Positions 1-64,000 of a stretch of DNA of 64,000 bases are shown in pieces; the stretch's first letter is position 1, and each line of letters begins with the position of its first letter. The notes below the pieces were generated by a model, which had not been told where the DNA came from, did not search any database, and saw only the letters and a list, made by a program, of their open reading frames with translations. The stretch is taken from the IMG/VR virus record IMGVR_UViG_3300020045_001640, positions 1 to 64,000 of that record, one strand, 5' to 3'. This stretch comes from a virus (taxonomy: Duplodnaviria > Caudoviricetes). The translations under genes were made by a program, and so were the position numbers.

Positions 1-115
1 CCACACCCTCTAAATAATAGCCTCCACGCATTGTGTCATGTTCGTAGGTCATGTTAGCGTCGTAGAACGTCTTCGCTCCGCATACGTCGCAGGGACAATA
101 GTCGCAGCCTGCCAT
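1..115 (-). CDS. Cys-rich hypothetical protein, 3'-partial (MAGCDYCPCDVCGAKTFYD...)
   Basis: Read by hand; ATG at 115 overlaps the stop of the upstream gene and the frame stays open to the window edge. Confidence 0.6.
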   Translation of the reverse strand, partial: MAGCDYCPCDVCGAKTFYDANMTYEHDTMRGGYYLEGV

Positions 116-360
116 TATGCAGCCTCCTGTTTGCCGCTGTAAGGCACAGCAAGCTCATCGTTCGTCATTATCCAGTCCCTTGCCCAATCCACCTTGGAAG
201 CCGTGTACTGGATGATGTGGGAGCTTTTGCTCACCACTTGCCATGTGCATGATCCGGCTTTCACAATCGTGTACAGGGAGCTTGTAGGGCAATTTGTAAT
301 GGGCTTGGCAAAGTAGTCGAGGGGCTTTTCTTTGCGTGGCAATGTATAAACTTTACTCAT
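115..360 (-). CDS. hypothetical protein
   Basis: 81-aa ORF packed between neighbouring genes. Confidence 0.65.
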   Translation of the reverse strand: MSKVYTLPRKEKPLDYFAKPITNCPTSSLYTIVKAGSCTWQVVSKSSHIIQYTASKVDWARDWIMTNDELAVPYSGKQEAA

Positions 361-361
361 G

Positions 362-553
362 TCAGATGCTCACTTTCTGTTCAGACATGCGGAATTTCAT
401 TGTAGGGAACTTTGCAGCTACAAGCTCCAAATAGTCAGCACTAATCCCATCATCTTCGTCCTTGCTGCAAAGCAGGCTCAATTCATTTGGAGTGTCTTTG
501 ACGCCCTCTACGTAGAGCCAACCTTTAGAGGATGTGTAAGTTTGAAGTTTCAT
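362..553 (-). CDS. hypothetical protein (MKLQTY...)
   Basis: SD AAGGAG before ATG at 553. Confidence 0.7.
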   Translation of the reverse strand: MKLQTYTSSKGWLYVEGVKDTPNELSLLCSKDEDDGISADYLELVAAKFPTMKFRMSEQKVSI

Positions 554-672
554 GTTATTCTCCTTATTTGTATGTAGCAAGTGTTTCACAGTGTTCTGCT
601 TATTGTCAACAAGTTTCTTGTAGAAGACAAAAGAAAGGCCACGAGCAATCTCTGCCAGCAGCCTAATAGGTG

Positions 673-801
673 TTACTCGTAAATGGTTAAAACATCTTCC
701 TCATCAGTGAAAGTCACTAGGCTCACACTGTCTTCCCCTGTCAAAGCCAACAACAATTGCAACGCTTCCATTTCTGCTACGTTTTGCTCCATTGCTTGCA
801 T
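673..801 (-). CDS. small acidic hypothetical protein (MQAMEQ...)
   Basis: The ORF-track extension to 897 overlaps a promoter; ATG 801 preferred. Confidence 0.45.
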   Translation of the reverse strand: MQAMEQNVAEMEALQLLLALTGEDSVSLVTFTDEEDVLTIYE

Positions 802-867
802 GTTTTTCTCGCTTATTATATGTGCCTCTTGAACAGAACAGAATGTCTTGTTCGCTGGCATGAGAGA

Positions 868-897
868 ATAATATATGAAACTGTTGAGGTCGGTCAA
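868..897 (-). promoter_or_regulatory. sigma70-like promoter TTGACC-18-TATTAT
   Basis: Hexamers at 897-892 and 873-868. Confidence 0.5.
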
Positions 898-965
898 GAT
901 ATTTATTCGTGGAAATTGTTATTTAATTTGATTGCTTATTACTCAAAGCTATGTTCCAATGCAGA

Positions 966-983
966 GGGCCGCTTTCGCGGCCC
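966..983 (-). terminator. GC-rich hairpin after ORF 987..1256
   Basis: gggccgc-tttc-gcggccc; GAAA loop on the minus strand; weak U tract. Confidence 0.5.
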
Positions 984-986
984 CTG

Positions 987-1256
987 TTAGACAAATATAA
1001 TAACATCAATTGGCGGGTCTGTCGTTAGTAGGAAGCTCTGTGTGGCGTCTGTAAGGTCTGGCAAGGGCATAAGCTCGGCAAGGGCTTCGTCAAGCTGTAC
1101 AGCCCTCGCAGGTTGCTCTAAGAGAGGCTCTGTTGGTGCTTCTGTGCAGAGCCAATCTAAGGGTGAAGGAGGGATAAGAATTGGCGGAGCCAAAATCCAT
1201 AAAGTGTTTAGGAAGGCTTGCCACCAATTTGGTTGCCACCATGTTGAGGTCGTCAT
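987..1256 (-). CDS. hypothetical Trp/Pro-rich protein
   Basis: 89-aa ORF with ATGA overlap to the upstream gene. Confidence 0.6.
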   Translation of the reverse strand: MTTSTWWQPNWWQAFLNTLWILAPPILIPPSPLDWLCTEAPTEPLLEQPARAVQLDEALAELMPLPDLTDATQSFLLTTDPPIDVIIFV

Positions 1257-1762
1257 TTCTTAAGCACCTCAGACATTGCCTCGCTCATGGACTTCGCAAA
1301 GCTCGTAGCAAAGGCGTGTGTGATTCGTTCCACAAGGAGAATCTTCTCAATGTCTGCTAAAGGATTCGGCTGTGCCTGTTGGGCATGTTCCTTTACTGCT
1401 TCAGGGGAAGATTCCCGTTTCTGGGCTGCTTTGTTACCTTCAGATTCCAACACGTTGTGCTTTGAGGGCTGTTCTTTAGGGACTACTTCCGGCCCTCCCT
1501 TTTGGGGTGAGACCTTGTAAAGCCTCGATCTTACCACCACTCCTCCGGCTGGCTGGAAACGCTGTCTATATTTCTCAACTATCTCTGACTCCAAGATTTC
1601 ACCCACAGGTTTTGTGGACCTGTACACACTCAAATCTACTGTCCGTGGTTCTTCACCGTTAGCTGCCCACATGCTGATGATCCCACGTGTCGTATCTAAA
1701 CTGTCCAGCATAAATACAGCAGGACGATTGTCGGGTGTAGTGCGAATAATAATGCTGTCCAT
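1253..1762 (-). CDS. hypothetical protein (MDSIIIR...)
   Basis: SD AAGGAG before ATG 1762; promoter just upstream. Confidence 0.75.
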   Translation of the reverse strand: MDSIIIRTTPDNRPAVFMLDSLDTTRGIISMWAANGEEPRTVDLSVYRSTKPVGEILESEIVEKYRQRFQPAGGVVVRSRLYKVSPQKGGPEVVPKEQPSKHNVLESEGNKAAQKRESSPEAVKEHAQQAQPNPLADIEKILLVERITHAFATSFAKSMSEAMSEVLKK

Positions 1763-1817
1763 GGTAATCTCCTTTAGTGTTTCGTCTAAGGCATCACATT
1801 TGTGCTGCCGATAACTA

Positions 1818-1845
1818 ATCATAATCCATCTCGTCAGCATGTCAA
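1818..1845 (-). promoter_or_regulatory. sigma70-like promoter TTGACA-16-TATGAT
   Basis: Hexamers at 1845-1840 and 1823-1818. Confidence 0.5.
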
Positions 1846-1935
1846 GTGATAAATCGCAAAGGTACGTAGAAATCCCTACAGGAAGGCACACATAGTGTCT
1901 CCTTGTAAGGCGTAGAGCACGCTAGAAGCTGCGTA

Positions 1936-2006
1936 AAGGGCTTGGAGGTACAAACAGAAGGGAATGTGTGGAAGGGCTTGAGAGGCTGTTTGCAAGGGCT
2001 TAGAGG
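1936..2006. repeat. three direct repeats AAGGGCTT(G/A)..AGG
   Basis: Copies at 1936, 1972 and 1994 in an intergenic gap. Confidence 0.6.
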
Positions 2007-2021
2007 CCAGCTACGCTGGCC
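2005..2021 (-). terminator. hairpin after ORF 2028..2210
   Basis: ggccagc-tac-gctggcc. Confidence 0.5.
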
Positions 2022-2027
2022 ATGTTG

Positions 2028-2210
2028 TCATATTAGATCATCAGAGTTTGGCTGGTCATTGCTTACAATGCAGACGTTGAGTAATCGAGGTTCCAACAGA
2101 ACATCCATGAAAGCCTCTAGTGCTGCATCAGAAAGATTTCCGTGAGTGGCTTCCAGCAGAAGCTCGATAGCCTTTCCTCTTGTGATATCTACTGTCGAAT
2201 AGACGCCCAT
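2028..2210 (-). CDS. hypothetical protein
   Basis: 60-aa ORF coupled to the upstream stop. Confidence 0.65.
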   Translation of the reverse strand: MGVYSTVDITRGKAIELLLEATHGNLSDAALEAFMDVLLEPRLLNVCIVSNDQPNSDDLI

Positions 2211-2491
2211 TATTTGTTCTCCTTATTAGCCACAGCATCCACACAATCATTCCACCCTCGCACATATCCGTGAGCATCTGCACCCATGCCTGCTTGTGAC
2301 ATACTGATGTAGGCTGGAGGCAGTGCTTGTATTTCACGCATTGCAACAAGAATCCGGCGAGCGACTTCTGAACTAATGTGTTTGTCAATTGTCCCAACAA
2401 CCTTCTCATAAGCCTCTTGAGCATGGAGAGGGCTTGCGCCCCTGTAGTCCATCATCAACTCGTGGAAATAGAATTCTGTGTCAATTGTCAT
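2210..2491 (-). CDS. hypothetical protein (MTIDTEFY...)
   Basis: ATG 2491 overlaps the end of the upstream peptide gene. Confidence 0.65.
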   Translation of the reverse strand: MTIDTEFYFHELMMDYRGASPLHAQEAYEKVVGTIDKHISSEVARRILVAMREIQALPPAYISMSQAGMGADAHGYVRGWNDCVDAVANKENK

Positions 2492-2582
2492 CACAACCAC
2501 CCGTCCCAATCATAGAAGCTACCAGCAATGGCACGCCAATAAATATTACAAGTGCTACAACGATAGCTAACAGAATACCCAT
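2481..2582 (-). CDS. 33-aa single-TM peptide MGILLAIVVALVIFIGVPLLVASMIGTGGCDDN
   Basis: Read by hand; SD-like AAGGTG; first ORF after the 2615-2643 promoter. Confidence 0.65.
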   Translation of the reverse strand: MGILLAIVVALVIFIGVPLLVASMIGTGGCDDN

Positions 2583-2614
2583 TAATCTTCACCTTATTGT
2601 TTAAGAACAGACAC

Positions 2615-2643
2615 ATCATAGACTAAAATCAATCTTCTAACAA
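2615..2643 (-). promoter_or_regulatory. sigma70-like promoter TTGTTA-17-TATGAT
   Basis: Hexamers at 2643-2638 and 2620-2615. Confidence 0.55.
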
Positions 2644-2646
2644 GTC

Positions 2647-2675
2647 TTGACACAACTCAATTCGGCCTCCATACT
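2647..2675 (+). promoter_or_regulatory. sigma70-like promoter TTGACA-17-CATACT
   Basis: Hexamers at 2647-2652 and 2670-2675; back-to-back with the minus-strand promoter. Confidence 0.55.
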
Positions 2676-2681
2676 GAACAC

Positions 2682-2804
2682 ATGTTGAAGCGTGGCAACA
2701 AGCTTGCAACAGAGAACGTAGAGCCACACAGAAACATTCCCCGTAACAAGGCCATGTTAGCTAACACGCACACGGTAGAATCCCTGCCAACAAAATACCT
2801 CTAG
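2682..2804 (+). CDS. possible leaderless 40-aa peptide (MLKRGNKLATENVEP...)
   Basis: ATG 6 nt after the -10 box, no SD; could instead be a small RNA. Confidence 0.35.
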   Translation: MLKRGNKLATENVEPHRNIPRNKAMLANTHTVESLPTKYL

Positions 2805-2891
2805 ATAGCCTATGTAAAATGTTGGCAGAGCACCTGTCAAAATGGCATTAGCGTTTGTAATCGGAATCCGAAATTTCCTATTCGAGATTTA

Positions 2892-3278
2892 TCAGCCACG
2901 CCCATCGAACATTTCTTGCAAGCTCAACAATGTGTTGTAAGCATCTTCTGACAATTCGCTACCTGTGAGCTTGTTGAATGCTGCTAGAATATCTTCATCA
3001 GAGAGCTTGCCAATTTTATCCGGCCTAGAGGGCTTACAAGCTGGCATTGCCGGAGCAGGGCGTGTGGGTGCTGGCAAGATGGTGTCAACGGGTGTGTGAT
3101 ACCGCCAGTGAGTAATGTCATGCCCGTTTCCGTCTATGTTCCAATGGTAAGCATCTGCACGATGACGTTCATCTATCTCACCACTCTCCCACAGAGTATC
3201 AATCCACTCCGTTGTGCGTGGCCTTGTGCCATCATTAGCAGTCCAAGCACTCTCATTCTTCCAAGCTTCTGCAATCAT
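2892..3278 (-). CDS. hypothetical protein with Pro-rich linker
   Basis: 128-aa ORF. Confidence 0.7.
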   Translation of the reverse strand: MIAEAWKNESAWTANDGTRPRTTEWIDTLWESGEIDERHRADAYHWNIDGNGHDITHWRYHTPVDTILPAPTRPAPAMPACKPSRPDKIGKLSDEDILAAFNKLTGSELSEDAYNTLLSLQEMFDGRG

Positions 3279-3279
3279 T

Positions 3280-3570
3280 TTATTCTTTCCCTAAAAGTTG
3301 TCGTTCACCCTCAATCGTCTGCGTAACATACTCTGAAACATCCTCTGTTGTCAAGCCTCTGCTAACATTATTCTCTAGTAGTGACAGCTTCCAAGCATTG
3401 CTATACTCTAAATACTTGATGTGCTCATTCACAGCTAAGAGGATTTCCCAATCAATGTGAGGGGTTTCCTTCTGAAACTGAGCAGCCCTCTCTACGAAGA
3501 TGTTCCAGAAATGTCTGGTTGTCTCGTCCATTCTGTTCATTGACATTCCTTCTTCGTTTGTTCTAGCCAA
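3280..3570 (-). CDS. hypothetical protein
   Basis: Packed ORF; true start probably near 3540-3546. Confidence 0.65.
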   Translation of the reverse strand: MARTNEEGMSMNRMDETTRHFWNIFVERAAQFQKETPHIDWEILLAVNEHIKYLEYSNAWKLSLLENNVSRGLTTEDVSEYVTQTIEGERQLLGKE

Positions 3571-3737
3571 GCAGCTTCCAATTCCTTCACAATACTCACA
3601 GGGAATATCTCCAGGATGTAAGGAGCATGTTGGTTGTTAATAGGTATCCAGCGATTGTTGTAGTATTTGACGATGGAGAGAAGCTGTGCCATGTCACCTG
3701 CATTCTCTAGCACTAAATGGTTGTTCTCAAGCTTCAA
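3537..3737 (-). CDS. hypothetical protein (TTG start, MKLENNHL...)
   Basis: SD GGAGG 6 nt before TTG at 3737. Confidence 0.6.
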   Translation of the reverse strand: MKLENNHLVLENAGDMAQLLSIVKYYNNRWIPINNQHAPYILEIFPVSIVKELEAAWLEQTKKECQ

Positions 3738-3903
3738 GGCATTCCTCCAGTCTGTCCATAATGTGTACAGGAATTCTACATTGTCCGTTTGTAGTGCTGG
3801 CAAGGCTCTTGTTATACTTGGAAAAAGCGAGCAGGACTCTGGCTATTTCACCTGAGTCGCTTAGGACAAGCTTTAGCTCGATTCCGTCATCTTCGATTCT
3901 CAT
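3727..3903 (-). CDS. hypothetical protein (MRIEDDG...)
   Basis: ATGA overlap with the upstream gene. Confidence 0.6.
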   Translation of the reverse strand: MRIEDDGIELKLVLSDSGEIARVLLAFSKYNKSLASTTNGQCRIPVHIMDRLEECLEA

Positions 3904-4085
3904 GACTGCTCCCACAAGGCTAAGGTGATTTTGAAAGGACAATTGCCATTGTCTGAAGCTTTGTACAGATTACTGAAAGAGTATCGTTGGCCGTCTTGTA
4001 CATCTGTATAGCGAAGGCATTGTTCTCGCATAGAGCAAAAGTTCCCAGAGCACCTGCAAATGTCATTTCCGAGAAGTTGCTTCAT
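3900..4085 (-). CDS. small Cys-rich hypothetical protein
   Basis: CRCSGNFCSMREQC motif; ATGA overlap. Confidence 0.65.
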   Translation of the reverse strand: MKQLLGNDICRCSGNFCSMREQCLRYTDVQDGQRYSFSNLYKASDNGNCPFKITLALWEQS

Positions 4086-4294
4086 TTCAAGCTCTCCATG
4101 TATTTCTGCATGACAGCAACGTTGACGACGATTCCTGCGAGATTGTCCTCTAAGTCATAAACAAGTTCGTGGTCGTCCCTGATACCATAAGAGTCGCCAC
4201 AGGCTATCTCAAGGAAAGAGAAGCCTTGTTCCTCTTGCTTGCGAAGCTCTGCTATTTGTGCTTCCAATTCTGCAATATCATCTTTGATGCTCAT
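4082..4294 (-). CDS. hypothetical protein with N-terminal coiled coil
   Basis: SD GGAG; 70 aa. Confidence 0.7.
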   Translation of the reverse strand: MSIKDDIAELEAQIAELRKQEEQGFSFLEIACGDSYGIRDDHELVYDLEDNLAGIVVNVAVMQKYMESLK

Positions 4295-4303
4295 GTGTTC
4301 TCC

Positions 4304-4888
4304 TTAGTTATCCAACAAGTGTGCTGACAGTTCTTCAATACCTTGATAGTACTTCCAATCGGGAAACTTGGCAAGAATCTTCTGCACATAAGCGTGTTCG
4401 TTGTTGTAAATTGTGGAAGTTTTGTAAATGGCTTTAAACTTCTCTCCACGGATGAAAGGCTTCTCCAAGTGAATTTTGTAGTTCTTATACCAAGCATGGC
4501 AGATGCTTAGAGGAAACATCGGCAACACTGAGTGATGAGTGTGTTTGTCCATACGCATAAGTTGCACTTTGACGCCCTGATACGTTAGACAGTAAACACC
4601 TTTCAGGTGAGGATTCTTCTTATACCACTCTGGAATCGTTCCTCCTAGTTTCAGTTCATCGTACTCGATACCAACAGACTTCAGGCGAGCATCTAGGATG
4701 TCGAGCGTTTGAGGCTCCGTATAGAAGAACAAATCAATGTCTGAAGCAACCTTGCCAAAGTGCCAGTCTCGTGGAGCGCCACCAGCTACGATGCAGTAAG
4801 GGTCAATCGGGAGCATCTTGTCAAGGAATGTATCTGCTACGAATTTCTGATGTTCTATTTTCTCTTGCGTGTTAGGGATAAGACTCAT
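4304..4888 (-). CDS. nucleotidyltransferase (tRNA-NTase/poly(A) polymerase head-like)
   Basis: IVAGGAPRD...SDIDLFF (GG-x-RD, DxD); SD AAGGAG before ATG 4888. Confidence 0.8.
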   Translation of the reverse strand: MSLIPNTQEKIEHQKFVADTFLDKMLPIDPYCIVAGGAPRDWHFGKVASDIDLFFYTEPQTLDILDARLKSVGIEYDELKLGGTIPEWYKKNPHLKGVYCLTYQGVKVQLMRMDKHTHHSVLPMFPLSICHAWYKNYKIHLEKPFIRGEKFKAIYKTSTIYNNEHAYVQKILAKFPDWKYYQGIEELSAHLLDN

Positions 4889-4925
4889 GTGTTCTCCTTG
4901 TTGTGTTTGTATAGCGACAGGACAC

Positions 4926-4954
4926 ATATTAGAAGGCTTGTTAGGAGAAGTCAA
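4926..4954 (-). promoter_or_regulatory. sigma70-like promoter TTGACT-17-TAATAT
   Basis: Hexamers at 4954-4949 and 4931-4926. Confidence 0.65.
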
Positions 4955-4977
4955 GAAGATTCTTCTGAAATTTAATG

Positions 4978-5006
4978 TTGACAAGGATGAGAAGAACATT
5001 TACAGT
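4978..5006 (+). promoter_or_regulatory. sigma70-like promoter TTGACA-17-TACAGT (start of the rightward arm)
   Basis: Hexamers at 4978-4983 and 5001-5006. Confidence 0.65.
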
Positions 5007-5060
5007 AGTGGCTGTGCTTGCTTCAGAGGGAAGCGAGAAGGACAACAAGGAGAGAAGATT

Positions 5061-5309
5061 GTGAAACTTAACGGATATGATTTAGTGTGTACGTGTGGAC
5101 ATTGCCCAGAACAGTACGATGTGTTTAAGGAAGGTGTGCAAGTGGGTTATTTGCGCCTCCGACACGGATACTTCATAGCAGATTGCGGACTTACTACAGT
5201 GTACGAATCTCGCACTCAAGGTGACGGAGGCTTTGAAGAAGATGAGCGTGAGTATCATCTGACGGAAGCTGTGAAGGCAATTCATGATAAACTTATGGAG
5301 GCTAAATGA
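5061..5309 (+). CDS. hypothetical protein (MKLNGYDLVCTCGHCPEQYDV...)
   Basis: SD AAGGAG then GTG at 5061. Confidence 0.75.
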   Translation: MKLNGYDLVCTCGHCPEQYDVFKEGVQVGYLRLRHGYFIADCGLTTVYESRTQGDGGFEEDEREYHLTEAVKAIHDKLMEAK

Positions 5310-5518
5310 AAACTGATAAAGAGAAGCTTGCAGAACTCTTGACATTGTTTGGAGTTGAGTGGCGAGAGAAGAATTATGAAGTGATTGGCCCTTCATGCAG
5401 TCAAATTAAAGTGGGAGGCTTCAACAACTACGAGAAGGTTGTGGGCTACAATGGCTTCTATACTTTGTTTGAATTTTATAGTGACGGAAGCTTTATGCAG
5501 ATGGGAGCTTGGGAGTGA
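5306..5518 (+). CDS. hypothetical protein
   Basis: ATGA overlap. Confidence 0.7.
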   Translation: MKTDKEKLAELLTLFGVEWREKNYEVIGPSCSQIKVGGFNNYEKVVGYNGFYTLFEFYSDGSFMQMGAWE

Positions 5519-5745
5519 AAATTCGACAGGTTGCACAAGTCTGCACACTTACAAACGCCCATACCAACCCTCCACCTAATGCTAGTCGCGTTTTAGCTTT
5601 AACAAATGCAGGCTGTCTGATACAATTGGTCTGGTCAAAGACATCTATTGAGTGGTGCTCTGCATGGTGCCCGTTCCCAGCCGTACCAGATGACGTGAAG
5701 AAATTGCTTGGTGACAAGTATTTGGTTAAAGGAGAAGCCTCATGA
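5515..5745 (+). CDS. DUF551-like hypothetical protein
   Basis: PP..RVLALT...AWCPFP pattern; GTGA overlap. Confidence 0.55.
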   Translation: MKIRQVAQVCTLTNAHTNPPPNASRVLALTNAGCLIQLVWSKTSIEWCSAWCPFPAVPDDVKKLLGDKYLVKGEAS

Positions 5746-5933
5746 GCATGGACAAATGGATTACAGAAAACACACAATACTACAAAGGCTACACCATTAC
5801 ACCTACAAGTATTAGTGATCCTGACGGTACGTTACACTGGATGACTTGGAATAGTTATAGTGCCTCGAGGGAAGATGTGATGGAGAATGCTGTGAAGATT
5901 ATTGATAAGGAGCTTAGTCATGAAATCGCTTAA
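5742..5933 (+). CDS. hypothetical protein
   Basis: ATGA overlap, SD AAGGAG. Confidence 0.7.
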   Translation: MSMDKWITENTQYYKGYTITPTSISDPDGTLHWMTWNSYSASREDVMENAVKIIDKELSHEIA

Positions 5934-6162
5934 AGATATTGTACGAGAAACACACGTAGGATACGGTGGCAGTATTGCAGGTTATTCAATTATAGCCGAG
6001 GAAGGCACACTCACCGACGAAGACTTGGCGTATGCTGAGAAGGTGATTAATAAGGCTTGTGAAGGACAAGTAGGGTATGATTGCTTTTCGGATGAAGGTG
6101 GGATTAACATCGCAGCGTATCTTTTGGCAGAAGTGAAAGCTTTTCGCAAGGAGTGGAAATGA
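5920..6162 (+). CDS. hypothetical protein (MKSLKD...)
   Basis: SD AAGGAG before ATG 5920. Confidence 0.7.
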   Translation: MKSLKDIVRETHVGYGGSIAGYSIIAEEGTLTDEDLAYAEKVINKACEGQVGYDCFSDEGGINIAAYLLAEVKAFRKEWK

Positions 6163-6323
6163 ACGAATACACAAATCAAATACGAGCACTTGCACAGCAC
6201 CTAGAAGATGGCAGTGACATTCCGTTGGTGTCGGTATGGATTACCTTGCGAGAAGCTGCACAGAAGATTGATGAGTTGGCAGAGTTGCTTGAGAGTTATT
6301 CTAATGTGACATTGGGGGATTGA
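6159..6323 (+). CDS. 54-aa hypothetical protein (MNEYTNQIRALA...)
   Basis: Read by hand; ATGA overlap; fills the gap before the ligase. Confidence 0.6.
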   Translation: MNEYTNQIRALAQHLEDGSDIPLVSVWITLREAAQKIDELAELLESYSNVTLGD

Positions 6324-6324
6324 G

Positions 6325-7689
6325 ATGAGCACACTTTACACAATTATTCAGAGCCTACAGCAAGCGTCTGGCTCTAACGCCAAGCAAGCTATTCTTGAGC
6401 AGAACAAGGATAACAGCTTGCTGAAGGAATACCTACGAGCAGTTCTAGACCCATCCTTAAGCTACTACCAAAAAGCCGTACCGAAACACGGTAAGCCTAC
6501 AGGCCGTCAAGCCGCCTTCGACCAAGCAGATATCGACCACGTTATTAACACGTTCGCCAAGCGTATGGTGACGGGTGATTGCGCTAAACGCGCCATGCAG
6601 AAATGGGTAGAGGATCAAAACTCTGTAGAAGATCAAGAGTTGTGCAAGATGATTATTGATCGTTCTATTGGTGGTTCGGTGGGAGAGACAATGGTGCTCA
6701 AGGTTTGGCCGGGATTGTTCTTCACAGTTCCTTACCAGCGTTGCAGTTTGCTTGATGATAAGGCAAAGGCCCGGTTTGCGAAGCTTCCACTACTCCTGAT
6801 ACAGGAAAAGTGTGATGGTAGCTTCTTGTACTTGACGAAAGAGACGGACAAACCTGCTGAAGCTATCACTCGCGCTGGCTCTCGCTACCCTGCTGAGTTT
6901 GCAGCAAGCCTCGCAGAAGGTGTGCCTGACAACGTTGTGCTTGTAGGTGAGTTGTTGGTGTTTACCAATCCACAGCACAACGGAAAGATGGATGTTCTTG
7001 ATCGCCAAACAGGTAACGGAATGTTGAACAGTGTTCTCAAGGGCGGGAACGTAGACGACGATTTCCTTTACCGAATGTTCGCATGGGACATTTTAAGTGT
7101 TGAAGAATTTAAAGCAGGGAAGAGTGTACGAAACTACCAGCAACGTCTTTCAGCTTTGGACGTTATAAGTGTGAGCAATACAGTTCCAAAAGTTCAGGCT
7201 ATCCAAACAGAAAAAGTAACGAGTCTGGAAGAGGCTTACACTATCTACTCAAAGTTCACGGCAACGGGTAAAGAAGGTGCTGTACTGAAAACCACAGACT
7301 TCATCTGGAAGGATGGTACAAGCAAAGACATGGTGAAGATGAAAATCACCTTCGAAATTGACCTTGAAATCACCCATGTTACAGAGGGCACTGGCAAGGC
7401 TGCTGGTATGATGGGCAGCATTGGTGTCAAGAGTCGTGAAGGAATTATCAAGTGTGACGTAGGAACGGGCTGGAGCGACGAGGACAGGATTCGGTGCTGG
7501 AAAGAACGTGACACATTGCCGGGGAAGATTCTTGCACTGAAGGCGAATGACATTATCAGCAATCGCAGTAGTGATACTAAGAGTTTGTTCTTGCCGGTGG
7601 CACTTGAGTGTCCACGTATGGACAAAACAGTAGCAGACAGCTATGATGAGTGCTTGGCAATTCTCAACAGTGCGAAAGGCTTAAAGTGA
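6325..7689 (+). CDS. lig: ATP-dependent DNA ligase
   Basis: Motif I EKCDG, GELLV, EGAVLK, KMK, followed by an OB-fold. Confidence 0.93.
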   Translation: MSTLYTIIQSLQQASGSNAKQAILEQNKDNSLLKEYLRAVLDPSLSYYQKAVPKHGKPTGRQAAFDQADIDHVINTFAKRMVTGDCAKRAMQKWVEDQNSVEDQELCKMIIDRSIGGSVGETMVLKVWPGLFFTVPYQRCSLLDDKAKARFAKLPLLLIQEKCDGSFLYLTKETDKPAEAITRAGSRYPAEFAASLAEGVPDNVVLVGELLVFTNPQHNGKMDVLDRQTGNGMLNSVLKGGNVDDDFLYRMFAWDILSVEEFKAGKSVRNYQQRLSALDVISVSNTVPKVQAIQTEKVTSLEEAYTIYSKFTATGKEGAVLKTTDFIWKDGTSKDMVKMKITFEIDLEITHVTEGTGKAAGMMGSIGVKSREGIIKCDVGTGWSDEDRIRCWKERDTLPGKILALKANDIISNRSSDTKSLFLPVALECPRMDKTVADSYDECLAILNSAKGLK

Positions 7690-7925
7690 TAACCCTAACA
7701 GGCTTCAAAGTAGAGTACAATGGCGAAGATTACATGGTAGTGCCTTCACAAGACCACTCTTACATCATTGTGTACAAGGACAACGTACAGGTGCAGATAT
7801 TGACTCCATCAAGCATCTTAGGAATGTTCTGGAACGGAGTGCCAAAGCATGTCACATTGGCAGTGGCTTGTATGTTGGCTTACAGAGAAATCTATCTACC
7901 AAAGGAACAGAATGACAAGAATTGA
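7686..7925 (+). CDS. hypothetical protein
   Basis: GTGA overlap with the ligase stop. Confidence 0.6.
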   Translation: MITLTGFKVEYNGEDYMVVPSQDHSYIIVYKDNVQVQILTPSSILGMFWNGVPKHVTLAVACMLAYREIYLPKEQNDKN

Positions 7926-8094
7926 CGCTGTAAACCATTCACACTGGACTATACAACACTTTGACACTGACGAAGGCTGGCTTGATTCTCCTGAATATGT
8001 TTTCTCAGCACGAGAGGACGCTGAGAGGATGCTAGGAATTCTTCGTCCGCATGATGGGAATTATAGGGTTTATGAGGTGTTGACAGATGGCTAA
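7912..8094 (+). CDS. hypothetical protein (MTRIDAV...)
   Basis: SD AAGGA. Confidence 0.65.
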   Translation: MTRIDAVNHSHWTIQHFDTDEGWLDSPEYVFSAREDAERMLGILRPHDGNYRVYEVLTDG

Positions 8095-8500
8095 GAAACC
8101 CATAGGAGCACAATCTGGCAAGAGCAACACTCGCACAATTCTGAAGAAGGGCTTGCAAGTGCCCTTTGCAGGTGTTATGCTTGAGCTTCAGCAAGACTTG
8201 GAAGTTGTAGCTCATTATGAGTGGGACAGGGGCTACGAAGGTAGCTCTGACGAACCTTCAGAGGATGAGATTTTCGAGGTGACACGCATAACTTCTAAAG
8301 CAAACTCCCAGTGGATTGACGACAGTAGCAACTACTATTGTAAGATTTTTAAGAACACTAACATCATTGGCATTTTTGATGAATCCACTTTACAAATGAT
8401 TGATGAGAAAGTGAAGAGTGAGATGGCAGAAGAAGCTTACAACAACGTGGACGAGTACCAATTTAAAATGCACAAACGTTACGGGATAAATACTAAATGA
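8087..8500 (+). CDS. hypothetical protein
   Basis: 137-aa packed ORF. Confidence 0.7.
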   Translation: MAKKPIGAQSGKSNTRTILKKGLQVPFAGVMLELQQDLEVVAHYEWDRGYEGSSDEPSEDEIFEVTRITSKANSQWIDDSSNYYCKIFKNTNIIGIFDESTLQMIDEKVKSEMAEEAYNNVDEYQFKMHKRYGINTK

Positions 8501-8703
8501 ACAATATTGAAATACTGTACCTGTTAGAGTCAATCAAGGAAACACTTGGTGTCGTGTTTGATGCACTAGAATCAACAACTGACAGTGACATTGACCACTT
8601 CGAAGATGACGAGGAAGAAATGGAATGTGCCCCTGTCCAATACTCTGCACGCAAAGTGTTTGAGGTTATGCAAAAGATTGATAACGCTATGGCGGGAATA
8701 TGA
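8497..8703 (+). CDS. acidic hypothetical protein
   Basis: ATGA overlap. Confidence 0.7.
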   Translation: MNNIEILYLLESIKETLGVVFDALESTTDSDIDHFEDDEEEMECAPVQYSARKVFEVMQKIDNAMAGI

Positions 8704-9071
8704 CACACACAAAAGTAGAAGCAATTTACGCAATACGCCACAAGGGAAGTGGAGAGTTTGTTGAGGCAAATGGTAAGAGTTGCTGGAAGACCAAGGGTGC
8801 TGCTGCGAACTCTTGGTGTGCAGACCACGTTACATCTACAAGATGTGACAACGGATTCTGGAAGCACACTAAGCAGAAGTTCAGTGAGCAGACAGAATAC
8901 GAAGTTGTAGACTTGCTAGGCTCATACTCCTACTTGCAAGACGTAATGAAGTCTGCTAATGAGTTGGTTGACAAGCTGCTTCTGAAGAATGTGGAGCTTG
9001 AGCAACAAGTAGAGGCTTTGGAAGACCGCCTCCGTGCAGCTTTGGCGTATCCAATGGACAAGCGCCGATGA
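8700..9071 (+). CDS. hypothetical protein with C-terminal coiled coil
   Basis: ATGA overlap. Confidence 0.7.
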   Translation: MTHTKVEAIYAIRHKGSGEFVEANGKSCWKTKGAAANSWCADHVTSTRCDNGFWKHTKQKFSEQTEYEVVDLLGSYSYLQDVMKSANELVDKLLLKNVELEQQVEALEDRLRAALAYPMDKRR

Positions 9072-9481
9072 AATGGCTACTCGTGATTCTACTGCTACAA
9101 TCTACAGCCTTGGCAGAGGCTACGCATAAGAATGTTGTGAGCATGGAGGATGTGTGCATGGCATCTGCGCTCCACTATGAAAGCCGTGGTAGCGGCTTGA
9201 AAGGAATGCGTGCTGTCTACGAGAGTATTAAGTATAGGGCATCCAAAAGAGGCTTATCAATCTGCCAAACATTAAGACAACGTTACCAGTATTCTTGGAT
9301 GAACAAGGGTGACAAGATCGTGTACAATGAAAAACACTTGACGAAGCTGGCAGAAGTGATTACAGTAGAGCCTGTTGGAGTTAAGGCAGACTACTTTTTC
9401 TCTGGTAGCAATGTGCCGAAGTGGGCTAAAGATTACAAGTACATTGGTGAGTATGGTGGCAATAAATTTTATCAATCGTAG
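9068..9481 (+). CDS. SleB-like cell wall hydrolase (Hydrolase_2) with signal peptide
   Basis: CMASALHYESRG, QYSW, YGGNKFY motifs. Confidence 0.8.
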   Translation: MKWLLVILLLQSTALAEATHKNVVSMEDVCMASALHYESRGSGLKGMRAVYESIKYRASKRGLSICQTLRQRYQYSWMNKGDKIVYNEKHLTKLAEVITVEPVGVKADYFFSGSNVPKWAKDYKYIGEYGGNKFYQS

Positions 9482-9500
9482 TAAATAAGGGGAGAATCAA

Positions 9501-10205
9501 GTGAAATTGTCGAACATCGAAGTAACATACATTGACCACTGCGGAAGTGATTTGTCTACGGTGAACTCCGCACGAGTCAGCTTTGACAAGCGTAGTGAGT
9601 GGCAGAACAGTGGTGCTGGTAAAGACTATGAGGGCGTTGTCTATCGCAGTGACAATAGACAGTTGTGCGAAGCTGATGCAAAGCTTATCAAATACCTTGC
9701 CAAGCACAAACACAAGTCACCATTCAACCACAGCTTCATCACTGTCAAAGTGAAGGCACCAGTGTTTGTAGCACGACAGCTTGTGAAACACAAGTTCATG
9801 CCTTGGAATGAAGAGTCCAGGCGTTATGTGGATTCTGAGCCAGAGTTTTATGTGCCACAAGATATTCGTGAGAAGGCTGCTAGTGTCAAGCAAGGTAGTG
9901 GTGGAGCGCACATGTCGGAGTCTTTCTGGTTGAAGGCTATTGGAGAAAATGCTAAAGAGTCCCTTGCAATTTACAATGACATGATTGCTGACGGAGTATG
10001 TGGCGAACAAGCACGCATGGTGCTGCCTCAGAACACTATGGTAAATTGGTATTGGAGTGGCACGCTTGGCGCATTTGCTGATATGCTGAACTTGCGACTG
10101 TCCTCTTACACTCAGAAGGAAACTCGTGACGTTGCTGAACAGATTCGTGACATTGTGCTTCCACTGTTTCCAGTAAGCTTACAGGCGCTGATTGACAATG
10201 GCTAA
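9501..10205 (+). CDS. thyX: flavin-dependent thymidylate synthase
   Basis: VNSARVSF, HKSPF, ARQLVKH...NEESRRY, ARMVLP, AQ-like YTQKETR. Confidence 0.93.
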   Translation: MKLSNIEVTYIDHCGSDLSTVNSARVSFDKRSEWQNSGAGKDYEGVVYRSDNRQLCEADAKLIKYLAKHKHKSPFNHSFITVKVKAPVFVARQLVKHKFMPWNEESRRYVDSEPEFYVPQDIREKAASVKQGSGGAHMSESFWLKAIGENAKESLAIYNDMIADGVCGEQARMVLPQNTMVNWYWSGTLGAFADMLNLRLSSYTQKETRDVAEQIRDIVLPLFPVSLQALIDNG

Positions 10206-10392
10206 GAAGATTTGCCTCCAGCAGTATGAAGATTACGAAGAACACTCACAGCAGAGTCGCTATTTCTATGGTACTATGAGCCTTGACAAGCTTTGTAGCT
10301 ATTGTGAAGCTGTCTTGACATTTGATGAGCAGCAAGATTGTGAGTGCCCTCATTGCCAAGAGGTAGCAGGTTTAATTGACTTGGAGGAATAA
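10198..10392 (+). CDS. small Zn-finger-like protein
   Basis: CSYC...CPHC. Confidence 0.65.
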   Translation: MAKKICLQQYEDYEEHSQQSRYFYGTMSLDKLCSYCEAVLTFDEQQDCECPHCQEVAGLIDLEE

Positions 10393-10673
10393 TGAAGCCT
10401 AAACAAGAACGTTCTCTTGTAGAACTCTTGCAGAGCCGCATAGATTTCAACAGCGGAGAAATCACTTATCAGGAGCAGCAACGTCATTATGCTTCCATAC
10501 ATAGTCTTGGGTGGAACCCTAGTAAGCTGGCTCTGCTGAGACACCATCAGGAACTTGATAAGAGGCTGATGGGATATATTGTAGAGCTTCAGAGGGAATT
10601 GCGCGATGTGACTGCGCAAGCTGAGAAGGCGTTGAAGGAGGGTGTGAGCGTAGCGAGGGTATGGCAGGATTAA
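10392..10673 (+). CDS. hypothetical protein
   Basis: SD GGAGG; 93 aa. Confidence 0.7.
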   Translation: MKPKQERSLVELLQSRIDFNSGEITYQEQQRHYASIHSLGWNPSKLALLRHHQELDKRLMGYIVELQRELRDVTAQAEKALKEGVSVARVWQD

Positions 10674-10691
10674 GGAAAATTAAGGAGAAGC

Positions 10692-12470
10692 ATGGCTGAG
10701 AACAAATGGGGAATTGACCTAGAGACAGAAGCCAATGTACAATGCCCCCGTTGTGCTCGCAATGGACGTGACAGGTCGAAGAACAACCTGAAAGTTTATG
10801 GTGGAGATAACGGGGCATTCTGTTGGAGTTGCAATTTCACAATTCCTAGTGCAGCGCATAGACTTGCTATGGGCTGGGACGAGGAGGATGTAGAAGATAA
10901 TCAAGAGGAGCTAGAAGCGACAATGACGTACATGACACAAGACGATATCGACAAGTTGAAAAGTTATACAGGGGAAAGTGGCAAAGGCGCTAGAAACATC
11001 TCTGATAGCACGTATAAATTTTATGCGGTGAGGACAAAATACAACACAGAGACAGGTGAACCAGACACGCAGTACTACCCGTACTTCGAGGACGGCACCC
11101 TTGCTGGAATGAAAGTGAGAAAGCTCCCCAAGTCATTCAGCGCAATTGGCAAAATTGGAGCGTCCTCAGAATTATTCGGGTTGTTCCGGTATCGCAATAG
11201 CGGCTCTCGTACATGTCACCTCACTGCTGGTGAGATTGATTGCATGAGTTTGCGAGATGCGCTTGTAAACTACTCTAAGTCTAAAGGTACAGAGTACGAG
11301 GAAGACCCTGTTGTAAGCATGGCTACAGGTGAGGGTGGAAGCTCGAAGCAGTTGAAAGCGCACTACTCTTGGTTTGACAAGTTCGACAAAATTCTGTACT
11401 GGGCAGACCAAGATGAGGCAGGACAGGCAGCTATCGAGAAAATTGTAAAGTGCTTGCCTCACGGTAAAGTGTACATTGCAACGTTTAACGCCAAGGATGT
11501 GAATGAGCTTCTGATGAAGGGTCGGGAACGTGACATCATCTCCGCACGTTTCAATGCGAAAAAATACGTTCCAAAAGGAATCGTCGGCAGCGGCGAGATG
11601 TACGACAAGATTGTACAAGCAGCCAAGGAGCCTAAGATTCCTTTTCCACCATTCATGGGCGCTTTGAATGCCATGACAGGTGGTGGGATGTCGTTAAAAA
11701 CAGCGGTAGCAATATCGGCCTCGACGGGCTTGGCTAAGTCAACTTTAATCAACGCTGCTGTTTATTACTGGTTATTTAATAGTGACTACAAGATTGGCGC
11801 TATTAGTATGGAACAGTCAGCGGATCAGTATGGCGAGTTGATGCTGTCCACACACTGTGGCAAGAAGATTGGCAGCATGATTCCAGAGGACAAAGTAGCT
11901 TACCTGGAAAGTGAGTACGTTGTACAGAAACAGCGAGAGTTGTTCTATACAGAAGACGGGTCAGATCGGTGGGTCGTACTTGACGAGCGAGATGAGTCAC
12001 TTGAAGCTCTTAAGGCCAAGATTCTTGAGTTGATCGTGTCTTGTGGATGCCAAATTTTAGTGCTCGACACACTTTCCGATGTCCTAGACGCTACTAGTAT
12101 TGAAGAACAGCAAGACTTCACTAAGTGGATTAAGCAAGTGTTGAACAAGTACCCTGTACTATTCTTGTTGATCTGCCATCAACGCAAGGCTGCAAGTGGG
12201 CAGAAAGATGGAAGTAAAGGTGCTATGGGTGCTGAGAGTGACATTCAAGGGTCTTCTACAATTGTAAAGTCTGTGGCGTTGAATATTATGTTGTCACGAA
12301 ATAAGTTAGCGGACGATCCCGTAGAAAGGAACACTACTATCGTTGCGCTCACTAAAAACCGTTCTGGGTCTGAGACTTCTAATGAGGCTTGTAAGATTTA
12401 CTATGACGCACCTACTCATAGCTTGCATGACCTCCAAGCTTGGCAGGAAGCGAATCCAGCACAGTTCTGA
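10692..12470 (+). CDS. T7 gp4-like primase-helicase
   Basis: Zn ribbon CPRC..CWSC, TOPRIM DQD, SF4 helicase motifs (STGLAKST, LVLDTL, ICHQRK, KNR). Confidence 0.92.
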   Translation: MAENKWGIDLETEANVQCPRCARNGRDRSKNNLKVYGGDNGAFCWSCNFTIPSAAHRLAMGWDEEDVEDNQEELEATMTYMTQDDIDKLKSYTGESGKGARNISDSTYKFYAVRTKYNTETGEPDTQYYPYFEDGTLAGMKVRKLPKSFSAIGKIGASSELFGLFRYRNSGSRTCHLTAGEIDCMSLRDALVNYSKSKGTEYEEDPVVSMATGEGGSSKQLKAHYSWFDKFDKILYWADQDEAGQAAIEKIVKCLPHGKVYIATFNAKDVNELLMKGRERDIISARFNAKKYVPKGIVGSGEMYDKIVQAAKEPKIPFPPFMGALNAMTGGGMSLKTAVAISASTGLAKSTLINAAVYYWLFNSDYKIGAISMEQSADQYGELMLSTHCGKKIGSMIPEDKVAYLESEYVVQKQRELFYTEDGSDRWVVLDERDESLEALKAKILELIVSCGCQILVLDTLSDVLDATSIEEQQDFTKWIKQVLNKYPVLFLLICHQRKAASGQKDGSKGAMGAESDIQGSSTIVKSVALNIMLSRNKLADDPVERNTTIVALTKNRSGSETSNEACKIYYDAPTHSLHDLQAWQEANPAQF

Positions 12471-12476
12471 AAACAG

Positions 12477-12519
12477 TTGACAAGGGAAGCTCAGACAGCC
12501 TACAATGGCTTCTGAGCTT
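12477..12519 (+). promoter_or_regulatory. promoter TTGACA-18-TACAAT with the -10 in the loop of a 13-bp inverted repeat
   Basis: aagctcaga(c)agcc-TACAAT-ggcttctgagctt. Confidence 0.7.
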
Positions 12520-12538
12520 TATTACTTATGGAGAAAAC

Positions 12539-14476
12539 ATGGCAATTTACGCAAGTGACCTAGAATCCACAGGGTTGCTCGACATGATGCAAGAACAAGG
12601 GCACCCACGCCTGCACAACTTATGCTCAATGGATGTTGACACAGGTGAGGTATTCTTATTTGAGCATACGCAGAGAGAAGAAATCCAAGCTTGGCTAGAC
12701 ACAGGGCCGACTTTTGTAATGCACAACTCGAAACTATTCGATGAGCCAGCGTTACAGTTTCTTGGATACGACACTTCTAAGGTGACGTTCATCGACACAC
12801 TAGCGTTAAGTTGGTATCTCGATCCGTCGCGCCTGAAACATGGCCTTGCTGAGTACGGTATCGAGTTTGGTGTGCCGAAGCCAAAGATTGAGAATTGGGA
12901 AGACCAGACGCAAGAGGAATACAATCACCGTGTAGTGGAGGATTGCAAAATCCAGCGCCAACTCTGGCTCAAGCAAGTGAAACAATTGCAAGAACTCTAC
13001 GGTACTGCTGAAGGAAGTTATGACCGTATTATCAGCTACCTCATGTGGAAGATGGATTGTTTGAGGATGCAACAAGATCACAAATGGAAGCTAGACGTAC
13101 CAAATGCTGAGAAGCTGCAAGCAGAACTTGAAGAGAAGATTAGCGAGAAAACACTGGCACTTATCGAAGTGATGCCGAAGGTGGCTGTGTACGCTGTACG
13201 TCATCGGCCAAAAGAACCGTTCAAGAAAAATGGAGACTTGTCTGTTGCTGGACAGAAGTGGAAGGAGCTTACTGAATCGTTGGGATTGCCTTTCACTCAC
13301 TCTGAAGACATTAAAGTTGTGACAGAGATGAAAGAAGGTAATCCAGCATCGCACGTTCAGATGAAAAACTGGCTTGATTCACTTTCGTGGGTGCCTGAGA
13401 CATTCAAGTTCGTCAAGGAAGAAGATGGCTCTATGCGCCAAATTCCTCAGATCAACTTGAAGGGTGGTGAAATTTGTCAGAGTGTAAAAGACTTGATTCC
13501 GAAATGTGCAGGTATTGAACACATTGCTGGTCTTGGCATTCTAAACCATCGCTACTCTGTTGTGACAGGGTGGATGCGTGATGCGTTTCATGGAGAAATC
13601 ACGGCTCGTGCGCAAGGCTTCACAAATACTCTTCGCAAGCAGCACAAGGAATATTGCAACACTCCGTCAACTCGCGTGGCATATGGTAAAGAGCTTCGCA
13701 GCTTGTTAGTGGCTCGTCCCGGTAGAGTGCTGCTTGGCTCGGATTTAAGTGGTGTTGAGAATTATATTAAAAACCACTACCAATGGAAGCTTGACCCTGA
13801 GTATGTCAAGACACAATTGGCTCCAGGCTTCGACCCACACTTGCTTATGGCTACGAGTGCTAACTTGATGTCAGAAGAAGATGCTGAGTGGTATAAGTGG
13901 TACAAGAAGCTAGACAAGGCAGAGCATACAGTAGAGCAAGATTCAAGGTTTGCAGAATTAGATTTGATACGCGCTATTGGGAAGACAGCATCGTACTCAC
14001 TTCAGTATGGAGCAGGCGTGGCTACAGTGGCTCGTTCTTGCAAGGTATCTGAGAAGGTTGCCAAGAAGCTCCACAAGGCTTACGCGCAACTCAACTGGTC
14101 TGTAGACAAGATCGCCAAGATGATGACTGTCAAGAAAAACTCATCTGGTATGTGGCAACTAAATCCAGTGAATAAATTTTGGTACAGCTTACGTTACGAG
14201 AAAGACCGCTTCAGTACACTGGTGCAAGGGACGGCTAGTTATGTGTTTGACATTTGGCTGTATCAGTGTTTTCAACTCTCAAAGAAACGCGGCATTGAGT
14301 GGTGTTTGTTAGCGCAACAGCACGATGACCAAGCCAACGAGCTAGATGAGGGTAAACAAGAGGAGGCAGAAGCACTTGTGAGGGATGCTCTAAAGAAAGT
14401 AAATGAGGCGCTTAAACTTAATGTAGAGATTAAGTGTGATGTTGCCTTTGGGTACAACGGCGCTGAGATTCATTAA
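12539..14476 (+). CDS. polA: family A DNA polymerase with 3'-5' exonuclease
   Basis: ExoI DLES, ExoII HN..FD, motif A DLSGVE, motif B R..GKT.SY..QYG, motif C HDD; SD GGAG before ATG 12539. Confidence 0.93.
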   Translation: MAIYASDLESTGLLDMMQEQGHPRLHNLCSMDVDTGEVFLFEHTQREEIQAWLDTGPTFVMHNSKLFDEPALQFLGYDTSKVTFIDTLALSWYLDPSRLKHGLAEYGIEFGVPKPKIENWEDQTQEEYNHRVVEDCKIQRQLWLKQVKQLQELYGTAEGSYDRIISYLMWKMDCLRMQQDHKWKLDVPNAEKLQAELEEKISEKTLALIEVMPKVAVYAVRHRPKEPFKKNGDLSVAGQKWKELTESLGLPFTHSEDIKVVTEMKEGNPASHVQMKNWLDSLSWVPETFKFVKEEDGSMRQIPQINLKGGEICQSVKDLIPKCAGIEHIAGLGILNHRYSVVTGWMRDAFHGEITARAQGFTNTLRKQHKEYCNTPSTRVAYGKELRSLLVARPGRVLLGSDLSGVENYIKNHYQWKLDPEYVKTQLAPGFDPHLLMATSANLMSEEDAEWYKWYKKLDKAEHTVEQDSRFAELDLIRAIGKTASYSLQYGAGVATVARSCKVSEKVAKKLHKAYAQLNWSVDKIAKMMTVKKNSSGMWQLNPVNKFWYSLRYEKDRFSTLVQGTASYVFDIWLYQCFQLSKKRGIEWCLLAQQHDDQANELDEGKQEEAEALVRDALKKVNEALKLNVEIKCDVAFGYNGAEIH

Positions 14477-14491
14477 CAAAGGAATAAACGT

Positions 14492-15091
14492 ATGAGTAGA
14501 GTTGTAAAGGACTTTAAGAATGATAGTGGCCTATGGATGAAAACATATACCACTGAACAAGGCAAGTTCACAACATTATCTGGCATGGTGTGGCAGGATA
14601 TGCTCACTCGCTGTAAGGTAGGAAGTAGATTTCAAGAGAAACATCCAACCTATATTGGTTGCAGCGTCTCAGATGAATTTAAGAACTTCCAAGCATTCAC
14701 AGAGTGGCATACCACACAGGTAGGCTATGGCTTCACAAATTACCAGTTAGACAAGGATATCCTATCTGATGGTAATAAAGTGTACAGCAGAGATTACTGC
14801 GTACTTGTTCCTCGACAGTTAAATACCTTCTTGATTGCGTGTGATTCTACAAGAGGCGAATGGCCGCAAGGTGTGCATTACGAGAAAAGCTCAGGTAAGT
14901 TTAAAGCGCAGATCAGCATTTCAGGCGTTAAGAAGAGTATTGGCAGGTACGCTACACCTGAACTCGCACATGAATCTTACAAAATTGCGAAGGAATCTGA
15001 GGCTATCCGCTGGCACCACCGCCTAACGTCTGGTGAATTCGTTGTAGACGTGCGTGTAGTAGACCGTATGCTGAATTGGATATACACGTAA
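14492..15091 (+). CDS. free-standing HNH-like/AP2 homing endonuclease
   Basis: W.DML.RC, LDKDIL..GNKVYS..C, AP2-like GV..KFKAQI; paralog of 28947..29549. Confidence 0.75.
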   Translation: MSRVVKDFKNDSGLWMKTYTTEQGKFTTLSGMVWQDMLTRCKVGSRFQEKHPTYIGCSVSDEFKNFQAFTEWHTTQVGYGFTNYQLDKDILSDGNKVYSRDYCVLVPRQLNTFLIACDSTRGEWPQGVHYEKSSGKFKAQISISGVKKSIGRYATPELAHESYKIAKESEAIRWHHRLTSGEFVVDVRVVDRMLNWIYT

Positions 15092-15107
15092 AGGTAGACG
15101 ATAACAC

Positions 15108-15150
15108 TTGACAACAATCAGTACAGAGGCTTACACTAACGCTTCTGTAC
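15108..15150 (+). promoter_or_regulatory. promoter TTGACA-18-TACACT with the -10 in the loop of a 10-bp inverted repeat
   Basis: gtacagaggc-tTACACTaac-gcttctgtac. Confidence 0.7.
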
Positions 15151-15172
15151 AAATCAACCAACAAGGAAACAA

Positions 15173-15961
15173 ATGAAGCCAACAGCAACGCTGCATCATG
15201 ACAACTCTCTCGATGTACTTAAGAACACACCTGACAACACTTTTGACCTTACTGTAACTTCACCTCCTTACGACAATCTCCGTACCTACAAGGATAGCCT
15301 TGAGTGGGGTGAACATGTGTGGAAGCCTTTGTTGGAAGAGTTGTTCCGTACAACCAAACAAGGTGGTGTAGTAGTGTGGGTTGTTGGTGATGCTACTGTC
15401 AAAGGCAGTGAGACAGGTACATCCTTTAAACAAGCCTTGTTTGCTATGGAGTGTGGCTTTAGTTTGCACGATACAATGATTTACGCTAAGGATAACTACG
15501 TGCCCTTGACGCACAACCGTTATGAACAGTCCTTTGAGTACATGTTCATTTTCAGCAAAGGTCGTCCTAAATCTTTTAATGGTATTAAAGTGCCTTCTAA
15601 GTGTGCTGGCAAGAGTGTAAGCAGAAACAACACTAACCGTGCTAAAGAAGGCTCTACACGCAACCGAGAAGAAGTGACGATTATTCAAGACATGAAGCTC
15701 TCACCTAACATTTTTCAATATGTTATCGGTAAGAAGACTGACAACGGTAATCATACAGCCGCGTTTCCAGAGCAGCTTGCGCTTGACCACATCCTCTCAT
15801 GGAGCAACGAAGGTGACACTGTATTTGATCCGTTTCTTGGATCAGGAACAACAGGGAAAATGTCTGTTCTCAACGGACGTAACTTTGTAGGTGTTGAGAA
15901 GGTGGAAGAATACTATCAGATTTCTGACAAGCGTATTAAAGACGCCCTGAACTCTTTGTAG
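15173..15961 (+). CDS. beta-class N4-C/N6-A DNA methyltransferase
   Basis: TSPPY, then H.AAFP and VFDPFLGSGTT. Confidence 0.9.
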   Translation: MKPTATLHHDNSLDVLKNTPDNTFDLTVTSPPYDNLRTYKDSLEWGEHVWKPLLEELFRTTKQGGVVVWVVGDATVKGSETGTSFKQALFAMECGFSLHDTMIYAKDNYVPLTHNRYEQSFEYMFIFSKGRPKSFNGIKVPSKCAGKSVSRNNTNRAKEGSTRNREEVTIIQDMKLSPNIFQYVIGKKTDNGNHTAAFPEQLALDHILSWSNEGDTVFDPFLGSGTTGKMSVLNGRNFVGVEKVEEYYQISDKRIKDALNSL

Positions 15962-16007
15962 AAACACTTGACACAACGAATGAAATGAGGTTAAGGGCAA
16001 ATAGCCC

Positions 16008-16036
16008 TTGACACCATTCAACATACCAAGTATTCT
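16008..16036 (+). promoter_or_regulatory. promoter TTGACA-17-TATTCT; hairpin aagggc/gccctt overlaps the -35
   Basis: Hexamers at 16008-16013 and 16031-16036. Confidence 0.6.
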
Positions 16037-16071
16037 GAAGGCTCTTAACCATACACAACAGGAGAACTAAA

Positions 16072-16296
16072 ATGAAACTTGACCTTAACATTGAAGTAAA
16101 TCATCTTGACCTTGCTGACAGCCTTACTTCAGCACAAGCAGCCGAGCTAATAGGGGCCATTGACCTTGCGCAAGCCGACTGGTTATTTACTCACGACATG
16201 TGCAAACACTTTCTGCGTGCAATGCTTGTGCTTATCAAAGAAGATGCTGATGAAGGTGTATCCTATATGAACGAACTTAAGGAGATTCTGAAATGA
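16072..16296 (+). CDS. hypothetical protein
   Basis: SD AGGAG. Confidence 0.7.
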   Translation: MKLDLNIEVNHLDLADSLTSAQAAELIGAIDLAQADWLFTHDMCKHFLRAMLVLIKEDADEGVSYMNELKEILK

Positions 16297-16559
16297 TGCT
16301 GTGTCACTTGCAGTCAATCATCCGACGCCAAGCTAACGAAATCTCTACCCTCCACTCCTTACAAGCTCTTGACAAGAAGCTCCTAAAACGTGTAGAGCAT
16401 CCTGACACGAAGAAGCTGTACAAGAAATCCTTGAGCAAGCGGGCAAAGGATATTGCAAAGCTTACATTGCTTCAGAAGGCATTGAAGAAAGAGGTTTACT
16501 TTACGCTTCTGGATAATAGCTTTGAAAGGGATACATTGGGAGAGTTTATAAATGGCTAG
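16293..16559 (+). CDS. basic hypothetical protein
   Basis: ATGA overlap. Confidence 0.7.
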   Translation: MMLCHLQSIIRRQANEISTLHSLQALDKKLLKRVEHPDTKKLYKKSLSKRAKDIAKLTLLQKALKKEVYFTLLDNSFERDTLGEFING

Positions 16560-16998
16560 GGGCCGACCAAGAGTTGACGATAGCCTCCTAAAGAACCCCC
16601 GTAAGCAGAAGAAGTCCACGGTAGATGGCCCTGTCCTTACGGACAAGAAGCCTTCTTTCCGTGTGATGAAACGCTACGGCCCTATCATGAATCGTTGCAT
16701 TGACATCATTTATGCTGCCCCTGCAAGAACTGACAACAAGGTTGTTGCATCTCGTATTGAGATTGTTCACAAGAAGCCTTGGAAGAAGCTTGAAGGCTGG
16801 CCTATAGGTAGGCGCGTGAGGGAAGATGACATTGTAGAAGTGAAAAGCTACAATGTGGACAAGGTGTTACTTTGGGGATATCAGTATGGCATCACAGACA
16901 AATCCCCTCGCATGTTATACGCATTGCGGAGCAGGCATTTGGCAGGAGTTGAGACGATGATGAAGAATTTGCTTGAGTTACGGGAATATGGTTTCTAA
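16552..16998 (+). CDS. basic hypothetical protein with an N-terminal AT-hook-like RGRPR
   Basis: MARGRPR; Lys/Arg-rich. Confidence 0.7.
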   Translation: MARGRPRVDDSLLKNPRKQKKSTVDGPVLTDKKPSFRVMKRYGPIMNRCIDIIYAAPARTDNKVVASRIEIVHKKPWKKLEGWPIGRRVREDDIVEVKSYNVDKVLLWGYQYGITDKSPRMLYALRSRHLAGVETMMKNLLELREYGF

Positions 16999-17017
16999 TA
17001 ATATACAAAGGAATAAG

Positions 17018-17986
17018 ATGAATGTACTAAGTAATGGTCTAACTGTGTTATCCCTGTTTGATGGTATGAGTGCTGGCATGATTGCACTAGAACGTGCTGG
17101 CATTGTTGTAGACAACTATTACGCTTCTGAGGTAGATAAGCACGCTATCAAGGTGAGCAATGCTAACTACACTGGAATTATTCGTATCGGTGATGTGACT
17201 AAAGTTAGCTACAAGGATGGGGTACTGTACACTGAGAGTGGTGAGCTTAACGTTGGCAAGATTGATTTGTTGATTGGTGGCAGTCCTTGCCAAAGCATTT
17301 CTAACCTTGGTGACGGCAGTGGGCTTGAGGGTAAGAGTGGACTGTTCTACCACTACTTGCGCATACGAGAAGAAGTGAAGCCAACACACTTCCTTCTTGA
17401 GAATGTTGTAGGTAACAAGAAGGCTATTCAGAACATCACAGAAGAAGTTGGTGTTGAGCCTACTCTGATTGACTCTAACCTTGTATCAGCACAAAATCGT
17501 AAACGTTACTACTGGACAGATATTGTGGGTGTTGAGCAGCCTAACAACTTAGGTATTGTGCTGAAAGATATACTTGAGCAGTCGCCAGGACAATCTAGCG
17601 TTCTTAGCGAAGGGCGCTTACGCTGGCTATTGTCAGAGAAAGGTTAAGCGACAGTGGCGAAACGTTATGCCAACATTGACCCTATCAAGGCGGCTTGTGT
17701 TACAGCACGTTCAGATGCTTCTTGGAATAGCAACTACGTCACACGAAACGGTAAGATCACAAAGTTGTCTTGTGTAGAGTATGAGAGGTTGCAGACAGTG
17801 CCTGACAACTACACTTCGTGCGTTGCAGACAGTCAGCGTTACAAGATGCTCAGAAACGGATGGACTGTTGATGTCCTAGTGCATATCTTCAAAAACCTCA
17901 AGACTGAAACAATCTTGGACAATCTCTTGAAGAATTACCAAGGAACGTTGCGGCAATGTGTTGACAGCGCACAAGAAGCGGCTTAG
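17018..17986 (+). pseudogene. dcm: C5-cytosine DNA methyltransferase interrupted by an in-frame TAA (17645-17647)
   Basis: Motifs I SLFDG, IV GGSPCQ and VI LLENV lie before the stop; IX/X ERLQTVPDNYT...KMLRNGW follow in the same frame. Confidence 0.8.
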
Positions 17987-17989
17987 AAT
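17961..17989 (+). promoter_or_regulatory. promoter TTGACA-17-TAGAAT
   Basis: Hexamers at 17961-17966 and 17984-17989. Confidence 0.65.
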
Positions 17990-18019
17990 AGCGTATTGAA
18001 CAAACACAAGGAGAAACGT

Positions 18020-18220
18020 ATGGCACGTAATTGGACACCAAACACAGGGAAATGCCCTGTTGTTACTGGTACGCTAGTAGATGTAATTCACAGGGACGGA
18101 GAGGCGTTTAAGAGTGTAGCTGTGTCAGTACATTGGTCAGTGTGTTCTACAAACTGGCTTCTAGAGGAGTGTATTGGAGACATCATTTTCTGGCGTCGTA
18201 GCAAGGAGAAGAAACAATGA
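18020..18220 (+). CDS. hypothetical protein (MARNWTPNTGKCPV...)
   Basis: SD AAGGAG; resembles small phage W..G..P..V.V..R.G domains. Confidence 0.7.
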   Translation: MARNWTPNTGKCPVVTGTLVDVIHRDGEAFKSVAVSVHWSVCSTNWLLEECIGDIIFWRRSKEKKQ

Positions 18221-18930
18221 GCAACGTAGCGATGAAATTCAGAGTGAAGGATGAACAACACTCGAAGGAGATTCAGGAGAAGCTGTTTAGTTTGGGTTAC
18301 AAATGGTACTCTGGCGACGACGCACAGTTTACGAAACAACCATTTCTTTACGCGGCAGATGATGAGATGCTAATCACTTACTCTGATAGCTACGATGAAG
18401 ACTATTTTAATCTAGAACCTCACACTCTGTGTGTTTTGCTTGACGGAGAATTTGTGCCTGTTGATAGCGTGTCCGAAGAAGTTGTACAAGTTTCGGACAG
18501 CAAGGTAAATCCAAAGCAAGCACTCGGACAAGCCTCCTTGCCACTGAACCTGTTCTCACCCCTGGCGACAGCTTATGGCAGCATTGGCAAGCTCAACGGA
18601 AAGCTTAAGTACGGTTTAAGCAACTTCGTAGCAACACCTGTAATTGCTTCCATTTATGCTGACGCTATTCGCCGTCATCTTGACAAGTGGATGGCAGGAC
18701 AAGAGTTTGACGAGTCTGATGGTGTGCCTCACTTTGCAGCTATGCTGGCCAACATTGACATTCTGTTGTGCGCTCGTGCTGCTGGTACGTTGGTTGATGA
18801 TCGCCCTCTGCTGATCGGCTTTGAAGCTGAGATGGAGAAGCTGACACCAATTGTGAAGGCTTTGCATGAACTTCACAAAGATAAGAATCCTCACCATAAT
18901 TTGTTGTCGGAGAAGGGTAATGCAAAGTAA
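18217..18930 (+). CDS. two-domain protein with a C-terminal dATP/dGTP diphosphohydrolase-like (DUF5664) domain
   Basis: NPKQ.LG...PL.L, G..KYG..N, Y.DA..RHL..W..G.E.D..DG.PH.A. Confidence 0.75.
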   Translation: MSNVAMKFRVKDEQHSKEIQEKLFSLGYKWYSGDDAQFTKQPFLYAADDEMLITYSDSYDEDYFNLEPHTLCVLLDGEFVPVDSVSEEVVQVSDSKVNPKQALGQASLPLNLFSPLATAYGSIGKLNGKLKYGLSNFVATPVIASIYADAIRRHLDKWMAGQEFDESDGVPHFAAMLANIDILLCARAAGTLVDDRPLLIGFEAEMEKLTPIVKALHELHKDKNPHHNLLSEKGNAK

Positions 18931-19138
18931 ACTACAAAGCTTCTGGGAAGCATGGGTGAATATATTGATAGGATTCTCTATCAACTTCCTCGCTAACATG
19001 CTTATCCTACCTCTGTTTGGCTTCAACATTACCGTAGGTGACAACCTTATTATTGGTGTTATTTATACATTGATTTCTTTGGCAAGAAGTTATGCGGTAC
19101 GGAGATGGTTTAACAGAAAAGTGGGTGTGGCTAAATGA
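18920..19138 (+). CDS. small membrane protein (MQSKLQSFWEAWVNILIG...)
   Basis: Two hydrophobic segments; common phage motif SL.RSY..RRWFN. Confidence 0.75.
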   Translation: MQSKLQSFWEAWVNILIGFSINFLANMLILPLFGFNITVGDNLIIGVIYTLISLARSYAVRRWFNRKVGVAK

Positions 19139-19329
19139 ATACAGAAATCCCTTACTCAAGCATCTGGGTTAGCAAGCTCCCACCAGAGCACAAGATATTA
19201 GTAGGAATGCCCTACCGCTTCTACGACACAGGTACTAAATACTTTACACAGCTAGTTGACGGCGACGGACGTTCTAAGCTATTATCTGAAGCATTTATCA
19301 AAGAGCACTATCAACAGGAGAAGAAATGA
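19135..19329 (+). CDS. hypothetical protein
   Basis: ATGA overlap. Confidence 0.65.
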   Translation: MNTEIPYSSIWVSKLPPEHKILVGMPYRFYDTGTKYFTQLVDGDGRSKLLSEAFIKEHYQQEKK

Positions 19330-19679
19330 ACGAAAGAATGACATTTAAAGAGAATCTGATTTCTCTGAGAGAATCGGTTATGTTTGCAGAAGCTAACTTG
19401 TTTCAAGCACGGAAGGCATTAACTGCTGCCGAGTGTGATATTCAGAATCATGTGTACACGAGCTTGGAAGAAGCTGAGGAAACTCTTTCCAACCTGTTCT
19501 GGGATTGGGCACACGAAGACTGTGAAGGTGCTGGTAATTGTGGCTCTCCAGAGTATTCACAAGATTTCATCGTAGATGGTATTGAGTACACTGCTACAGA
19601 GACTTTCGAGTATAATAGGCATGACCGCACCTACTATTACATTGACGGACACAGCTACTCTTACAAGGAGAAAGCATGA
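19326..19679 (+). CDS. hypothetical protein
   Basis: ATGA overlap, SD AGGAG. Confidence 0.7.
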   Translation: MNERMTFKENLISLRESVMFAEANLFQARKALTAAECDIQNHVYTSLEEAEETLSNLFWDWAHEDCEGAGNCGSPEYSQDFIVDGIEYTATETFEYNRHDRTYYYIDGHSYSYKEKA

Positions 19680-19843
19680 CATTAACGCAGATATTCAATG
19701 CCATCCAGCAAGGAGACATTGACATTACATACTTTGAAGCTCTCATCATTGAGCGAGAACGTGGAGCGTATGTTCAAGGCTACCAGGACAGCACGATTGA
19801 TGAGATGAGGGTGAGGGAGCAATTCTTGTCGGAGTGCTCGTAA
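19676..19843 (+). CDS. 55-aa hypothetical protein (MTLTQIFNAIQQG...)
   Basis: Read by hand; SD AAGGAG, ATGA overlap. Confidence 0.6.
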   Translation: MTLTQIFNAIQQGDIDITYFEALIIERERGAYVQGYQDSTIDEMRVREQFLSECS

Positions 19844-19995
19844 ATGAAACCTCACTCGCGGAGTGCCTCTTGATGTGGAACCTATCACAACTGATGATTT
19901 TGTTTGGAATTGGTAAGATTGTAATGAAGGAGTCTCAGGAGAAACTGTGGCGTCCTGAGACGTATTTTCCAATGTTGAAGAAAGATGAGAAATGA
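19834..19995 (+). CDS. small hypothetical protein (...MWNLSQLMILFGIGK...)
   Basis: Open frame filling the gap; start uncertain. Confidence 0.45.
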   Translation: MLVNETSLAECLLMWNLSQLMILFGIGKIVMKESQEKLWRPETYFPMLKKDEK

Positions 19996-20207
19996 GCATT
20001 ACTAAAACTGAGAAATACGTTGCACGTGGTATTGGATTTGATCGGCTTGAAGATGCAGAATTCTATGAGGTTTGCCAGCGTGTCAAAGATCATACTGATA
20101 CTTATATCAAACAAAATCCTGAAGCTACCAGAGAAGTTGTCGCACAAATTGCAGTGAACGCTGTGTATGGGAGTTGTAAAGTAATTTTGAAAGGTCGAAA
20201 TGATTAA
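19992..20207 (+). CDS. hypothetical protein
   Basis: ATGA overlap. Confidence 0.65.
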   Translation: MSITKTEKYVARGIGFDRLEDAEFYEVCQRVKDHTDTYIKQNPEATREVVAQIAVNAVYGSCKVILKGRND

Positions 20208-20490
20208 TTTGTTGAAAAACATAGGGCATCTTGTTCTTAGTGCTTTAGCGATAACCTATAACGCCTATGTAATGACAATCTTGTGGGCTTGGTTTATTGT
20301 GGCAACGTTCGGGCTTCCTGTTCTGAGTGTGCCAGTTGCTGTAGGGGTAGTTGCTATTGCTGCGCTGTTTAAGAGTGTCAACCGTGACAACGCTGATCGG
20401 GAAGACGCTATAGTGTTTGGGCATACGTTCGGGTTTTTGAAGCCTACCGCTTGTTTGGCTGTTGGGTGGGTGGCTTTGAAATTTGTGTAA
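20200..20490 (+). CDS. 3-TM membrane protein
   Basis: Three hydrophobic stretches. Confidence 0.7.
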   Translation: MINLLKNIGHLVLSALAITYNAYVMTILWAWFIVATFGLPVLSVPVAVGVVAIAALFKSVNRDNADREDAIVFGHTFGFLKPTACLAVGWVALKFV

Positions 20491-20497
20491 ATAAGTG

Positions 20498-20526
20498 TTG
20501 TAAATGTTCTGGGAGTAATCTATAAT
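20498..20526 (+). promoter_or_regulatory. promoter TTGTAA-17-TATAAT for ssb
   Basis: Hexamers at 20498-20503 and 20521-20526. Confidence 0.7.
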
Positions 20527-20638
20527 AAGCGTTCTCTTGTGGAGAGTTGAAACTTGAGAGGGAACGAATTGAAGAATTGTCCGTGTTGGACAACTATGCC
20601 GGGCGCGGCTTTGCGCAATTTAAATCAAGGAAAACAAT

Positions 20639-21727
20639 ATGTCTTTTAAACCACAAGCTCCTAAGCAAGATGAAAACGCAGCAGATCGCAAGCCTTTCGT
20701 TGCAATCGTACCAGATGACGGCTTGCAAGCTGTCCAAGTCGGCCTCATCGTCAACCTTGGGCAACACAAGAAGTTGCCTAAGTATGCGAAGGATAATGCT
20801 GGTAAGCGAGAAGTAGATAAAGAAACTGGCGAGGACAAAATCATCTGGCCTAAAGCTGGTAAGGATTTGGAGCAACGTGTTGGTGTCTACATTGATCTGC
20901 TGACACAGACTCATGACTACGAAGGTGATATTGGCGTCAAGAACATTCGTCTGCCTCTGCACCAAGTAAGCCGTGGCATGAGTGAGGGTCTGAACTTCAC
21001 CACTGTGGCTCCTCGTGATCCTGATGGCAACTACATCAAAGGTCGTCCTTGGACTCTGGCTCCTGCGAGTGCTTGGTGCAAGATTGCTGCTGTTGTGTTG
21101 GATTCGGAGGGTAAGAAAGTAAGCGATACAATGCTGAAAGCTGACTACAAGAATCCTAAGCACAATGACATCAATATGCTGCTTGGTAAGCCGTTCATGT
21201 ATAACGTAGAAGTTAAGCAGACGGAGAAGGACGGAAACACTTATGTGAACACCAAACTTAAGTCCCCTGTCCCGCTGATGAAGGGTCTGAAAGTAGATGA
21301 TGCTTTGGTAAAGGCTATCAGTATCTCCTTTGAAGATGCAGACTTGCTGGAAGCAAAAGAAGAACTTGGTGGTGCTTGCAAGTTTGATTTGCTCCGTGTT
21401 GCTGACATCCGTAAAATCGTGTTGGCAACAGATTACGAGGGTTCTGCTATGCAGACTGCCGTGCAGGAACGAGAAGACGAAAGTGCTCTGATTGCTAAGG
21501 CTAAGGAAATCCAAGAAAAGCTGATTGAGAATGACCGTGATCTGAATGAGATTAAGGATAAGTTCCCGAACGGCCCTGAAGGTGGTGAAGTTGCCACTAC
21601 TGAAGCTCCTGCTAAGGCTGTTGCTGCTAAACCGGCGAAGCCTGCACCACGCCCTTCTCCAGCCTTTGCTGACATGGACGATGACATTCCATTTGCCCCA
21701 ATCAGCCGTAAAGCTTGGGCACTGTAA
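20639..21727 (+). CDS. putative single-stranded DNA-binding protein
   Basis: OB-like core, Ala/Pro linker, acidic DMDDDIPF tail; replication context. Confidence 0.7.
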   Translation: MSFKPQAPKQDENAADRKPFVAIVPDDGLQAVQVGLIVNLGQHKKLPKYAKDNAGKREVDKETGEDKIIWPKAGKDLEQRVGVYIDLLTQTHDYEGDIGVKNIRLPLHQVSRGMSEGLNFTTVAPRDPDGNYIKGRPWTLAPASAWCKIAAVVLDSEGKKVSDTMLKADYKNPKHNDINMLLGKPFMYNVEVKQTEKDGNTYVNTKLKSPVPLMKGLKVDDALVKAISISFEDADLLEAKEELGGACKFDLLRVADIRKIVLATDYEGSAMQTAVQEREDESALIAKAKEIQEKLIENDRDLNEIKDKFPNGPEGGEVATTEAPAKAVAAKPAKPAPRPSPAFADMDDDIPFAPISRKAWAL

Positions 21728-21742
21728 TTAAGTAACAACCTT

Positions 21743-21778
21743 GCCCTGCAAACCTACGGGTTTGCAGGGCTTTATTCT
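21743..21778 (+). terminator. rho-independent terminator
   Basis: 12-bp perfect stem gccctgcaaacc/ggtttgcagggc, cUACGg loop, tttattct. Confidence 0.85.
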
Positions 21779-21789
21779 AGGAGAAAACA

Positions 21790-22524
21790 ATGACACAACA
21801 CAAAAAAGAACTGAATAGTATTCTTGTAGCAGCATCTCACTTCATGCCGCAAGGTGCAATCATTGCAGGCGGTGCTCTGACGAGCGCGTTCACCGGCACT
21901 AACATCAACGATGTGGATATGTACTTTAAGACTAAAGATGATTTCATCCTTGCTGTAGAACAAGCGTATGATGAAGGTTTGTGGTGTGTTGCTGCAACTA
22001 ATCGTGCTGTTACTTTTGTTCAAGGCAGTAGCGTCATTCAGTTAATGCACTTTGACTTCTTTGAAACGGCTGAAGCCATCTTTGACGCTTTTGATTTCAC
22101 AGTGTGTATGGCTGCTTACGACTTGGACAGCAAGGAGTTCATCTTCCACACAGACTTCTTCAAGCACGCTTCACAACGTTTTCTTCGTTTTCACAACGGC
22201 ACCCGTTACCCTTACGGTTCGTTGATGCGTGTTCTCAAGTATCAACAGCGTGGTTACAAGATTGGTAAGAGTGACATACTTCGTATTGGTTTGGCTTGCC
22301 AACGTGTTGAGATGGAGTCGTGGGACGACTTGGCTTGTGCAATTGGTGGACAGTATGGGGACATTGCTAAGATTGAAACAGACACTCCTTTCTCTTTAGA
22401 CGCTGCTGATGAAATGTTCCGTGATGCGGATTTTACTATCGCTGAGAAGGAAGTCATGCCGGGGAACTTTGAAGATTTGCTAGACAAGATTGGTGTAGAT
22501 TATCGGCTGGAGGAAGAAGCATGA
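21790..22524 (+). CDS. second nucleotidyltransferase-fold protein
   Basis: IIAGGAL...NDVDMYF, FDFTVCM. Confidence 0.75.
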   Translation: MTQHKKELNSILVAASHFMPQGAIIAGGALTSAFTGTNINDVDMYFKTKDDFILAVEQAYDEGLWCVAATNRAVTFVQGSSVIQLMHFDFFETAEAIFDAFDFTVCMAAYDLDSKEFIFHTDFFKHASQRFLRFHNGTRYPYGSLMRVLKYQQRGYKIGKSDILRIGLACQRVEMESWDDLACAIGGQYGDIAKIETDTPFSLDAADEMFRDADFTIAEKEVMPGNFEDLLDKIGVDYRLEEEA

Positions 22525-23507
22525 CAAACTTAGTTTGGGACTTCGACTACATCAAGTACTCAGTTGGATCAATCGCAGAGACACGCAGTATTGTGGTAAC
22601 ACATAAGCAGTCCGGTAATCAGAAAGAATTCAAGACACGCACGGATTTCTATGGACATTACAAGAAGAAAGAAGGTGGATGGCTTGCAGAGCAGAACAAA
22701 TCTCGTACAACGCCTTGGACAGCCGAAGACTTCACGATTGAAGACAAACAAGTAGCTCAACCTGTAGAATACGCGCTTAACGCTGTGAAGTCTCATATTG
22801 ACAGTGTTGTGTACAAGACAGGCGCGAAGCAGTATTATGGATACATCGGCAAAGGCGATAGCTGGCGTGTAGATGCTTCCACTATCCTCAAGTACAAAGG
22901 TTCGCGTACAAATGCAATGCGGCCTATCCATCTTGAAGCAATTGAAGAGTACTTGAAGAAGTTTCACGCAGCAGAAGAAATTCGTGTGCTGGAAGCCGAT
23001 GACAAAGTTGTTATGGATTGCACAGCCGACCCAAGTTTGGTGTTAGTTGGTGTAGACAAGGACTACCGTGGATGTGCTCTCACTTTGTTCAATCCTGACA
23101 AGATGGGCGAGCCTGAGAAGATTTCTGGCTTTGGTAAGCTTTATATCGGTTCTGATAAGAAGGTGCGGGGAGAAGGGCGTATCTTCTTGGCCCATCAAAT
23201 TCTAAGTGGCGACTCTAGTGATGACTATTGTGCAAACTCCGCTTGTGACACTCGTTGGGGTGACAAGAATAGTTATGCCATCTTGAGCAAGTGCAGCGAT
23301 GACAAGCAAGCTTGGCAAGGGATTGTGGAGGCTTACAAGTCGCTCTACCCTGAGAAAAAGGAAATCATAGGTTGGAGAGGTGATAAAATTGAAGTGGATT
23401 GGTTGTACTGCCTTCAAGAAAATGCTACAATGGCGCACATGCTTCGCTGGGAAGGTGACAGCATCAATGTCAAATCAGTTCTCGACAAACTTAAAGTAGC
23501 CTACTAA
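22521..23507 (+). CDS. 5'-3' exonuclease (PIN/FEN-like)
   Basis: DFD, YKGSR, LEADD, VDKD, GDSSDD acidic motifs. Confidence 0.85.
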   Translation: MTNLVWDFDYIKYSVGSIAETRSIVVTHKQSGNQKEFKTRTDFYGHYKKKEGGWLAEQNKSRTTPWTAEDFTIEDKQVAQPVEYALNAVKSHIDSVVYKTGAKQYYGYIGKGDSWRVDASTILKYKGSRTNAMRPIHLEAIEEYLKKFHAAEEIRVLEADDKVVMDCTADPSLVLVGVDKDYRGCALTLFNPDKMGEPEKISGFGKLYIGSDKKVRGEGRIFLAHQILSGDSSDDYCANSACDTRWGDKNSYAILSKCSDDKQAWQGIVEAYKSLYPEKKEIIGWRGDKIEVDWLYCLQENATMAHMLRWEGDSINVKSVLDKLKVAY

Positions 23508-23527
23508 ATCATAACAAGGAGAACAAC

Positions 23528-23953
23528 ATGCAACAAACAATGCCTCTAGGGGAGTCTTTCAGGTTTTCATGTGGGCCTGACGAATACACGTTCGTAAGCG
23601 GCAAGGGGTACACTTCTGAGAAGATGGATGGCAAATACATACAAGTCTCTGTTGAGCTTGCTCGCAATGCCATTCTACAAGGAGGTTGGAAGCTTCTCCC
23701 ATCAGCCACACTCTCGGACGAGGAATCCTTCACGTTAGCTGAGAAGGCTGTTAATGCTGCGTTAGCGCCCGTGAAGGAAGTAAGTTTGTATGACGTTGCG
23801 GAGGAGTTTTTACACAATTTCAGAGGTGAGTTCTCCCGCAAGTGTAAATCTCATGGGGTAATTTACACTGTAACCTTTAAGATGCAAGATGAACAGAAGC
23901 TGAAGAAGATGCTGGTGGCTTTGAACAGTTTGGAGAGCACTCTTGGTGACTAA
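23528..23953 (+). CDS. hypothetical protein
   Basis: SD AAGGAG. Confidence 0.7.
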   Translation: MQQTMPLGESFRFSCGPDEYTFVSGKGYTSEKMDGKYIQVSVELARNAILQGGWKLLPSATLSDEESFTLAEKAVNAALAPVKEVSLYDVAEEFLHNFRGEFSRKCKSHGVIYTVTFKMQDEQKLKKMLVALNSLESTLGD

Positions 23954-23975
23954 GAAATAGACAGTCTACTGCCAC

Positions 23976-24012
23976 TTGACAGAACTCAATGAATAGTATA
24001 TAATCCTATACT
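23976..24012 (+). promoter_or_regulatory. consensus promoter TTGACA-17-TATAAT with inverted repeat agtata/tatact across the -10
   Basis: Hexamers at 23976-23981 and 23999-24004. Confidence 0.8.
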
Positions 24013-24031
24013 TATCAACAAGGAGGTGTAC

Positions 24032-24721
24032 ATGGCAGTAGACAAAGTATTGGCAACAAAGCTACGTGAAGATGGTTTAGGTTACAAAGAGATTGCACAA
24101 CAACTTGGTTGTTCGGAAGCATGGTGTAAGATTTACCTTAAACACGTAAAGAAGAATACAGCCGAAAAGGCAGCAATCAAACACTGTATTGAGTTGGCAC
24201 GGTCTGAGGATGCAATTACAAACTCAGGCATCAAACAAGGCATTCGTTCTGTCTACCCTTTTGAGGACAGTAAAGAGTGTGCGTTATTGGAGAAGAAGGC
24301 AATGACTCGGTTTAAGAACGCAATTAATAAAGCTCCAAACACAGTGATTCGTCCCTACTGGATGCAACCACAGAATGCACAACTTAGTTTGGATGGTGTT
24401 CTTGAAGCTGTAAATGATATCAGTATGCGTATGGATGACGAGGTTGATGCTTTCCGTAAGAAGTTCAACTTAAACCAAAGCTACGATAAGAGCCTTCGGT
24501 ACACAATAATCAAGATGCTGTATTGTAGTAATTTGTTACCTGAAGGTATTGAGAATTATTGTGACTACTTAAGTAAAGTGGTTAGTAAGTTGAATGGTGA
24601 CTATACTCCTTCTAACACTATAAGTAATAGTGCTGACATGGATATCCCTTTTGACATCGCTGTTTATTCGGGCTACTCTGATGAGTACGAGTGCAATCTT
24701 GTAAGTCTTGACGACATTTAA
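24032..24721 (+). CDS. N-terminal helix-turn-helix protein
   Basis: LREDGLGYKEIAQQLGCSEAWCK; SD AGGAGG. Confidence 0.75.
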   Translation: MAVDKVLATKLREDGLGYKEIAQQLGCSEAWCKIYLKHVKKNTAEKAAIKHCIELARSEDAITNSGIKQGIRSVYPFEDSKECALLEKKAMTRFKNAINKAPNTVIRPYWMQPQNAQLSLDGVLEAVNDISMRMDDEVDAFRKKFNLNQSYDKSLRYTIIKMLYCSNLLPEGIENYCDYLSKVVSKLNGDYTPSNTISNSADMDIPFDIAVYSGYSDEYECNLVSLDDI

Positions 24722-24729
24722 GGGTTAAT

Positions 24730-25443
24730 ATGAAATACATGGGCAGTAAGGCTAGACATGCTAAGGAGTTGTTACCAATCATTCTTGCTAATCGCACAGA
24801 AGGGCAGTGGTATGTAGAACCCTTTGTTGGTGGGGCTAATATGATTGACAAGGTTGAGGGTAATCGTATTGGTGCTGATGTCAACGAGTACCTTATCTCA
24901 TTCCTAAGTGCGCTGCAGAAAGGGTATGCTCCTCCAGAGAACATGAACTTGGCACTGTATGAAGACATCCGAGATAACAAAGATAAATACTCTAAAGCTA
25001 CTGTGGGTTGTGTAGGCTTCTGTTTCACTTACGCAGCAAAGTGGTTCGGAGGGTTTATAGGCAACTCTAAAGATGTTGTGTGCGTTGGTAGAGATAGGAT
25101 GGGTGAAAGCTACAGAAGTGTGGAGAAAGCTCGCAAGCAAGTGGAAGGTGTTCATCTCTTAGTGTGTGTATACAATGAGCTTCCAATTCCTAACAACTCT
25201 GTCATCTATTGTGATCCACCTTACAAGGACACTACTAAGTACAAAGACAGTTTTGACCATAAGCCCTTCTACGAGTGGTGCCGTAACATGCACAAACAAG
25301 GGCATCAAGTGTTTGTGTCGGAATATCAGATGCCGGATGACTTTATCTGTGTCTGGTCTAAAGAGGTGAACAGCAGTCTTACTAAAGAGACAGGCAGTAA
25401 GAAGGGTGTTGAGAAGTTATTTACGTTGAAAGGAAACCTGTGA
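24730..25443 (+). CDS. D12-class (Dam-like) N6-adenine DNA methyltransferase
   Basis: KYMGSK, YVEPFVGG, YCDPPY. Confidence 0.9.
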   Translation: MKYMGSKARHAKELLPIILANRTEGQWYVEPFVGGANMIDKVEGNRIGADVNEYLISFLSALQKGYAPPENMNLALYEDIRDNKDKYSKATVGCVGFCFTYAAKWFGGFIGNSKDVVCVGRDRMGESYRSVEKARKQVEGVHLLVCVYNELPIPNNSVIYCDPPYKDTTKYKDSFDHKPFYEWCRNMHKQGHQVFVSEYQMPDDFICVWSKEVNSSLTKETGSKKGVEKLFTLKGNL

Positions 25444-25622
25444 AACAAATCAGCATTGTCATGCGCTCCACATGGGGCGGAAGCAATTACTCACAAGAAT
25501 CTGTAGAAGCTTTCTACGATTACTCTAACGCTGTGTTGGCAAGGGATAGCTTGCAAGGCAGGCAAGATAAGGCTGATGTGGAATATTATATTGAGACGCT
25601 TGAGATAGGGGATAGTTTATGA
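25440..25622 (+). CDS. hypothetical protein
   Basis: GTGA overlap. Confidence 0.55.
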   Translation: MKQISIVMRSTWGGSNYSQESVEAFYDYSNAVLARDSLQGRQDKADVEYYIETLEIGDSL

Positions 25623-25894
25623 CAGAAGATTGGACTAAAGAATTTGAAGAGGCTCAAGCCAATCTTCCTGTAACTCTCGCTAAGATTGATGCTGTGATTG
25701 CACGGATTAAAGAGGAACTGGCAACTTACGAAACACCAAAGACTTTCAGTTTTGTCGTTAAGCTGGAACACTACAGAAAGTGGATGACACTATTTCACTT
25801 CAAGTCAAAGCGTCAATGGCGAGAGGCTAGGAAAGCTTTTGGGGGGGATAAGGCTAAGTGGATTGCTTGGAAGGAGTCTGCTGGTGACCGCTAA
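25619..25894 (+). CDS. hypothetical protein
   Basis: ATGA overlap. Confidence 0.65.
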   Translation: MTEDWTKEFEEAQANLPVTLAKIDAVIARIKEELATYETPKTFSFVVKLEHYRKWMTLFHFKSKRQWREARKAFGGDKAKWIAWKESAGDR

Positions 25895-26429
25895 GAAAAC
25901 TAAAGCACCACTCGTGCGTTGCAATGGCACAATGACAGAATCACAATACCTCTCATGGATTCGATCAGCACTACGTAGCAAGTCTCTAAGTTGGAAACCT
26001 CGCCAGAAAGCACTTGAAATGGCAAGACGACCTTACAAGGGGCCGAACAAGCTTCAGAAATGGGAGTACGCTTGTGCCATTTGTGGGGAGTGGCATAAGG
26101 CTAAAGATGTGATAGTTGACCACTGGCCTATTGCTGCGGGTAGTATTCTTCACACAGACGACATTGGCCCTTTCGCTAACAACTTGTACTGTGAGGTGGA
26201 GAATCTTAGAGTGTTGGATAAGGTGTGCCACGACATACACACCCTTTCAGAAGCTCATAGTATTAGTTGGGAACAAGCCACGGTACTGAAGAAAGTGATC
26301 GAAGTAGAGAAGACTCACAAGCCTGATAAAATCATTGCAATGCTGAAAGAAGCAAACTATAATGATGTGAGCAACAAGGATAAGAGGCGAGTAGCCTTGA
26401 CAGAGATGTTTACAAAGGAGAGTAAGTGA
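25884..26429 (+). CDS. HNH-fold endonuclease (possible resolvase-like core gene)
   Basis: C..C, VDH, NL.VL.K.CH; SD AAGGAG then GTG. Confidence 0.75.
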   Translation: MTAKKTKAPLVRCNGTMTESQYLSWIRSALRSKSLSWKPRQKALEMARRPYKGPNKLQKWEYACAICGEWHKAKDVIVDHWPIAAGSILHTDDIGPFANNLYCEVENLRVLDKVCHDIHTLSEAHSISWEQATVLKKVIEVEKTHKPDKIIAMLKEANYNDVSNKDKRRVALTEMFTKESK

Positions 26430-26620
26430 CTAAGAAGCCCACAGCAAGACAACAAGCTCGTCAAACAATTAAAGACGAGCTTGAAAAGAGCCTGCTCATT
26501 GCCAAGCAGGATTTGCGTACTAACCGTTTCCAGTTTCAGAAGCTGCATGAACGACAGGAAGTGTTGAAGCGTAAAGTGGCAGAGATGGCTCTGTTGATTA
26601 AGACTTTGGAGAGTGTATGA
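26426..26620 (+). CDS. coiled-coil hypothetical protein
   Basis: GTGA overlap. Confidence 0.65.
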   Translation: MTKKPTARQQARQTIKDELEKSLLIAKQDLRTNRFQFQKLHERQEVLKRKVAEMALLIKTLESV

Positions 26621-26826
26621 CGGACAACAAGACAAGAGTTGTGAATTATGCAGGAGATATTGCTGAGGTGTTTGCAGAAGTGGTGAAGCTACAGAAGCGT
26701 GTAGAAGCACTTGAGCAAGCGGAGTACTTTAGGAAGTACAACACGTATGGCCCTATAGCTTATGTCGATAACAGTTTCCCGAAGTTGTTTGATAGCTTTC
26801 AATTACCAAAGATGGAGAGTAAATGA
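26617..26826 (+). CDS. hypothetical protein
   Basis: ATGA overlap. Confidence 0.65.
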   Translation: MTDNKTRVVNYAGDIAEVFAEVVKLQKRVEALEQAEYFRKYNTYGPIAYVDNSFPKLFDSFQLPKMESK

Positions 26827-27668
26827 ATATTGTAGATGATTGGCAGGACAAAGCTTTGCGGCTCAACGAGACAGGTGTTATGTCTAAGCGAGCAATAGCA
26901 AGACAACTCAAGGTTCCTAAAAGTTCCGTATCGGACTTCCTTCGTAGGTACTCTGAGTTCAAGGCTGAAGAAGTCGCGGAAGTGTCCACACCAGAACATG
27001 ACAACTCCCGCATCCTTGTAATTTCAGATTTACATTGTCCTTATAACGACCCAGATGCTTTGCAGTTTTTGCAGATGCTGAAAGATCGCTACGACTTCAC
27101 GCGAGTGATTTCAGTTGGGGATGAGCAGGATGTTTGTAGCGCGAGCTTCCATGACGTTGACGTAGATATGCTTAGTGCTGGGCATGAACTGAAAGCTGCA
27201 CAGAAGGTGTTGCAAGAGTTGGAGCGCATTTACCCTAAGATGGATATCATGAGTAGCAACCACGGCGACCTTTTCTATAGGCGCGCCAAGCATCATGGTA
27301 TTCCTTTGCATGTCATCAAGAGCTATAACGATGTGTTGGGTGTGGGAGAAGGCTGGAAGTGGCATCCTGACCTGATTGTACGATTGCCCACTGATGAGGA
27401 TGTGTACTTTTGTCATGGTAAGTCGCAGAACGGTTTGAAGCTGTCTCAGAACCTTTCGATGAACTGTGTCCAGGGGCACTACCACAACTCTTTCAATATT
27501 CAATATTGGAGCAGCCCACGAGCACTGCATTGGAGTATGCAAGTGGGGTGTCTGATTGATGATAAGAGTTTGGCTATGAGCTACAACAAGCTGACAGTGA
27601 ATCGTCCGATCTTGGGCTGTGGTGTGATTATTGATGGGATTCCTTCACTAGAGGTTATGCCAAAATGA
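26823..27668 (+). CDS. calcineurin-like metallophosphoesterase with N-terminal HTH
   Basis: ISDLH, GDE.D, SNH, F.HG, GHYH; SKRAIARQLKVPKSSV. Confidence 0.85.
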   Translation: MNIVDDWQDKALRLNETGVMSKRAIARQLKVPKSSVSDFLRRYSEFKAEEVAEVSTPEHDNSRILVISDLHCPYNDPDALQFLQMLKDRYDFTRVISVGDEQDVCSASFHDVDVDMLSAGHELKAAQKVLQELERIYPKMDIMSSNHGDLFYRRAKHHGIPLHVIKSYNDVLGVGEGWKWHPDLIVRLPTDEDVYFCHGKSQNGLKLSQNLSMNCVQGHYHNSFNIQYWSSPRALHWSMQVGCLIDDKSLAMSYNKLTVNRPILGCGVIIDGIPSLEVMPK

Positions 27669-27916
27669 TGCAAGCTCAAGTACAACTGTCATCCTTACCA
27701 ATAACTCTTGTCCTTCTGAGTAACGGACAAGTAGCCTTCTCGCTGCATCAGAAGATGGCTACAATTCTTGATACAAGCCCTGCGGGGCAGAGAATTGTTA
27801 TTAGTACAGAAGGAATCCTTGTGGGTGATGTGAATTACGTGTACAATGTTCCCTACTCGCTGACAGAAGATATGAAGGGTTGGCTGAGAAGTTTTGAGAT
27901 GGTGAATCCTTTTTAG
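27665..27916 (+). CDS. hypothetical protein
   Basis: ATGA overlap. Confidence 0.6.
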   Translation: MMQAQVQLSSLPITLVLLSNGQVAFSLHQKMATILDTSPAGQRIVISTEGILVGDVNYVYNVPYSLTEDMKGWLRSFEMVNPF

Positions 27917-27929
27917 TATTGGAGTAGGT

Positions 27930-28403
27930 ATGATTCTGAGTAAATTGACAAAAGCGTATGTAGCAGTAGAACAGTTCAACGAAATCTGTGGTAATCTTCC
28001 AGAGGTGAACGAAGCAAGCCTTGACCTTCAAATCAGCCTTTGCTATGAAGAAATGGTAGAAGTGATTGATGCTTTCGAGCAACGTGACATGAAAGAACTT
28101 GCTAAAGAAGTGGCGGACTTGTGGATTGTTGTAGCAGGACTTGTCCAGAAGATGCGTCACACTGGTGTGGATATGGGGAGTGTTATCGAAGCCGTGTGCG
28201 AGGATAACCTTGACAAGTTTATTCCTCAAGGACAGCCTTTGCAGTATGACTCTGCATTCACAGCAAGTTTGAATCAGAAATTTGGCAGGTGGGTGATTAA
28301 GGATAGTAACGGTAAGGTGCGGAAGGCAAGTACATACAAGAAGGCTGATGTTAGCCAGTATGTGTTGAAGGATTTGTTTAAAGAGGCTTCTCATGCCCTC
28401 TAA
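27930..28403 (+). CDS. MazG-like/all-alpha NTP pyrophosphohydrolase
   Basis: EE..E..DA, KEVADL, V.EDNL.K, D.NGKVRK. Confidence 0.8.
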   Translation: MILSKLTKAYVAVEQFNEICGNLPEVNEASLDLQISLCYEEMVEVIDAFEQRDMKELAKEVADLWIVVAGLVQKMRHTGVDMGSVIEAVCEDNLDKFIPQGQPLQYDSAFTASLNQKFGRWVIKDSNGKVRKASTYKKADVSQYVLKDLFKEASHAL

Positions 28404-28950
28404 AGTGCTGTCCCTTCGGGATGTACGAAAGGCTTCTTGGCTTGCTCAATACAACGAAGTGAGTTTGTTATCAATTGATCGTGATGAAGAAGTGTGGCGA
28501 GTGCTATCTGAAGTGGGGTTTGACCCAGATTATGGCTATGAGTACTTTGCTTGTAACCATCGTGACATGTCGGGCTTAGTAGGTATCGGGTATGTTGTGG
28601 CTGGCAGCATGAGCCTCAACCGTAAGCACCTTTCCAGTGTTTACGCAGACCTAACCGACATTATGATAGCCGCAAGTTATCAAGACCCATCTCTTGCACG
28701 AGAGCTGGGAGAGCTTAGTGGGAAACAGAGGAGTTACGATCACTCGCACAGTTTGGAGGAAGAATCGGAGAAGCTTGCTAAAGAGTTGATTGAACCTACA
28801 TGGGGAAGTGTTGAGTATCAGATTAAGGAGTTAAATGATTTGTGCTTTCATATTCGAGGGAGTGCTTTCAATTCTGCCGGGAGTTTAAAGACAATGAATG
28901 AGTACAAGCAGTTTGCACAAGAACAAGTCTCACAGAAAGGAAAACAGTGA
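28393..28950 (+). CDS. conserved-looking hypothetical protein
   Basis: 185-aa packed ORF. Confidence 0.7.
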   Translation: MPSKVLSLRDVRKASWLAQYNEVSLLSIDRDEEVWRVLSEVGFDPDYGYEYFACNHRDMSGLVGIGYVVAGSMSLNRKHLSSVYADLTDIMIAASYQDPSLARELGELSGKQRSYDHSHSLEEESEKLAKELIEPTWGSVEYQIKELNDLCFHIRGSAFNSAGSLKTMNEYKQFAQEQVSQKGKQ

Positions 28951-29549
28951 GTGTTGTAGAGGATTACAAAGGTGCAAATGGGAAATGGGTAGGCGCTAAA
29001 AGGATTGCAGAGGGAATTGTCCAAACAAGGTCTTATGTCCGGTGGGGCAATATGCGACTACGGTGTAAAGTTGGTGGAGCGGAGCAACAGCGTCGTCCCA
29101 CTTATGTAGGCTGTACAATGTCCTCCCTTTTCTCTGATTTTCAGACCTTCACGGATTGGCACGTAACTCAAGTAGGCTACGGTTTACCTTGTTACGATAT
29201 GGATAAAGATATTCTTGTGCATGGAAACAAGGAGTACAACGAAAAGGTTTGTGTGCTTGTGCCGAAGGCGTTAAATGCGTTTCTAACATCTCACGATGCT
29301 GCCAGAGGAGACTACCCACAAGGAGTGAACTTTCATAAGCGGGTGCAGAAGTTTGCTGCAATGGTCAGTAGTGACAGCCATAGAATACACTTAGGATACT
29401 TCACAACACCGGAAGCAGCTTCAGTCGCATACAAAGAGGCAAAAGAAGTTGAATCGCACAAATGGTATGAACGTCTTAAAGCTGGTGAATTCGCAGTTGA
29501 CCCTCGTGTAATCGAGCGTATGCGTACTTGGACTTTTGAAAACAATTAA
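28947..29549 (+). CDS. free-standing HNH-like/AP2 homing endonuclease
   Basis: MR.RC, MDKDIL..GNKEY...C, AP2-like C-terminus; ends 12 nt before the RNR start. Confidence 0.75.
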   Translation: MSVVEDYKGANGKWVGAKRIAEGIVQTRSYVRWGNMRLRCKVGGAEQQRRPTYVGCTMSSLFSDFQTFTDWHVTQVGYGLPCYDMDKDILVHGNKEYNEKVCVLVPKALNAFLTSHDAARGDYPQGVNFHKRVQKFAAMVSSDSHRIHLGYFTTPEAASVAYKEAKEVESHKWYERLKAGEFAVDPRVIERMRTWTFENN

Positions 29550-29560
29550 CAGGGAACAGA

Positions 29561-32027
29561 ATGAAAGATATCAGCGCAAGTAAATTAATGTCGGATGTGA
29601 AGTTTTACGGTGACTACTCTCGTTACGACGATACTTCCCATCAGTACGAGACATGGGAGCAATCAGTTGAGCGAGTAATGCAAATGCACTACACAAAGTA
29701 CGCGGCTCAGATGACACCGGCACTTCAAGTGTTCATGGGAGATATTCAGACTGCTTACTCACAGAAACAACTATTAGGTGCACAGCGAGCACTACAGTTT
29801 GGTGGAGCACAGTTGCTTAAGAAACATGCAAAGATGTACAATTGTGTTTCCAGTTATGTAGATCGTCCTGAGTTCTTTGGGGAGTATATGTGGCTAATGC
29901 TTTGTGGCTGCGGTGCAGGCTTCAGTGTACAGAAGCAACACATTGCCAAGTTGCCTAATGTCCAGCAACGCACCAAGGCAGCGAAGAAGTTTGTAGTTCC
30001 TGATTCAATTGAAGGTTGGGCACAAGCGTTCGATGTACTCTTTAGTTCTTTCTTTGTTGGTGGCGGCAAACATCCAGAGTATGAGAAACACCCTGTTTGG
30101 TTTGACTTGAGTCAAGTACGACCAAAAGGCTCTGAAATCTCTGGTGGCTTCAAGGCTCCTGGGCCTGAACCATTGCAGTATGCTCTGGCTAAGGTGGAGA
30201 AATTGTTGAGCAAGGCAGGAAGCCGCCTCAAATCAATTGACGTGTATGATGCTTGTATGTATCAAGCAGATGCAGTAATCTCTGGTGGTGTCCGTCGAAG
30301 TGCCACTATCTGCCTCTTCTCAAAAGATGATGAGGAAATGATTAAGGCTAAGACGGGTAATTGGTTCCAAGAGAATCCTCAACGAGGTCGTAGCAATAAC
30401 AGTGTGATGTTGAAGCGAGATGAATTGACAGCAGCGGAGTTTGCTGCCATTATGAAGTCTGTTGAGCAATGTGGTGAGCCAGGATTTATCTTCACAGATA
30501 ATTTGGAGTTTACATTTAATCCGTTGACAATACTAGCGGCCTAAGAGAGGAATCTCTTTTGAATAATCCGAATTTCGGGGGAAGCGTAGAACACGTAATC
30601 CCGACGCAACACTGACTTGAAAGAGTTATAGAGGCGCGAGAGACTGACAAGGAAGCAGAGAACCTGCTGTGATACAGTCCGTTCTGTATGGGGACATACA
30701 GAGATTGGCAGAAATGACCAATCCCCGCACAATGCGGAGTAACAATAAAGGTGTAGAAATCGGGATGTTGCCTGTTACGGCTGATGGTCGTAGTGGCTGG
30801 CAGGGCTGTAACTTGGCAGAGATTAATGGTGGGAAGTGTACGACACCAGAGTTGTTCTACGAGGCTTGCCGTGTAGCTTCAGCACTGTGTACGTTGCAAG
30901 CTGGATATACAGACTTTGAGTTTCTTAGTGCAGCTTCTAAGGAAATCTTTGATCGTGAAGCATTGATTGGTGTGTCGATTACAGGTTGGATGAACAATCC
31001 TCAAGTGCTGTTTGATGAGGAAGTGCTGCGCAAGGGTGCTCAGATTGTCAAGGATGTGAACAAGGAAGTTGCTGCCATTATAGGTATTAACCAGGCTGCT
31101 CGCACGACTTGCGCAAAGCCAAGTGGCAACGCTTCTGTATTGCTTGGGACAGCTTCAGGTATTCATGGAGAGCATTCACCACGTTACTTGCGCCATGTGC
31201 AGATGAACAATGAAGTGGAAGTGCTGAACACTTTCAAGAGTATGTATCCAGAGATGGTAGAAGACTCTGTGTGGAGCACGAACGGGACAGACAGTGTTAT
31301 CGCTTTCCCGATCATCACTAAGGAAGGCTCTGTTTACAAGGCTGACTTGTTAGGTGTGAAGCAACTTGAGTATGTGAAGAAGGCACAGCAAGTGTGGGTA
31401 GAGGAAGGTACTAACGTTGAGCTTTGTGCTGACCCTAAGCTGCGACACAATATCAGTAATACGATTAGTGTTGATAGCTGGCCTGATGTGACAAACTATC
31501 TGTACGAGAATCGTCAATGGTTCTGTGGTGTGTCGCTCATGGCTGCTTCAGGAGACAAAGCTTTTCCACAAGCTCCGTTCACGGAAGTCTTGACAGAGAA
31601 GCAGATTGTGAAGAAGTATGGTGCAGCAGCATTGTTTGCAGCAGGATTGGTTACTCGTGCCCTAGATGCTTTCGGTGACTTGTGGAAGGCTACTTCTTGT
31701 GCAATGGGCTACGGTGAAGACATTTCTAAAGAGTGTCATGAAACTGTAGCGAAGCGTGATTGGGTGCGACAGTTTAAGAAGTTTGCCAAGAATCACTTCC
31801 CGCAGGATTGTAACAAGAACTCTGCCGAGTTGCTTGGTATGGAAGCTGGGGATTTGAACAAGACAGGTGACTGCTTGAAAGATGTGTATAATCTACACAA
31901 GTGGACTAAGATTGCTAACAACATGCCAAACATTGACATTCGTGAGCATCTGAAGCGTAAGCAGTTTGTAGATGTGGGAACACTGGCAGGGGCCGCATGT
32001 GCCGGTGGACAATGCGAAATCTTCTAA
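29561..32027 (+). CDS. nrdJ: ribonucleotide reductase catalytic subunit, join(29561..30524,30751..32027), 746 aa; most like class II/RTPR type (class tentative)
   Basis: YNC, RRSA, SNNS, restored NPCVEI, KPSGN, C-terminal CAGGQC. Confidence 0.85.
30525..30750 (+). ncRNA. group I self-splicing intron, 226 nt, no ORF
   Basis: Exon ends in U and intron ends in G; P1 ccgU/Gcgg; P element aatttcgggggaa; P7 gactg(30642-30646)/cagtc within gatacagtcc; GNRA hairpins; removal restores the frame and Cys. Confidence 0.9.
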
Positions 32028-32034
32028 TAAGTAA

Positions 32035-32075
32035 TTGACAGCAACAGACAAGGGCTTGTAAAATAGCTCTTGTCT
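32035..32075 (+). promoter_or_regulatory. promoter TTGACA-18-TAAAAT with the -10 in the loop of an 11-bp inverted repeat
   Basis: agacaagggct-tgTAAAAT-agctcttgtct. Confidence 0.7.
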
Positions 32076-32092
32076 TAACAAAGGAGAAATTA

Positions 32093-32374
32093 ATGTGGAA
32101 CCACCGAGTATGGCGTCACACCCACCACGGAGCCGACGAAGAAGAGAGCTTCCAAGTAAAGGAAACCTACCACAACAAAGCTGGTGAAATCTGTGCCTGT
32201 ACAGAAGACGCAGCAGAAGCTTACGGTTATACGCTGGAAGAACTGAAAGAGAACCTTCAACGTATGCTCAAGGCTACTGAACAGCCAGCATTGGACGAAG
32301 AAGGCTTTGTGTTTGCACAATGGGACTTGTCCGACACGGACGACGAAGAGGAATTTAATGCTGACAATTTATAG
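32093..32374 (+). CDS. acidic hypothetical protein (MWNHRVW...)
   Basis: SD AAGGAG. Confidence 0.75.
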   Translation: MWNHRVWRHTHHGADEEESFQVKETYHNKAGEICACTEDAAEAYGYTLEELKENLQRMLKATEQPALDEEGFVFAQWDLSDTDDEEEFNADNL

Positions 32375-32627
32375 CAAGAACAACTGTGCGGCCTGCCTAT
32401 CAGCAGCCAATCTACTAGACAGCTACAACATTCTGTACAACACCATCAAGATTGACGAAGACCCTGCTGCTAAGGAATTCATTCTGAGTCAGTGTCACAG
32501 AACAGTACCTCAAATCTACTGTGGAGATTCCCTCTTTGTAGAAGGAGGCTTCCCAGCACTTATGAAGCTCTCCAAAGAGGAGATTGTTGTGCGAATGGCT
32601 CAGTACAAATTTGGCTCAACAAATTAA
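32358..32627 (+). CDS. grx: glutaredoxin
   Basis: CAAC, RTVPQI, GG; near the RNR. Confidence 0.88.
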   Translation: MLTIYSKNNCAACLSAANLLDSYNILYNTIKIDEDPAAKEFILSQCHRTVPQIYCGDSLFVEGGFPALMKLSKEEIVVRMAQYKFGSTN

Positions 32628-32667
32628 TTGACAGAAACGACAAGAGCCACTTACAATGTCCCTTGTC
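32628..32667 (+). promoter_or_regulatory. promoter TTGACA-18-TACAAT bracketed by gacaag/cttgtc
   Basis: Hexamers at 32628-32633 and 32652-32657. Confidence 0.65.
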
Positions 32668-32698
32668 AATTTAATGAAGCACCTTAAAGGAGAAATAA

Positions 32699-33145
32699 AT
32701 GGAATATGGAACAATTGCATCAGACTTCAGCCCTCTCGTCATCAAGCTTTCCACACAAGCTGAAATTGACTTCTTCTATAGCCTTGTAGCACAAACTCCA
32801 GATGCTCTCGTGGGCGACTACGTTATGCACGAGGAATTGAGCGAGCTTGAAGATTTCTTGTTTGAGAACATCTCGAATGAATTGCTTGTAGAGCAAATGG
32901 AAGAGGATGCTGTGTTTGTAGAGGGTTGTTGTGGGTGTGAAGAATGCGCCTCAGACTACAAGCACCATGCAGAGCGTCTTGAGCAACCTTTGCAGCATGA
33001 GCATTCTTGTAAAGGTGGTTGTGAGGCTTGTGTTGGCTGCAATGCTACTGACAGCAATTATGAAGCAGAGCCTGTTCCACGTAATCTAAAAGAGATGTTC
33101 GAGCAATTCTTTGCAGCACAAGATAAACAACAAGGAAATAAATAA
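32699..33145 (+). CDS. acidic hypothetical protein with Cys clusters
   Basis: SD AAGGAG; CCGCEEC, C.GGCEAC.GC. Confidence 0.7.
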   Translation: MEYGTIASDFSPLVIKLSTQAEIDFFYSLVAQTPDALVGDYVMHEELSELEDFLFENISNELLVEQMEEDAVFVEGCCGCEECASDYKHHAERLEQPLQHEHSCKGGCEACVGCNATDSNYEAEPVPRNLKEMFEQFFAAQDKQQGNK

Positions 33146-33146
33146 T

Positions 33147-33521
33147 ATGACGACTAATAAACTGCAAGCCTACAACCAAGAAATCCAACCTCTACTGCGT
33201 ACTATTAACGGCTTCAAAGAAGATTTGAAGGAATTTAAAGAGACAGACGAAAAGGCTCTCAAACTGGCTGAAGCTATCAAAGATGCACAAGAAGAACTTA
33301 AGCTCTACCTTGAGGACAACACAACCTCAAAAGATATTCTTGAGAACATCAAAGAGCACTCTAAGGAGTTCGGTCTTGCTGTGAAGGGTGCTGCCAAGGG
33401 AACGGCTTACAAAGTCAAAGACTTGAAGCCTTACTTTGTCGCTAGAAGCAAAGAGGACGCCGTGGAGAAAGCTGTAGATAAAGGCCAACTTTTCGAGGAA
33501 TTGAACAAAGAGATTGCATAA
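33147..33521 (+). CDS. coiled-coil hypothetical protein (possibly dsDNA-binding)
   Basis: Helical, Lys/Glu-rich; followed by a terminator. Confidence 0.7.
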   Translation: MTTNKLQAYNQEIQPLLRTINGFKEDLKEFKETDEKALKLAEAIKDAQEELKLYLEDNTTSKDILENIKEHSKEFGLAVKGAAKGTAYKVKDLKPYFVARSKEDAVEKAVDKGQLFEELNKEIA

Positions 33522-33540
33522 TAGATAGTTATCAAGAGCA

Positions 33541-33563
33541 AAGGGCACTCAGTGCCCTTTCTT
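33541..33563 (+). terminator. rho-independent terminator
   Basis: aagggcac-tca-gtgccctt-tctt. Confidence 0.7.
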
Positions 33564-33585
33564 AGATTGTACGTAAAGGAAAGAT

Positions 33586-34158
33586 ATGGTGAATTTTGTG
33601 GATCATTTCTACTATGATCCGTCTAGTCCGAGTTGTATTCGTCGCAAGTTACCTGTTCTGGTAGGAAGGCTTAAAACGAGCGTGAAATACGCAGCAAACA
33701 CTGAAGTAGGACACTTATCCTCAGACGGGTACTGGGTGACTAGTTTGAATTGGGAGGATTTCGATGTACACAACATCGTGTACTTACTACACAACCCTAC
33801 AATCCCTTCAAATTGGGAAGTAGATCACATAGATGGTAATAATTCTAACAACCTTATAGAAAATCTTCGGTGTGTCCCGCACGACATCAACTGTCGTAAT
33901 CGCTCAATGTACTCCACGAACTCCACAGGTGTGACAGGTGTTTGTTGGATCGAAAAGGTTAACATTGGACATCCACTGAAGATGCTGTATGCCGTTGCAC
34001 AATGTCGGAGTTTGGAAGGTAAAGTTGTTGGTCGTTGTTTCTCTGTAAAGAAGTACGGGCTTATGCCAGCTTTTAAGAGGGCTTGCGACTGTAGGGCTGA
34101 CATGATTGCCTCGCTAAACGCACAAGGGGCTGACTACACAGACCGTCATGGCAAGTAG
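33586..34158 (+). CDS. HNH_3/AP2 homing endonuclease
   Basis: H.IV..LH, VDHIDGN..NN.IENLR...N.RN, NSTGVTGV. Confidence 0.85.
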   Translation: MVNFVDHFYYDPSSPSCIRRKLPVLVGRLKTSVKYAANTEVGHLSSDGYWVTSLNWEDFDVHNIVYLLHNPTIPSNWEVDHIDGNNSNNLIENLRCVPHDINCRNRSMYSTNSTGVTGVCWIEKVNIGHPLKMLYAVAQCRSLEGKVVGRCFSVKKYGLMPAFKRACDCRADMIASLNAQGADYTDRHGK

Positions 34159-34162
34159 ACGT

Positions 34163-34195
34163 AAAAATACCCAGAGTCCTTTACGGATATCTGGG
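34163..34195 (-). terminator. hairpin at the convergence of the two arms
   Basis: cccaga...tctggg preceded by aaaaat (U tract on the minus strand). Confidence 0.6.
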
Positions 34196-34234
34196 CCAAC
34201 ATCACCACTGATGGAAACTTACAAGGTAAACTTG

Positions 34235-34519
34235 TTACTTCTTATTCTTTACCGCGTTAATCAATGCTGTATGTCTATCTGAGCAATCGTGATAGATTGC
34301 AGCATTTTCTGTCATATTAACCAGTATATCTTTGCCTGTCATTCCTTCAAGGGCTTGTAACGGTTTGCACTGCTGCATCAAGCTTGCTGGAATCTGTACT
34401 CCCTGAGAGGGCTTCGTTTGCCAACTGCAACCCTGAATTGTCAATACAGACGTTGTGATAAACGTCACGAGTAACAATTTTCTGCACCACTTTAGTGATG
34501 ACTTCTGCTGACTTTTCAC
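34235..34519 (-). CDS. o-spanin (Rz1-like lipoprotein)
   Basis: Lipobox-like VLTIQGC, Pro-rich; overlaps the i-spanin in another frame. Confidence 0.8.
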   Translation of the reverse strand: MKSQQKSSLKWCRKLLLVTFITTSVLTIQGCSWQTKPSQGVQIPASLMQQCKPLQALEGMTGKDILVNMTENAAIYHDCSDRHTALINAVKNKK

Positions 34520-34718
34520 GTTTGCCTTTCAATGTCTCATACTGTTCTGCCACAAGGTTATACTTAGCTTGTGCCTCGTTGTTAGCTACGACTTGCTCTG
34601 CTGTAGACTTCTTACGCTCGTGAGAAACCCCTTGGTTATACACCCACCAATAAGCCCCTCCTAGCACAGCAAACACTACAGCAATCTCAATTAGTTTTGA
34701 TTTCCACAGAAGCCACAT
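34347..34718 (-). CDS. i-spanin (Rz-like)
   Basis: N-terminal TM, coiled coil, C-terminal Cys; SD AGGAGG. Confidence 0.8.
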   Translation of the reverse strand: MWLLWKSKLIEIAVVFAVLGGAYWWVYNQGVSHERKKSTAEQVVANNEAQAKYNLVAEQYETLKGKREKSAEVITKVVQKIVTRDVYHNVCIDNSGLQLANEALSGSTDSSKLDAAVQTVTSP

Positions 34719-34944
34719 CTTTAGCCTCCTTTTCTTCAGCGACACGTTTAGGCTGGCTTACAAGCCGAGCAATGATGATGGCAATGGCAATGTAAGTGAC
34801 AACATTCGGGGGCATGTACTGTTGAATAATAGGAAGCATCTCAAAGGCTTGCGAGCCTATAGCGAGCAATGCTGCCAATTGAACAGAGACATACTTCCAG
34901 CCACTCTTCCAGTTTGCAATCAAACTTAGTTTCCAAGAGTTCAT
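34687..34944 (-). CDS. holin
   Basis: Two TM segments with a charged tail; located between endolysin and spanins. Confidence 0.7.
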   Translation of the reverse strand: MNSWKLSLIANWKSGWKYVSVQLAALLAIGSQAFEMLPIIQQYMPPNVVTYIAIAIIIARLVSQPKRVAEEKEAKDVASVEIKTN

Positions 34945-34945
34945 A

Positions 34946-35554
34946 TTAATTTGCTTTCATAAATGATTGAATAAGGAATAGCACCATGCCACCAGCAAAT
35001 GTAGATAGCAGCATAATCAGAGGGACAGACATTCCACTCCTACCTTGTTGAACAAACTCTGCTCGCTCAAGTTCTGCAATCCTATCTAGAATAGCTGGTG
35101 GAATACCCGATAAGCCTGTCTTCTCGTATTGAGCCTTCTCCAACAAACTGATTCTCTCAGCCAATTGGTTCTGCAACTGAGCAAGCTGACTAGCCACCGT
35201 ATTCGCTGTCGTTGCTACCAAAGCCCTCAATGTTTCAGCAGAAGTACTTACTTGTTGTGCCAACACAGCAGCTTGGTCAGAAGCCCTATCACTAGCTACA
35301 GCAACAGCGCCAACATCTACCGCACGAATAGCATTAATACGGTTACTCTCTGCTTGCATGAGAGACATGATGTGCTCAACGTGAATTTTGAGATGGCCTT
35401 CAAGGCGTTCCTTCAAGGCTTCACGTAAGCTCTCTTGACGGTTACTCTCTGCAATGCGCAAGTCGTCTAAGCGGCTTACGGCTTGATTGACGATTAACAT
35501 AACATTGTCGGTAGGGTCTTTAAAACGCCTATCGTCCGCGCTTGAGGGTTCCAT
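34946..35554 (-). CDS. coiled-coil protein with C-terminal TM anchor, inside the lysis cassette
   Basis: Heptad-rich body; VPLIMLLSTFAGGMVLFLI. Confidence 0.7.
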   Translation of the reverse strand: MEPSSADDRRFKDPTDNVMLIVNQAVSRLDDLRIAESNRQESLREALKERLEGHLKIHVEHIMSLMQAESNRINAIRAVDVGAVAVASDRASDQAAVLAQQVSTSAETLRALVATTANTVASQLAQLQNQLAERISLLEKAQYEKTGLSGIPPAILDRIAELERAEFVQQGRSGMSVPLIMLLSTFAGGMVLFLIQSFMKAN

Positions 35555-35593
35555 GCTGATTCCTTCTGTATTGCACCGAATGGTGCTTGTTAC

Positions 35594-35612
35594 CCTCTGC
35601 GAAATGCAGAGG
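35594..35612 (-). terminator. hairpin after the endolysin
   Basis: cctctgc-gaaat-gcagagg. Confidence 0.5.
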
Positions 35613-35630
35613 TGATATTCACTTCAATTG

Positions 35631-36284
35631 TTATGCTTTAACGCTGAGGAACAAAGCCCTCTCTTGATGCCTACGCTTATCCAACCCCGGCACAACAGCC
35701 AACGGCTTGCCGCCTTTATTCCACATTAGGAAAGCATTACCAGCAGCTTCCCAATCACCCACAGCAATCTTCTTAGCTACTGTGCTGTTAGCAAAGGCTG
35801 TGTTACCAATATTGAAAGCAAGGCTGATACATGCTGCAACAGCTTCGTCTGATGCCTTCCAGAGATTAGGAGCAGAGTTCATCACAGAGCCCATAACTTC
35901 TTTCACCTCTTCAAACAGGTCGTTTTCAGCCTCTACAAGCGTGCAAGTATCACCCTGTTTAACACCTTTGGTAATTCCGTAACCTTTCGTCCAAGGTTCT
36001 CCAGAAAGCTCTTGCAAGTACGGAGGAAGCTCAAGCTTACCGTCCATAAACTTACGAAGAATGCCATGCTTAGAGAGTTCTTTGTACAGAGGGGAAAGTG
36101 GGTCTGGGTATGCTCTTTCCTCAAACTTCTCAAATGGACGCAAGATTTTCATAGCAATTTTAACAGCACCATCTCGTGTTTCAACTACTCTTGCAGGAGC
36201 CTTATCCTCCCTCTGCTCAGCAGCCTTCTTATTCAACCTAGCTACCCACGCGAGAGCACGCTCTTTAGTTTCATTATCAATCAT
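35631..36284 (-). CDS. endolysin, GH24 phage lysozyme
   Basis: FE....AYPDP...PWT.GYG, A..SLAFNIG, F..WNK, GL..RR..ER.LFL. Confidence 0.9.
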   Translation of the reverse strand: MIDNETKERALAWVARLNKKAAEQREDKAPARVVETRDGAVKIAMKILRPFEKFEERAYPDPLSPLYKELSKHGILRKFMDGKLELPPYLQELSGEPWTKGYGITKGVKQGDTCTLVEAENDLFEEVKEVMGSVMNSAPNLWKASDEAVAACISLAFNIGNTAFANSTVAKKIAVGDWEAAGNAFLMWNKGGKPLAVVPGLDKRRHQERALFLSVKA

Positions 36285-36708
36285 GTCGTCCCTTTAATAC
36301 GCTGTAAAGAATAGCAGGAGAATATCGCCAAGCCTCTGTATAACCTAAAGCTGCTGCAATACTCTCTGCACAAGAGTATTTATCAGAGCCGTCTCGGAAG
36401 AACCCTATTACGAATCCAAGATTGCCCATGAGGTCATAGCGCGATCCTTGGTGAGCCATAAACCACTCTCTTACGGCTCTCTCGTCAGCAGCCTCGACAG
36501 ATGCTATTTCAAGGAAGTCCCAATGGTCAGGGTCGTATTCAATAAGCTTAAATCGAACACCCCCGTCAAGATACGACGAGGATGCTGACAGACCATCAGA
36601 GAAGATGATTTCACAATGGCTGTAAGGGCTTCTTGTCCAAGCTCTTACGCCTCTGTTATAAACGCCTTGCAGCTTCGGGCGTGTGCCCTTGTAGAAAGCT
36701 ACTCTCAT
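36277..36708 (-). CDS. permuted papain-like (NlpC/P60) protein
   Basis: YSHCE precedes G..YD and YSCAE. Confidence 0.7.
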   Translation of the reverse strand: MRVAFYKGTRPKLQGVYNRGVRAWTRSPYSHCEIIFSDGLSASSSYLDGGVRFKLIEYDPDHWDFLEIASVEAADERAVREWFMAHQGSRYDLMGNLGFVIGFFRDGSDKYSCAESIAAALGYTEAWRYSPAILYSVLKGRHD

Positions 36709-37245
36709 TTACACACCCTCAGAAGGGATCACAGGCCATCCCGCCATCCAGTCATACACTACAATATCCTGCACAGCAGCGCATGCCTCAATCGCATCGC
36801 AGTGTTTGCCGCGTATGCCGTCGATATACGCTTCCGCATGTAGAAATGGCTCAGATTGAGCGATGACGCGCCCAGCCATCTCGGCTATAGTCATGCCTCT
36901 TATCTGGCAGATCATCGCCAGTGTCGGCGCCTGCAGCGGATCGGCACTGTGCACAAAAGCGCGCGCCTCTGCCAACTTGATCGACCAACTCACCATTTCA
37001 CCAACACTGCGCCCGCGCACCACGACATTACGCAAGCCGGCAGCATAGGCATTAATCTCGGACTGGCGCTTGAGCTTGGCATCCGCCAAGGAGTCCTGAC
37101 CGACGCTATCGGGCGGCAGCGGCGTATTGCCAGCCGTGAGCCATGCTTGGTAGGCCTGCCATGCGGCACTGGAACGGTCGGGCGGAACGACGGTTCGCGT
37201 CTCGAAATCGAACACGCCGCCGGATAGGAGAACTTGGTACATCAC
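36709..37245 (-). CDS. tail fibre assembly/DUF4376-like protein
   Basis: WQAYQAWL.AGNTP.P; C-terminal W..GWP; position in the tail module. Confidence 0.65.
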   Translation of the reverse strand: MMYQVLLSGGVFDFETRTVVPPDRSSAAWQAYQAWLTAGNTPLPPDSVGQDSLADAKLKRQSEINAYAAGLRNVVVRGRSVGEMVSWSIKLAEARAFVHSADPLQAPTLAMICQIRGMTIAEMAGRVIAQSEPFLHAEAYIDGIRGKHCDAIEACAAVQDIVVYDWMAGWPVIPSEGV

Positions 37246-37586
37246 GCTGGCACCTCAGTCACGAGGATTTGGGCTTTTACAGTCGAATTCGAACCTGCGG
37301 AGTACGAAATTGTTTGGCCTGCACCGAGGTATATTGTTAAGGGAGGTCCAGCGGCAATTTCAAGGGTGGTAGAGTCAGCTACCCCACCTCCTTGATAGAC
37401 AACATTAGCACCCGATGAGCCGGATGAAGAGTACGAAACAACGCCGATGTTTAGCGAGGCAAAGGGTCCTTTGACCTGCATCCCGGTAATTTGCACCTTT
37501 GCGATAGTGCTGGCTGGGACGGAGTAGAGGGTGGTGGCCGCTACGGCGGTCACACTGACCGCGAATGCCTTGTGTACTTGTGCCAT
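37242..37586 (-). CDS. small beta-rich virion protein (possible receptor-binding tip)
   Basis: Ser/Gly/Ala/Val-rich; tail context. Confidence 0.6.
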   Translation of the reverse strand: MAQVHKAFAVSVTAVAATTLYSVPASTIAKVQITGMQVKGPFASLNIGVVSYSSSGSSGANVVYQGGGVADSTTLEIAAGPPLTIYLGAGQTISYSAGSNSTVKAQILVTEVPA

Positions 37587-37595
37587 GGTGATCCC

Positions 37596-37874
37596 TTAAA
37601 AGTTTCCAAATCCGTTTAATAGCTCATTGAGTTTCGTCTCGATGCTGATGGTCTTTGTCTCGATGCTGGTGGCTTTTGTCTCGATAGTGTCAAGCTTGGC
37701 AGCGCGAGTCGAAGTCCATGTTGCGGTTGACAGCGCCGTAGACGAGGGCGCTCGCGTACTGATAGCAGCGTCCAAGTTGTCTACCTTGGCGGCGCGGGCA
37801 ATCGTCCAGTTGACGGTTAAAAAATCGCTGATGGTTTTGAGTTTTCCGGGCACGCCGAGTAAAAAGTCAATCAT
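37596..37874 (-). CDS. small tail-associated protein with heptad repeats
   Basis: IETK x3. Confidence 0.6.
   Translation of the reverse strand: MIDFLLGVPGKLKTISDFLTVNWTIARAAKVDNLDAAISTRAPSSTALSTATWTSTRAAKLDTIETKATSIETKTISIETKLNELLNGFGNF
37636..37686. repeat. 21-nt tandem repeat (about 2.4 copies)
   Basis: gtctcgatgctgatggtcttt / gtctcgatgctggtggctttt / gtctcgata. Confidence 0.75.
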
Positions 37875-37877
37875 GTT

Positions 37878-38228
37878 TTAGCTCCAGGTGGTATTGGTGA
37901 CGTTTTGCGCGCCGTCGTAAGTGATGGTTTTTGTTCCGATTGCATCGTAGCTCGTGCCGCTGTTTGCGCTGTAGGCGTAGGCGGCTACGCTCACATTGCC
38001 GGATGACCATGTGAGTGTTGCGCTCACGCGCTCTGTGCCCTTTGAGTACGTCAGCGCGGCGGGCTCCGAAGCCGTGCCGCCAGTCGCTGCCATGTTGAAG
38101 CCGGGGAAACCCCCGCCCATGATGCAGGCATCGCGTAGAGCGTTAAGGTTTTGCCGGGTCGAATTGGCAAATGCGGTGCCGGTCTGCGTGCTGGCCGGTG
38201 TTGCGGGGTCGTGCGGGGTATAAGCCAT
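37878..38228 (-). CDS. tail-associated structural protein
   Basis: Thr/Ser/Gly-rich; tail context. Confidence 0.65.
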   Translation of the reverse strand: MAYTPHDPATPASTQTGTAFANSTRQNLNALRDACIMGGGFPGFNMAATGGTASEPAALTYSKGTERVSATLTWSSGNVSVAAYAYSANSGTSYDAIGTKTITYDGAQNVTNTTWS

Positions 38229-38231
38229 GTG

Positions 38232-40784
38232 TCAAACTCCTTGAAATTGATACTGGAAATCCGATGCAATTCTTGCCCCGGCGTCGTTAAAAATGTACAC
38301 ATCAAAACTGCAGCTCGTGCCCAATATCACGTTGTCGAAAGACACGCTTCGAGCTGTAGTTCCCTTGGGCGTAATGGTCAGTTTTTTGACGAACACATAA
38401 TCACCTTCAAGTGTGACCGTCACAGGGCCGCTCGCACTGCTTGTGCCACTGCCGACTTCTTCACGCGGGATGGCGTCAAGCCGGATAGTCTGGTCCGGGA
38501 TTGTGACCAACAGCGTGCTGGTGGTCAGCGCCTCGTGCTTGAGCCGAATAAACCGGGCGTTTCGCTTTTGGCTCAGTCCGGCGCTATAGACCCATGTGCC
38601 GGGCGCGGCTGCCATGGCGGTACCTATGTAGCTGATGTGACTCCCAGACAGGTCTGCGATGGTAGCTGTGCCTGTGAATTGCCCCCCTAAGTCAAGGCCC
38701 AAATCGTCCGACTCTCCCAGCCATGTGCTGGTCTGGCTGGCGTGGTAGGTTGCCAGCGGATTAACGTAGGTGCTGATTGCTGCACTGAACTTGGTGCCGA
38801 AAGCCACGTTATCCTCTGTGACAAAATAGCGGGCTGGGTCAGTAGGGTGCAGACTGTATTCAGCCATACCTGTGAGTGTTGGCGAACTCTGCGTGAATGT
38901 GTCAATCAGGAACGCACTGGCGTCGCTTGATACCGTCACGACCGTGCTGGCGGGGCTGGTGCTGTAACCGCCCACGCTGTCCAGACACTTTACCTGCAAT
39001 GACCATGTACCTGCCGGCAATTGATCGACTTGCAATCGCAGTGCGTCAACGCGGTCGAGCAGGACTGCATCCTCCCAGCTCACTCCGACCACGCCCCACC
39101 GGATTTCGTATCGCCACACGTCAATGTCAATTGCTGGTAGCCATGTGATATACACCCTCCCACCAGCCTCGAACGCCGACACGCTCGGGACGTTCCCCGG
39201 AAGCATCTGCTTGCCTATTGCGGTGGCACTCTGGATGGCGTAGTCGCTGGACGCCCCGATGATGGACACCGTTGAAATCTTCGCGGTATAGACCACCCCC
39301 TCTTGCACGGCAGGTGTAGGCCATTGCACGCCGTCCGTGACAATGGCAGAGTGGATCAGGGTGGCCCCTGCCCACAGATCGGCTCGGTAATGAGCTGTGT
39401 ACGTGTAGTCCGTGTCTGCCACCCACACCACTCGCCAGCGGCTCGAATAGGTGCCGTTTTGTTGTTGGAAAACTTCCTCCGTCATCGTCACGCCCGTTAC
39501 CACTGGTGGCTCTGCTGGATTGGATAGCGTAGTGTCAACATACGTCGGTGCATCTGTGACGGCGCTGCTATACACAGACGGATCATGCTCGATTAGGTCA
39601 AGAGCATAACGTCCATACTCCCCCGTAATGTTCATTACGCGCATCAGCTTGTCGGTCAAGCCAATAGGGTGCGTAACAGATACGATGTCCCCAACTTCCA
39701 GCGACAGAGCTTCATCAAAGACCGTCAAGGTGAATGACAAGTCGTTGAGCAACAGTTTGTTCAATCGCTCGGTGGACTCCCGGTAGGCTTGGCTGTAGCG
39801 AGTGACGCCGGGGAGTGACACTGTGCTTTCGCGGCGAGGCGTGGTGCCCGCTATCACGCCGGGGGCACGTACAATTGCCGTACCATCACGATGTGGTAAG
39901 GAGCTGATGTCACGGTAGCTCATCGTCATTACAGTAGGTGTCTGTTGCACACCACGCTTTTTGAGAGCACTAATCGACAGGATTTTCCCGCTGGCATGAT
40001 CGAATGTGGCTACGCTGGCGCCGTCCTTATCGCTGACCAGCTTGAGTCCGTTTGCCGATGGCACGACCCAGCATCCAGCGTAGGTGCGCAAGGTGTCGAG
40101 CCACTTGTCAACCTGCTGTACGGTGTCCAGCGCCAGATTGAGCGTGCGCATTTTTTCTACGCCGCCTGCCATCACATCATTATCAAATGCGACTGACCCA
40201 ACGCTTAGGTAATCAACGGTTTTGCCCATGCCGTAAGTGGTATTGGTCACAAAATCGGCAAGGCACAAGGCTGGGTTATCGCTCCACGCGGTCAGCGTAG
40301 ATCGCGGGTCATACACCTTGCGCCCACTGATCGTCGCTGTAAAGCGTGGAAAGCCACCGCTGTCACTGTTGGACAGTTTGACGACGCTGTAGCAGATGCC
40401 GGGTAACGTATCAGTGTAGGTAATGGCAGGTTTTTGAGTTGCGAATGCAGCCACCATCACAGGGTTGATGCCTTGCCCCGTAGTGCCTGTGTAGTGTGTG
40501 AAGGTTACGCCCGCTGGTAACACTTTATCGTCCAGCATCAGATCGGTAATGGCATCGACCTCGCCATGCCCCCACACCAGCAGCAAGACCGTCTGACCAT
40601 AGTAGTTCAGCACACTAGCGATTTGCGGGCCGATGGTGACAGTTCCGTACAGCACCCGTAGCGGGGCGTTTTCAGCAGCCACACTGAGGAGTTGATCCTT
40701 GGCATTGGAGGCGCTGCCGTTGAGCGTGTCACGTGCAGTCACTGGCGTGGTCGCCCATGCGCCGGGGTTGGGGAGATAAAGCAT
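38232..40784 (-). CDS. central tail tip/host-specificity protein (TipJ-like, with Fn3-like domains)
   Basis: LRVLYG..., GHGEVDAI, GRKVYDPR, NPALC..D; true ATG at 40784 (TGATG overlap). Confidence 0.85.
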   Translation of the reverse strand: MLYLPNPGAWATTPVTARDTLNGSASNAKDQLLSVAAENAPLRVLYGTVTIGPQIASVLNYYGQTVLLLVWGHGEVDAITDLMLDDKVLPAGVTFTHYTGTTGQGINPVMVAAFATQKPAITYTDTLPGICYSVVKLSNSDSGGFPRFTATISGRKVYDPRSTLTAWSDNPALCLADFVTNTTYGMGKTVDYLSVGSVAFDNDVMAGGVEKMRTLNLALDTVQQVDKWLDTLRTYAGCWVVPSANGLKLVSDKDGASVATFDHASGKILSISALKKRGVQQTPTVMTMSYRDISSLPHRDGTAIVRAPGVIAGTTPRRESTVSLPGVTRYSQAYRESTERLNKLLLNDLSFTLTVFDEALSLEVGDIVSVTHPIGLTDKLMRVMNITGEYGRYALDLIEHDPSVYSSAVTDAPTYVDTTLSNPAEPPVVTGVTMTEEVFQQQNGTYSSRWRVVWVADTDYTYTAHYRADLWAGATLIHSAIVTDGVQWPTPAVQEGVVYTAKISTVSIIGASSDYAIQSATAIGKQMLPGNVPSVSAFEAGGRVYITWLPAIDIDVWRYEIRWGVVGVSWEDAVLLDRVDALRLQVDQLPAGTWSLQVKCLDSVGGYSTSPASTVVTVSSDASAFLIDTFTQSSPTLTGMAEYSLHPTDPARYFVTEDNVAFGTKFSAAISTYVNPLATYHASQTSTWLGESDDLGLDLGGQFTGTATIADLSGSHISYIGTAMAAAPGTWVYSAGLSQKRNARFIRLKHEALTTSTLLVTIPDQTIRLDAIPREEVGSGTSSASGPVTVTLEGDYVFVKKLTITPKGTTARSVSFDNVILGTSCSFDVYIFNDAGARIASDFQYQFQGV

Positions 40785-41119
40785 CAGACTTGTTCCATTT
40801 GTGTAGTTACAGTCCAACGAGAGCTTGGGCCAATGGTAATATTCGGAGGCGCGGTGAAAATACAGGTGTAATTGGTTCCGTCCGCCACCCATAGAAAATC
40901 AATCTCTAACAGGCGATTGGTGGTATAGAAACTCATTAACACTACTTTCTCATCGGCGGTCAGGAAGTCGTGCACAACTGTAAATTTCTGCTTTGGTGCG
41001 GTGTAGAATGCTCTGCCCTTGGCTGCTCCGTTGCTGGCGCGGTCAATCTGCACATCATCCAACACCTCTTGTGTGCTAGACTGAGAGGGATTGTATGTAA
41101 AAGTGGGATACGCGTTCAT
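40784..41119 (-). CDS. minor tail protein (distal-tail/gpM-like)
   Basis: Size and position after the tape measure. Confidence 0.65.
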   Translation of the reverse strand: MNAYPTFTYNPSQSSTQEVLDDVQIDRASNGAAKGRAFYTAPKQKFTVVHDFLTADEKVVLMSFYTTNRLLEIDFLWVADGTNYTCIFTAPPNITIGPSSRWTVTTQMEQV

Positions 41120-41625
41120 AGTGCTCTATCCAACGAAAAACGCTCACCGTTGTACATGATAATGGTTCCCTCTGGCTGTAGAAAGTTGAATACAGGTGTT
41201 GATATGAAAACTCTTGGGCAAAACAGCGTTTTGTTCGCTTGTGCTACCAATGTCATTGTTACATTGTCGGTGGCAATCTCGGCACCATCGGCAACACCTG
41301 AGAACACTTGTACCGCATCACCATGTGCTCCGGCATAGACGGCATAAATGCTCACAGGTATATCGGATGCACCCTCGTTGAGGATCAGCGCACTATAGAA
41401 ATTGTCAGTATTACCTAGCGTCAGGCTGGCACTGTTGTTACCCTTACCATCTTGCTTGATACCAGATACCTTGGCGTCCGCGCTTGTCCAGTTGTATGTG
41501 GCGTAACTGACGCTACCTATAGTGGACAGACGTATTGGCGTACTATAGCCAAGCTCGATCAAGTAACCGGGGCGCGTGATGGTAAGGGCCAACTCTGCGA
41601 GTAGTTCAGGGGTCAGTGTAATCAT
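41116..41625 (-). CDS. minor tail protein (hub/gpL-like N-terminal domain)
   Basis: Position; V.VFSGV.DG pattern. Confidence 0.65.
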   Translation of the reverse strand: MITLTPELLAELALTITRPGYLIELGYSTPIRLSTIGSVSYATYNWTSADAKVSGIKQDGKGNNSASLTLGNTDNFYSALILNEGASDIPVSIYAVYAGAHGDAVQVFSGVADGAEIATDNVTMTLVAQANKTLFCPRVFISTPVFNFLQPEGTIIMYNGERFSLDRAL

Positions 41626-44600
41626 GCTACCGATACCTCCGAGCCGACAGGTGCTGTCACAGATACACTGATATTCGCTTGCGCTGGAGTGTTGGCAGCT
41701 ACTTTCACATCGGCGGCAGCGGCCTTCACATCAGCAGCAGCTTTAGACAGTGCTGATGTCGGGTCAGCCATTGCCTCTGCAATAGCAGTTTTTACTGCTT
41801 CAGCTATTGCCCTTGCGGTTTCTGCGTTCTGTGCCTTGGCGAGGGCCACTGGATCAGCACCGTTTTGCATCACATAACTATTGATTTCGTTAAGCTTGGC
41901 CTCAAACGGCAGGATTTGTGCCTTTTGCTGCTCAGGGTCCAACAACCCCCATGCCTGATTAATCAGGGCGATTTGCTCTTGTGCGATTGACGCGATTGAG
42001 TAAATGTCGCCGCTGCTGTGCATCTGGTCATTGAGACGAGCACCCCTAACATCCAACATTCCATATTTACCCGCGTTACCCTCCATGCCAAATTTCATGC
42101 CAAAGATGCTATCGGAAACTGAGTTGCTGATACCACTCACAAGGCTCTTGATTTTTGTGGCGATATCATGAACACTGTTGTAACTTGCCACCACAGCGTC
42201 TGATGCTGTCGCTTGTGCATTAAGTGCGTTAATCATTCGCTGCAACGGTCGCAACGTCGCGTCCATAGCATCCATTTCGATCTTACGACTAGCTGCGAGT
42301 GCGCCTGACTTATCACCTTGCAACTGCATAATCTGGATTTCCATGTTGACACGTTTGGTCGCCAACTCCGTCGCAGCAGCCAATGCTTTTGCCTCATCAT
42401 CGAGCGCGTAGATGCGTGACTGCAACGGCCGCAGGGACTCATCCATAGCACTGAGTTCGGCATTACGCTGACGTGTTAAGGCTTCCGCCTTCGTGTGCGT
42501 CATATCGTAAATCTTTTCTTCCAGCGATGCCCTTGCCTCAGATATTACTGAGAGTGCTTCTGCTGCTGTAGCTTCATCTTGCAACGCAAACACACGAGAT
42601 TGCAGAGGGCGCAGTGATTCATCTAAGGCTTCCAACTCCAGATTACGTTGACGTGTCAGAGCTTCAACAGCCGTGTGCGTCATGTCATAGATTGTGCCCT
42701 CAATTTCAGCACGTTGACCTGCAAGTTCTTTTGCGGCATCAGCAACAATCTTAAATGCCGGTGCAACGTTCATCAAAGCTACATACATTTCTTGTCCAGC
42801 TAACGTACTCAAATCCTGGCTTTGTACCAATGCTGCATATTGCTCAGTTGTTGTGATAGACGATTGCTCTAAACGAGCCATCTCTTTAGATACAGCAGCA
42901 GACACAGGCGCAAGCCTCTGAGCATCTGTCAAGAAATTATCTTTGAAGAAGTCTGTCTTAGATGTAAACTCTTCCAAGCCACCCATCATATCGATGAAGC
43001 CCATGCGAGCTTTCATGCTCTCAGTGCCAACAGCACCAAAGGTCATTCCAACAGATTGCAATTCCAAATCAATCACACGGAAAGAGTTAGAAACACGTAC
43101 AGCGGTCTCTAACAAGCCTTCACCCATCTGTTGAAATGGCTTAACGATTTGAAGAGTAATACCTGTGATTCGATCCATCTCAGCAGAGAATACAGAAGTA
43201 ACAGCTTCTTCCAGTTCTTTACCCTTAAGGCCACGAGTTTCAATTGCGAGGTTGACAGGGATTTCATTCAACGTGTTAGCCAAATCAGCCGCAGACAAAC
43301 CTAACGAGCTACCAATCTCTAACAAGCCTGTACGCACATTAACAAACGATTGAGCTAAAGAGTCGCTGAATTCTTCAGTGAGGTCTGAGAAGTTCTTTGT
43401 TGTCCACTCTTTGTCACGTCTAAACAATCCACCATTCTTCTTGTGCAACACTTCTTCATATTGCTGTGTACGGCCTTCACCGGCTGCAAGTGAGCCTACA
43501 GAGCCTTGAATTTCAAGGCCTGCGCCGATGATGTTTGTGGAAGTGTTACCACCAAAGATAGACCCACCAAACTTAGTAGTGTTGCCCTCTTTAGTGCCAA
43601 AGGCTGTACCTGTCATCAAACCTTGTGTCAGCACTAAGCTCTTGGAAACACCTGTCAAGCTTGCTGCAATGTTCTGCATAGCTGTCAGCATTTTATTGCT
43701 GTACTCAAGCTCGGAGAAAGCATACTCGGAGAGAAGCTTTAAGGAGTTGACAATGGATTCACTCTTGGCTTCGCTGTCACCAAGTACAGTACCAGAGCCT
43801 TGTGTTTCGATGCGTTTCTTTTGGGCGGCTTCTGCACCACCTGATCCACTAGCAGCGCCTCCCCCTAGAACAGCAGCAATTGCTACAGCTGCCGCAGCCC
43901 ATCCCCACGGCCCCATCGTTGACATGAACGACATAATCACGCCAGGAATCTTAGCAATGTTCTTAGCACCTTCTGTAATCACGGTCATGTTGACCGATGC
44001 TAACATACCAGCCAACTCTACTGCGCGGAAGCCTTGCTCTGCGAGGGAAAGGAGTTTGTAGCCAGATGAGCCTTCGTTGAAGAACATCTTAGCTGCACCT
44101 GCCATATCACCATAAGCGTGGATACGAGCTTGACTAGAAGCTTTGTCAAAGTCTGCATTAACTTTACTGAGAGCGAGTTCTTTCTGCTTGCCAAGTAACT
44201 CCGATTTGTTAATCTTCTCAATAGCTGTTGCACGGTTGCTAGTAAGTTTCTCTTGTGTGTTACCATATTGCTGAGAGATGATGAATAACTTGCCAGCAGC
44301 TTTGCCAGCACTGCCGAAAGCGTCGCCAAGTGACTTGGAAATACTCTCGCCAACAGATGCCCACATTGTTTTCTGGTTGTTGGCAAGCTGCTGCATCTCC
44401 GACAAAGCTTTGTTATAGTTCTTTGCTGCATCGTCACTCTTAGGGTCAGCATCCATTAACACTTTCAGTGCTAACAGTTTTTCTTGCAAGTCTGGGAGCT
44501 TTGTAGCAAACTCTTCGGAAGCTGCTTGTGCTGCTGAGAATACACCAGCAATGCCTAAGCCTTCATTATCTGCTATAACACCTTTGAACAGGTTAGAAGC

Positions 44601-47393
44601 AGCACCACGCAATACTTCAAAAGCAGAGTAGGCTTCTTTGACTTTAGCTGTGTCCATTGCGGCATCTTGTGTAGCCTTGAGGCGTTTCTGGTACTCGATC
44701 AATTCTGGAAACTTGTCACCATACTTTTCAACGGCCTTGGATACAGCGTCGTACATGGCCTTAGTGTCGCCCTCGTATCGCAACTGTTCGGCTTTGACCC
44801 ATTGACCTTTTTCTTCAAGCTCTTTGATTTCCAGCTTTGCCGATGCTTGACGAATCTCTTTCAAGTACACGTCATTGTCACGAGCGACTTGCTCAACCCT
44901 TGCACCTTGGTCTGTAATCTCTTGAATACGTTTATTATGGAAGCCTTGCGCGTCACTCTTACCGTCTTTACGCTTATTGGCAGCATCCTCTTGGGCTTGC
45001 AAAGCGTTGACAGTTTTCATTGAGGCTGCGATTTGAGCGATGCTGATATTCTCAATCATTTCAAGCTTACTAATCATGCCAGCTTTGAACATTGATTGTT
45101 GCTGTTTGTCGTAAGCAGCTTGAGCATGTGATGCTTCTGTCAGGTAGCCTTCTTGAAGTTTGATAGCTTCGTGGTAGGCATCGTTAATACCTTTGGTGTC
45201 TGTCTTGCCACCTAACGTGGCTGTCGGTATACGATCACCTGTGTCGCGCGACTTATCGGCATTGGCTTTAGCTAAGTCAGCATTCTCTTTAGCTTTGGCA
45301 AACAACGTAGCTTCTGCCGCAGCAGCAAGCTTGGTGTTATTAGCCGCATTCTCACGAGCCTTGTTCAATGCTGATTGTGCTTCTTTTTGATCTTGCAACT
45401 GTTTTGTGCGATTGAAGCTAAACTTGGATGTCACTTCATAGAGGTTCTTTTCAGCCTCAGCAATCGCTTTCTGGTCTAACCCAACCATCTTCTGGCGTGA
45501 TTCATCCCTCTCTACTTCTGCGTTAGCATCAAGTAAGCTCTTTTTCTGACGCATCTTGGCATTAACTTTATCGAGAGTCTCAGCCTCTTTCGTCAACCCG
45601 CTAATATACCCTGAAGCGTATGCTTGAGCATCCTTAGCTTGCTTCTGCAAGTCTTCGCCCTTGGCAAGATTGTACGCTGTCCAAGCAACTGCCACGACAC
45701 CCAACACAACTGCCAATGCTGGAAGTGCTGCTGTGAGTGTAAGAGTACCTGCCATCAAACCTGTGATAGCTGTGCCAATAGAGGCAATACCTGCCGCAGC
45801 AGCTTGCCATACAGATGCACCAATCATTGCAGCTTTGACAGCGATTAATCCTACAGCAAGCTTTGTGAGTAAAGGGATGTTCTCAGCAATAGCCATAGCC
45901 AACTTTGCGAACCAGCGTGCCAGTTCTGCAATTGCATCTTTGAAATCTTTAGAACCAAACACCGCTTTCATACGTGACGAGAAAGCAATCACTTCTGGCT
46001 GAATACTTGTGAAAGTCTCAGCAAAGGATGTCTTCAATGTGTTAAACATAGAGTCAACTTGGCTCTTAGCTGTAAGGGCCATCTGTACAGCACCCTTGGC
46101 AGCAAAGCCGTAGCTGTTCTCTACGTTGCGACGGAATCGTGCCAAAGCATTATCACTGTCCCCCAGCTTAGTGTTATACTCTCCCAACAACTGCGTCATC
46201 AATCTTTGGCCACGCTCATTACTCAGACGACCTTGAGCAAGCTTGGACTCACCTTTACTAAGTTTATTCAAGCCCTCATCTAGTAATGTAACAACTTCAA
46301 GCAGCGGTTTAAAGTTACCATCGGCATCTTTAAAGGCTGCTTGTGACAAATTCATTTTGTGTAGCGTGCTGCCAACTTTATCTGATTCTGCTGCCAACTC
46401 TTTGTAGAAGTTCTTCAAGGCTGTACCAGCAGCACTACCTTGAATGCCGAGATTGGACAAGACACCCAAGCTTGTACCAATGTCTTCCAGAGAAATACCG
46501 TACAAACGGTTCACAGAAGATGCAGACTTAAAAGCTTGCGACAAGGTTTCTACGGAGGACATGGACAGGGCTGCTGTCTTAGCGATCACGTCGCCAACGC
46601 GTCCAAATCCCTCAGCAGTGAAGCCGATAGCTGTACCAACGGATACAAGTGTTGTAGCAGCCTTCTCAATAGACACACCACCAACTGTAGCGAGGTTGAG
46701 TGCTGCGCTAATGGACGAGATAGCTTGATCTGCTTTCAGACCCGCTAATACTAATGTCTCGAAAGCTTTAGCGACTTCTTGGGGGCCATACACCCCTTGT
46801 CCCAAGTCCATTACAGACTTACGAATATTGTCAATAGATTCTGTTGTCTCGTTACCGCGTACACGGATACCTTCAAGGGTGTGCTCAACGTCTTTACCGA
46901 CTGAGACAATGCCTTTAAGGGACGCACCAATGGCGACTCCGACCGCCATGCCGGTAAATGCTCCATAAGTCATCCATAAGGCACCAAGTGAACCCGAAAG
47001 TCCGCGAGCCAATGCCCTCCCCTCTAACATCGAGTTGTTGTGCCTCCGTTGATGAACTTCTGCCTGTTGCAGATTTTGGTTCATCAAGTTAAGTGATGTT
47101 GAGAGTAGTGTCATAGCTGCTGCCAGAGCTTGAGTACCTCCCGCAGCAACGCGAGAGTTAGCTGCCATCCCTTGCATGAGGGATGCCTGTTCTCTCAATT
47201 TAGTTATGTAGGAGTCCGCTGCTGTCGTCGCCATGCGATTAGCAGCGTTAATTTTGCCCATAGCCGCGTCTAGTGAGGCAACGCGTTTCTCGGCTGTACT
47301 TGCTGTGTTAGAGAGATTACCCAAGCTAGTATTAGCTTCACGAATACCATCACTGGACACTTTGATAACTAAACTTGTAATATCTTGGGCCAT
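41622..47393 (-). CDS. tape measure protein
   Basis: 1923 aa, Ala-rich helical, TP901-like G..GS.AGTALK, follows the tail chaperones. Confidence 0.92.
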   Translation of the reverse strand: MAQDITSLVIKVSSDGIREANTSLGNLSNTASTAEKRVASLDAAMGKINAANRMATTAADSYITKLREQASLMQGMAANSRVAAGGTQALAAAMTLLSTSLNLMNQNLQQAEVHQRRHNNSMLEGRALARGLSGSLGALWMTYGAFTGMAVGVAIGASLKGIVSVGKDVEHTLEGIRVRGNETTESIDNIRKSVMDLGQGVYGPQEVAKAFETLVLAGLKADQAISSISAALNLATVGGVSIEKAATTLVSVGTAIGFTAEGFGRVGDVIAKTAALSMSSVETLSQAFKSASSVNRLYGISLEDIGTSLGVLSNLGIQGSAAGTALKNFYKELAAESDKVGSTLHKMNLSQAAFKDADGNFKPLLEVVTLLDEGLNKLSKGESKLAQGRLSNERGQRLMTQLLGEYNTKLGDSDNALARFRRNVENSYGFAAKGAVQMALTAKSQVDSMFNTLKTSFAETFTSIQPEVIAFSSRMKAVFGSKDFKDAIAELARWFAKLAMAIAENIPLLTKLAVGLIAVKAAMIGASVWQAAAAGIASIGTAITGLMAGTLTLTAALPALAVVLGVVAVAWTAYNLAKGEDLQKQAKDAQAYASGYISGLTKEAETLDKVNAKMRQKKSLLDANAEVERDESRQKMVGLDQKAIAEAEKNLYEVTSKFSFNRTKQLQDQKEAQSALNKARENAANNTKLAAAAEATLFAKAKENADLAKANADKSRDTGDRIPTATLGGKTDTKGINDAYHEAIKLQEGYLTEASHAQAAYDKQQQSMFKAGMISKLEMIENISIAQIAASMKTVNALQAQEDAANKRKDGKSDAQGFHNKRIQEITDQGARVEQVARDNDVYLKEIRQASAKLEIKELEEKGQWVKAEQLRYEGDTKAMYDAVSKAVEKYGDKFPELIEYQKRLKATQDAAMDTAKVKEAYSAFEVLRGAASNLFKGVIADNEGLGIAGVFSAAQAASEEFATKLPDLQEKLLALKVLMDADPKSDDAAKNYNKALSEMQQLANNQKTMWASVGESISKSLGDAFGSAGKAAGKLFIISQQYGNTQEKLTSNRATAIEKINKSELLGKQKELALSKVNADFDKASSQARIHAYGDMAGAAKMFFNEGSSGYKLLSLAEQGFRAVELAGMLASVNMTVITEGAKNIAKIPGVIMSFMSTMGPWGWAAAAVAIAAVLGGGAASGSGGAEAAQKKRIETQGSGTVLGDSEAKSESIVNSLKLLSEYAFSELEYSNKMLTAMQNIAASLTGVSKSLVLTQGLMTGTAFGTKEGNTTKFGGSIFGGNTSTNIIGAGLEIQGSVGSLAAGEGRTQQYEEVLHKKNGGLFRRDKEWTTKNFSDLTEEFSDSLAQSFVNVRTGLLEIGSSLGLSAADLANTLNEIPVNLAIETRGLKGKELEEAVTSVFSAEMDRITGITLQIVKPFQQMGEGLLETAVRVSNSFRVIDLELQSVGMTFGAVGTESMKARMGFIDMMGGLEEFTSKTDFFKDNFLTDAQRLAPVSAAVSKEMARLEQSSITTTEQYAALVQSQDLSTLAGQEMYVALMNVAPAFKIVADAAKELAGQRAEIEGTIYDMTHTAVEALTRQRNLELEALDESLRPLQSRVFALQDEATAAEALSVISEARASLEEKIYDMTHTKAEALTRQRNAELSAMDESLRPLQSRIYALDDEAKALAAATELATKRVNMEIQIMQLQGDKSGALAASRKIEMDAMDATLRPLQRMINALNAQATASDAVVASYNSVHDIATKIKSLVSGISNSVSDSIFGMKFGMEGNAGKYGMLDVRGARLNDQMHSSGDIYSIASIAQEQIALINQAWGLLDPEQQKAQILPFEAKLNEINSYVMQNGADPVALAKAQNAETARAIAEAVKTAIAEAMADPTSALSKAAADVKAAAADVKVAANTPAQANISVSVTAPVGSEVSVA

Positions 47394-47402
47394 CTTTTGT
47401 CC

Positions 47403-48341
47403 TTATTGTTTTGATATAGGCATTACAAAGTCTAGAAGATCCTCTAGCACAACATCTGTAAAGCACTCAGTAAATCCGTCAAACACCTGCTCAACTCCGT
47501 TATAGTTACTTCTTAGCCAAGACAGTGTGGCCTTTTCAATACGTTGTATCTTAGCGCCATCTGTAGAGAAAATTTCAGTGTGTACTTTGAAATCTAAACC
47601 AGATGTTCTACTAATACTCCTGAGTCTTTTACTAACTGTCCGATTGGTTATTCCCACCTTGGTGATATTGTCAACTAGTAGTATATAGAATACGCCAGCT
47701 TTAGTCTTACAATATCCCGCACCAGCACAGTCGGGGCAACCATGTCCTCGCATATGGTTACTGGGGGATACAGGAAAATCTCCATGATCTTTACACGTAA
47801 CGTTGACAAGACACCTTCCATTGTCCCCCATTATCACATTCGTATAAGTATACTTATAGTTGTGCGCTATGTTTGATCTCTCTATAAACTCAGGTAAAGT
47901 CGTCCTCCTAAGTGCTGCAACAGTCTCAATACCACAATCTCTACAACCATCTCCGCACTTGTGCTTTGACGCCACTAAAGTAAACTTACCATGTTTTCGG
48001 CAGATAACATCCACAGGGATCTCATCCTTAATGTAGACAGTCTCTGAATAGTCGTACTTGTCTCCATGCACAGCAGTACAACCAATAATAAACTGTTCTT
48101 GTGTCAGTGTTCTGGACTTTGCCCTCTTGACAAATCCGCAAAACTTACAGCCTTGACCAGACCTATGTTTACCTGCCATAATATTAAAGACGCCGTGTTC
48201 AGGGCAAGTAACATCTATAAACCCTTCAGTAGTCTCGTACTTCGTGTGCTCGTAAGTGTAGTAGCCCTTGTGGATTTCCGTAACTTCTGCAATGTACTGC
48301 TCTGGAGACTTCCTGCGGTTCAATCTAATTTCTTTTACCAT
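47403..48341 (-). CDS. free-standing endonuclease: C..HG repeats plus GIY-YIG/T5orf172-like domain
   Basis: CPEHG/CRKHG/CKDHG; FYIL..TKVGITN..R; DGFTECF. Confidence 0.75.
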   Translation of the reverse strand: MVKEIRLNRRKSPEQYIAEVTEIHKGYYTYEHTKYETTEGFIDVTCPEHGVFNIMAGKHRSGQGCKFCGFVKRAKSRTLTQEQFIIGCTAVHGDKYDYSETVYIKDEIPVDVICRKHGKFTLVASKHKCGDGCRDCGIETVAALRRTTLPEFIERSNIAHNYKYTYTNVIMGDNGRCLVNVTCKDHGDFPVSPSNHMRGHGCPDCAGAGYCKTKAGVFYILLVDNITKVGITNRTVSKRLRSISRTSGLDFKVHTEIFSTDGAKIQRIEKATLSWLRSNYNGVEQVFDGFTECFTDVVLEDLLDFVMPISKQ

Positions 48342-48422
48342 TTACACCCTTCGTATATCCAACATTGTGAATACACTAGGTGGACTGTCGCTAACATGGC
48401 AGACAGTCCGTAGTGTTCTTTA

Positions 48423-48941
48423 CTATTCCTTCTTACCAAACATCTCTAACAATGATTCTTTCAGTCGCATACTCTCTGCGTAGGCTTCATCCTTACTAAT
48501 ATCTTCAAGAATAATCTCTTTAGGGCATGGACGATTCGGAGCGTTCTCTGAAGCCTCTGAGCAATACTCTGAGCTTAGGAAGCGTATAGTTTGGAGTTCC
48601 CAATCACTCAACGTCGTGTGTGTCATCACAACAGGCATCCAGCGATTCGTGGGAGACTTAACCCACTCTATGTATTCTTCTTTGAAGAACAACTCAGCCC
48701 AAGCTTTAATCTCTTCCCATGAGATAGCTGTGATACCCATACCTCCTGATCCCACTGTTCCTACTTCATGCCAGATTTCAGCAAGCCATCTTTCGTAGGT
48801 TGACAGCGGAGCCATTTCGAGGTATGGTGAGCCTTCTAGATAACACTCTCTGCGTGGCTTGTCACCCTTGTCTGGCGTAGTGTTGAGCCAAGCAGTGTGA
48901 CGAGCGTACGCAGAGAGGGAGGTTCTTACTTCTGCAAAAAA
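48423..48941 (-). CDS. tail assembly chaperone, C-terminal (gpT-like) part reached by -1 frameshift
   Basis: The -1 frame is open from the slippery site into ORF 48423..48815. Confidence 0.75.
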   Translation of the reverse strand, partial: FFAEVRTSLSAYARHTAWLNTTPDKGDKPRRECYLEGSPYLEMAPLSTYERWLAEIWHEVGTVGSGGMGITAISWEEIKAWAELFFKEEYIEWVKSPTNRWMPVVMTHTTLSDWELQTIRFLSSEYCSEASENAPNRPCPKEIILEDISKDEAYAESMRLKESLLEMFGKKE

Positions 48942-49330
48942 CTAGCATCGACCTCAAGGAAGGCGCTTACTTGATCTTTTACCCAATACAGAGTAGGATC
49001 GCTGAACAGTTCAACAAACTTGTCAGTGTTGTTAATTGGTACACCGTCGCCAAGGTCAAAGTTAAAAGCCTCTTGACAGACGGTTGCGAGCAGCTTATTA
49101 TTAGCTTCAACGTTCTGTTCAAAAGTGGCTTTGCCGTTACGACCAGCTTGTTTGCGCGAGAGTTCTGAAACAGCGTTGCGATAGGCTTTAGAAGCTTTAC
49201 CGGCTACGAGGATTTCAAGGGGAAGCTTCTCCTTGTCGTCAGCGTACAGAGCAACGTCTGTTTCTGGATCACGCAAGTGCAGACGTGCGGTTTCTTGGAT
49301 TTGTTTTGCTTTGATGTTAAAAACTGCCAT
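48926..49330 (-). CDS. tail assembly chaperone (gpG-like)
   Basis: Between tail tube and tape measure; slippery end. Confidence 0.8.
   Translation of the reverse strand: MAVFNIKAKQIQETARLHLRDPETDVALYADDKEKLPLEILVAGKASKAYRNAVSELSRKQAGRNGKATFEQNVEANNKLLATVCQEAFNFDLGDGVPINNTDKFVELFSDPTLYWVKDQVSAFLEVDASFLQK
48935..48941 (-). other. -1 ribosomal frameshift heptamer T TTT TTG
   Basis: GCT AGT TTT TTG CAG AAG TAA; X XXY YYZ pattern. Confidence 0.75.
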
Positions 49331-49394
49331 GATTTTGATTCCTTTAGTGTGGTGAATTAATGTACGTCCTGCTTATGCAGAATCTGTAGTGAAG

Positions 49395-49418
49395 AATGGC
49401 TAACACTTGTTAGCCATT
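49395..49418 (-). terminator. 10-bp hairpin after the tail tube gene
   Basis: aatggctaac-actt-gttagccatt. Confidence 0.55.
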
Positions 49419-49474
49419 TATTGCAAGCTAGAAGAGTGGCAGATATAAGGTCTGCTCACTCGTAGCACAACTAT

Positions 49475-49918
49475 TTAAGCCAGAATAATGTTACCAGACA
49501 GTTCCACAGTGGCGTCAAAGCCGGTGATAGAGCCGGCACCACCAACAGCCGTTTGATATCCCATGACCAAGCCTTGTACATACATCTTGGTAGCGTCAGC
49601 CAGAGTAATCAAGATCGAGTAAGGTGCTTGCGAATCCGAAGCAGCGATGAAAATCGTTTGGCCTGGATCACTCGGCGCGCGCGCGCCTTTTACGCTTAAA
49701 TTCCCAGAATTTGCGATACCCTTGAGCTTATATGTGGTAGGATCGTTCACAGGGGTATGCGTAATCAGGCCGAAGGTTTTACCCAAAGTACCGATTTCTG
49801 TTACTTCTTTAACCACTGTGTAAGTCAGCGCGCCGAAGCCTGCTGCGTCGTAGGTTGCTGGTACGCCAGCGGAGATGGAGAGTGAACTTCCGGCAGAACT
49901 GAAGGCAAGAGTAGCCAT
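49475..49918 (-). CDS. major tail tube protein
   Basis: SAG..L.IS.G.PAT.DAAGF.AL, EVT.IG..G. Confidence 0.8.
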   Translation of the reverse strand: MATLAFSSAGSSLSISAGVPATYDAAGFGALTYTVVKEVTEIGTLGKTFGLITHTPVNDPTTYKLKGIANSGNLSVKGARAPSDPGQTIFIAASDSQAPYSILITLADATKMYVQGLVMGYQTAVGGAGSITGFDATVELSGNIILA

Positions 49919-49941
49919 ATTGTGTTTCCTTTAAGTTTAAA

Positions 49942-50298
49942 TTAGATCAAGATGAAAGCATCTACAACAGCACCTGTAGCTGCGGAGATGGAGACGCTGC
50001 CCACTAAATAGGCTGGCACTGTATCAAGACGAACGACTGCATACGCGTTAGCAGCTACAGTAATCGCATAACCTGCTGCCACGGACAGAGTTGCCCCGCC
50101 ACAGCCCGGAACAGTGACAGTAGTGCCAGAGGCACCGTCAAGGGTTACTACAACACTGGACGCACTAGTATTAGCAAGAATAAGTTCTTGCCCGCCGTTG
50201 GGTGTGTAGACCAGAGTATCGCCTGATGTTGCTAGTGCGACCTTAGTAGGGGTGAAAGAACCTAGTACGTTCTTCAGAGTATTTGTAACAACAGCCAT
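49942..50298 (-). CDS. small beta-rich virion protein
   Basis: Ala/Thr/Val-rich; next to the tail tube. Confidence 0.65.
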   Translation of the reverse strand: MAVVTNTLKNVLGSFTPTKVALATSGDTLVYTPNGGQELILANTSASSVVVTLDGASGTTVTVPGCGGATLSVAAGYAITVAANAYAVVRLDTVPAYLVGSVSISAATGAVVDAFILI

Positions 50299-50301
50299 GA
50301 T

Positions 50302-51237
50302 TTATTCCTTATTGGTTAGAATTGTGCAGCACGCCTCAGACACGTTTAGTAACAGAGCGTTAATTTCGACAGCCTTAAAACACTCGGTATGGCCGTCATG
50401 CTTGTCGTCAGTTTTAAAGCATTCCTCTGACAACTGTTTTAGTACGATCTCCTCAAGCTTTTTAGCTACTTCGCCATCTTGAAACTTAATGAAGAACGAT
50501 ACAGTAAAATCTTTACCGCTACTGTCGGCAATTTCTTTGGCCCGCACACCCACTTTTCGGTTAGTGATACCTACCTTAGTTGTACCATCCGACGATTGAA
50601 GTACATAAAACACACCGGGCTTGTTAGTACGATACCCTGTCTTCATGCACTTCTGACACCCCTTCCCTACAGAGTGCGCTCTAGATGATTGTGAGAACAT
50701 CCCGTGTTCTTTGCAAACTATATTAACAAGGTCGTCCATAGTGCGGTACACAGTTCCAGAGTAGTCATACTTATCCCCGTGTTGCTGCTTACACATACTG
50801 ATAAACTCTTGCTGCGTAAGTCGGGGCCGTCTTACGATATTCTTAGCACAAGATGGACACCCTCGACCACTCAGATGTTCGTTTGGGGTTTGCCAGAAAC
50901 TACTATGCTCTTTGCAAACTACTTCAACTTTAACCTTTGCAGAAATGTACTCAACTAGTGAATAATCGTAAGTATGTTGATGTAACACCTCTGCCTTACT
51001 GATAAATTCTTGAGTGTTTCCAGTGCTTGCCAAGCCCCTCTTTACAGAGGCACAAGTTGGGCATCCTTGTCCCGATAAATGCTTTGATGGAGATTGACGG
51101 AAGATTCCGTGAACCTTGCACTCGATATCAACGTGTTGCTTGTTACCTACATACTCTACATTAGAGTAGTTATAAAGGTCGCCATGTAGCAGAACTGACT
51201 TGTCCATGAAGTCTTTTGTAGTCAGTCGTCTAGACAC
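50302..51237 (-). CDS. free-standing endonuclease: C..HG repeats plus GIY-YIG/T5orf172-like domain
   Basis: CKVHG/CKEHS/CKEHG; FYVL..TKVGITN; DGHTECF. Confidence 0.75.
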   Translation of the reverse strand: MSRRLTTKDFMDKSVLLHGDLYNYSNVEYVGNKQHVDIECKVHGIFRQSPSKHLSGQGCPTCASVKRGLASTGNTQEFISKAEVLHQHTYDYSLVEYISAKVKVEVVCKEHSSFWQTPNEHLSGRGCPSCAKNIVRRPRLTQQEFISMCKQQHGDKYDYSGTVYRTMDDLVNIVCKEHGMFSQSSRAHSVGKGCQKCMKTGYRTNKPGVFYVLQSSDGTTKVGITNRKVGVRAKEIADSSGKDFTVSFFIKFQDGEVAKKLEEIVLKQLSEECFKTDDKHDGHTECFKAVEINALLLNVSEACCTILTNKE

Positions 51238-51249
51238 TTTTACCTCTTA

Positions 51250-51648
51250 TTAAGATTGTTGTTCTAACCTGTAGCTAATAACAACAGGTGTAATACGATA
51301 CCCGCTAGGGTCTAAGATTGCTTGCTTCTCACTCGGAGTGTTCTCAATACTCACACTACCCTGTTTCGGCACAAGCGGGAAACTTGTCTTGATTGCTGCA
51401 ACAATATCGTCTGTCTGTTTTGTGCCATTTCCCACAGGACACCACACATTAATCTGCATGATTCCTACTTGGCGCTGTCTAGTACCGTCAACAGTGACAT
51501 CTATTGTCGCTGCTGGCATGATAAACATTTCAAGGAATGGTGCATTACCTAGAGGCTTTGTGAACTTAGTATTCTCAAGACACAGAGGCAACGATAAAGA
51601 GGTTGCGAGGGTGGCAAGTCTATTGCTCAATTCTGATCTCACACTCAC
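51250..51648 (-). CDS. tail terminator-like protein
   Basis: EN..F.KP, G..QINV.CP.G.GT; position. Confidence 0.7.
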   Translation of the reverse strand: MSVRSELSNRLATLATSLSLPLCLENTKFTKPLGNAPFLEMFIMPAATIDVTVDGTRQRQVGIMQINVWCPVGNGTKQTDDIVAAIKTSFPLVPKQGSVSIENTPSEKQAILDPSGYRITPVVISYRLEQQS

Positions 51649-52091
51649 ATGTATTTACCTTTCGTAGCAGCTACACTTAAAGCCACCATACGGTAGGGCT
51701 TCACATCATTTGACCAGACCCACCCGTTCGTACCCTCACCGGGCTTCCATCCCAAGACTTCAGCGTAATACGCCTGCTCAGTGTTGTTAGCAAGGGTCAG
51801 AATATTGTCCTTGCCAAAGAACGGCTTCTGTGCAATACTAGCTTTAATCCGAGCAAGGCTATCAGCACCAGAGTCGCTTGTAGCCGCTGTGATAGCAGTG
51901 CTTGGTGTTGGCCCTACAGCAGCGTACCATTGATTCTTTAGCTGGCCTTGAGAGTACTTTGCACCAAGAGCATGAGTAGGGCTAAGCTCTACAGCAGAAG
52001 TAGAGAGTTCTTCAAACACCTTACATGTGGCAGCATTCGCTGCAAGGAGAGCCTTCTGCTCCCACTTCTTAACGTCGTCAGCAAAGCTCAT
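51645..52091 (-). CDS. neck/tail-completion (HK97 gp10-like) protein
   Basis: G.LKNQW, LANN..AY..E.LGW. Confidence 0.7.
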   Translation of the reverse strand: MSFADDVKKWEQKALLAANAATCKVFEELSTSAVELSPTHALGAKYSQGQLKNQWYAAVGPTPSTAITAATSDSGADSLARIKASIAQKPFFGKDNILTLANNTEQAYYAEVLGWKPGEGTNGWVWSNDVKPYRMVALSVAATKGKYM

Positions 52092-52110
52092 TGTTGTCTT
52101 TCTTCTTGGT

Positions 52111-52143
52111 GCGCATTATAGCCTATTGAGTGCTTCTTGTCAA
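52111..52143 (-). promoter_or_regulatory. promoter TTGACA-17-TATAAT(GCGC)
   Basis: Hexamers at 52143-52138 and 52120-52115. Confidence 0.8.
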
Positions 52144-52156
52144 GAGGGACACTGCG

Positions 52157-52435
52157 TCAATGACGTTTACAAGAAAGCACAAGTGTCAGTGTTGTAATCC
52201 TTGGAGGCACTGTACTGGTAGTAATCGTGTTTGCAAGATAGTATATCGTGTTGGCAACACCCCCTGTAGCAAACACAGAAGTTTTACCTCCCTCAATCTG
52301 CCCGTTAGACAATGTAAGCCCTCCTACATCTGCCCAGACACTATCCACAATCGTCTCACCAGTAGCTAACCACTTGGAGTAGTCAAAGCCGTAGTCTAGC
52401 GATGCTCCCGGTGAGTGTTCAAATTCATTATTCAT
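52157..52435 (-). CDS. fibre adaptor-like small virion protein
   Basis: P...LDYGFD.S.WL.TGETI..S.W; GG. Confidence 0.6.
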   Translation of the reverse strand: MNNEFEHSPGASLDYGFDYSKWLATGETIVDSVWADVGGLTLSNGQIEGGKTSVFATGGVANTIYYLANTITTSTVPPRITTLTLVLSCKRH

Positions 52436-52443
52436 ATTTTCCT

Positions 52444-52860
52444 TTAGCGCCTCACTACTACGAAGCTTTGACGTGGTGGGACACTTATAGAGCGCCTTAT
52501 TTCCAGTGTGTACGATATAATTGCACCATCAACTGAATATGTGCAGACAAGGTTGCTTGACACAACACTCTGATCGAATACTGAATAGCTTCCAGTGATG
52601 TCTGAATAAACTTCCACATTGACGCTGTACGAAGCTACCAAGTCTGCCAACACACTTGACATTGCGCTGTCAATGTTATAACTACTTAATAGGTCAGAGC
52701 TTACTGAAGTCAATACCAAATAGTTTGCAACAAGGTCTGCGGATACGAGTGAATGTACGCCATAGGAGCAGACCATATCTGCGCTTACCGGAGCTGACCC
52801 GGCAAATTCGGCAGCACTCGCTGATATCGGCGCGCTGCCCAGTGGCGAAACGCCGAGCAT
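52444..52860 (-). CDS. Ser/Val-rich repetitive virion protein
   Basis: About 16-aa VSADL..SY.V repeats. Confidence 0.6.
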   Translation of the reverse strand: MLGVSPLGSAPISASAAEFAGSAPVSADMVCSYGVHSLVSADLVANYLVLTSVSSDLLSSYNIDSAMSSVLADLVASYSVNVEVYSDITGSYSVFDQSVVSSNLVCTYSVDGAIISYTLEIRRSISVPPRQSFVVVRR

Positions 52861-55389
52861 TTAGTTTGCCCCCGCGCCGACGACGACCTTGTAGCAGTTC
52901 ACGTTATTGGTGACGAAATTAGTGTCATCAATGCCGACATGGCTTTTCACGACCGTTGCCTGCAAAATCGCCACCTTGCGAGTCGTGGTGCCGCCGTAGT
53001 GATTGATATCGCTGTTGAAGTCGAACCAATTTCCATCGGTATTGTGTTCCGTGCTGTAGCAGCCAATTGCCAGCGCGTGATTGCCATTGATCGCAATCGA
53101 GTTCTTCGAGCACTCGACCAGCAAGTGCCCGATGTACGAACCGTGCATCGCCGCTGGCAGGTTGATAGCGTTGACGCAGCCCAGCGCGATGATCGACTTC
53201 GCGCACGTATGTTCACCGAACACCACGCCGTCCGTGTAGCCAGCAACCAGAATCGTTCCGATGTTGAATTGCGCATGGTTGTTGATCGGAGGAATATGTA
53301 CACCCTTGCTGTTGACCGCGCTAGGATTCGGGCAGCTAATGATCGGCATGTTTACGTCAACCCGAATATTATCCAGCTCCACGATCTGGCTGAAATAATC
53401 CAGACCCAGTGCGCTCATCGGGTTGGCACCGCTATCGACCTTGGTGCGGAAGCCCATATTGCGGAAACCTATGTTCGTATAGTTCCAGCGCATGCCGCTC
53501 GGGTCAGATGCGGAGCCAATCTCGCCGCGCAGGAGATACGACCCGGCATTCCCGACGATGGTAGACTCGAAAATGGTCCCATTGGTCGTGACAGGCATCG
53601 ACAGCAGCCCCTGCATTTCAAGATTCGGGGGCGCGGCACCTTCAAACATAATCGTCCGGTTCGGTGCCGTCGAGAGTGTGTTGGGGATATACAGTTGTGC
53701 GTTACTGACACCACGCGCACCCGCGATCTTGAACCTGCCGTCAGGGCATTTGATGCGTGAAATGTTCTTGTCGTAAGCCTTGATGATTGCCGCCTGAATG
53801 CCAGCGGTCGAATCGGCGGTAAAGGTAGGGTCAACATCGAAGTCCCTCAAGTCGATGTAATCCTTGACAGCGAAGGCGGCAACGGCACGCGCAGGCACCG
53901 TGCAGAATACATTCTTCGCGCCGGTCGAGAATGACACCTTGGCACCCGCGCTGCTGCTGCTGAACACTACGTCGCGCGAGAGCGTGGTTGCAGTTAAGAG
54001 GGTTCCTTCACCGGATTCCCACTCAGAACCAATCGCATTTTCGATGCAATAAGGAATCTTCTTTGTACCAGTCGCATAGGCGCTGGCGAAGGTGCGGACC
54101 GAAGCGTTTGAAAGCGTCATTGTCCCTATCCCCTCGGTTGTCGTGGTGTCCTTCACGCGATCCGCGAACTGTAGTGACCTTTCAGATGAATAGGTCTGTG
54201 GCACCGCAGCAGTAGTGGTCAGTGTGGCCGACAGATGTGTAGATCGGTTTGCCGCCTCGTCAAAGGCGCGAACGCGGACGGGGTAGCTCGTGGATGCGGT
54301 CAGCCCCGTCACTGTGATCGTCAGCACATTTCCGGCGCTGGTATAGGTCGATCCATCGTTCAGGCTGTATTCATACCCTGTCACGGCAACATCATCGGAA
54401 GCTGTCGGCCACGTAAGAACCCCGCTGCCGCTAGTCTGGCCGGATACCGTTACCGTTCCAGTGAACGTAGGGGCGGTGATATCGGCGCCCGATGCCGGCG
54501 TCACGCTGTTCGATGCTGCCGATGCGGCGCTGGCGCCGATTGCATTGGTCGCCGTCACGCTGAAAGTGTAAGGCGTCCCGTTCGTCAATCCGGCCACGGC
54601 AATCGGGCTGCTTGCGCCCGTGCCAGTCAGCGCGCCCGGTGACGATGTTGCGGTATAGCCCGTAATCGCGCTGCCGCCGTCCGACGATGGCGCCGTAAAT
54701 GTGACGGTTGCCGCGCCGTTGCCAGCGGTCGCCGTGCCGATTACAGGAGCGCCGGGGGCGGTGGCCGCGTCAACCGCATCACCGGCTGAAAAGCTTCCGA
54801 TAAAGTGCTGCGTTGCTACAGCGTTGGTTTTGAACCAGACGCCGGGATAACCGGCTGCTACGACGCGTGATGCTGAAGTGTCATCTGCTGTTGCAACAGT
54901 CACCCCATTGACTTTAAGGGCAAGCGTAACCGTAGCGCCGGAGCCGACCACGGTTAGCTCGCACGAATAGTACGTTGCTGTTGTTAGTGTGTAGGTGGAG
55001 GATGCCGCGAGCAACGTGGTCGCCAAGGCAGCGCCAAGGCGGTACAACTCCCATTTGCTTGTGGTTTGCTGGTACACCGCCATATAGCCGGCGTTTCCTG
55101 CTGCGTTCAGGCGCGCAGCAGCACCGATGGACGAAAGTGCTGCGATGGAGTCTACATACTGCGTCCAGCTAATCTTTACGTCTGCTGCCGGCGCAATTGT
55201 TGATGCTTTCCACAGTTGCGATGCGCCAGACCCGGAACATATCACGCCGCCGTGCGCTGTGTACACTCCAGGAGAGGTGGCATTTCCACCCCAAACGGCC
55301 CAAGTGCCGCCACTATCGGAGGTGTGCGACGTGAGCAGTGTGTTGTTGACCGCTTCTGTAAAGGTATCGTTGAAAAACGTAGTCATCAT
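52861..55389 (-). CDS. modular fibre/spike: lectin-like + 2 Fn3 + anchor-like domain + beta-helix (pectate-lyase-like)
   Basis: APGAP..GTATAGN...V.FTAP..DGGS.ITGY; FADRVKDTTTT.G.GT.TL; DSTAGIQAAI. Confidence 0.75.
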   Translation of the reverse strand: MMTTFFNDTFTEAVNNTLLTSHTSDSGGTWAVWGGNATSPGVYTAHGGVICSGSGASQLWKASTIAPAADVKISWTQYVDSIAALSSIGAAARLNAAGNAGYMAVYQQTTSKWELYRLGAALATTLLAASSTYTLTTATYYSCELTVVGSGATVTLALKVNGVTVATADDTSASRVVAAGYPGVWFKTNAVATQHFIGSFSAGDAVDAATAPGAPVIGTATAGNGAATVTFTAPSSDGGSAITGYTATSSPGALTGTGASSPIAVAGLTNGTPYTFSVTATNAIGASAASAASNSVTPASGADITAPTFTGTVTVSGQTSGSGVLTWPTASDDVAVTGYEYSLNDGSTYTSAGNVLTITVTGLTASTSYPVRVRAFDEAANRSTHLSATLTTTAAVPQTYSSERSLQFADRVKDTTTTEGIGTMTLSNASVRTFASAYATGTKKIPYCIENAIGSEWESGEGTLLTATTLSRDVVFSSSSAGAKVSFSTGAKNVFCTVPARAVAAFAVKDYIDLRDFDVDPTFTADSTAGIQAAIIKAYDKNISRIKCPDGRFKIAGARGVSNAQLYIPNTLSTAPNRTIMFEGAAPPNLEMQGLLSMPVTTNGTIFESTIVGNAGSYLLRGEIGSASDPSGMRWNYTNIGFRNMGFRTKVDSGANPMSALGLDYFSQIVELDNIRVDVNMPIISCPNPSAVNSKGVHIPPINNHAQFNIGTILVAGYTDGVVFGEHTCAKSIIALGCVNAINLPAAMHGSYIGHLLVECSKNSIAINGNHALAIGCYSTEHNTDGNWFDFNSDINHYGGTTTRKVAILQATVVKSHVGIDDTNFVTNNVNCYKVVVGAGAN

Positions 55390-55423
55390 GCCCCTCGGCT
55401 ATTCGTGTGTGTGGACAACTTGC

Positions 55424-55918
55424 TTAAGCGGTTGTATTGCCAGTTGCGCGCAGGGTAAAGCCATCGGCAAATGCCGTAGCCCCTGCAAGGGTAGTGCGGC
55501 GCAGCCACACGGAACGGCCTTGACCGGCAGGAATGTCGCCCAAAGCCACGCCAGCACCTTGAGTTGCGGCAGAGGCAAAGGTGACCCCAGCCGGTGCAGC
55601 ATTTTCATCTACAACGGTCTGTTCAGTTGCATTGATGGCAGCGGTGCCGACACCCACATCGACGGAGGTGGATACCGATGGGGTGTCGGCCGGGAGCCAC
55701 AAGACTGCGCCAGTGAGGGTCAAGGTTGCATGGGCGTTATGCACGTAGATGCAGCGATACTCAACGTCTCCAGCGGTTGATTCGGCGGAGCTAACATCAT
55801 CAAAGATGGACGCAGAAGCAGCAGTGCTAGACTTAGCCCCACCAAGGGATGCTGCTTGTACAGCATTGGATGCACCACCAGAGAGGCGGAAAATGATGTC
55901 AGTAGTGAGGATTGCCAT
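55424..55918 (-). CDS. virion structural protein
   Basis: FRLSGG.SN....SLGG, EYRCIYV.N, VWLRR. Confidence 0.7.
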   Translation of the reverse strand: MAILTTDIIFRLSGGASNAVQAASLGGAKSSTAASASIFDDVSSAESTAGDVEYRCIYVHNAHATLTLTGAVLWLPADTPSVSTSVDVGVGTAAINATEQTVVDENAAPAGVTFASAATQGAGVALGDIPAGQGRSVWLRRTTLAGATAFADGFTLRATGNTTA

Positions 55919-55930
55919 TTGTGTATTTCC

Positions 55931-56110
55931 TTATTGTTTAGTTCGTTCGATTAACATTTGAATCAAGTCTTCATCAGACTCACAACTATTTATTTGTTCT
56001 CTGTCTAGTGCCACATTCTTCTTATTTACTGTTACAATAAGGAAGATTTCTCCATTGTCCTCTTTAGCCCATTCACGGATATCTAGTAATATTGTTTGTA
56101 GTAATGTCAT
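55931..56110 (-). CDS. small hypothetical protein
   Basis: ATG 56110 directly follows the upstream stop. Confidence 0.55.
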   Translation of the reverse strand: MTLLQTILLDIREWAKEDNGEIFLIVTVNKKNVALDREQINSCESDEDLIQMLIERTKQ

Positions 56111-56111
56111 A

Positions 56112-56510
56112 CTAACGCCTAAGCATGAAGTTGTAGACAATGGCAGAAGCACCGTTAGGGTTCAATTCTGTCATTGCCACAACTGTATAGGTGACACTCC
56201 CTACAACAATCTTGTCAGTTCCTGGTGTAATGACTAGAGGTGTCTCGTAAGAGTCTTCTCGTTCAGGTGGAAGGATATAAGCCTCCTTATCACCCTGTGA
56301 CACTAGGCTTCCGAACTTTGTAGAGAAGCCTGAAGAGTTACGTATCAAGTCAAGCATAATGGCTTGGCAAGGCGTCTCTACAGTTGTTGGTACGTATTCA
56401 CCAGAGGAGTAGTTCTGAGTGCCACCAGTAGTTTGTACGTATGTTACAGTTAGGGGATCGTCCCTGAAGAACTCTAGGATTGATCCTCCGAAGTCGTCCC
56501 ATGCGCTCAT
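56112..56510 (-). CDS. head closure/stopper protein
   Basis: Position; QGDKE.YI.P, D.I.VG..Y.V. Confidence 0.65.
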   Translation of the reverse strand: MSAWDDFGGSILEFFRDDPLTVTYVQTTGGTQNYSSGEYVPTTVETPCQAIMLDLIRNSSGFSTKFGSLVSQGDKEAYILPPEREDSYETPLVITPGTDKIVVGSVTYTVVAMTELNPNGASAIVYNFMLRR

Positions 56511-56950
56511 TAGAAGCCCCAACCAGTGCGTGAGTTATCATTAGGGGAGGTGTCTGCCATGCGTGCTAGGGATTGACTCTCTGTGCCATTTGTATAAGCA
56601 GCATTCCAGTTTGCTTGGAAGTCAAGGATTGGGGAAAAGTCTGCTGTAGCTGCGTATGGTAGAGGGCTAACATCCATGAAGGCTGGATTTGTGTAAGCCA
56701 ACAACAAGAAGGCACGATAGGCTGTTGCCGCATCGCTCCCATATACTTCAAGCTGGTTCATACGCCTACGAGTCTTGTGTGAGAGCATCCCCAACACATA
56801 CATTGCACAACTCTTAGCAGCCTTTGGGAGATTACCTCCACAGTCGTCTAGTGTTGCTTGGATTACGCTATCAGCTAGGTAAGGGATGTCACTAACGTCT
56901 GCAATTCTCAAACGGATACGACCGATATCTGAGGTGGGATCAATTACCAT
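56510..56950 (-). CDS. head-tail adaptor protein
   Basis: IGRIRL.I.D....YL.D..I; follows the capsid gene. Confidence 0.7.
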   Translation of the reverse strand: MVIDPTSDIGRIRLRIADVSDIPYLADSVIQATLDDCGGNLPKAAKSCAMYVLGMLSHKTRRRMNQLEVYGSDAATAYRAFLLLAYTNPAFMDVSPLPYAATADFSPILDFQANWNAAYTNGTESQSLARMADTSPNDNSRTGWGF

Positions 56951-57003
56951 TGAGTTTCCTTTATATTCTATTTATGTACTCGGAGGAATACATAAGTGGA
57001 ATA

Positions 57004-57021
57004 GGCCCGCGTTAGCGGGCC
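57004..57021 (-). terminator. GC hairpin
   Basis: ggcccgc-gtta-gcgggcc. Confidence 0.55.
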
Positions 57022-57026
57022 GTAGT

Positions 57027-57752
57027 CTAAGCGTAGCCTCTTAGAATCTCTTGATGTACAAACTTCTTAAAGTCGTCTAGATTGACGTTGATGAAACACT
57101 CAGAGTATCCGTCGAACTTTGCGTCAGGTTGTACATGAGTTTTTCTCAAGGCTCTCAAGACTCTTTGCTCAATTTCATGAGCTTCTTTGCCGTTGTAGAA
57201 CAGCCAGTCTGCCACTACTGCAAAATCCTCACCAGAGCTTTTAGAGATGGATTTGGCACGATCTTTAGGCTTACGATTTGTGATACCTACCTTAACTATG
57301 CTGTCGCTTGCGAGAACGTATAAATGGCCCTCTTTACCCGAGTTGTAGCCAGTCTTGGCGCAACAAGGACAACCTGCTCCACCCAAGTGGGCATTAGGGG
57401 TTTGATTGAAAGTGGTCTGGCAAGTGTTACAACTGATTCTAACTTTACACATTGCACGCTCGTAGACAACATCAGAGTAGTTGTAGGCAACTCCATTCAA
57501 ATCTTCTGCTGCCTTACAGAAGCTTGCTGTATCACCAGCCAGCTTGTTCACTGTGCGACTTGTGCCACACTTCTTGCAACCACCCATACTAAAATGCGAA
57601 TTAGGAGTCTGTTCAAACATGCCGTGTACAGGGCAGATAATCTTTAATTTAGTCTTTGCATCTACGTATAGCGACAGACTATAATCATAGAAGTTGTTAT
57701 ACTTCTTAGAACCTTTAATCTCGAAACCCTCTTGTGTCAGCTTCTTAGGCAC
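57027..57752 (-). CDS. free-standing endonuclease: CPVHG repeat plus GIY-YIG/T5orf172-like domain
   Basis: LYVL..IVKVGITN..R; DGYSECF; SD AAGGAG plus GTG. Confidence 0.75.
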   Translation of the reverse strand: MPKKLTQEGFEIKGSKKYNNFYDYSLSLYVDAKTKLKIICPVHGMFEQTPNSHFSMGGCKKCGTSRTVNKLAGDTASFCKAAEDLNGVAYNYSDVVYERAMCKVRISCNTCQTTFNQTPNAHLGGAGCPCCAKTGYNSGKEGHLYVLASDSIVKVGITNRKPKDRAKSISKSSGEDFAVVADWLFYNGKEAHEIEQRVLRALRKTHVQPDAKFDGYSECFINVNLDDFKKFVHQEILRGYA

Positions 57753-57768
57753 TGAATCTCCTTATTAG

Positions 57769-57808
57769 TGTAGCCACCAAGTATAACACCGAGTAGCTAC
57801 AATGTAAA
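57769..57808 (-). promoter_or_regulatory. promoter TTTACA-17-TATACT with the -10 at the apex of a long imperfect hairpin
   Basis: tgtagc...gctaca arms plus G-U pairs on the minus strand. Confidence 0.6.
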
Positions 57809-57815
57809 GAGACTA

Positions 57816-57832
57816 GCCGGTAGTTACCCGGC
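57816..57832 (-). terminator. hairpin after the major capsid gene
   Basis: gccgg-tagttac-ccggc, outer agact/agtct. Confidence 0.5.
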
Positions 57833-57850
57833 AAAGTCTTCTTAACTTAC

Positions 57851-58885
57851 TTAGTTGGACGAGAACACACGAACCACAGCTTGAGGGCGCAGGAGGGCGC
57901 TGATGCTATTGCACTCCGTCTCAATCGTGATCTTCGTGCCGTTCGATTCAGCTTGCTCAAAGGCGTACATCTTCTCGCCTTGAGTGTTGACCAGACCAAA
58001 GCGTTCTGCTGGAGCGAAGTAGGTGCGGAACATGTCCGAACCCGTAGGAACTGCAACACCTTCCGAAGCAGTAACAATCTTCGTGCCGTTGTAGCTATCA
58101 CGAACTTCACGGAAAGTGACGCCACCGAAGTAGAACTCACGACCCATTGGCAGTGGCGAACCGTTAGCAGCCAAGCGACCACGCATTGGATCAGTACCTT
58201 GTTGCAGGTTCTGTGCGTATGTGTATGCCGCTTTTACTGCCGCGTGTTGAATCAGTTTCTGGAACAGTGCCGTATCGCAAGGGATAACAATACCGTTGAA
58301 TACACCGTTACCCCCCATACCGTTTTGCACAGCAACGATGATGTCTTCAATCTTAGCCAAAACCTCAGTGGTGGATGTGCCCAACACCAGATCGACCTCT
58401 GGACGAGTCACATTGAACTCCGTGTTCCAGTTTTGTACGACAGTACCGTTTGGGGCGTAGACAGTTGCCGAGAACAGTGCTTGAGCGCGAGCTTTGTTAA
58501 GCGTCCAATCGTGATTCTGGCGCAGACGGATCAGCTTGCGTTGACGCACTGCATCCAGTTGCTCAACTTCGTTGAAGTTGTCATAGGCCGACTTTGCAAC
58601 CAAGTCTTTTGGCGAAATGAAGTCGTCCAAAGGGAAATGTGGCACTGCAAAAGTGTGCAGCTTGCGGCTACCCTCTTTGCTAACAGTGTTCTTCTCACCG
58701 CGAACACGGTCAACGATCAGAGCACCGTCTTGCGTGGTTTCTTCAAACATCACCGAGTCACTGGCAACGCCTTCTTCAGAGAAGATACCCATTTGATTGA
58801 AAGTACCCCATTGGATAGGGATGTTACGTACAGCCGATGTCAGATCAACTACATCGAAGTTATTACTTGGGCTACGAATAAGCAT
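57851..58885 (-). CDS. major capsid protein (Phage_cap_E-like)
   Basis: 344 aa, PHFPLDD.I.P.D, strong codon bias, head-gene order. Confidence 0.9.
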   Translation of the reverse strand: MLIRSPSNNFDVVDLTSAVRNIPIQWGTFNQMGIFSEEGVASDSVMFEETTQDGALIVDRVRGEKNTVSKEGSRKLHTFAVPHFPLDDFISPKDLVAKSAYDNFNEVEQLDAVRQRKLIRLRQNHDWTLNKARAQALFSATVYAPNGTVVQNWNTEFNVTRPEVDLVLGTSTTEVLAKIEDIIVAVQNGMGGNGVFNGIVIPCDTALFQKLIQHAAVKAAYTYAQNLQQGTDPMRGRLAANGSPLPMGREFYFGGVTFREVRDSYNGTKIVTASEGVAVPTGSDMFRTYFAPAERFGLVNTQGEKMYAFEQAESNGTKITIETECNSISALLRPQAVVRVFSSN

Positions 58886-58900
58886 TGTATTTCCTTAAAA

Positions 58901-59317
58901 TTAGATAGTGGTCAGAACGTCGATACCGGCAGCAGCCAGTTGACCTTGTGCGGTAGTCGTCAGAGCACCGGCAGTAATCGAAGCGCCATACGTCAGGGAC
59001 GTATCAGCAACACCGACAGGGCCACGGTAGATAACCAAGAACTTAGTGTCCGTGGTAGCAGCCATAACGGTCGAGTTAGGCTTGCCAGTAGCATCACCAA
59101 CAACTACGACAGCAGCAACTTGCGAGCCATCAACAGCCGAAGTTTCCACAACTTTGTACTTACCAGTGGCAGTCACCAGACCGAGAACCGTGCCGATTGG
59201 CAGAGTAGCGGCAGGGCCATTGACAGTAACCATCTTCTTGCAGAAGCCCTTTTCGGCCCACAGTTCGTACTTGACTACGTTAGAGTAGTGCTGGGTTTCT
59301 GTAGCGATAACAGTCAT
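58901..59317 (-). CDS. head decoration protein
   Basis: GTVLG..TA.GKY; precedes the capsid gene. Confidence 0.8.
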   Translation of the reverse strand: MTVIATETQHYSNVVKYELWAEKGFCKKMVTVNGPAATLPIGTVLGLVTATGKYKVVETSAVDGSQVAAVVVVGDATGKPNSTVMAATTDTKFLVIYRGPVGVADTSLTYGASITAGALTTTAQGQLAAAGIDVLTTI

Positions 59318-59328
59318 TTTATTTCCTT

Positions 59329-59847
59329 TTATTTAACGTTAAATTGTGCGGCAAGCGATGCTGCCAGTTTTTGTACAGCGTCTTGCTCTACAGGTGCTAC
59401 TTCAGCCGATACACCAGCCTCTTTAAACATTGCGCTATTAGCCTCAGCTTCATAACTAGCAGCATACGTACCAAGAACTGTCTCGAATGTTGCGTCATCA
59501 AGGTTTTCCAGAGCAGCGGCTACGCCGGGAGCTTTAGTCGTGCCCATGATTGCTTCCAGCTTCTCTTGACGAGTTGCTAGCACTTTAGCTTTAGCAGTTG
59601 CTTGCAAAGCAGCCTTATCAGCTTCAATTGCGGAGAGTTGAGATTGTGCTTCGGCATACTTTGTAGTAAGCTCTGCGAGTTGCGCTTCAACAGCACTAAA
59701 GGCTTCAGTTTGGGAAGCCATTTGAGCTACCAATGCCGAAAACTCTGCTGTGTTAGGGACAGCAAGCGTTTCGGCCTGCTCTTGTGGTTCTACCATCGTT
59801 ACTACCTCTTGTGGTGCGTTGAAAAATCGTTGCAAGCTCTTAAGCAT
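59329..59847 (-). CDS. scaffolding protein
   Basis: Ala/Glu coiled coil between protease and decoration genes; SD AAGGA. Confidence 0.7.
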   Translation of the reverse strand: MLKSLQRFFNAPQEVVTMVEPQEQAETLAVPNTAEFSALVAQMASQTEAFSAVEAQLAELTTKYAEAQSQLSAIEADKAALQATAKAKVLATRQEKLEAIMGTTKAPGVAAALENLDDATFETVLGTYAASYEAEANSAMFKEAGVSAEVAPVEQDAVQKLAASLAAQFNVK

Positions 59848-60682
59848 GTTTCTTTCCTTTACCCATCTCAGCCAAATGTTTGGCGAATTGTTTGTGATCT
59901 TGAATACTGTTGACCAGCCCTGCTTCAAGTGCAGCCTCTGCGTGGTACATCTTTGCATTCATAGCGAGGATGTCTTCAACAGGAAGTCCTGTATATTTAC
60001 TGACATGCTCTGCGAATTGCGCACCAAGCCTTGTAACGTCTGCTTGAATACCTTCTAAGAAGTCCTTGGAAAATGCACCACTAGCTTCAAAAGGAGTCTT
60101 ACCTTCTGAGCTTGCTATATAGATTGGCTTCAAACCAGCATTATCTAGTGCTTTGCTTTGATCCATCAGGCATACAACGCAACCTATGCTGCCAGTAGAA
60201 GCACTAGGGTGAATAACTACCTCGTCGGCTGCAATACCAATTGCAAGTGAAGCGGAAGCGGAATAAGTGTCAATGTAAGATACCCACGTAACACCTGCTT
60301 CGTCACACATCTCTCGCAGATCGGATGCTGTTGCAAAACAATGTGCTGCCTCACCACCACCACTAGAATGTACTGTAACGAGTGTGGAGATTCCTTCGTC
60401 AATAAGCATCTGAGCTTGCTCTAGGATGCCTTTGTAGCTTGTACCAACGTCGCCACAGATGCCGTCAACGGGTTGGTAAGTAAGAGCACCATCAATCTTA
60501 ATCTCGCCAATACTGCCCATCTTCGTAGGCTTTACAGCCTCTTTAGAGCCAGCCACAACTGTGCTTGACAGTTGTGTATTACGGTTGTGGAGATAATCTA
60601 AGATTGGTGACAGCGCTTCTTGTGTGATAAGGTGAGGGACTGAATACAGCCGTGATGTGAAGCGTAGTAGGTTATGTGCCAT
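59840..60682 (-). CDS. prohead protease (S49/SppA-like)
   Basis: SGGG, ASAS..IG, TGSIG, A.EAGLV..I. Confidence 0.85.
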   Translation of the reverse strand: MAHNLLRFTSRLYSVPHLITQEALSPILDYLHNRNTQLSSTVVAGSKEAVKPTKMGSIGEIKIDGALTYQPVDGICGDVGTSYKGILEQAQMLIDEGISTLVTVHSSGGGEAAHCFATASDLREMCDEAGVTWVSYIDTYSASASLAIGIAADEVVIHPSASTGSIGCVVCLMDQSKALDNAGLKPIYIASSEGKTPFEASGAFSKDFLEGIQADVTRLGAQFAEHVSKYTGLPVEDILAMNAKMYHAEAALEAGLVNSIQDHKQFAKHLAEMGKGKKHA

Positions 60683-60690
60683 GTGTTCCT

Positions 60691-62214
60691 TTATGCTGTG
60701 TTGTCCGCGTTTCGCGCACTATTATCTTGACCACCGGGCTTTTTAGCAGTACCATCACCTGTAACGCCTACTGCCATACCTTCACCAGCACTAGAAGATT
60801 TACCGGCAAGCGTTGTGGACAGATTATCTTGGTCAATCGGATCATCTTCAGGTTTCAACTCAAAGCCACCAACTTCACGAATCTTGTTCATGACGCCACG
60901 ATCCATTTCCAGACCACCAACAGACATGACACGCTGAATGTATTTTGAGAATTCTTCCAAGCTGACAGAACTAACGTCCTTAAACTTTATCTTCGGAAGT
61001 CGTTCAGTATTCCAGCCATTCAAGCGCCACAAAAGTGGAACCAATTCTTGATTGAGGGTACTGGCAATCTCAGACAAGCGATAAGCCACTTGCAAAGCCA
61101 ACAGGTTTGTGCCAGAGTCTTGCAATGACAAAGAACCACCGTCTGTACCCATTGAGATTGAATCACAAGAGAGTACGCTGAGAATATTTGCTTGGAGCAT
61201 TTTGACAATAGCTGGCAAGTCGTATGCTTTACCTTGCTTTTGTTCCAATAAAGAGAAATGGAATAAGTCTTGCTTCGTATTTTCATCAACCATCTTGGGG
61301 AAGATGATACCGCGAGAAGTGCCGTCTGCTACACTGTTCAGAATTGTCTGAGTAGCTGTGTAAACTGCTTTGTCCTCTGGGCTTGCATTAGAATCGAGAT
61401 ATCTAGGGGGCAACTGAGCAAAAGGAATTCCAGAGGTGTCCTTAGCCACGCCCATCATCATATGTTCGTTCAGAAGCGTTAGCATCTTGTGTGCGAGATA
61501 CGCAGAACGAAGAATACTTGTACCTTCTGGATTGTCATTTGCGGGGTCACAACGGAACAAGACGAACTTATCACGAGGAATAACGATCAAGCCGTTCTCG
61601 TCTGTCAGGTTCTTAAAGCGATAGTTGTTCTCTACATTTACGATTGATTGCGAGATACTTACAAGTGTTCTACCATCCTCACTAAAGTTCCACTTGGCAA
61701 TAGAGTTCTGAGGACGATTCTTAAGTCCTACCAAACCGATCAGGCCGTCATTCCACTTGGAGCCGTTCTTTGTGAGACGACGACGAAACACCATCTCGTG
61801 AACACTATGACCATATTCTTTGTATGTGCTGATAGACTGCATCGTGGCTTGCCATGAGTTATCCATGTCAGCTAGTACAGATGTCAAGTAGTCTCTGCGG
61901 GATTTCTCTGTCTCAGTCTCACCGTTGACAGGTTCTACGTACACATCAGCGCGGTTCATCAGAACGTTAATTGCTTGCAGGCCAATTGCCACTGGAGGTG
62001 AGTACTTCATCTCCGCAACAACTTTAAGCATGTTCGGGTAGGTGAAAGCAGAGTTGGACTCTTCAAGCATCTTACCAGAGCGTGTCTTCAGTACTGCAAA
62101 GCCCACCTCCCCAAGCCGCATACGCGGGACACTTGTGCCTTCGTCTGGTGCAGTATTATCAACAGGAGCGTTCGCTTGCGAAGCACCTTCCGGCGCAGTC
62201 TTTTTCCTTGCCAT
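60691..62214 (-). CDS. portal protein
   Basis: 507 aa directly after TerL; YGHSVHE, NPEG.S.LR. Confidence 0.85.
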   Translation of the reverse strand: MARKKTAPEGASQANAPVDNTAPDEGTSVPRMRLGEVGFAVLKTRSGKMLEESNSAFTYPNMLKVVAEMKYSPPVAIGLQAINVLMNRADVYVEPVNGETETEKSRRDYLTSVLADMDNSWQATMQSISTYKEYGHSVHEMVFRRRLTKNGSKWNDGLIGLVGLKNRPQNSIAKWNFSEDGRTLVSISQSIVNVENNYRFKNLTDENGLIVIPRDKFVLFRCDPANDNPEGTSILRSAYLAHKMLTLLNEHMMMGVAKDTSGIPFAQLPPRYLDSNASPEDKAVYTATQTILNSVADGTSRGIIFPKMVDENTKQDLFHFSLLEQKQGKAYDLPAIVKMLQANILSVLSCDSISMGTDGGSLSLQDSGTNLLALQVAYRLSEIASTLNQELVPLLWRLNGWNTERLPKIKFKDVSSVSLEEFSKYIQRVMSVGGLEMDRGVMNKIREVGGFELKPEDDPIDQDNLSTTLAGKSSSAGEGMAVGVTGDGTAKKPGGQDNSARNADNTA

Positions 62215-62260
62215 AAAGGGCTTCCTTGTGTTAGAATGCCTTGAGGCATAATTTAATGTT

Positions 62261-62293
62261 GCGCATTATAACCTACTGATGGTTGTTTGTCAA
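62261..62293 (-). promoter_or_regulatory. promoter TTGACA-17-TATAAT(GCGC)
   Basis: Hexamers at 62293-62288 and 62270-62265. Confidence 0.8.
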
Positions 62294-62301
62294 TAGGCTA
62301 T

Positions 62302-63750
62302 TTAGATGCGGGGAATTGGTGAGGATTGTGTGATTACTGGGATGGAGAATGTGGGTATATTCACACTGCGACAAAGGTAATTGAAAGCACAACCTGTTGC
62401 GTCCACCATGTCGTCATGATCGTTCCTACTGCCTGTGAAACCTTCAAGCTCTGTAAGGAAAGGCTCAATCCACTCATCTCGTTGGTCGCCGTATCGTACA
62501 ATAGAGACTGCCCTTGCTTCAACCATCTGTGCGAAAGGAAGAATACGATTGATCTTGCTACTGTGACCACTCATTTGTGTAGATCGGACAATACAACCTT
62601 GCTCAGAGAGATACTTGGTAAAGTAGGTGTTGGCAATCTTTCCACCCGCACCTGTATCCCGTTCCAACAACACTGGCACATCTAAACCGTCTGCGAAGGC
62701 TGTATTAGTTATTTCTCTCAACACACCGTCAGTTAGTTTACGGAATGTGTTACAATCTTCAATATAGTAGTGTCCCATCTTATCACGAGACATAAGCACA
62801 CCAGCAGAAGCATCACAATGAGGGTTAGACTCAGATACAACAGATGCAGCAGTATCCCAACCCCTAGCCCTACCAGTCACCTCTGAGGGTGGGCAAGGTA
62901 CGAAGTTGAACCATTCTCTACGTATATAGGAATTTCCTTCAGTCACTGCTGTCCAACTACCTTTTAAGAATCTTAACTGGTTGACACGGCTTTGTGCCAT
63001 CAAGTCGGCTAAGTACGCTGGGTTGTTCTTGAGAAGAATAGGGTTTGAGTAGATATCCATCGGGATGAAGCGGAAGCTCAGTGGTCTGAAATCTTCACCA
63101 AGCTTGTAACCTTGTCCGTGCTTCTCAAATAACTCTTCTCTTGTATTGCCCCAAAAGATTTTACCAGAGAGGATCACGAACCAGCGTGTGATATCTTCTG
63201 TTCCGGGAAGCGGTACGCCCTCTTCATCAAGGGAAAAGGAAACGAAGTCAAAGAGCCACGATTTACGGGATGGATTACAGGTACACATCATGTTCAGCTT
63301 ACCCTTGAAGCGAACAGCCCGTAAACGGGCGCGCAAGGCAAGGATATCTGCAAGTGTGAACTCTGCGGCCTCATCGACAATGATGTTGCTGTATTGTTGG
63401 CCCTGGAGTTCTGTCAAGTCTTGAGGCATTGCGTAGAACTTAATCAAAGCGCCATTCGGAAAATGCCACTCCAGTTTTTGTTCTTTCCACACTGCACCGA
63501 AGTGAGAGTAGATGTGCTTGGACTCAGAAACAAGCCCACCCGCACTCTTAAGAAGCGGGTAGGTGAGCCTCACGATCAACACGACTGCTGCACTATCTTG
63601 AACGTATTTCAACGCCTTGACAAGAGCCATGTGGGACTTACCTCCCCCATTCCCACCCCCTACAACGAGAAGGTCAGTGTCGAAATCTTGCAAAACCTTT
63701 TGTTGTTTTATACTACAAGGGCCAAATGAAAGTCTGTCCTCTTTACTCAT
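62302..63750 (-). CDS. terL: terminase large subunit
   Basis: Walker A GGNGGGKS, Walker B IIVDEA, TCNP, RGWDTA, HDD.VDA. Confidence 0.93.
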   Translation of the reverse strand: MSKEDRLSFGPCSIKQQKVLQDFDTDLLVVGGGNGGGKSHMALVKALKYVQDSAAVVLIVRLTYPLLKSAGGLVSESKHIYSHFGAVWKEQKLEWHFPNGALIKFYAMPQDLTELQGQQYSNIIVDEAAEFTLADILALRARLRAVRFKGKLNMMCTCNPSRKSWLFDFVSFSLDEEGVPLPGTEDITRWFVILSGKIFWGNTREELFEKHGQGYKLGEDFRPLSFRFIPMDIYSNPILLKNNPAYLADLMAQSRVNQLRFLKGSWTAVTEGNSYIRREWFNFVPCPPSEVTGRARGWDTAASVVSESNPHCDASAGVLMSRDKMGHYYIEDCNTFRKLTDGVLREITNTAFADGLDVPVLLERDTGAGGKIANTYFTKYLSEQGCIVRSTQMSGHSSKINRILPFAQMVEARAVSIVRYGDQRDEWIEPFLTELEGFTGSRNDHDDMVDATGCAFNYLCRSVNIPTFSIPVITQSSPIPRI

Positions 63751-63761
63751 TTACTCTCCAA

Positions 63762-64000
63762 CTATTTGTACACCTCGGCCTCAACTATAGAAAACAGTGT
63801 GTGGTTATCTGCCTCTACAAAGCACTCTGTGCTTCCGTTGTACTTCATAGAGGGGTTATCATATAAGCTGCGCAGCTTTTGCAATATCAGTGTTTCAGCG
63901 TCAGAACAATCTTTACCGTTTGAAAAGTCGTAAGTTTTTACCACCTCGAAATGAAACCCAGAATCCTTATTAATCTCTTTGATTCTGACAGAAGGCTCTC
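63762..64000 (-). CDS. C-terminal part of a fourth GIY-YIG/T5orf172-like endonuclease (5'-partial)
   Basis: E..ILQ.LR...YNGSTECF matches the tails of the three paralogs. Confidence 0.65.
   Translation of the reverse strand, partial: EPSVRIKEINKDSGFHFEVVKTYDFSNGKDCSDAETLILQKLRSLYDNPSMKYNGSTECFVEADNHTLFSIVEAEVYK

What the first reader, a model, noticed from the sequence alone, without database searches (positions are those of the whole stretch)
30525..30750. Minimal ORF-less group I intron splitting the catalytic Cys codon of the ribonucleotide reductase
Seen: the RNR breaks into two ORFs. Joining 30524 to 30751 gives AAT CCG T|GT GTA GAA ATC = N-P-C-V-E-I and a continuous 746-aa protein. The 226-nt insert follows a U, ends in G, and has a P1 helix (ccgU pairing with Gcgg, U-G at the splice site). 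It also has P/Q/R/S-like elements (aatttcgggggaa; aatcccgacgc; gagagactga; gatacagtcc) and GAAA/GGGA-capped hairpins. Established: the Cys in NPCxE is the thiyl-radical residue of RNRs, and phage group I introns occur in nucleotide-metabolism genes. Inference: dNTP synthesis depends on splicing, and unspliced mRNA would yield a dead 327-aa fragment. Automated annotation would call two genes here.
Basis: partly seen in the sequence, partly recalled or inferred. Interest (0 to 1): 0.8.

Follow-up and report, generated by a model that had tools for sequence, protein, structure and literature searches.

The report
Compact group I intron in phage RNR
A 226-base intron of the group I (self-splicing) type sits inside the codon for the essential radical-forming cysteine of a phage ribonucleotide reductase; it belongs to a compact phage intron family that the standard Rfam model misses, but it is a well-known kind of element in a well-known kind of gene.

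Summary
Window 30525-30750 is a 226-nt insert that splits a class II (RTPR-like) ribonucleotide reductase. Joining 30524 to 30751 restores F-N-P-C-V-E-I-G and a 746-aa protein colinear with intronless relatives.

The interpretation as an ORF-less group I intron is supported, although Rfam RF00028 gives no hit even at E<=10.
- **Homologous inserts:** 11 further distinct ones lie at the same NP|C site of phage RNR genes; with one from a second site and the window's, 13 were aligned.
- **Covariation:** a sequence-only alignment of the 13 supports P1-P9.2, including the P3/P7 pseudoknot. 88% of cells are paired, 43 of 60 pairs change on both sides, and 0 of 500 shuffles reach this.
- **Splice sites:** the U·G at the 5' splice site and the terminal G are invariant.
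- **Link to accepted introns:** a model built from the family also finds RF00028-positive introns, including the S-PM2 psbA intron.

The core resembles phage IA2 introns but has no P7.1/P7.2. The window intron is 83-86% identical to one in an RNR only 24-30% identical in protein, while the closest RNR relative (76%) has no intron. This indicates horizontal spread. Two orthologs carry inteins at the same cysteine.

Splicing itself is untested. This is a new member of a known kind, of moderate interest.

The parts
29561..30524 (+). RNR exon 1: 321 codons plus the first base (U) of the Cys codon. It ends ...TTT AAT CCG T.
   Evidence: PHROG 367 positions 41-370, TIGR02505, Pfam PF21995.
30525..30750 (+). 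226-nt ORF-less group I intron.
   Evidence: Structure. Family model R1 scores 244 bits, and this is the only copy in the 81-kb genome.
30521..30539 (+). P1. Exon CCGU plus intron U (30521-30525) pair with AGCGG (30535-30539). U30524.G30536 is the wobble pair at the 5' splice site. The L1 loop is 30526-30534.
   Evidence: helix 1: 100% paired in 13/13, U.G invariant, two pairs with changes on both sides.
30542..30544 (+). In-frame UAA, 18 nt into the intron, just 3' of P1. It ends translation of unspliced mRNA after 327 aa.
   Evidence: The same J1/2 stop is the first in-frame stop in 10 of 13 family members.
30543..30558 (+). P2: AAGAGA/UCUCUU with a GGAA tetraloop.
   Evidence: helix 2: 100% paired, all 6 pairs change on both sides.
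30567..30569 (+). P3 5' strand (UCC). It pairs with GGA at 30651-30653 and forms a pseudoknot with P7.
   Evidence: helix 3: 100% paired, C:G 9 and U:A 4 at one pair. C:G 12 and U:A 5 in the wider family. The alternative UUUUG/CAAGG was rejected because its 5' strand is not conserved.
30575..30604 (+). P4 (UCGGG 30575-30579 / CCCGA 30600-30604) enclosing P5 (GCGU 30584-30587 / ACGU 30593-30596). The junctions J4/5 and J5/4 are A-rich.
   Evidence: helices 4 and 5: 100% and 94% paired, 8 of 9 pairs change on both sides. BLAST-level similarity to the P4-P5 of the RF00028-positive intron of phage W70.
30605..30636 (+). P6 (CGC/GCG) with P6a (GACUU/GAGUU, GAAA loop).
   Evidence: helix 6: 100% paired, 3 of 3 pairs covary. 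P6a is variable in the family and rests on the MFE fold.
30642..30679 (+). It encloses J7/3 ACAA, the P3 3' strand GGA (30651-30653) and P8 (AGCAG 30654-30658 / CUGCU 30664-30668). There is no room for P7.1/P7.2.
   Evidence: helix 10 (P7) is 100% paired with G:C<->A:U at the last pair; helix 11 (P8) has 5 of 5 pairs covarying. for the missing P7.1/P7.2.
30682..30737 (+). P9 (9 bp, GGGA loop, 30682-30703), P9.1 (AUUGG/CCAAU, loop containing the conserved motif CAGAAAUGA, 30704-30722) and P9.2 (CCGCA/UGCGG, 30725-30737).
   Evidence: helices 12-14. P9-P9.2 is 85% identical to the capsid-gene intron of Lysinibacillus phage LysYB1. P9.2 is poorly aligned in A2 and rests.
30750..30750 (+). Terminal G (omega G) at the 3' splice site, preceded by the conserved AGUAACAA.
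   Evidence: G in 13/13.
30751..32027 (+). RNR exon 2. It starts with GU (the rest of the Cys codon), then VEIGMLP...; the stop is at 32025-32027.
   Evidence: The GTG at 30669 that opens the mechanical ORF lies inside the intron (J8/7, just 3' of P8).
28947..29549 (+). Free-standing HNH endonuclease gene ending 12 nt before the RNR start. It is a candidate trans-acting homing partner, which is not shown.
   Evidence: PHROG 953, E 5.5e-50. Absent from the intronless relative L004. No such gene next to the KLEP7 RNR.

Best explanation
Window 30525-30750 is a group I intron that is predicted to splice itself and carries no ORF. It lies after the first base of the Cys codon in the N-P-C-x-E active-site motif of a phage adenosylcobalamin-type (RTPR-like, monomeric class II) ribonucleotide reductase.

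**Predicted mechanism (by analogy, not tested).** The RNA folds into P1-P2, P4-P6, and P3-P7-P8-P9 with P9.1 and P9.2. An external guanosine bound at P7 attacks after U30524 in the P1 U.G pair. The freed exon end then attacks after G30750. This joins U to GU and recreates the UGU cysteine codon and a 746-aa enzyme. Unspliced mRNA is translated only to the UAA at 30542-30544, giving a 327-aa fragment without the catalytic cysteine.

**Family.** The intron belongs to a compact phage family. Its core sequences resemble phage IA2 introns, but it has no P7.1/P7.2, a 3-4 bp P3, and GNRA loops on P2 and P9. Eleven further distinct RNR-gene members sit at this same codon, and the family has moved horizontally between very different RNR genes.

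**Shown:** position, exact codon restoration, covarying secondary structure, homology to accepted group I introns, and horizontal distribution.

**Inferred:** catalytic activity, dependence of phage dNTP supply on splicing, and the mode of mobility.
For: - **Colinearity.** Exons are colinear with intronless homologs L001, L004, L006 and L007. The join gives FNPCVEIG.
- **Homologous inserts.** One is at the same site in GenBank phage KLEP7. Twelve IMG/VR loci (11 distinct; L015 and L018 are identical) also carry one, found with a core pattern.
- **Covariation.** In the MAFFT-only alignment of 13 introns, 88.4% of cells pair against 72.8% when shuffled. 43 of 60 pairs change on both sides, and 0 of 500 shuffles reach this. 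Sliding the partners drops pairing to 32-42%. P1, P2, P3, P4, P6 and P7 are 100% paired.
- **Thermodynamic fold.** The MFE fold independently recovers P1, P2, P5, P6/P6a, P7, P8, P9, P9.1 and P9.2, and most of P4; it does not show the P3 pseudoknot (z = -4.57).
- **Splice sites.** U.G at the 5' splice site and the terminal G occur in 13/13.
- **Link to accepted introns.** Model R1 also hits RF00028-positive introns:
  - phage W70 primase/helicase: 44.6 bits
  - LysYB1 capsid gene: 37.8 bits
  - Alicyclobacillus phage: 59 bits
  - S-PM2 psbA: 28.3 bits, E 8.5e-9, against 87.8 bits with RF00028
- **Horizontal spread.** The window intron is 83-86% identical to that of L041, depending on the alignment, whose RNR is 24-30% identical in protein. 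In the intron tree it nests in a clade (98/94 support) of introns from the other RNR lineage. KLEP7's intron nests in a different clade (100/99 support). The closest RNR relative, L004 (76% aa identity), has no intron.
- **In-frame stop.** A stop just 3' of P1 is the first in-frame stop in 10 of 13 members.
Against: - Rfam RF00028 gives no hit on the window at gathering score, nor at E<=10 on 600 nt.
- P3 is only 3 bp in the window copy.
- P7.1/P7.2, which buttress related phage IA2 introns, are absent. Activity may therefore need high Mg2+ or a protein helper.
- No transcript or splicing data exist for this uncultured virus.
- P10 is weak and ambiguous (AUAC/GUGU at best; my reading).
- The structure string was derived from the window sequence, which by itself favours the 0-slide control.
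Confidence: 0.9

Rival explanations
1. It is a decayed group I intron that no longer splices, so the RNR is a pseudogene or non-functional in this phage.
For: - RF00028 does not score it.
- It has a short P3 and no P7.1/P7.2.
- It has no homing endonuclease ORF, as expected late in the homing cycle.
Against: - In the window copy every modelled pair of P1-P9.2 is a standard pair.
- The same compact architecture is kept, with compensatory changes, in 13 diverged copies.
- Both exons are intact, without frameshift or stop, and 76% identical to L004 along their whole length.
Confidence: 0.06
2. It is a genes-in-pieces RNR. The two ORFs would be translated separately and assemble into an active enzyme, as in Aeromonas phage Aeh1 NrdA; the insert would be only a spacer.
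For: - Split, still functional phage RNRs exist (described in PMC3653736, read).
- A mechanical ORF with a GTG start at 30669 covers the second half.
Against: - The split falls inside the codon of the cysteine, so neither fragment would contain it. Fragment 1 ends ...FNPLTILAA and fragment 2 would start inside intron sequence.
- The spacer has a conserved, covarying group I fold.
Confidence: 0.02
3. It is read through by a translational event (ribosome hop or bypass, or frameshifting) rather than by RNA splicing.
For: The only support is the precedent of T4 gene 60 bypassing, from my own knowledge. Nothing was tested here.
Against: - A 226-nt gap is far beyond known bypass lengths.
- There are no matched take-off and landing codons.
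- The structure is that of a ribozyme core shared with introns in unrelated genes.
Confidence: 0.01

Closest known systems
Phage group I introns in ribonucleotide reductase genes (T4 nrdB and nrdD, Twort nrdE, SPbeta bnrdE/bnrdF, Brochothrix A9 nrdE/nrdF)
   Same: A group I intron in a phage RNR gene, at a highly conserved functional site. RNR is reported as the phage gene most often interrupted by introns (PMC3653736).
   Different: Those are in class I or class III genes and are mostly IA2 with P7.1/P7.2, often with an endonuclease ORF. This one is in a monomeric class II (RTPR-like) gene, is ORF-less, lacks P7.1/P7.2 and is not scored by RF00028.
S-PM2 cyanophage psbA intron with the neighbouring free-standing endonuclease F-CphI (collaborative homing)
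   Same: A short ORF-less phage group I intron. Model R1 finds it at E 8.5e-9. The GenBank record shows the F-CphI gene right next to psbA. The window likewise has an HNH gene ending 12 nt before the intron-bearing RNR.
   Different: The host gene is different. The S-PM2 intron scores 87.8 bits with RF00028, whereas the window intron scores nothing. The S-PM2 endonuclease is annotated endonuclease VII and lies downstream; the window's is HNH-type and lies upstream. Cleavage of the intronless RNR site by the window HNH is untested, and KLEP7 has the intron without such a neighbour.
Group I intron in the class II RNR gene of Nostoc punctiforme (Meng et al. 2007, cited in PMC2853384 and PMC12702839)
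   Same: A group I intron in an adenosylcobalamin-dependent RNR gene.
   Different: It is in a cellular (cyanobacterial) gene and carries an IS element. The paper is not held here, so I could not compare its insertion site or sequence.
Inteins at the RNR catalytic cysteine (intron-intein coincidence, Derbyshire & Belfort 1998)
   Same: Orthologs L008 and L010 carry LAGLIDADG inteins whose +1 residue is this same cysteine. The DNA insertion point is 1 nt from that of the intron, and identical to that of the L015 intron.
   Different: These are protein-splicing elements, not RNA-splicing elements, and they have their own endonuclease domain.
Azoarcus tRNA-Ile intron (IC3), the textbook minimal group I intron
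   Same: Similar size (205 vs 226 nt) and a similar design, with GNRA tetraloops on P2 and P9 and no P5abc or P7.1/P7.2. This comparison is from my own knowledge.
   Different: The core sequences (P4, J8/7-P7, P9-P9.1) resemble phage IA2-type introns at BLAST level, not IC3. The host is a protein-coding gene.

Membership tests
Group I intron | P1 helix formed by the end of the 5' exon and an internal guide sequence, with a U.G wobble at the 5' splice site | tested here: met
   CCGU+U / AGCGG. U.G in 13/13 homologs, helix 100% paired, two pairs with compensatory change.
Group I intron | Intron ends in G (omega G) | tested here: met
   G30750. G in 13/13.
Group I intron | Conserved core P3-P8 with P4 (P/Q) and P7 (R/S) and the P3/P7 pseudoknot, in the canonical order | tested here: met
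   All helices are in canonical order. P3, P4, P6 and P7 are 100% paired with covariation. R/S sequences AGAGACUG and GAUACAGUCC match the RF00028 consensus AGACUA and GAUAUAGUC seen.
Group I intron | Score at or above the gathering threshold of Rfam RF00028 | tested here: not met
   No hit at gathering score, nor at E<=10. The same holds for 7 other compact members. Family model R1 nevertheless hits RF00028-positive introns at E 1e-9 to 1e-16.
Group I intron | Excision restores an uninterrupted, conserved reading frame | tested here: met
   The join gives a 746-aa protein colinear with L004 (746 aa) and with P0003.
Group I intron | Guanosine-dependent self-splicing | not testable with these tools
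   Needs in vitro transcription with labelled GTP, or RT-PCR.
Subgroup IA2 (phage type) | P7.1 and P7.2 hairpins between P7 and the 3' strand of P3 | tested here: not met
   Only ACAA lies between P7 (ends 30646) and P3' (30651). The relatives W70, LysYB1 and the Alicyclobacillus phage have a 40-60 nt insert there.
Subgroup IA2 (phage type) | Sequence kinship of core elements with accepted IA2-type phage introns | tested here: met
   BLAST: P3-P5 is 80% identical to W70, and P7'-P9.2 is 85% identical to LysYB1. R1 cross-hits.
Class II RNR, monomeric RTPR type (host gene) | Best match to the RTPR family model and the B12-RNR insertion domain | tested here: inconclusive
   TIGR02505 is the best hit, but at 176 bits (L004) it is under the 340-bit cutoff. 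Pfam PF21995 passes its cutoff. The only PDB match is 1L1L RTPR.
Class II RNR, monomeric RTPR type (host gene) | Thiyl-radical Cys in N-P-C-x-E, followed by C-N-L (C408 and C419 of L. leichmannii RTPR) | tested here: inconclusive
   The motifs NPCVE and GCNL are invariant in the family. However, HMMER aligns 1L1L C408 to the GCNL cysteine. In the other RNR lineage that carries the same intron (L020: NPCAEQSLASYETCCL), the spacing equals that of 1L1L (NPCGEISLANGEPCNL). This supports the NPC assignment.
Collaborative homing pair (ORF-less intron plus free-standing endonuclease) | The neighbouring endonuclease cleaves the intronless allele at or near the intron insertion site | not testable with these tools
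   Only adjacency is known, together with absence of both elements from L004. KLEP7 has the intron without the neighbour.

The most novel reading that the evidence does not exclude
The window intron would represent a compact phage group I lineage that is invisible to Rfam. This lineage would be specialised on the thiyl-cysteine codon of class II RNRs and would jump between RNR genes that share little beyond the NPC motif. In this phage it would be mobilised in trans by the free-standing HNH endonuclease encoded 12 nt upstream of the RNR gene. That enzyme would cut intronless NPC sites while the intron protects the phage's own gene (collaborative homing at an enzyme active site).
Probability: 0.2. 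Interest if true: 0.55.

Novelty: new member of a known kind. Interest (0 to 1): 0.4.

Why it matters
- **Annotation.** This RNR, and that of GenBank phage KLEP7, are called as two genes, and the usual RF00028 scan does not flag the intron. A model such as R1 would recover a whole set of compact introns in viral metagenomes. The single core pattern found 30 IMG/VR loci, some with three or four introns in a row.
- **Biology.** This is a clean example of three outcomes at one active-site codon in orthologous genes: empty, intron or intein. It also shows intron transfer between RNR genes of under 30% protein identity. This fits the view that selfish splicing elements target the most constrained DNA.
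- **RNA structure.** The family offers small natural ribozymes of 190-265 nt, related to IA2 introns but lacking P7.1/P7.2.

None of this changes the accepted picture of phage introns.

Tried and rejected
- **Rfam.** The scan of the whole window at gathering score, and of 30350-30950 at E<=10, found no group I hit. The three weak hits (SNORD28, a frameshift element and a CRISPR repeat) are noise.
- **Megablast.** Megablast of the RNR region against GenBank phages found nothing.
- **P3 as UUUUG/CAAGG.** This was my first reading. I rejected it because the 5' strand is not conserved in the family and those bases extend P2, while UCC/GGA covaries.
- **Pairing of AUCCG with the 3' strand of P9.2.** I considered this pairing (30566-30570 with CGGA) from two sequences. 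I did not pursue it, because the wider family explains these bases as P3.
- **HNH gene and the intron.** I searched for relatives of the upstream HNH next to intron-bearing RNR genes.
  - IMG/VR gave one unrelated-context hit.
  - GenBank phages gave about 1,180 records with generic free-standing HNH genes.
  - No specific association with the intron could be shown.
- **1L1L alignment.** HMMER alignment to 1L1L, meant to fix the catalytic Cys, gave a register that pairs C408 with the second cysteine. I judge this a gap-placement artefact.
- **Papers not held.** Meng et al. 2007 and Landthaler et al. 2002 are not held. Whether an intron at exactly this codon was described before therefore remains open.
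- **Cellular genomes.** The core pattern hit only 7 contigs, all from MAGs. The family looks mainly viral.
Full report
**Setting.** The window is bases 1-64000 of an 81,082-bp IMG/VR virus record with direct terminal repeats, rated complete. The region around the finding is a nucleotide-metabolism and DNA block on the + strand:
- a DNA methyltransferase
- an HNH endonuclease (25839-26429)
- a metallophosphoesterase
- a nucleotide pyrophosphohydrolase
- a thymidylate-synthase-like ORF
- a second HNH endonuclease (28947-29549)
- the ribonucleotide reductase

**Observation.** The RNR is read as two ORFs, 29561-30544 (327 aa) and 30669-32027.
- Both match PHROG 367, at consecutive parts of the profile.
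- The N-terminal part matches Pfam PF21995, the B12-RNR insertion domain.
- The best NCBIfam model is TIGR02505 (RTPR), below its cutoff.
- The only solved relative is the L. leichmannii RTPR structure 1L1L.

The uninterrupted homolog in Rhizobium phage RHph_I1_18 reads ...TYNPCVEIGKF.... The closest relative is L004, 76% identical in protein. It has one 746-aa ORF with ...FTFNPCVEIGKK.... Joining window 30524 to 30751 gives AAT CCG T|GT GTA GAA ATC, which reads F-N-P-C-V-E-I-G, and 2241 nt, which is 746 codons plus a stop. No other join restores the cysteine codon.

**Is it a group I intron?** Rfam gives nothing, neither at gathering score on the whole window nor at E<=10 on 600 nt. I therefore looked for homologs.
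- GenBank phage KLEP7 has a 230-nt insert at the same codon, annotated as two CDS.
- The core pattern AGAGACTRNCAAGG...TAYAGTCC found 30 IMG/VR loci.
- Twelve of these (11 distinct, since L015 and L018 are identical) lie at the NP|C site of RNR genes.

I aligned 13 introns with MAFFT alone and tested a structure written from the window sequence.
- 88.4% of cells are paired, against 72.8% in shuffles.
- 43 of 60 pairs change on both sides, and 0 of 500 shuffles reach this.
- Pairing falls to 32-42% when the partners are slid.
- P1, P2, P3, P4, P6 and P7 are paired in every sequence. All pairs of P2, P4, P6 and P8 covary.

The U.G at the 5' splice site and the terminal G are invariant. RNAfold on the window sequence alone recovers P1, P2, P5, P6/P6a, P7, P8, P9, P9.1 and P9.2, and most of P4. 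It cannot show the P3 pseudoknot (z = -4.57).

P3 is UCC/GGA (30567-30569 with 30651-30653). It covaries U:A<->C:G across the family. I rejected my first idea, UUUUG/CAAGG.

**Link to accepted group I introns.**
- BLAST finds local similarity of P3-P5 to an insert in the primase/helicase gene of coliphage W70.
- BLAST finds local similarity of P7'-P9.2 to an insert in the capsid gene of Lysinibacillus phage LysYB1.
- These two, and an Alicyclobacillus phage insert, score 58-70 bits with RF00028.
- The family model R1 hits them at 38-59 bits.
- R1 hits the S-PM2 psbA intron at 28 bits, E 8.5e-9. That intron scores 87.8 bits with RF00028.

RF00028 misses all seven other compact members tested. 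The lack of an Rfam hit is therefore a limit of that model and not evidence against an intron.

**Architecture.**
- Between P7 and the 3' strand of P3 there are only four bases (ACAA). The IA2-type relatives carry P7.1/P7.2 there. The intron is kin to phage IA2 introns by sequence but does not meet the IA2 definition.
- It has GNRA loops on P2 (GGAA), P6a (GAAA) and P9 (GGGA).
- The P9.1 loop contains the conserved motif CAGAAAUGA.
- The single-stranded stretches UUGAAUAA (J2/3) and AGUAACAA (before the terminal G) are conserved. I cannot explain their roles.
- An in-frame UAA lies 18 nt into the intron, directly after P1. The same stop is the first in-frame stop in 10 of 13 members, and the L1 loops of those 10 are 6 or 9 nt long. 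Translation of unspliced RNA therefore ends early, before the core.
- R1 finds no second copy in the 81-kb genome.

**Which cysteine?** HMMER alignments to 1L1L place its N406-P-C408-G-E410 opposite the phage GWQGC-N and not opposite NPCVE. I regard this as a register slip for four reasons.
- Under that alignment the essential Asn and Glu would not be conserved.
- The phage family has invariant N-P-C-V-E and, 19 residues later, C-N-L. This matches NPCGE...C419-N-L of 1L1L with a longer spacer.
- The downstream distance from CNL to the IG(V/I)S motif is 52 residues in the phage and 50 in 1L1L (my count).
- The other RNR lineage with the same intron reads NPCAEQSLASYETCCL, with the same spacing as 1L1L.

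The assignment is thus well supported, but it rests on motif logic and not on a structure.

**Mobility.** The window intron is 83-86% identical to the intron of L041 and 80-82% to those of L020, L030 and L032. Their RNRs are also RTPR-like but only 24-31% identical to the window protein. It is only 75% identical to the intron of KLEP7, whose RNR is an ortholog (55-58%).

In an intron tree the window nests, with 98/94 support, among introns from the other RNR lineage. KLEP7 nests, with 100/99 support, in a different clade. At least two changes of host-gene type are forced. L004, L006, L007 and RHph_I1_18 have no intron. This is the pattern of a homing element.

How an ORF-less intron moves is not shown. 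An HNH gene ends 12 nt before the RNR start. It is absent, together with the intron, from L004. This recalls the S-PM2 psbA intron and F-CphI. KLEP7, however, has the intron without such a neighbour, and relatives of this HNH are generic free-standing genes. I give the collaborative-homing reading about 0.2.

**Same site, other elements.** Orthologs L008 and L010 have LAGLIDADG inteins whose +1 residue is this cysteine. The L015 intron sits one base upstream, exactly at the intein position. This RNR family also has insertions near residues 300 and 470. One of these is a group I intron by R1 (L009:2202-2493).

**Comparison with the literature.**
- RNR is the phage gene most often split by group I introns, and inteins are also recorded in it (PMC3653736).
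- Phage introns favour DNA polymerase, RNR and terminase genes (PMC3984707).
- A group I intron in a cyanobacterial class II RNR is on record (cited in PMC2853384 and PMC12702839). I could not read that paper, nor the Twort nrdE paper. I therefore cannot say whether this exact codon was reported before.

**Verdict.** This is a real group I intron by structure and kinship, supported by comparative evidence; splicing itself is untested. It is a new member of a known kind. The useful extras are an Rfam-blind compact family, clear horizontal transfer between distant RNR genes, and intron/intein coincidence at the radical cysteine. Splicing activity, the regulatory consequence and the homing mechanism remain to be tested.

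Noticed in passing
L029:6273-8206 (IMGVR_UViG_3300020570_000137); L046:4839-5747 (Thermodesulfobacteriota MAG contig): There are four R1 hits within 2 kb in L029, and three in tandem in L046. These look like genes packed with several compact group I introns.
   Followed up: no
L008:78-1257 and L010 up to 1068: Orthologs of the window RNR carry LAGLIDADG inteins inserted directly before the same catalytic cysteine. Both match Pfam Intein_splicing and LAGLIDADG_3. L010 ends in the classic ...VYAHN|CVEIG. L008 ends atypically in ...GMTARR|CVEIG.
   Followed up: partly
L038:4669-4858 (- strand): One member of the RNR-intron family is only 190 nt, with no P9.1/P9.2. That is shorter than the 205-nt Azoarcus intron usually quoted as minimal.
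   Followed up: no
L015:10803-11060 (- strand): This family member is inserted one base upstream, between the Pro and Cys codons (CCU|UGU). Its P1 is adapted accordingly (CCCU/GGGG), so the insertion site has shifted by 1 nt.
   Followed up: partly
window 28947-29549, 14501-15085, 25839-26429, 33586-34158: There are four free-standing HNH-type endonuclease genes in the window. The first two are 47% identical paralogs, and the second of these has a weak AP2 domain. The first abuts the RNR start and is missing from the intronless relative L004.
   Followed up: partly
L002 (GenBank OM654377.1, phage KLEP7) 176-2610: The GenBank record annotates the RNR as two separate CDS (gp198, gp197) with no intron feature. 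A homologous 230-nt group I intron lies between them, at L002:1146-1375.
   Followed up: yes
L009:496-1705 and 2223-3136; L008:1661-3001; L010:1449-3001: The same RNR family has further insertions near residues 300 and 470. The L009 element near residue 470 starts with a group I intron (R1 38 bits, L009:2202-2493).
   Followed up: no
window 30560-30566, 30709-30717 and 30738-30745: Three single-stranded stretches are conserved across the family: UUGAAUAA (J2/3), the motif CAGAAAUGA within the P9.1 loop, and AGUAACAA (before the terminal G). No partner was identified. They may make tertiary contacts that replace P7.1/P7.2.
   Followed up: no
L004:2044-4284 versus PDB 1L1L: Both phmmer and hmmsearch align the catalytic NPCGE of 1L1L to the second cysteine (GCNL) of the phage RNR. 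This register slip could mislead automated active-site transfer.
   Followed up: partly
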